This document shows, piece by piece, positions 1-15,746 of a DNA stretch of 15,746 nucleotides. Each line of letters opens with the position of its first letter. Positions within the stretch are counted from its first letter, which is position 1. A model generated the notes under the pieces. It saw only the letters and a list, made by a program, of their open reading frames with translations, made no database searches and was not told the DNA's origin. Origin of the DNA: a virus (taxonomy: Duplodnaviria; Heunggongvirae; Uroviricota; Caudoviricetes); the IMG/VR virus record IMGVR_UViG_3300048590_001376. The stretch is one strand, 5' to 3'. The translations under genes were made by a program, and so were the position numbers.

Positions 1-368
1 CCATTGCGGCCAGGAATCGCGTTCGCGGCGGCGGCGTTGGTGCCAGACCCGGCGTCGTCGTCGACCACTTCCCAGCCAGGGCTGTTGGCGGCCTGCTTGG
101 TGATCCGCACCAGTTCCGCGAACCGCTCGACCAGGACCGATTTCTCGGCCTTGCGGCCTTGCGGCTTGAATGACATCGACACGCGGTAGGCGTAACCGCT
201 GCCATTGATGGCGATCGGCTCCGGCGTTCGCTTGTGGCCGCTCGGTATCCATTGGCGACCGCGACGGCCAGCCATGGCGCGGCTGACGATGCGGTCGATC
301 TGCTTGCGAACGGCGTCCGGGCGAAGTTGACGGGCGGAATGCTTTTGCAGAGTGAGGCTGTAAGCCAT
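1..368 (-). CDS. Hypothetical protein, 3'-truncated by the window edge (MAYSLTLQKHSARQLRPDAVRKQIDRIVSRAM...)
   Basis: Read manually: ATG at 368 preceded by AAGGGA, and the frame stays open for 122 codons to position 1. It is missing from the ORF track because no stop falls inside the window. Confidence 0.75.
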   Translation of the reverse strand, partial: MAYSLTLQKHSARQLRPDAVRKQIDRIVSRAMAGRRGRQWIPSGHKRTPEPIAINGSGYAYRVSMSFKPQGRKAEKSVLVERFAELVRITKQAANSPGWEVVDDDAGSGTNAAAANAIPGRN

Positions 369-419
369 TGCGTGAATTCCCTTGAACTAGGGTTTGAGGA
401 AAGATGGTGCCAGCCCGGC

Positions 420-800
420 TTAATTGAGCCAGAACAAAATGGCATCGCGAAACTGGCCAGCGGTCTGCTGGCGAATCTCGGCAGACAGATGCGTGCGGCG
501 CCCAATCTCGGCAACGACAGCTTGGACTGTGGTGATCGCTGCGGCCGTGGTGATCGGATCGAGCGTCAACCATGGCTGGCGAGCGGTGACGGAATACTTG
601 CATCGCGGCCCATAGATCAGGGCCAGATGTTCGATGGCCACCCGGCGAAGCTCGCGAAGCGACAGCTTGCGATAGTCGACCTGGGCGGGCATCGGCTTGA
701 CGGTGCGCTTGAGAGCTTTGACGTAGCGGCCGGCGAGTTTCTTGCGAATCTCGGCCTGCACGTCGTTGACGGATAGGTGGTTGTGGTTGAGACGTTTCAC
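420..800 (-). CDS. Hypothetical basic protein (126 aa)
   Basis: GTG start overlaps the stop of the upstream gene (GTGA, 797-800), same orientation as neighbours. No recognisable family. Confidence 0.7.
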   Translation of the reverse strand: MKRLNHNHLSVNDVQAEIRKKLAGRYVKALKRTVKPMPAQVDYRKLSLRELRRVAIEHLALIYGPRCKYSVTARQPWLTLDPITTAAAITTVQAVVAEIGRRTHLSAEIRQQTAGQFRDAILFWLN

Positions 801-1030
801 TTCGCCAGCTCCATTTTTACTTGCTTGACCGAAGAGGCAGTTCGCAAATCGTCAAGCAGATTCGATGCGTTAATCCAATCGCCATAGACCACAAACGAGT
901 GGCCCATCCGATCAACCCATCGAACGGCATACGTTGGATTCAGTGCATCGCGGTACGGCTTGCATTGACGATCGCCACGGGCCTTGGCAGTGATGCGGCG
1001 GCCGGCGCGAATAGTGGTACTTTTCTTCAT
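797..1030 (-). CDS. Hypothetical small basic protein (77 aa)
   Basis: SD-like AAGGGAG before the ATG at 1030; translationally coupled to the next gene. Confidence 0.7.
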   Translation of the reverse strand: MKKSTTIRAGRRITAKARGDRQCKPYRDALNPTYAVRWVDRMGHSFVVYGDWINASNLLDDLRTASSVKQVKMELAK

Positions 1031-1044
1031 TTCGTTCTCCCTTG

Positions 1045-1995
1045 CTTAATGAAAAGGATGCGAGGTTGTTCAACCACGCGGCCCGGTGCCAGGTGGGTGA
1101 ACACTCTCGCATCTACTTGGAAGGTAGATGCGTAGGTGGTCGATTTGATCTGTGGTGTTGCACTTCGGTCCCGTCGTTTATCCCCTGCTAGTTCTGGCTC
1201 TCTTTCCCAGAGAGCATCGGGGAACGTCATTCACGACTGGTGCCGCATTCCTACCGCCATGGTTCCCATGGCTAGCAACGCTGGAAGCACTACTCGGCAG
1301 CCCGGTGTTTTTAATGCTCGGTGGCATTCATTTATGGATGGGCTCGGCTTTCGTGCGGACATGGCGACTGGCGCCGTTCAGTCCGTTGCGAAGGATCGAT
1401 TGATCCGTTTGGGTTTGTGCTATCGGCATCGCAGAGGCGAGAGGGAGATTCGCCCGGTGCCAAGTGTGCGGCTTGGCGTTGGGCTCTTGCATTCTCGCGG
1501 GCGGCTTCGACTGACTCTTTCCCCGTAGGTACTCGTGCGACATGCGGCTGGTGCGATGCTACAGATTCGACTTTTGTTTGGCGTCACTTCCACGACGCTA
1601 TTGTCTGGCGATCACTACTCGCCAGCTTTCGCCCTTCGTTTTTGCTCATCGGCTAGGTCGCGCCGACTGGGGGCTACTCGCAAGTCCCGCCCGTTCTGCT
1701 GCTCGTTTCGCTCGCAATCAGTGATTCCAAGATCAGGGTAAGGCGATGATTCGCCAGAGACGCAATTCTCAGCTCGGGTTGATGCACATCAGCCCGGCCC
1801 CCCTGCTCGGTTTTGATTAACTAAGACGCGCTGGCAATCGCCCAGAACGGTGAGACTGACGGGCTGTTCGGGTGAACGTACTGGAAAGACTAGGTAAAGA
1901 CCAGGAACCCATCGGCCCCATGATCGTTCTGGACTGGGGCAGGTAATGGCCATAAGGAAATTTGGCCAAAGGGAAGTTAGATTGTCAAAGAACTG
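1045..1995 (-). ncRNA. Candidate large structured non-coding RNA or very long structured leader (boundaries approximate)
   Basis: No credible ORF, and at least 10 hairpins visible by eye (1108-1132, 1198-1214, 1256-1272, 1452-1484, 1581-1598, 1605-1625, 1649-1666, 1742-1755, 1775-1796, 1915-1940). AGUA/GAA loop-E-like motifs and a cUACGg tetraloop are present. It lies directly downstream of a predicted promoter. Confidence 0.5.
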
Positions 1996-2015
1996 ACTAA
2001 ACTATAGTTTAGTCA
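1994..2015. promoter_or_regulatory. Perfect 22-bp palindrome TGACTAAACTATAGTTTAGTCA, putative repressor operator
   Basis: Perfect inverted symmetry. The core TAAACTATAGTTTA recurs with one central difference at 15480-15493. Confidence 0.75.
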
Positions 2016-2029
2016 TCGACCAAAAACAA
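2001..2029 (-). promoter_or_regulatory. Putative sigma70 promoter TTGTTT-N17-TATAGT, leftward
   Basis: On the minus strand, -35 TTGTTT (2024-2029), a 17-nt spacer and -10 TATAGT (2001-2006). The -10 lies in the centre of the palindrome. Confidence 0.6.
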
Positions 2030-2147
2030 GCCCTGATTGAATATTTTAAGTCGTTGCCACATAAGGGTTTATGGCCTGATTTTTGGGCCTGAAAGCGGCT
2101 TTTCTGGCCAATTTCGACGCGGCCAGCGTTTTTGTGGTATCTGTACA

Positions 2148-2846
2148 CTACCTTTTCTGGTTCGCCTGTCCACTAATCAACCCCTTCAATCTCTCTGCCA
2201 CCCTGCGCGCCTCGGCGCTCGACGCCCCGCCATGAATCGAAGCCTGGAGCCAGTGGACCAGTCGCGCGGGATCGCTGATCGTCGCCCATCGCCAGAGTCG
2301 CAGGCCGGCGGGAATGACCGATGGCCGCAGTGCGCGGACCCAGCGAGCCAGAGCATCGGGCTCGGCTGGTGGCCCGGCGCCAGGCAGCTCGAAGCACTCG
2401 GCGGCCGGCGGTGCTGGGATCGGATAGTAGGTGAGGCAGGTAACGACGGGCGCAAATTTGGTCGGCTGGCGACTGCGATAAAACCGCCGGCCGCCGCACC
2501 AGTAGCACGGCACGGTGCCAACTGGGGCTCGCTTGGCGCTAGGATCCGGCGGAACCGGCAGTGATTCGAACCACTCGTTGAGGTCGTCGACGCGCGGGAT
2601 CGGTTGCTGCCAACCATCGGGCGTGGCGATCAGCAGCCGACGAACCATGGCCTGGGACTTCGGCGGCTGGCAGGCGAGGCAGGCGACGTGGCGGTAGGCG
2701 TCCTGCCAGAACTCAAATGCTCCGCAGGTGGGGCATGGTGCTGCCGCGTCTTCGGGGGCGAGTACGGCGGTGCCAGCGGGTGCGGTCAGTGTTTCGCCGA
2801 GCGCCGCACGCTTGGCTCGCATTTTTTCGAGGAGATCGAGGGGCAT
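2148..2846 (-). CDS. Hypothetical protein with two Zn-ribbon-like repeats (232 aa)
   Basis: CPTCGAFEFWQDAYRHVACLACQPP and CYWCGGRRFYRSRQPTKFAPVVTCLTYYP, joined by Pro-rich linkers. Confidence 0.75.
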   Translation of the reverse strand: MPLDLLEKMRAKRAALGETLTAPAGTAVLAPEDAAAPCPTCGAFEFWQDAYRHVACLACQPPKSQAMVRRLLIATPDGWQQPIPRVDDLNEWFESLPVPPDPSAKRAPVGTVPCYWCGGRRFYRSRQPTKFAPVVTCLTYYPIPAPPAAECFELPGAGPPAEPDALARWVRALRPSVIPAGLRLWRWATISDPARLVHWLQASIHGGASSAEARRVAERLKGLISGQANQKR

Positions 2847-2943
2847 GGCAGATGACTCGCGACGATTGAAATAAATTGACGTTTATATGTTCGGCCTGAA
2901 TTTAGGTCCGGCGACTCACGATCTGGCCGATGAAGCAGTACAG

Positions 2944-3291
2944 GGAACACTCTGGCGCACAGGCGGCGCACACTTAGCCGTAATTCAACCAGTTTGTGGT
3001 AAAGAGCTTACGTAATACTGTTCCGTCTGTGCGCTCCACGACGCAAAAAACAGAGACGCATGGGAAAGAAATTGAAGAATTAAATAAATTGAGGAATTCA
3101 TCCGTCTGAATTTTTGAATTTATGAATTTGTTATTTTTTCGCCGTATGGGGGTGCTAAGTGTATAGGACAGACGGTACAGTGACGTAAGTAGTAGTAGTA
3201 GTAGTAGTAGATTACTAACTAACTAACTACTACTACTATACTTATTCATTACTCAGTGTTTTGACTTAAGGCCGTTCCATCACTGTGCGCC
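2944..3291. other. Putative replication origin region (AT-rich, iteron-like repeats)
   Basis: Sits just downstream of the helicase-like gene. It contains CTGTGCGC-like motifs x4 in both orientations, CCGTCTG x3, tandem TGAATTTN x3 (3107-3130), an AT-rich core and an (AGT)n/(ACT)n inverted microsatellite. Confidence 0.5.
3188..3238. repeat. Inverted simple repeat (AGT)7AG-ATT-(ACTA)3(ACT)4
   Basis: Read directly from 3188-3237. The two halves are partly reverse-complementary. Confidence 0.9.
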
Positions 3292-5087
3292 GATGTGTTA
3301 TTACAGTACACCTCAGCACCGATGAATTCATCATCTAGGTAAGGTAGGCTGACTGATATGCAATAGGAAACCTGCCCGCCAACTCGCCGCCGTGCCGTGG
3401 TTGCGCTGGGAAGCCGTTTAAGGATCTGGTCGATGCTCTTGGCTCCCCAGGCCGTATTCTTCAGTTGGTGGTCTGTGACGGCCTTGTACGCAAGAATTAG
3501 GGCCGCTTTGCCGTCGACCTTGATGCCTGATTTCGCCAGGGCTTGCTCTGCCTCGTCTCGATCGGCCGAATACTCCCCCTTGCGAACGGTTTCGATAAGC
3601 TGGGATACTGAGTAAGCTTTGCGGCCGGTGTGAATATGGGATGATAGGATAGCCCGCATAAGCTCTTTTTCGTCCTCGGATTCAGTCGCCTCGGATTCGA
3701 CCTGGATGTCACGCACCATTTCCATGAGAACTTGCCTGGCGTCGTCCGTATCGGCGTGCTGGACGGCTGCCAGCATGGAAGCAGGCACGGCGTAGCTCTC
3801 GATCGCCCGGTCACTAACGCCGGCCACGCGGACGTTCTTTAGCTGGGCGGCAATTCGCTTCGCCTGATGGATGTAGCGGATCGACACGGCCAGCATGCGG
3901 TGGCCAAAGTCATGCAGCTCATCCTGTGACGGCAGAACCAGCTTCCGCTCTTTCGGCCGGATCAGCTCCAGCATGATGAAGCGGTTGCGATCGGGCTCGC
4001 GACGCAAGTGCAGCTCCACGGCCGCCACCCAGACGATGTGATTCAGGCTGAATTCCTCGCCCTTCTGGTTGGCGGTGCCACGCAGCGTTTTGGCCCCGCG
4101 GCCGGACGTGCGGAGCATGTTCAGGATCTCTTCGCGATTGCGGCCAGCAGTGAGCCCATCGGCTTCGAACTCATCGCACAGGATGATCCGGTTGCTCGTT
4201 TTAATCACCTGCCGAATGCCGGCCGCCGAGCTTTGGGAGCTGTTGATGACGAGCTTGCCGTAGATGCCAGAGAGGAAACTGAATAGCGTCGTCTTGCCGG
4301 TGTTCGACGCACCAGTCAAAGCGACCTGCGGGCGCCAGGCCCATAACGACTGGACCCAGGTGGCCATTACGAGCCCCGCCATGACGAATGGGCTGGAAAC
4401 CTGATGCCGCCATGTCCACATGTCGAAATAGCTCTGTGCCCGGTACATCGTCTCGATGGCGAAATCTTTGTCGCACCGGGCCAGGTAGCCAGCAAGCCGT
4501 TCGAAGTCATACCAGGGCTCGGCCGTGAGCCCCAGATTTAAGATCTGGCCACGGCATCGCGGCTGATCGACGCGCTCCAGCTCCTGGGAGCCATTGAACT
4601 CAGCCGCCTCGCCGGCGCTTACGAGCACGACTGAGTTATGCTCGCGGCCTGTCTCGTCGATGCCGGCACAGCAACCCACTCCCGGCCGCGTGTAGCGGTC
4701 CAGGCGGCGCTCGTAAGAGCTGACCATGGCGATTGCCGACTTCACGTCGTTGACATCGACCAGCCCCGGTATGTCCTCCGTCTTGCGGCGGACGAGGCGG
4801 TCGCGAGCGGGCTCGCCGGCAATCATCAACAGCCGGTCGTAGCTGATTTTGTCGATGTCGCGTACTTCGTCCTCGCGGCGTCGGTGCCGCGACCAGAGCA
4901 CGACCCCGGAGTCGCCTACCTGTCCAAGCACGTCAATTTGCAGCATGTCGAGTATCTGCTTCTCTCGCGCGATCCCATCAGCCGACAGTGATTGCTCGGC
5001 TGTCGGCTGCGATGGGTCGGCGACTGGTGTTGGCGCGTAAGCCTCTGCTGCTTCGGCGAGTGCCAGCAAATCCTGATAGGTCCGCAT
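3249..5087 (-). CDS. P-loop NTPase, probable primase-associated replicative helicase (AAA+/SF3-like, 612 aa)
   Basis: Walker A WRPQVALTGASNTGKTT, SAAGIRQ motif, Walker B IILCDEFE, and position downstream of the primase. The start is set at ATG 5087 after GAAGGAACAAGG; the ORF track gives 5159. Confidence 0.75.
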   Translation of the reverse strand: MRTYQDLLALAEAAEAYAPTPVADPSQPTAEQSLSADGIAREKQILDMLQIDVLGQVGDSGVVLWSRHRRREDEVRDIDKISYDRLLMIAGEPARDRLVRRKTEDIPGLVDVNDVKSAIAMVSSYERRLDRYTRPGVGCCAGIDETGREHNSVVLVSAGEAAEFNGSQELERVDQPRCRGQILNLGLTAEPWYDFERLAGYLARCDKDFAIETMYRAQSYFDMWTWRHQVSSPFVMAGLVMATWVQSLWAWRPQVALTGASNTGKTTLFSFLSGIYGKLVINSSQSSAAGIRQVIKTSNRIILCDEFEADGLTAGRNREEILNMLRTSGRGAKTLRGTANQKGEEFSLNHIVWVAAVELHLRREPDRNRFIMLELIRPKERKLVLPSQDELHDFGHRMLAVSIRYIHQAKRIAAQLKNVRVAGVSDRAIESYAVPASMLAAVQHADTDDARQVLMEMVRDIQVESEATESEDEKELMRAILSSHIHTGRKAYSVSQLIETVRKGEYSADRDEAEQALAKSGIKVDGKAALILAYKAVTDHQLKNTAWGAKSIDQILKRLPSATTARRRVGGQVSYCISVSLPYLDDEFIGAEVYCNNTSAHSDGTALSQNTE

Positions 5088-5124
5088 CCTTGTTCCTTCA
5101 AGAAAACCTTGATGTGCTGGCGGG

Positions 5125-5328
5125 CTAAGAGCGACGCAGGGGCTTTTTGTTCTCCGCATGCAGAACGGTAACGGGATGATTGAATTGCACGCCTTCGAGC
5201 TTCGACCGCTCGGTCGGGTCGACGCAGCGCTTGAGCAGCCGCTTCTTTTTCCACCTTTTGCGGATCGCTTCGGCTCGCTCCAGCAACTCTTCTGGTGTGA
5301 AGCATCCTTGTGGTACTCCGTTCATCAC
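5125..5328 (-). CDS. Small basic hypothetical protein (67 aa, FTPEELLERAEAIRKRW)
   Basis: SD AGGAG before GTG/ATG; fills the gap between primase and helicase. Confidence 0.65.
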   Translation of the reverse strand: MMNGVPQGCFTPEELLERAEAIRKRWKKKRLLKRCVDPTERSKLEGVQFNHPVTVLHAENKKPLRRS

Positions 5329-5361
5329 ACTACTCCTCGCTAAGTTTCAGGAATTGCAGAC

Positions 5362-6408
5362 TCAGACGCCGTTAAAGAAGTCCCGAACATCCTTTCCTTT
5401 GCTCTTGGTGACTTCATAAGGCAGGGTCACGTTTCGCAACTCGGCGGCCACGCCATGCAGCGCGTACAGCCATTTCTTGGCCCCGGTCACACCGGCCTCG
5501 TCGGTGTCGTGAGCCACGAATACTTTGCGGCCGGCGAAGAAGCCGGCAACATGGGGCGGGATGTCGCCTGTCTCGCTGGATGCGTTACAGGTGACAAGGT
5601 GAGCGTCGCGCTGCTCGGCGGGAATCTTGCCGAACAGCGCGAGCATGTCGGTGGGGCCGGCTGTTTTCCAGATCAGCTCGATGCGCGGGTCATTGAGCAT
5701 CATCTGTGACAGCGCATGCGTGCCCATCATGGCTCCGAATGTCGGACCTACGGACAGCATTTTCGGCTGCTTGGCAGGACGATCGGGACCGGCGGGAATA
5801 TCGAAGTGCGTGCCAGAGATATTCCAGATGACCCAGGCGACCGGATCGGCGTCGAGTAATTGATGCCCAAAGGCCGGCAGCGCGACGACCTTGTAGCGGC
5901 CGATGTGCCGCTCTTTGGTTTTCCTGTCGCGGTAGCACGGCCAGCGAGCGACGCGACCGCCGTTGAGCTTGACCGCTTCCAGCGTGATGCCCGGCTTGTG
6001 CTTCTTGCACCACATTTCAGCCAGGACATCGTTACCAGAGTCCCATTGCTCGAACTCCAGCGCTTCGCGCGGGTCTTGAGGGCGCCGGCCGCGGCCGATT
6101 TCTACGCCGGCTTTTTCTGCGAAGTGCTTGCGGGCATCGACCCAATTGGACCACTGCCCGTTGCCGTAGCGGACGGCGAAGTCCCACAGAGACAGCGACT
6201 CGCCATTGCCTTTATCCCCATAGCGGCCCGTTTGCACGCTCACCCAGGCCGAGGCGGTCGATTCTTCGCGGCCCCTGGCGTAGCAGGCTGCGTAGCCATT
6301 GTCGCGCACGCGGCCGTCAAACTTGACGCCGAGTGCTTCGTATTCAACTATGATGTCGAGGCGCGACAGAATCTCATTGTTAATGTCCTCGAACTTTTTG
6401 CCGGACAT
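5362..6408 (-). CDS. DnaG-type (TOPRIM) primase-like protein with degenerate motifs (348 aa)
   Basis: N-terminus resembles the DnaG CHC2 zinc-binding domain (ILSRLDIIVEY...CYAR...SAWV...GRYGDKG...SLWDF). C-terminal TOPRIM features: AGPTDMLAL, FVAHDTDEAGVTGA, GKDVRDFF. SD AAGGAGG. Confidence 0.8.
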   Translation of the reverse strand: MSGKKFEDINNEILSRLDIIVEYEALGVKFDGRVRDNGYAACYARGREESTASAWVSVQTGRYGDKGNGESLSLWDFAVRYGNGQWSNWVDARKHFAEKAGVEIGRGRRPQDPREALEFEQWDSGNDVLAEMWCKKHKPGITLEAVKLNGGRVARWPCYRDRKTKERHIGRYKVVALPAFGHQLLDADPVAWVIWNISGTHFDIPAGPDRPAKQPKMLSVGPTFGAMMGTHALSQMMLNDPRIELIWKTAGPTDMLALFGKIPAEQRDAHLVTCNASSETGDIPPHVAGFFAGRKVFVAHDTDEAGVTGAKKWLYALHGVAAELRNVTLPYEVTKSKGKDVRDFFNGV

Positions 6409-6844
6409 GTTTCTCGCCCTCCTTGGGCTGGATGGCGGCGAGCACTGCCGCCAGCGACTTCTCCGCGCCGGTGGCGCGGGCGAATTCGCAGAGCCTGCTA
6501 TTCAGGACCGCAATCTCGCCCGACACGAGCGAGCTGCGGTATTTCTTGCGGACGATGCGGAACAAGCCTTCGCGATCCGCGATCGTATAAAAATCAGTGC
6601 CTCGCACGCGCTCGGCCAGCGGGTGATCCGACAGGTCGTCGTCGGCCCCTTGCTTGGCCGCTTCGGCAGTCTCACGCTGCTCGCGGCGGATGCGCTGCAC
6701 TTCCTCGTACAACAGTGGGTGATTGCTTTTCAGCAGCAAGCGGCCGTGCCCGTTTGCGCAGGCCAGGCCGCTCTCGGTGATCGAGTACAGTTCATTGCAC
6801 TGCGGGCAATGCGTCTCATGCTGCTGGCTCTTGGCCCGCGTCAT
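6380..6844 (-). CDS. Hypothetical protein with N-terminal Zn-ribbon (CPQC...CANGH), 154 aa
   Basis: SD GGAGG before ATG 6844 (MTRAKSQQ). It overlaps both neighbours. The ORF-track start at 6952 lies further inside the upstream gene. Confidence 0.7.
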   Translation of the reverse strand: MTRAKSQQHETHCPQCNELYSITESGLACANGHGRLLLKSNHPLLYEEVQRIRREQRETAEAAKQGADDDLSDHPLAERVRGTDFYTIADREGLFRIVRKKYRSSLVSGEIAVLNSRLCEFARATGAEKSLAAVLAAIQPKEGEKHVRQKVRGH

Positions 6845-7484
6845 TGGTGAATTCCTCCATGTGCTTGACGATCGTGACCGACTTGCCGCGGCCAACGCCT
6901 TCGAGCTGCACGAAATGACCGTTGTGCTGCTGGCGATAGGCTTCCAGTTCACCGAAGGTATTCAGGCCGTGCTTGCGAGCCAGCTTGGCGAGTCCTTCCG
7001 GCAGGAATTCGTCGACCTCGGCGTCGAGCACGTCGTCGCCGAAGCTGCTCAGGTCGACATTCGGCCGCTCCGTCGTGGTGCCAGTCGCAGTGGGGTCGTG
7101 GGCGATGATGCCGGCGGGAGTGGTCGTGCTGGTTGCTCCTGGCGGCACAGTCTGCTTGGCCTTGCGGGTCCGCTTTTTGGCGGCAGCCTTGGGCGGCGAC
7201 TTGCCGAGAATGCTTTCACGGACGGCCGCGGCCAACAGCCCGCGAGAGACTTCCAGTTCGACCTTGGCGTCGGCCAGCATTTTTTTCAGGTCTTTGGACT
7301 GGATGATCTTGGCTTCGATTTCCATGACCCGCTGCTCGTCCAGGCCGACCGTCTCGCGCAGTCGTCCGATTTCAGCCTCCAGCGACAGGTCTTTGACTGG
7401 CGACTCGGCAGCGGCCGACTCCTCGATCGCCTGGTTGTCACTGCCGTTGTCGCTCACACCCGCAGTTGAAATCCGCATCGTCAT
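6816..7484 (-). CDS. Coiled-coil + Thr/Pro/Lys linker + C-terminal HhH/RNAP alpha-CTD-like domain protein (222 aa)
   Basis: SD GAGGAG and ATGA overlap with the ERCC4 gene stop. C-terminus LPEGLAKLARKHGLNTFGELEAY...QLEGVGRGKSVTIVKHM has an HhH-type GVG hairpin. Confidence 0.75.
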   Translation of the reverse strand: MTMRISTAGVSDNGSDNQAIEESAAAESPVKDLSLEAEIGRLRETVGLDEQRVMEIEAKIIQSKDLKKMLADAKVELEVSRGLLAAAVRESILGKSPPKAAAKKRTRKAKQTVPPGATSTTTPAGIIAHDPTATGTTTERPNVDLSSFGDDVLDAEVDEFLPEGLAKLARKHGLNTFGELEAYRQQHNGHFVQLEGVGRGKSVTIVKHMEEFTNDAGQEPAA

Positions 7485-8032
7485 TCTCCTCGTGTCAATT
7501 TGTCGAATGCCCTGCACAAAAATCGATACGCGAAACGCTCGGCCCAGAGCCGGCTGCCAGCGAAGTACCAGGGCACGTTGTACTTCGATGGCCAGCTCGC
7601 GGCCGTACCCAAAATGGTCGATTGCTTGCCGGACAGCGGCGGCAGGCTGTCCAGAATGGAATCCAGCGAGTCTTCGACCACCACGCAACAGAAGCCGCCG
7701 GAGTTGACCATGGCGGCCATGCGCTCGTGCTCGCGCTCGAAGCGGACATGACCACCAGTGACCGAACCAATGAAGTCAGCACCGCTCTTGCGTTCGATCG
7801 TCAGCCGATCTTCCAGGCCGCTGATCGTGTAGTCGCCTGTCTTCAGTTCGACGCGACGGGTGCGGATCATCACCGGCACAAATGAGCCCTTCGGGCCGAG
7901 TCGATCGTAGATGCCTTGAAACGACCAGGGGGCTTGCTCCGAATTGTCGACCAGGGCAATCCATGGCGCGACGTACAATTCGGACGACGGCTGAGCTGGC
8001 GGCTTGTCAGTTGTGCGAACACGCATAGTCAC
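7481..8032 (-). CDS. Stand-alone ERCC4/XPF-Mus81-family nuclease
   Basis: IALVDNSEQ (cf. VDxREQ), LKTGDYTI and TIERKSGAD motifs. The start is GTG 8032 or ATG 8026. Confidence 0.85.
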   Translation of the reverse strand: MTMRVRTTDKPPAQPSSELYVAPWIALVDNSEQAPWSFQGIYDRLGPKGSFVPVMIRTRRVELKTGDYTISGLEDRLTIERKSGADFIGSVTGGHVRFEREHERMAAMVNSGGFCCVVVEDSLDSILDSLPPLSGKQSTILGTAASWPSKYNVPWYFAGSRLWAERFAYRFLCRAFDKLTRGE

Positions 8033-8043
8033 CGATCCTTGGT

Positions 8044-10437
8044 TTAAGCCTCGATTGCCTCATGCTTGTCAGTGAGTTGCATCGCATCGTCCAGCATTGC
8101 GCGAAGCGACTCGACGAGAAATGTCTTGCGGCCGGGCAGCACGACCTTGCGGCACATCTGTTTGAGCGTGCCCATCTTTCCAACCAGGAACGTCACAAAC
8201 TTGCCGCGGGAACAGGCGGTAAACGCCCATTCGCGACAGCAGACACCATAGTCGCCGGTCGCTCCGGGGTACTCGTCCAGCGCGACGATGACGCACGCTG
8301 TTTCGCTGCCTTGCATCTTGTGGCAAGTGCAGGCGTACCCCAGGTCCAGGTCACAGCCGGCCTCGTTGTCATCGTTCTTTTTCTTGTCGTCGTCGTCGTC
8401 GCTGGCCCGGCCACGAGGGACCAACACAACGCGCTTCGGATTCTGGAACTCAACGATCGTTTTCTTCTCATGCACTTCGAGCACGCGGCCGAACTCGCCA
8501 TTTGCGACATACGCCTTGGGCTGACTGTCTTCGGATGCAGACTCAATGATGCCGTCCGGGTCCGTGTCGCTGTTGGGCGCGATCGGCAGTTGCGAGTTTT
8601 TCAGGCAGATCAACTTATCGCCCACGCGAAACGGCGAGCCCTCGATGCCCTGGCCGCTAGGATTCAGCTCGTGCTGGAGCAGTTTATTGAGCGTCTTGCG
8701 AGCCAGGGTCGACTTGGCGTTGACCGCCACGATGACTTGCGTGTCCCAGATCGGGTCGAATGCCTTTGTTTCGCGAATCGTGCGGACGAGCCCGATAATC
8801 CGCTCGGCGGCATTGCCTTTGGTGGCTGGAATGAGTTTGAGATTCTTGGGCGGCGCGTCATGCGGGGCGAGCGAGTCATCCGTTGGGATAATCGGCTCGT
8901 CCAAGCAGATTGCCCGGCAGGCCCGGACGATCGTACCGCTGTTGCGGCGGATTTTCGTGAGCCTGCCAGTCGGGATCATGTCGAGCAAGTCACACAGCGG
9001 AGCGCCGTGCTCGATGGGCGGCAACTGATTGATGTCGCCAACGAGCAATAGATTCGTGCCACGCCTGATCGCACCGAGCAGCATGGCGAACAGCCCGGTG
9101 CCGACCATGGACATTTCATCGACGATAATGAAAGAGTGAGGGAGTGGATTGTCAGGCCCATGCTCGAATTCCCATTCGCCGCCGTCGACCGCCTTGACGC
9201 CCAGCAGACGGTGAATCGTCGTGGCGCTAATCTGAATGCCCCTCGATTGCATCGCTTCACTGGCTCGCATGGCAGCCTTGCCCGTCGGCGCCACGATAGC
9301 CAGCGGGGCAGCAGGGAAGTCATCGAGAATCGCCTTGACCAGTGAGGCTACGGCGGTTGTTTTGCCAGTGCCCGGCAGCCCAGTCAGGATGCCGATCGAA
9401 CCGGCAATGGCCTTGGCCAGTTCGATGCGTTGGTGCCAACGAGCGTCGTCATTCGTCTCTTCGTCGTTCCGCAGATTGTCGAACGCGGGATGATCGGCGT
9501 CTGGCCAGTTGCGTTCCCAGGAAAGCATTTCGACGACCTTCGCCGCCACGGCTTTTTCGCTATTAGCCTTGCGAGCGTCGGCAATCCAGAATTGCTCGCG
9601 ATCGTCCCAGCGCGTCGCCAACAGCTTCATGTCGATTGCTGTCTTGACCGCGCCGGCCGGGTCAATCTCGGCCCCGGAAATTCGCTCGCGCAAACCGCGA
9701 ATGATTGCATCGGCGGGCAGCCAGGTATGTCCTTCCATGTCGGAAGCGACGGTATGCCAGGCGCAGTACGCCTGACGCCGCAAGTCGCCCGGCGGATGAC
9801 CGAGCTTGAGGTACATGTTGTCGGCGCGCAGGAAGCCACACCCCCGGAACCGCATGATCTGGTAGGGGTCGTCTTTGAGCATGTTGACGGCTCGCGCACC
9901 CCAGGCTTGAATCGCTTTCTCGACCGTATTGCGAGGGAAGCCGTAGCCGTTAATTAGGGCCATTAGCTCGATCTGGCAGGATTCGAGTCCCTTCCAGTGT
10001 TCGAGCTGTTCCGCCGCGGCGATCGCGGCGTCGAGTGAAAGTCGCGGGATTGCATGAGCCACGATTTCTGGCGACTCGCGGAGCATGCGCACGGCGTCCT
10101 GGCCATACTTCGACCACATCGCCGAGGCGATCGACTGGCCAACGCCCTTGCACTGCTCCAGGTAGCGAATGATGCCTGAGCGCTCGACGGGCTCGCAGCG
10201 ACGGAACGACGAGAACTTGAAGCCCTTGCCGTGCTTGGGATGCGACTCCCAGTAGCCGAAGAAGAAATACTCGCCACCCTCCAGCAGCTCGCCATATTGA
10301 GAGTTGCCGAGGATGCGGAACACTGCCGGCATGGTGCCGCGATCGAGCGACGTGGGGCGAGCGTCGGCGATGGCGAACGTGTCGCGACGCCAGAATTCGC
10401 CCGCGAAAATAGCGCGGATTTCGATGTTTTTGGCCAT
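8044..10437 (-). CDS. recD2: RecD2/TraA-family SF1B helicase (about 797 aa)
   Basis: N-terminal HPKHGKGF segment and HhH region (IIRYLEQCKGVGQSIA), Walker A GLPGTGKT, IIVDEMSMV, LLVGDINQLPPI, LGYACTCHKMQGSE, AFTACSRGK. ATG 10437 is preferred over GTG 10521. Confidence 0.9.
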   Translation of the reverse strand: MAKNIEIRAIFAGEFWRRDTFAIADARPTSLDRGTMPAVFRILGNSQYGELLEGGEYFFFGYWESHPKHGKGFKFSSFRRCEPVERSGIIRYLEQCKGVGQSIASAMWSKYGQDAVRMLRESPEIVAHAIPRLSLDAAIAAAEQLEHWKGLESCQIELMALINGYGFPRNTVEKAIQAWGARAVNMLKDDPYQIMRFRGCGFLRADNMYLKLGHPPGDLRRQAYCAWHTVASDMEGHTWLPADAIIRGLRERISGAEIDPAGAVKTAIDMKLLATRWDDREQFWIADARKANSEKAVAAKVVEMLSWERNWPDADHPAFDNLRNDEETNDDARWHQRIELAKAIAGSIGILTGLPGTGKTTAVASLVKAILDDFPAAPLAIVAPTGKAAMRASEAMQSRGIQISATTIHRLLGVKAVDGGEWEFEHGPDNPLPHSFIIVDEMSMVGTGLFAMLLGAIRRGTNLLLVGDINQLPPIEHGAPLCDLLDMIPTGRLTKIRRNSGTIVRACRAICLDEPIIPTDDSLAPHDAPPKNLKLIPATKGNAAERIIGLVRTIRETKAFDPIWDTQVIVAVNAKSTLARKTLNKLLQHELNPSGQGIEGSPFRVGDKLICLKNSQLPIAPNSDTDPDGIIESASEDSQPKAYVANGEFGRVLEVHEKKTIVEFQNPKRVVLVPRGRASDDDDDKKKNDDNEAGCDLDLGYACTCHKMQGSETACVIVALDEYPGATGDYGVCCREWAFTACSRGKFVTFLVGKMGTLKQMCRKVVLPGRKTFLVESLRAMLDDAMQLTDKHEAIEA

Positions 10438-10459
10438 GGCTAGGATTTCAGGAGAAGAC

Positions 10460-10488
10460 CCAGCGGGCCGGATCACCCAGCCCGCTGG
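10460..10488 (-). other. 12-bp GC-rich hairpin upstream of recD2
   Basis: Minus strand CCAGCGGGCTGG-GTGAT-CCGGCCCGCTGG, with one G-U pair. Confidence 0.7.
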
Positions 10489-10549
10489 TGAAGGAGTCAG
10501 CCAGAAACGCGCGTCCTGCACGAATAGGGAGCCTGGCTAACGATGCGGA

Positions 10550-11185
10550 CTACTTGAATGAATCCCACACCGAGCCGCCCGTAGCGACCGGCTGCGTCGA
10601 CTGCTGCGTCGTCTTGTGGGTCGGAGTCGGCTTGTTTTCCTGACTGTGGCCATTGCCATTGCTAGCCGGTGCGCCGCCGAGTAAGGCGATCCACTCCGGG
10701 TCTTTCGGAATGCCCTCTGCCTTTTTCGACAGCGGGTGCATGAACGACCAGCCGGCGTCGGGGAACTTCTTGTCAGCGCTGGCGCCGGTGCCGGGCCGCT
10801 CGTCGATGTCGGCGCAGTATTGCCGACCCACGACCTCCTCGATCGGAATATCGACTTCCTCGCCGCGAGCCTTGGCATCCTGCCACTGCTGATCGGTCGC
10901 CAGATCGGTCGCGATCGTGAACAACCGCAGCGCGTTCTGTGCGCCTTCGGACGTGCTGTCCGGGTTAAAGTAATTGGTCATCGTGCGGCCGGTCTGGTCG
11001 CCATCGGCGGGATTCTTCGGCTTACCAGCCAAGACAACCGCCTTGATCGACAGCTTGCGGCCTTTGTCGCCGTCTTTCAGCTCGTAGCTCTCGACGCTGA
11101 AATGATAGCGGCCGGGACGAGGCATCTTGCCGCCGCCGCTGCTTTCGCCTTCACTGACGTTATCCGACTTGCATCGCAGACTCAT
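10550..11185 (-). CDS. Probable phage single-stranded DNA-binding protein (DUF669-like), 211 aa
   Basis: SD AGGAG before ATG 11185. PRPGRYHFSV N-terminal motif, beta-rich core, disordered tail ending WDSFK, and location directly after an AAA_24 ATPase. Confidence 0.65.
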   Translation of the reverse strand: MSLRCKSDNVSEGESSGGGKMPRPGRYHFSVESYELKDGDKGRKLSIKAVVLAGKPKNPADGDQTGRTMTNYFNPDSTSEGAQNALRLFTIATDLATDQQWQDAKARGEEVDIPIEEVVGRQYCADIDERPGTGASADKKFPDAGWSFMHPLSKKAEGIPKDPEWIALLGGAPASNGNGHSQENKPTPTHKTTQQSTQPVATGGSVWDSFK

Positions 11186-11229
11186 TGCATCACTCCTAAC
11201 TAGGTTTCCAGGAAACACACGCTCAAACA

Positions 11230-12753
11230 TCAAAACGGAATGGGGTCGACCGCATCCTCCGTCTTCTGCAACATGTCGAACAGCTCTTGGCCATGGGCCA
11301 GGGTCATATCCTCGTAACGCGAGTAGCCGCGAGCCTGGAGCCACTTGTCCCGCACGATATCCGGGAAGCCGATGCGAGCTGCCACGGTCTTGATCTTGTT
11401 GATTTGATCCGGTGAGCAATGGCCGTTAGCCCGCTTGGCGAGCAATGCCTTGAGTCGGTCGATCGATTCCGCGGCCTGCTCCTTCGACAAGAGCGTGATA
11501 TGCTCGACCCCGTAGGCTTTCATCACACCTTGCCAGGGAGCGATGTCATTGCCGAACGCTTGCGGCAGCAGGGCGTAAATTTCATCCCGCTGGGCCTGCG
11601 TGCAGAGCGGCGAATTCGCCTCGTGCTCGGCAATCTGTTGATCGATCTTGGCGACCTTTTCTTCTCGCTTCTGGTCGGCCGACTGCTGCTGGCTGGCCTC
11701 ATGCGCCTCGCGCTGCTTGGCGGCGGCGGCTTTCATCTGCTCCAGCTTCGACAACTCGGCTTGCGCGGTTTCCTTATTGGCTTCCGCGATGCGAGCCTGG
11801 AGCTGCAACCGCTGGTCGTCGGTCATGGTTTCTTCGACGACGCGCTCGGCGGGTTTCAGATTGCTGAAATCCGGCGGACTGAGGATGTAGTTGCGAATCG
11901 CATTGGGCGAGGCTTCCGGGAGCCGCGGCGGCAGCACCGGCTTGTCTTCGTCGGCACTGGCGCCAAAGAACAACAGCCGCTCTTTCATCAGAATGCCGGC
12001 AGGGACTCGCGGCGCTTCTTTGCCTTTGGTCTTGGGTTTACGGTCCAGCTCCAGGTGCAGCGTGGCGAGCTTGCTAAGCACGTCCAAGCCTTCGGCGATC
12101 CGGTTGCCCGTCTTGGAGTTTCCTTCCCATTCGTTTTTCAAGTGGACTGTCAACACGAACGTCTCGAACCGCAGCCGGCAATCCGTGGCCAGGATGTAAC
12201 TCAACACGGACTTCACATCCGGCCACAGGTACGTGCTGGCCATCTTCTCGTACTGGTTCGCCGTGCGGCCGAAGGCTTCCGGGTGCATCTTGAGCCATTC
12301 GACCAAGCCCTCCTGGAGTGGAGTGAACGTGTCGCACGCTCCGACGCGATACTGCTTGGGCTCGATCTTCAACAGCGACAGATACCAGGCGCGAAACAGC
12401 GAAGCGGACGGCGAGTTGTTCACGTCCGGCTTTTTGAGCAGGATTTGCCGCCACAAAGGATCGGTGTCCTGCGCGGGGAACACCTTGCGATGCACGCCTT
12501 CCATGACGGCCGCGCGAGTGTCGAGCCAGCGGATGTTGAAGAAGCTCTCGTAGCTCTCGGCCGAGCCCTCCTGGTCCCAGACGATCGTAGTGGGATCGTG
12601 GTCGCGGGTGCGGCAGTCGGGGTCGATGTTCAGATAGAACAGCGTCTTGCCGCTGTTGACTTCGCCGCTAATCAAGATGATCGGAATGCGCATCGGCCCC
12701 CAAAGCGATTGCTTGGATTTATCCTGCGCGACGGGCTTGGTGGCTGTGGCCAT
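11230..12753 (-). CDS. AAA_24/Sak4-like phage ATPase/recombinase with coiled coil and two C-terminal helical repeats (507 aa)
   Basis: SD AGAGGAG before MATATKP. Walker A ISGEVNSGKT, WDQEGS motif, Walker B GACDTFT. The frame is also open upstream to ATG 12957. Confidence 0.75.
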   Translation of the reverse strand: MATATKPVAQDKSKQSLWGPMRIPIILISGEVNSGKTLFYLNIDPDCRTRDHDPTTIVWDQEGSAESYESFFNIRWLDTRAAVMEGVHRKVFPAQDTDPLWRQILLKKPDVNNSPSASLFRAWYLSLLKIEPKQYRVGACDTFTPLQEGLVEWLKMHPEAFGRTANQYEKMASTYLWPDVKSVLSYILATDCRLRFETFVLTVHLKNEWEGNSKTGNRIAEGLDVLSKLATLHLELDRKPKTKGKEAPRVPAGILMKERLLFFGASADEDKPVLPPRLPEASPNAIRNYILSPPDFSNLKPAERVVEETMTDDQRLQLQARIAEANKETAQAELSKLEQMKAAAAKQREAHEASQQQSADQKREEKVAKIDQQIAEHEANSPLCTQAQRDEIYALLPQAFGNDIAPWQGVMKAYGVEHITLLSKEQAAESIDRLKALLAKRANGHCSPDQINKIKTVAARIGFPDIVRDKWLQARGYSRYEDMTLAHGQELFDMLQKTEDAVDPIPF

Positions 12754-12956
12754 GGGTTCTCCTCTGTCGAAATGTGTGATCTTGCCGTGGTGATCGGTGT
12801 GATGCCGGAAGTCGCCGAGCTTTCGCATCCAGCCAGTCAGGTTGTCGATCGGCTGGCCCAGGAACCTTTGGGCGATGGGTGCCGCCTCGCGAATGACGCC
12901 GGCAGAATCAGTCGCAACGCGAATCGTGAACTGAGTACATGAAAGCCAGTGGAACA

Positions 12957-13214
12957 TTACCGTTCTGTTTTTGATCGGCGTGGTGCGGGAGCCGCCAGCT
13001 TGCGACCGGAAGGTACTTTCGACGCAGCCACCACGCCGTTTGCTTTGAAGTAAGCTAGGTGAGCCCGCTTCGCTTCCCATTCCGTCAACGCAGGCATGCT
13101 GGCGGAAATCGATTCGGCCATGCGCCGCAACGTCTCGGCGCGGGATACGGGGCAGCAGCCGGCCATCATGCGGTCGAACTGCTCGCCGGAGTTGTTGAAG
13201 TAGTCGCGGGCCAT
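12957..13214 (-). CDS. Hypothetical protein (85 aa)
   Basis: ATG immediately follows the exonuclease stop (TAAATG), and its own stop overlaps the next ATG (TAATG). Confidence 0.7.
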   Translation of the reverse strand: MARDYFNNSGEQFDRMMAGCCPVSRAETLRRMAESISASMPALTEWEAKRAHLAYFKANGVVAASKVPSGRKLAAPAPRRSKTER

Positions 13215-14300
13215 TTAAGTCCTCACCCATCGGCTTAAGCCGTCAAGAATGTTCTCCAGCGCGGTGACTTGCTTGGCGGTCACTCGGTCGCGCTGGTCGA
13301 TGTAATTGTTGATCGATCCGGCGGTTTCGGATGCGCTGGAGCCGAAATCCTCGGCGTCCTCCGGCAAGTCTTCGACCATGCCCATGATTTGGTCGATCAG
13401 CTCGCGGGCGTGCTCCACGTCGCCATCGACGCTCTTGGCATTAGTCGCCGACCGCAAGCCCTTTGGCTGTTCAGGCTGCGCCACCGGCGCGGCTGGGGGC
13501 GTGCTACGTCCGTTGTCCCCAGCCGCGCCGCCGTTATTAGTCAGTCCATCGAAAAGTCGCAGGCTCGTGGCGACATGGAGCGTGCATTCCAGGTCGCGGC
13601 GTAAATAAGCAATCGCGGCCTTGCGATCTTCGCGCCATAGCCGAGCGAAGTCCGCGCCGCTGCCGTTCTTGCGCGGCCCGCCGAAGTAGGCGCTCAACAA
13701 GTCCAGACTGACGCGATCACCCCAGACGCCACAACCCCAGACTGCCGCCGTGTCGACCAGCATCGGGTGCCAGTAGCGGCGGTTTTTGTCGAGCACCCAG
13801 GACGGAAAGTCGACGCCGAGCAACCAGCTCCGTCGCACCAAAAACGGCATGTCGAAAGAGTGAATGCAATGGCCGATATAGCGGCCTTGCGGCGACTCTG
13901 CATAAGCGGCCTGGAGCATGCTCCAGAACTGCCGGATCAGCGCGGCCTCGTCGTCATTGCCATCGGCGATCATGCTGCGGCCATCGGGCATCATGTAGCC
14001 AATGGCCAGGACACAGCCAGTGCCAGCGCACAACGCGGCCTTTTCGATCAGGCCCGCTTCGTACTCGGCTTTCTTGTTGACTAGCAGTTGGTCGTACTGC
14101 TCGATTGCGGCCTCGTGCTCCGCTCGCTTGCCCGCAATCTTCTCAGCGGCCTTCGCGGAGCCGAGATTGCCAACCTTGACGCTGTTGGGGTCGAACTCGC
14201 CGGGATGCGGGTACTGCGACGGGTCGAACGGACCATGCACATCCGGGAGTCGTTCGAGCGGCAGACATGACGTTTCAATGTCGAACACAAGCGCGGGCAT
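13215..14300 (-). CDS. DnaQ-superfamily 3'-5' exonuclease (PolB-exo-related) with C-terminal extension (361 aa)
   Basis: ExoI FDIET, ExoII GHCIHSFDMPFL, ExoIII YLRRDL. SD GGAG before ATG 14300. Confidence 0.85.
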   Translation of the reverse strand: MPALVFDIETSCLPLERLPDVHGPFDPSQYPHPGEFDPNSVKVGNLGSAKAAEKIAGKRAEHEAAIEQYDQLLVNKKAEYEAGLIEKAALCAGTGCVLAIGYMMPDGRSMIADGNDDEAALIRQFWSMLQAAYAESPQGRYIGHCIHSFDMPFLVRRSWLLGVDFPSWVLDKNRRYWHPMLVDTAAVWGCGVWGDRVSLDLLSAYFGGPRKNGSGADFARLWREDRKAAIAYLRRDLECTLHVATSLRLFDGLTNNGGAAGDNGRSTPPAAPVAQPEQPKGLRSATNAKSVDGDVEHARELIDQIMGMVEDLPEDAEDFGSSASETAGSINNYIDQRDRVTAKQVTALENILDGLSRWVRT

Positions 14301-14324
14301 GGTGTAACTCCATCGTTTTGACAA

Positions 14325-14356
14325 GCCACTCGGCGGCACAATTACCGCCGAGTGGC
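14325..14356. other. Perfect 12-bp inverted repeat hairpin between csrA and the exonuclease gene
   Basis: GCCACTCGGCGG-CACAATTA-CCGCCGAGTGGC. There is no U-tract on the minus strand. Confidence 0.75.
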
Positions 14357-14391
14357 GAACCGAAATGCCTCAAACACTGCCCTTGCCTCGA

Positions 14392-14628
14392 CTAGCCTGT
14401 CGGCTCAGTCGGAACGACATCCGTATCGCTCGCCGGATTGACTTCCCTGTCGGCGGCATCCCTGTACTGCTGTGGAAGATGGTCCCTTACTTCCGATCGC
14501 CGGATGGGGATTTCCTTCGGGGCTTCGACGCCGATCTGAACTTGGGCGCCGTTGTAGCCAACGAAGAAAACCTTGATGTCGTCACCGATCTCAAGGGATT
14601 GTCCGGGTCGCCGGGAGAGAACTAAGAT
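14392..14628 (-). CDS. csrA: CsrA/RsmA-family translational regulator with non-canonical ATC start (78 aa)
   Basis: Manual translation gives (I/M)LVLSRRPGQSLEIGDDIKVFFVGYNGAQVQIGVEAPKEIPIRRSEV, matching the CsrA pattern MLVLSRK.GE.I.IGDDI.....V.IGI.AP..V.I.R.E. SD AAGGAGGT lies 5 nt before the ATC. Confidence 0.88.
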   Translation of the reverse strand: MLVLSRRPGQSLEIGDDIKVFFVGYNGAQVQIGVEAPKEIPIRRSEVRDHLPQQYRDAADREVNPASDTDVVPTEPTG

Positions 14629-15230
14629 GGCACACCTCCTTTTGTGCTGAAATTCGTAAAAGCAAAATCTCCGAATACTTCAATCGCCGCATTGTCATAC
14701 GCCATGGCGGCTTCTGTTTCGTCAGCGAAGTGACCAATGTGAATCGACTTCCGGTCGACATGCAGTAAAACTCGCCACTTGTTGGCAGCCTTGTTCCAGT
14801 GGACCCCCTTGAACTGCGATGTCTTCGCGTTCTTCCGCTTCCTGGTATTCCGCATTTGCTGCGTGCGGGTGGCCCATCGGCAATTACCCGGTTCGTAGTG
14901 GCCGTTGGTGTCGCGGCGATCCAGTTCAAGGCCGTCGGCATATCCATTGGAAATTGCCCAATCCCGGAAGGTCTCAAAGCTCGTTTTCCATTCCTCGCAA
15001 ACCGCGATTCCGCGTGCGCCGTAATACTCGTATGCGGGGCATGATCGAAGGTAGCATCGCGATTTCATGGATCGCCAAGCCAAGTACAGCCTCGACTTGC
15101 TTTGGCCGTGCGTTCTGGCGGGCGACTGAAACCCGGCTACGCGACATGGCACAGAGCAGAATCGCCTCCGTTTGCTTGGCGGGTGGCAAAACGACCTTCC
15201 GCAAACAGGGCACGTCGCAGCAATAGGCAT
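14622..15230 (-). CDS. HNH endonuclease with N-terminal Zn finger and C-terminal AP2 domain (homing-endonuclease-like, 202 aa)
   Basis: CPVCGRSF...FCSVPC, then YLAWRSMKSRC...YGARGIAVCEEW...LELDRRDTNGHYEPGNCRWAT (HNH), then FKGVHW...KWRV...HIGHFADETEAAMAYD (AP2). ATG 15230 follows AAGGTG. Confidence 0.9.
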   Translation of the reverse strand: MPIAATCPVCGRSFCHPPSKRRRFCSVPCRVAGFQSPARTHGQSKSRLYLAWRSMKSRCYLRSCPAYEYYGARGIAVCEEWKTSFETFRDWAISNGYADGLELDRRDTNGHYEPGNCRWATRTQQMRNTRKRKNAKTSQFKGVHWNKAANKWRVLLHVDRKSIHIGHFADETEAAMAYDNAAIEVFGDFAFTNFSTKGGVPS

Positions 15231-15247
15231 CCATGCACCTTGAATCC

Positions 15248-15275
15248 AAAACGCGACTTGCTCAAGAAAGTCGCG
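15248..15275 (-). terminator. Putative intrinsic terminator/attenuator in the early-operon leader
   Basis: Minus strand CGCGACTT-TCTTGAGC-AAGTCGCG followed by TTTT. A T4 run also precedes it. Confidence 0.55.
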
Positions 15276-15475
15276 CAAAAGCTACCAACCGAGAGAGTGC
15301 CAACAAGGCAGCCGCCACCTTGGCGGTTCAAACCCTAGAAAACCGCTGCGGGTGGTTCCCTGGGGCCGGTAGCTTGATTAACAACTGACGCTGCACAGTG
15401 CGCCAGGTCGCCCGGAGAGCGGGCCTGAAGCACTAGGTTTTAGGGGTGCCGCTTAATGTCCGGCTGACAACCAAG

Positions 15476-15504
15476 ACTCTAAACTAAAGTTTATTTCGTG
15501 TCAA
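15476..15504 (-). promoter_or_regulatory. Sigma70 promoter TTGACA-N17-TAGAGT, leftward
   Basis: Perfect -35 (15499-15504) overlapping the HTH gene TGA, a 17-nt spacer and -10 TAGAGT (15476-15481). Confidence 0.75.
15480..15493. promoter_or_regulatory. Putative operator TAAACTAAAGTTTA
   Basis: TAAACT-N2-AGTTTA palindrome within the promoter spacer and -10; 13/14 identical to 1998-2011. Confidence 0.7.
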
Positions 15505-15746
15505 GCGGTTCGCCTTGGATTTTTTTGACACGGAGAAAGTAGCTCGTCAATTTTGACAGCAAGCGCTTCGGCCACTCTAGCAAGGAACGCGGCCGAAGGT
15601 AACTTAATCCCGCGAACCATGAGCGAAATCCTCATTTCGCTCTCACCAATCTTGCGAGCCAAGTCTGATTGGTTCATGCCGCGCAACAGCAGCAATCGCC
15701 GAACATTTTCGGCGATATACATTTTTGCTTCTTCGTCCGTGAGCAC
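15501..15746 (-). CDS. XRE/Cro-CI family HTH transcriptional regulator (start at the window edge, may be 5'-truncated)
   Basis: IAENVRRLLLLRGMNQSDLARKIGESEMRISLMVRGIKLPSAAFLARVAEAL, a typical HTH_3 pattern. Confidence 0.9.
   Translation of the reverse strand: MLTDEEAKMYIAENVRRLLLLRGMNQSDLARKIGESEMRISLMVRGIKLPSAAFLARVAEALAVKIDELLSPCQKNPRRTA

Follow-up and report, generated by a model that had tools for sequence, protein, structure and literature searches.

The locus examined here raises a simple question: what occupies positions 1031-2147 of a phage genome, a stretch of 1117 nt that holds no credible open reading frame (ORF) although the genes on either side of it are closely packed? The window, by which is meant the whole 15,746-nt stretch of DNA that was analysed, corresponds to the final 15.7 kb (70600-86345) of an 86,345-nt IMG/VR provirus record, and positions are those of the window unless another sequence is named. 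The 174-kb JGI contig L003 carries the identical phage, with 100% identity across the overlap, and the source is an uncultured phage, probably of planctomycete type. Nearly all of the genes lie on the minus strand, in a long co-directional array that includes every gene flanking the empty stretch. Read in the direction of transcription, the order is a primase-like protein (636 aa), a Cys-rich orphan (232 aa), the empty stretch (2147-1031), two proteins of 77 and 126 aa, and an AAA+ ATPase of 392 aa. With a RecD-like helicase and a PolB-type exonuclease also present, the neighbourhood is a replication/recombination block.

The three small flanking genes have positive codon scores. The upstream 232-aa protein (2148-2846, minus strand) belongs to no Pfam or PHROG family and matches only itself among 5.8 billion proteins. 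Downstream, the gene for the 77-aa orphan (797-1030, minus strand) is the first past the stretch and is preceded by the Shine-Dalgarno sequence GGGAG (1041-1037), with its ATG at 1030-1028. An exhaustive HMMER search with the 77-aa protein returned itself and one weak match to a repeat protein, P0124. This 1310-aa protein matches it in six separate stretches at 35% identity, so that the orphan may represent the repeat module in free-standing form. The 126-aa orphan (420-800, minus strand) matches only itself in the database, on 11 contigs, and the ESM Atlas gave nothing informative for either the 232-aa or the 126-aa protein. The ATPase gene, of which the 5′ part lies at 1-368 (minus strand) before running off the window, encodes a classical AAA+ protein (Pfam AAA, AAA_5 and AAA_16) with at least 268 homologues. 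Its AF2 model (pLDDT 84) matches ClpB-NBD2, Bcs1, Vps4 and RuvB-type AAA+ folds in a PDB fold search, with no initiator family (DnaA, Orc/Cdc6) among the top matches. One homologue, the 644-aa P0055 encoded on a 123-kb contig, contains intein-splicing and HNH endonuclease domains, which suggests that an intein has entered a version of this phage ATPase.

The non-coding stretch is genuine and is more than a product of chance. The longest ORF on its sense strand is 71 aa, no longer ORF-free stretch exists in the 86,345-nt record, and the JGI gene caller likewise left 1031-2147 empty. The codon log-likelihood is below zero in all six frames. GC content at the three codon positions is flat (0.53-0.56), compared with 0.62/0.46/0.72 in the phage genes, and no period-3 signal is seen in any frame. 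Moreover, a coding score taken in sliding 150-nt windows was -0.110 for the stretch and -0.115 for dinucleotide shuffles, against +0.308 for real genes, and no residual coding signal of a pseudogene is left. Between 1021 and 2160 the only Shine-Dalgarno sequence and start codon opening an ORF of more than 16 codons are those of the real ATG at 1030, and no ORF of 30 aa or more within the stretch has a Shine-Dalgarno sequence ahead of its start. These ORFs gave no match at E<0.04 in Pfam and PHROG searches, and a search for tRNA and tmRNA found none. Stop-codon recoding was rejected, as every frame stays closed under each single stop reassignment. The base composition of the stretch (A.256, C.298, G.263, T.184) resembles that of the sense strand of the phage genes (.221/.294/.297/.188). 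The first-pass annotation had described ~950 nt without a credible ORF, and the codon score, the flat GC profile, the shuffle-level coding score and the Shine-Dalgarno scan all bear this out.

The same annotation read the stretch as a GOLLD/ROOL-like or undescribed large RNA. GOLLD and ROOL are large ornate RNAs that are often found in phages and prophages (10.1101/2024.12.08.627333; PMC5737381). The stretch resembles them in being phage-borne, non-coding and within the size range of several hundred to ~1000 nt; however, it differs in lacking a covariance-model match, conserved blocks and a common structure, and in folding no more stably than some coding DNA. A search of the whole window with the Rfam covariance models, which was to have picked out GOLLD, ROOL, OLE, HEARO or group I/II introns, gave zero matches at the gathering score. 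At E<=10 the region 800-2300 gave short chance matches to unrelated families and nothing relevant.

Folding of the 965-nt region is more stable than that of its shuffles, with z approximately -3.0 on the sense and -3.3 on the antisense strand. Among 16 coding controls of equal length from the same phage (mean z -0.84, sd 1.31), however, two reached -3.1 or lower. In 150-nt windows the mean sense-strand z of the stretch is -1.05 and that of the genome background -0.42 (sd 1.24), a difference of no more than ~1.3 standard errors. Local values are low at 1800-2050 and 1000-1500 and close to zero at 1400-1800, so that the non-coding body (1045-1993, minus strand; ~0.95 kb) has structured 5′ and 3′ parts and an unstructured middle. 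The folding signal is therefore real when set against shuffles, unexceptional for this genome, and does not pick out a strand. At least 10 hairpins had been counted, and ~11 distinct hairpins with six or more contiguous pairs are present, but this number is at chance: stems of at least 5 bp are at shuffle level (27 versus 29.8), and modest enrichment is confined to stems of at least 7 bp (8 versus 3.6, p=0.05) and to stems capped by GNRA or UNCG loops (2 versus 0.27). A CsrB/RsmZ-type sponge for CsrA was considered and rejected on the sense-strand counts of GGA (12 versus 16.7 expected) and AGGA (1 versus 4.5 expected).

The only syntenic relative found is L006, an 11-kb JGI contig that carries the closest homologue of the AAA+ ATPase (55-58% identity), shares a DUF6011 protein (44%) and has one further protein in common. 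It contains an ORF-free stretch of ~1.17 kb (2940-4109) upstream of the AAA+ gene, beyond three small non-homologous genes, and coding signal is absent there in all frames; an Rfam search of L006 2400-4300 again gave nothing relevant. Measured from a conserved 15-mer, described below, to the end of a U-tract, the two stretches span 946 nt (window) and 974 nt (L006), at equivalent positions. Between these ends the bodies show no detectable similarity: blastn and nhmmer with filters off found nothing, and a Smith-Waterman comparison against shuffles gave p=0.63. An RNAalifold consensus on the MAFFT alignment was essentially empty, its folding term of -40 kcal/mol over 1 kb comparing with -344 and -389 for the two stretches folded singly, and since two sequences only are compared, covariation statistics at n=2 carry no meaning. 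Both stretches have structured ends and an open middle. On the sense strand of L006 the local mean z is -1.77, as against -0.40 elsewhere, falling to -8 in the 3′ 250 nt, and stems of at least 7 bp are enriched (12 versus 4.5, p=0.007). As judged from this pair of sequences, the ends of the stretch are conserved or convergent and its body is unconserved.

Taken together, the lack of an Rfam match, the unconserved body and a folding z equalled by coding controls do not support a GOLLD/ROOL-like ornate RNA. This corrects the first reading, in that length and hairpins alone do not define such an RNA; of the marks by which ornate RNAs are usually known (family match, conservation, covariation and exceptional folding), none is evident in the stretch as judged against one relative and the coding controls. 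The accompanying proposal of one RNA-protein unit formed with the 77-aa and 126-aa proteins fares no better. Both are orphans with no homologue in L006, and the gene that stays linked to the non-coding stretch there is that for the AAA+ ATPase.

Elsewhere, four contigs with AAA+ homologues of ~48-51% identity by tblastn or alignment (L008, L010, L065 and L066) have no long gap, so the stretch can be lost in more distant relatives. A blastn search of the gap against the phage GenBank collection gave no match, a genome-contig scan with the AAA+ alignment found none, and viral-contig scans with five proteins returned either nothing or loci that are non-syntenic or non-comparable (L005 and L067). 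L005, the only IMG/VR relative found through the C-terminal domain of the ATPase, is without a long non-coding stretch. Ahead of its ATPase gene lies a 154-aa ORF (6795-7259) with CxxC and VDHDH motifs, which by eye suggest an endonuclease VII-like protein. In L006 itself, small, overlapping ORFs rich in CxxC occupy the plus strand of the region upstream of the promoter block (2431-2940), and an ORF of 109 aa lies on its minus strand; their coding signal is ambiguous. The JGI annotation has a single gene there, of 46 aa, and nothing in the region resembles the 232-aa protein.

The upstream end of the non-coding unit is marked by a promoter-like site on the minus strand (2001-2029), read from the sequence as TTGTTT (2029-2024), a 17-nt spacer and TATAGT (2006-2001). 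The letters are as the first-pass annotation gave them, but the match is weak: TTGTTT agrees with the -35 consensus at three of six positions, the site falls below the threshold of the consensus scanner, and no promoter-like site was reported. To our knowledge, planctomycete promoters are poorly known. Over the -10 element lies a perfect 22-bp palindrome (1994-2015; inverted repeat I5, 11+11 nt, 100% complementary) that is operator-like, and a related pair of half-sites occurs at 15480-15493; these are the only two such sites in the 86-kb record. A promoter block of ~60 nt can be aligned between the window and L006 (TCAWTCRGGG ... GTCGAT ... TATAG ... TTTRAGT), the TATAG part of the -10 element being kept in the relative. 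At the upstream end of the block, TCAATCAGGG (2031-2040, minus strand) aligns with TCATTCGGGG of L006, and the spacing from there to the conserved 15-mer is 47 nt in the window and 43 nt in L006.

This 15-mer, GTTCTTTGACAATCT (1979-1993, minus strand), begins in the window where a transcript directed by the TATAGT -10 element would be expected to start. It is matched exactly at the same relative place in L006 (3109-3123), is single-copy in the record, and by our own calculation has a chance-match probability of ~1e-3 for the two regions compared. A DNA pattern scan of viral contigs with the 15-mer and its context gave 0 matches. The 54 metagenome-contig and 26 genome-contig matches were all unrelated, one example lying within a gene that low-GC freshwater bacteria conserve, and none was accompanied by a phage protein. 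That the promoter block and the first 15 nt are kept in L006, ahead of ~1 kb of non-coding DNA there too, supports the proposal of a non-coding unit starting at a promoter-like site overlapped by an operator, with transcription probably on the minus strand.

Two further ideas were set aside. A sigma-54 promoter in TGGCACCGGGC was dropped because its -12 element is out of register. In both phages a 5′ GUUCUUU could pair over a long range with GGAGAAC at the ribosome-binding site, but GGAGAAC also precedes the starts of three other genes (4 of 114 genes in all). At 2100-2140 the plus strand, which is antisense to every gene nearby, carries a hairpin CTGGCC...GGCCAG and, after it, TTTTTG. This has the look of an intrinsic terminator, one that would halt antisense transcription leaving the stretch rightward.

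At the 3′ end, both stretches finish with a hairpin and a U-tract directly before the ribosome-binding site of the next gene. In the window this element (1048-1113, minus strand; inverted repeat I1) is a candidate conditional intrinsic terminator. The extended hairpin B has arms of 26 nt each (1113-1088 and 1082-1057, 81% complementary), directly followed at 1056-1048 by the U-tract CUUUUCAUU, a CUUUUCAUUU-like tract that ends 8 nt before the Shine-Dalgarno sequence of the first gene. Overlapping it is hairpin A (1108-1132, minus strand; 9 bp, loop CUUCCAA), a candidate anti-terminator that shares the segment GAUGCG (1113-1108) with the terminator stem. GAUGCG can pair either upstream with a CGCAUC, forming hairpin A, or downstream with the CGCAUC at 1062-1057, which lengthens the inner hairpin until its stem meets the U-tract. 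These alternatives are near-isoenergetic, at -34.5 kcal/mol for the terminator and -35.9 kcal/mol for hairpin A, a difference of 1.4 kcal/mol. Because of this competition for GAUGCG, the 3′ element could fold as a terminator or as an anti-terminator, an arrangement that, from predicted folding, would suit a terminator/anti-terminator switch.

The 3′ ends fold with z values of -4.35 (a 106-nt segment of the window) and -6.26 (L006). In L006 the element is canonical (GGCCCGC-CCU-GCGGGCC followed by UUUUUCGUUU, 4056-4082), 27 nt before the start codon, and has no obvious competing anti-terminator. A second canonical terminator lies in the phage record on the minus strand (G000 69590-69640; GGCCAGCTC-ACTTC-GAGCTGGCC followed by TTTTTCATTT), ~960 nt before the start of the window and ~150 nt past the stop codon of the AAA+ gene, where it would mark the end of the transcription unit. 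Ahead of it stands TGGCACCGGGCC, and the identical 12-mer occurs in the loop region of the 1113-1057 hairpin of the window.

The explanation that we favour, tentatively and at somewhat less than an even chance, is that the stretch is a 0.95-kb untranslated leader, which would start from an operator-overlapped promoter and end in a conditional terminator that gates the operon of the 77-aa, 126-aa and AAA+ genes. The transcript would start at approximately 1993-1995, from a weak sigma-70-like promoter with its -10 element inside the 22-bp palindromic operator, where a DNA-binding protein of the phage would probably turn transcription of the unit on and off. The first 15 nt (GTTCTTTGACAATCT) would form a conserved functional box, either a loading or pause site in the DNA or a 5′ element in the RNA. 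The leader body would be fast-evolving, with local hairpins only, and at its end the terminal hairpin would compete with the upstream hairpin for GAUGCG, thereby gating read-through into the operon. That the stretch is transcribed at all, on which strand, and that it is terminated and regulated, we infer from these elements.

Several observations are in accord with such a gated leader: the stretch is robustly non-coding and unique in the record, it sits within one co-directional minus-strand array, and L006 holds a counterpart of similar length at the equivalent position. In this counterpart the promoter block and the exact 15-mer are kept and the body is not, the same succession of structured end, unstructured middle and structured end is seen, and a hairpin and U-tract again precede the ribosome-binding site. 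The closeness in energy of the alternative folds in the window and the canonical terminator past the AAA+ gene also fit. Against these stand the sub-threshold match of the promoter, in a phylum whose promoters are so little known, and the form of the window terminator, whose stem is long and imperfect and drew no call from a simple scanner; in the minimum-energy fold, no stem adjoins the U-tract. The competing anti-terminator is not obvious in L006, no antiterminator protein was found and the upstream 232-aa protein has no family. Furthermore, there are only two examples, which could be alike in length and architecture by chance; an untranslated leader of 1 kb would lie open to Rho, and there is no obvious reason for a compact phage genome to keep one. 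If the leader reading is correct, planctomycete-type phages would control a replication-region operon by an unusually long untranslated leader, and its conserved start box and switchable terminator would provide a testable handle on the control of transcription in these phages. We know of hardly any work on promoters, operators and antitermination in planctomycete phages, which to us appear essentially uncharted.

In its layout, the logic of such a leader would be closest to that of the lambdoid pR′-leader-tR′ unit and of classical attenuators. In the lambdoid late-gene unit, pR′ is followed by a short leader (the '6S' transcript) and tR′, and Q loads at a promoter-proximal pause to give read-through (PMC9388147, PMC6606751). 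Shared with this unit are a putative promoter, a predicted untranslated leader and, ahead of the genes, a hairpin resembling an intrinsic terminator; a conserved DNA box at the predicted start of transcription, with -35-like (TTGACA) and -10-like (GACAAT) hexamers; and a small phage gene directly upstream. The leader here is, however, ~5 times longer (~950 nt versus ~200 nt), no Q-family protein was found, since the upstream 232-aa protein falls into neither a Pfam nor a PHROG family, and neither lysis nor structural genes lie downstream; host and sigma factor differ as well. The likeness is one of sequence layout, and pausing and antitermination are proposed here by analogy.

Bacterial leaders can carry attenuators in which a terminator and an anti-terminator alternate. 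The 3′ element of the window resembles these in its three segments, with GAUGCG pairing upstream in hairpin A or downstream in the terminator stem, and in the near-equal energies of the two states. It differs in having no recognisable leader peptide, ligand-binding aptamer or site for a known RNA-binding protein, in matching none of the cis-regulatory families of Rfam, and in that the switch is not evident in L006. Leader-encoded immunity RNAs are also known from phages, namely the CI RNA of P4 and the C4 RNA of P1 and P7. As is proposed here, an untranslated phage leader carries regulatory RNA elements that control transcription or translation of the operon behind it, but those leaders are much shorter and act through defined complementary repeats, whereas short repeats in the present stretch are no commoner than in coding DNA.

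Among the alternatives to the gated leader, a stand-alone functional RNA of ~0.95 kb and undescribed class, bounded by the conserved 5′ box and the terminal hairpin and tolerant of rapid sequence change in its structure or function, is unlikely but deserves weight; a GOLLD/ROOL-type RNA makes up a small part of this option. The predicted ends are discrete and the lengths similar in the two phages, sense-strand stems of at least 7 bp are enriched in both, and in L006 the local folding of the sense strand is well below that of its surroundings, most of all at the 3′ end. The flanking orphan proteins have themselves diverged beyond recognition, so that the missing similarity of the bodies is not decisive. 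On the other hand, neither an Rfam family nor an alignable common structure was found, the global z is equalled by coding controls while the local mean is near background, the middle 400 nt fold at random level in both phages, and the antisense strand folds as well as the sense strand. A more specific form of the idea, a new class of ~1-kb phage RNA in planctomycete-type phages defined by the 5′ box GTTCTTTGACAATCT together with strong structure at the 3′ end, is doubtful and a little less probable again. To the same doubtful degree, its body would be kept in length and architecture rather than in sequence, and the RNA would act in its own right, for example as a scaffold, decoy or timer, instead of serving as a leader.

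No more and no less unlikely than a stand-alone RNA is a spacer, or the decayed remnant of one or more lost genes, passively co-transcribed and with selection acting on the promoter block and terminator only. The unconserved body, the shuffle-level coding potential, the gene-like base composition and the near-background thermodynamic and repeat statistics would all be expected of such a remnant. Phage genomes are compact, however, and no other long ORF-free stretch occurs in the 86 kb; moreover, a similar length is kept at the same place despite only ~55% protein identity, which is unexpected for junk under deletion pressure. The absence of the stretch from more distant relatives (49-52% AAA+ identity) was likewise counted against a spacer.

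An element acting at the DNA level within the replication module, such as an origin (possibly transcription-activated), a recombination site or a packaging site, is improbable, and slightly more so than the new RNA class. Its setting in a replication/recombination block and the promoter at the start of a non-coding region speak for it. Set against this, there are no iterons or tandem repeats, repeated 7-mers are as frequent as in coding controls (4 versus 4.1), the body has a GC content of 0.55-0.58 with no AT-rich unwinding region inside, no turning point in GC skew falls at the stretch, and the AAA+ protein models as a classical Clp/Vps4/RuvB-type ATPase rather than an initiator. The triplets CGAGTAG, CCAGTCG and CACCGGGC, considered as iterons or origin repeats, exceeded shuffles (p=0.03) but not coding controls, and MITE-like terminal repeats were dropped after the inverted-repeat analysis.

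Finally, unrecognised coding sequence, whether small proteins, a recoded gene or a recent pseudogene, is very improbable, for although the plus strand has an ORF of 130 aa and the minus strand one of 71 aa, every ORF in the stretch has a codon-usage score of zero or below, and the other coding measures, together with the equally signal-free stretch of L006, agree.

Two other apparent gaps of 700-900 nt occur in the record before the window (G000 54936-55654 and 61930-62855). Each contains a minus-strand ORF of ~245 aa in which codon usage is strongly atypical and GC is lower, and the two ORFs are probably real genes of unusual composition.

Follow-up and report, generated by a model that had tools for sequence, protein, structure and literature searches.

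An ATC codon at the initiator position of a phage csrA gene: a probable lineage-specific start-codon mutation

Introduction

How should a phage regulator gene be understood whose frame is open and whose ribosome-binding site is strong, but whose initiator codon reads ATC? The gene in question lies near one end of the window, the 15,746-nt stretch of DNA analyzed here, which forms the final 15.7 kb of a provirus record of 86,345 bp in IMG/VR (IMGVR_UViG_3300048590_001376, Caudoviricetes). It resembles csrA, and phage-borne csrA has been documented in 30 of 2517 phage genomes (PMC7366521). The original prediction, made from the letters of the window, proposed that the phage deliberately throttles this global regulator by means of the weak start, and named a recent inactivating mutation and a sequencing error as the alternatives. 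Here we examine this locus against sequence profiles, metagenome contigs and related phage lineages. The features that enter the argument are collected in Table 1.

Table 1. Features of the csrA locus and its surroundings (window positions)
Feature	Position	Strand	Remarks
PolB-exonuclease-like 3'-5' exonuclease gene	13215..14300	-	Pfam PF10108, 22.9 bits; 324 homologues
12-bp perfect stem GCCACTCGGCGG / CCGCCGAGTGGC	14325..14356	-	In the csrA-exonuclease gap; 8-nt loop, no U-tract
Antisense ORF	14365..14625	+	Partly annotated in the metagenome, as a 48-aa ORF in place of csrA (L083:2176-2322)
csrA-like frame	14392..14628	-	ATC, 77 sense codons and TAG (14394-14392); 78-aa product
HNH-AP2 endonuclease-like gene	14622..15278	-	Longest ORF; metagenome annotation starts at 15068
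ATC at the initiator Met position	14626..14628	-	ATG in relatives; same ATC in L083 and L086
Small hairpin GCACA[AAAGGAGG]TGTGC	14630..14647	-	SD/GGA in the loop; MFE and centroid folds, hairpin scan
Shine-Dalgarno (SD) AAGGAGGT	14634..14641	-	5-nt spacer GTGCC, then ATC
Nearest upstream in-frame stop TGA	14680..14682	-	17 codons before ATC
Promoter-like site TTGACA-17-TAGAGT	15476..15504	-	Precedes the HNH-csrA-exonuclease operon; closely follows the HTH_3 gene
HTH_3 repressor-like gene	15501..15746		Pfam E 9e-11

Results

The minus-strand frame encodes a protein of the CsrA family. Its translation matches the Pfam CsrA profile PF02599 at 65 bits (cut-off 27; E 5.9e-18) over profile positions 2-49 of 53, a score that a six-frame profile search of the record returned again, and the product matches the PHROG family phrog_9500, 'CsrA-like regulator', at E 2.2e-18. 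Solved CsrA/RsmE chains, including 2JPP (RsmE) and 1Y00 (E. coli CsrA), align at E values of about 3e-11, always from residue 2. The CsrA assignment that the original prediction made for this frame is therefore well founded. Residues of strands beta1 and beta5 of CsrA (L2, L4, R6, R7 ... R44, E46) are important for RNA binding, according to mutagenesis in E. coli. In an alignment with 11 relatives, the phage product keeps all invariant family positions (L2, L4, R6, I14, A36, P37, R44 and E46); L2, L4, R6, R44 and E46 are invariant across all 12 sequences, and R7 is also present. The product thus passes the curated cut-off over the whole domain with its beta1/beta5 residues kept, as a member of the CsrA/RsmA family should, and the profile match, the IMG/VR provirus record and the phage early-gene neighbors together identify it as a phage CsrA-like regulator. 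It belongs to the same length class as CsrA/RsmA/RsmE proteins and matches their profile over the whole domain from residue 2, but differs from them in having ATC in place of the initiator codon. Unlike the solved CsrA/RsmE proteins, it carries an acidic, Pro-rich tail of 25 residues without a match, and unlike the usual CsrA it has Q for R in the V-R-I-G motif and R for H before R44.

An open frame that lacks a start is by itself not rare: in the 86-kb record, 38 of 642 frames of at least 70 codons are start-less, nearly all of them off-frames of real genes. It is because of the CsrA homology that we count this frame as a genuine phage csrA gene, the product of which is predicted to form the interlocked homodimer typical of CsrA and to bind RNA that contains GGA. 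It is the only start-less frame of at least 70 codons in the record with coding-like GC3 that no overlapping gene explains. Start-less coding frames are no habit of this phage, and csrA is the sole unexplained case in 86 kb.

The codon usage of csrA is atypical for the phage: GTT, with a share of 15.6% in long genes, makes up five of its nine Val codons, whereas GTG, with a share of 31% there, is missing, an absence that is only mildly unusual (P about 0.035), and Leu uses TTA and CTT. GC3 is 0.65 in csrA and 0.61 in the HNH-AP2 gene, and about 0.75 in neighboring genes. The HNH-csrA unit may have been acquired later.

The Ile codon of the csrA frame aligns exactly with the initiator Met, or Val from GTG, of other proteins, and the closest database proteins have M or V at this position. 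From the upstream TGA to the end of the gene, the frame contains no ATG, GTG or TTG, and the ORF listing reports nothing there. The SD is strong and its spacing is that used by the phage's other genes. The sequence AAGGAGGT occurs only twice in the 86-kb record, both strands counted, the other copy preceding a GTG-started gene, and AGGAGG is found at 17 sites of the coding strand but at none of the opposite strand; given this rarity and one-strandedness, we regard the ribosome-binding site of csrA as authentic. The upstream HNH-AP2 ORF ends ...CCA TCT TAG, with its TAG (14624-14622) inside csrA codons 2-3, so that the two genes overlap in ATCTTAG. In all of these respects (ATC aligned with Met1, no canonical start back to the upstream stop, an ideally spaced SD and an overlap with the HNH stop) direct reading and alignment bear the original prediction out. 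In about a dozen genes of the record, for example those that start at window positions 11185 and 5328 (-), a leader of the approximate form TTTCCTGAAAACCCTAGTGGAG extends into the ribosome-binding site. This start-associated motif is absent before csrA, which places csrA outside that gene set.

Relative to the HNH gene, csrA lies in the -1 frame, and this frame stays open over the 17 codons that precede ATC. A programmed -1 frameshift at A-AAA-G (14643 region), where Lys-tRNA could re-pair on ACA-AAA, would hence yield an HNH-AP2-CsrA fusion that needs no start codon at all. The site, however, lacks an X XXY YYZ heptamer as well as a suitably spaced stimulatory structure, and the SD-like element follows the slip site instead of preceding it. 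Neither an AP2 nor an HNH domain is found in the ten longest CsrA-containing database proteins, and the csrA of relatives is a gene by itself, with an ATG and SD of its own, including behind an HNH-AP2 homologue in one lineage (L003). With no heptamer, no stimulator and no fused HNH-AP2-CsrA homologues, we rejected the frameshift fusion as highly improbable.

The ATC codon differs from the ancestral ATG by a single base that is known from assembled contigs. Had the true base been G, misread or misassembled, the gene would simply start with ATG. The overlapping HNH gene provides a check on this base: the C of ATC falls within its penultimate codon, TCT, which would read TGT (Cys) if csrA began with ATG. 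By exact-protein look-up, the annotated HNH product ending ..G-G-V-P-S was found on 11 metagenome contigs. The exact downstream exonuclease product was likewise present on 11 contigs and the 48-aa antisense ORF, which covers csrA codons 2-50, on 10. ATC was read directly in L083 and L086, contigs of two further samples (3300061720 and 3300048836). Contigs from four public sequencing runs included none over 14599-14975. Since 11 contigs imply the same base and ATC was read in two of the samples, a sequencing error at this codon is practically excluded, and this alternative of the original prediction falls away. The 11 contigs probably represent one population; they confirm the base and are not independent evolutionary samples. 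Contigs of 151 nt identical to the window (13800-14120) occur in a biofilm metagenome (X2) and an activated-sludge metagenome (X3), both from other studies, indicating that the phage or its lysogen occurs beyond a single sample series. Soil and sludge runs contain relatives at 90% and 83% identity.

What relatives have at the same codon was determined by tracing the homologues of the PolB-exonuclease-like gene to their contigs. A csrA gene lies just upstream of the exonuclease gene in seven related lineages (L088/89, L090-92, L095, L096, L098/99, L100/101 and L087); the two genes are adjacent in some, have one or two small genes between them in others, and are fused in frame in L087. Together with L002/L003, all eight related lineages have ATG at the codon aligned with ATC. 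The ATG has its own SD, 6-9 nt upstream, in L088/89, L090-92, L095, L096, L098/99, L100/101 and L002/L003. The first four codons of L088 are ATG TTA GTG CTG, and those of the window are ATC TTA GTT CTC, from which the simplest history is one G>C transversion in an ancestral ATG. We thus read ATC as derived from ATG by a lineage-specific G>C change, a comparison in which the relatives' ATG is silent on present selection.

Eight of eight lineages with ATG, at 33-47% identity to the window csrA, is not the pattern of an infC-type start, in which a near-cognate codon is conserved among orthologues. The conserved ATC or other non-ATG start that was to be looked for in homologues did not appear, and the proposal of deliberate throttling is left without comparative support from these distant relatives. 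We consider it unlikely that the codon is a maintained adaptive throttle, a near-cognate start kept by selection that holds a global regulator very low. The perfect SD, the intact ORF and the intact conserved residues speak for such a throttle. Its SD and GGA lie in the loop of a hairpin flanked by ACA...UGU, and ACAAGGAG also precedes csrA in L090 and L096. The ACA-GGA-UGU hairpin architecture resembles the SELEX consensus for CsrA sites. CsrA might accordingly bind the GGA in this loop and repress its own message, and we infer a candidate CsrA site here. However, any SD contains GGA, and the 101-nt leader, taken in full, shows no unusual stability (z = +1.04). Moreover, seven single-base changes of ATG abolish it as a canonical start and four of these yield a near-cognate codon, which makes ATC by itself uninformative.

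No relative covering the csrA start is closer than about 45-58% protein identity, and the best database proteins reach 56-58%. Close csrA relatives were found neither by a word-indexed protein search nor with a degenerate DNA pattern for L-E-I-G-D-D-I-K-V, nor by IMG/VR peptide scans with csrA, the exonuclease, a 575-aa neighbor and the helicase, nor among metagenome contigs queried with csrA and the exonuclease, nor by blastn against phages. Genome contigs yielded one 43% csrA match, with an ATG start, in a Thermoleophilaceae MAG. A relative of about 83% nucleotide identity from an activated-sludge run covers csrA codons 11-62 only. Of its 27 differences, 18 were judged; they make nine amino acid changes in the csrA frame, all conservative, which points to purifying selection on the csrA lineage for most of its history. 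In the antisense frame the same 18 differences make twelve changes, mostly radical.

This bears on the antisense ORF, which was listed at the locus in the gene tables inspected, in which csrA never was. If the antisense ORF were the real gene, the CsrA likeness would be a relic. It does have a canonical ATG and a GC3 of 0.66. Against this, a homologue search with the ORF, meant also to uncover further hidden csrA genes, returned the ORF alone, the neighboring genes and the 17 AGGAGG motifs all lie on the other strand, most substitutions of the 83% relative are radical when read in its frame, and the CsrA match opposite it has an E value of 6e-18. The chance that it is the real gene is negligible, and the 48-aa ORF is most likely spurious, a systematic mis-call. 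Gene callers accept only ATG, GTG and TTG, which explains why csrA went uncalled and the antisense ORF was called.

The gene upstream of csrA encodes a product that matches phrog_374 (HNH endonuclease) at E 4e-49 and Pfam AP2 at 30 bits, below the cut-off. Its best homologue, 47% identical and with the same N-terminal Cys motif, is in L002/L003 (L003:2935-3859), where csrA also follows it, after a 78-nt gap and with an ATG start. That HNH-AP2 immediately precedes csrA in two phages with no other relationship would be in keeping with site-specific homing next to csrA.

The G>C change could also have been selected rather than be a product of decay, in one of two versions. In the first, the overlap with the HNH stop would tie csrA output to termination-reinitiation at a near-cognate codon, making the allele a reinitiation-dependent hypomorph. 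In the second, the HNH-AP2 protein is a homing-type nuclease that may recognize the conserved 5' end of csrA, such that a carrier needs a changed target to escape self-cleavage; the occurrence of HNH-AP2 upstream of csrA in the two unrelated lineages (the window and L002/L003) is consistent with this version. We regard selection by either route as quite unlikely.

No PHROG family matched the exonuclease gene downstream of csrA, and blastn found no near DNA match to the csrA-exonuclease module in the phage collection. In L087, protein P0217 (331 aa, 2 contigs) has a divergent CsrA-like domain fused in frame to the exonuclease N-terminus, which hints at a functional link between the two. The 97-nt spacer between csrA and the exonuclease gene folds at -38 kcal/mol. 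Its 12-bp stem could serve in processing, stability or attenuation; folding the csrA-exonuclease gap of two relatives showed no such stem in either. The window contains no Rfam family. In a longer contig, host genes begin just beyond the HTH_3 gene.

Discussion

We propose, at a probability of roughly 60%, that the csrA start of this phage carries a recent, lineage-specific G>C down-mutation that is fixed in the sampled population and renders the gene a strong hypomorph or near-null, and that it is not a conserved design. The csrA gene would be the second gene of a repressor-controlled early operon that runs from HNH-AP2 through csrA to the exonuclease and onward. In this phage lineage, one G>C substitution would have turned the initiator ATG into ATC and left the other expression signals intact, namely the 8-nt SD at 5-nt spacing, the open 78-codon frame and the conserved residues. 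Any CsrA protein would then have to start at AUC with initiator tRNA, giving Met1. The strong SD, as well as ribosomes terminating on the HNH stop 2 nt downstream, might assist this initiation. In E. coli, initiation at AUC yields 1-2% of the AUG output in one reporter set and 0.02-3% in others, with an N-terminal Met (bioRxiv 10.1101/063800), which is why we take the allele to be a strong hypomorph or near-null. Output of csrA might be perhaps 1-3% of normal, or none, a size of reduction taken from E. coli reporters and not from this host.

Within the reading of a recent down-mutation, we give neutral first-step decay a chance of about two in three, and selection for a short-term lowering of a costly regulator about one in three. 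The gene shows none of the further lesions of a decayed pseudogene: its reading frame is uninterrupted, its SD is perfect, its conserved residues are retained, and the damage is limited to the start codon. This lack of further ORF or SD decay is expected after a recent loss, but would equally be expected of a maintained, functional weak start. A point against our preferred reading is that the relatives covering the start, at most about 45-58% identical in protein, are too distant to date the change.

Weak start codons are known to set the output of regulators. The AUU start of infC is a regulatory near-cognate start, and the weak starts of infC and lacI are conserved across species. For lacI, the weak GTG start is kept under selection (PMC11445065), and in Listeria ATG>ATA/ATT changes in rsbW are adaptive regulator hypomorphs that arise and fix quickly (PMC13068326). 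These tuned regulators resemble csrA here and lend the throttle some plausibility. Unlike infC and lacI, the phage gene has relatives that all use ATG, and its translation from ATC is putative.

Other mobile elements carry CsrA homologues as well. The RsmM-type alleles of P. aeruginosa phages and the CsrA-like regulators of Vibrio phages are likewise carried by temperate phages. A tblastn search with csrA matched 54 phage records at 38-47% identity, all aligned from residue 1. These listed matches lie under annotated genes, whereas the csrA described here has no canonical start, is missed by gene callers and, again unlike the known phage alleles, is part of a conserved csrA-exonuclease early module. 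The CsrA homologue RsmQ of plasmid pQBR103 is reported to be able to take over host translational control (PMC9928087). It is similar in being a mobile element's own CsrA-family regulator, but is borne by a plasmid in a different host, and the function of the phage gene is predicted only.

Phage csrA genes and start-codon hypomorphs are thus both already known, and the ATC start is unusual but unconserved. The biological lesson is limited to one more phage-borne csrA with a start-codon lesion of uncertain significance. Firmer is the practical lesson that a well-conserved regulator gene can be invisible to standard callers: virome surveys of auxiliary regulators that follow the callers' start-codon rule will miss such alleles. 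Besides this annotation lesson, the conserved csrA-exonuclease early module, including one fusion, is worth keeping. Across uncultured phages, csrA appears as a conserved early gene linked to a PolB-type exonuclease and fused to it in one lineage, which points to CsrA as a core part of the take-over program of these phages.

Fusions of CsrA domains are also seen among the database matches to the csrA product (P0001-P0071). The best-scoring ones contain two or four CsrA domains in tandem (single-chain dimers), and a few fuse CsrA to ribosomal protein S17 (P0056), the N-terminal domain of IF2 (P0051) or an anti-sigma zinc finger (P0071).
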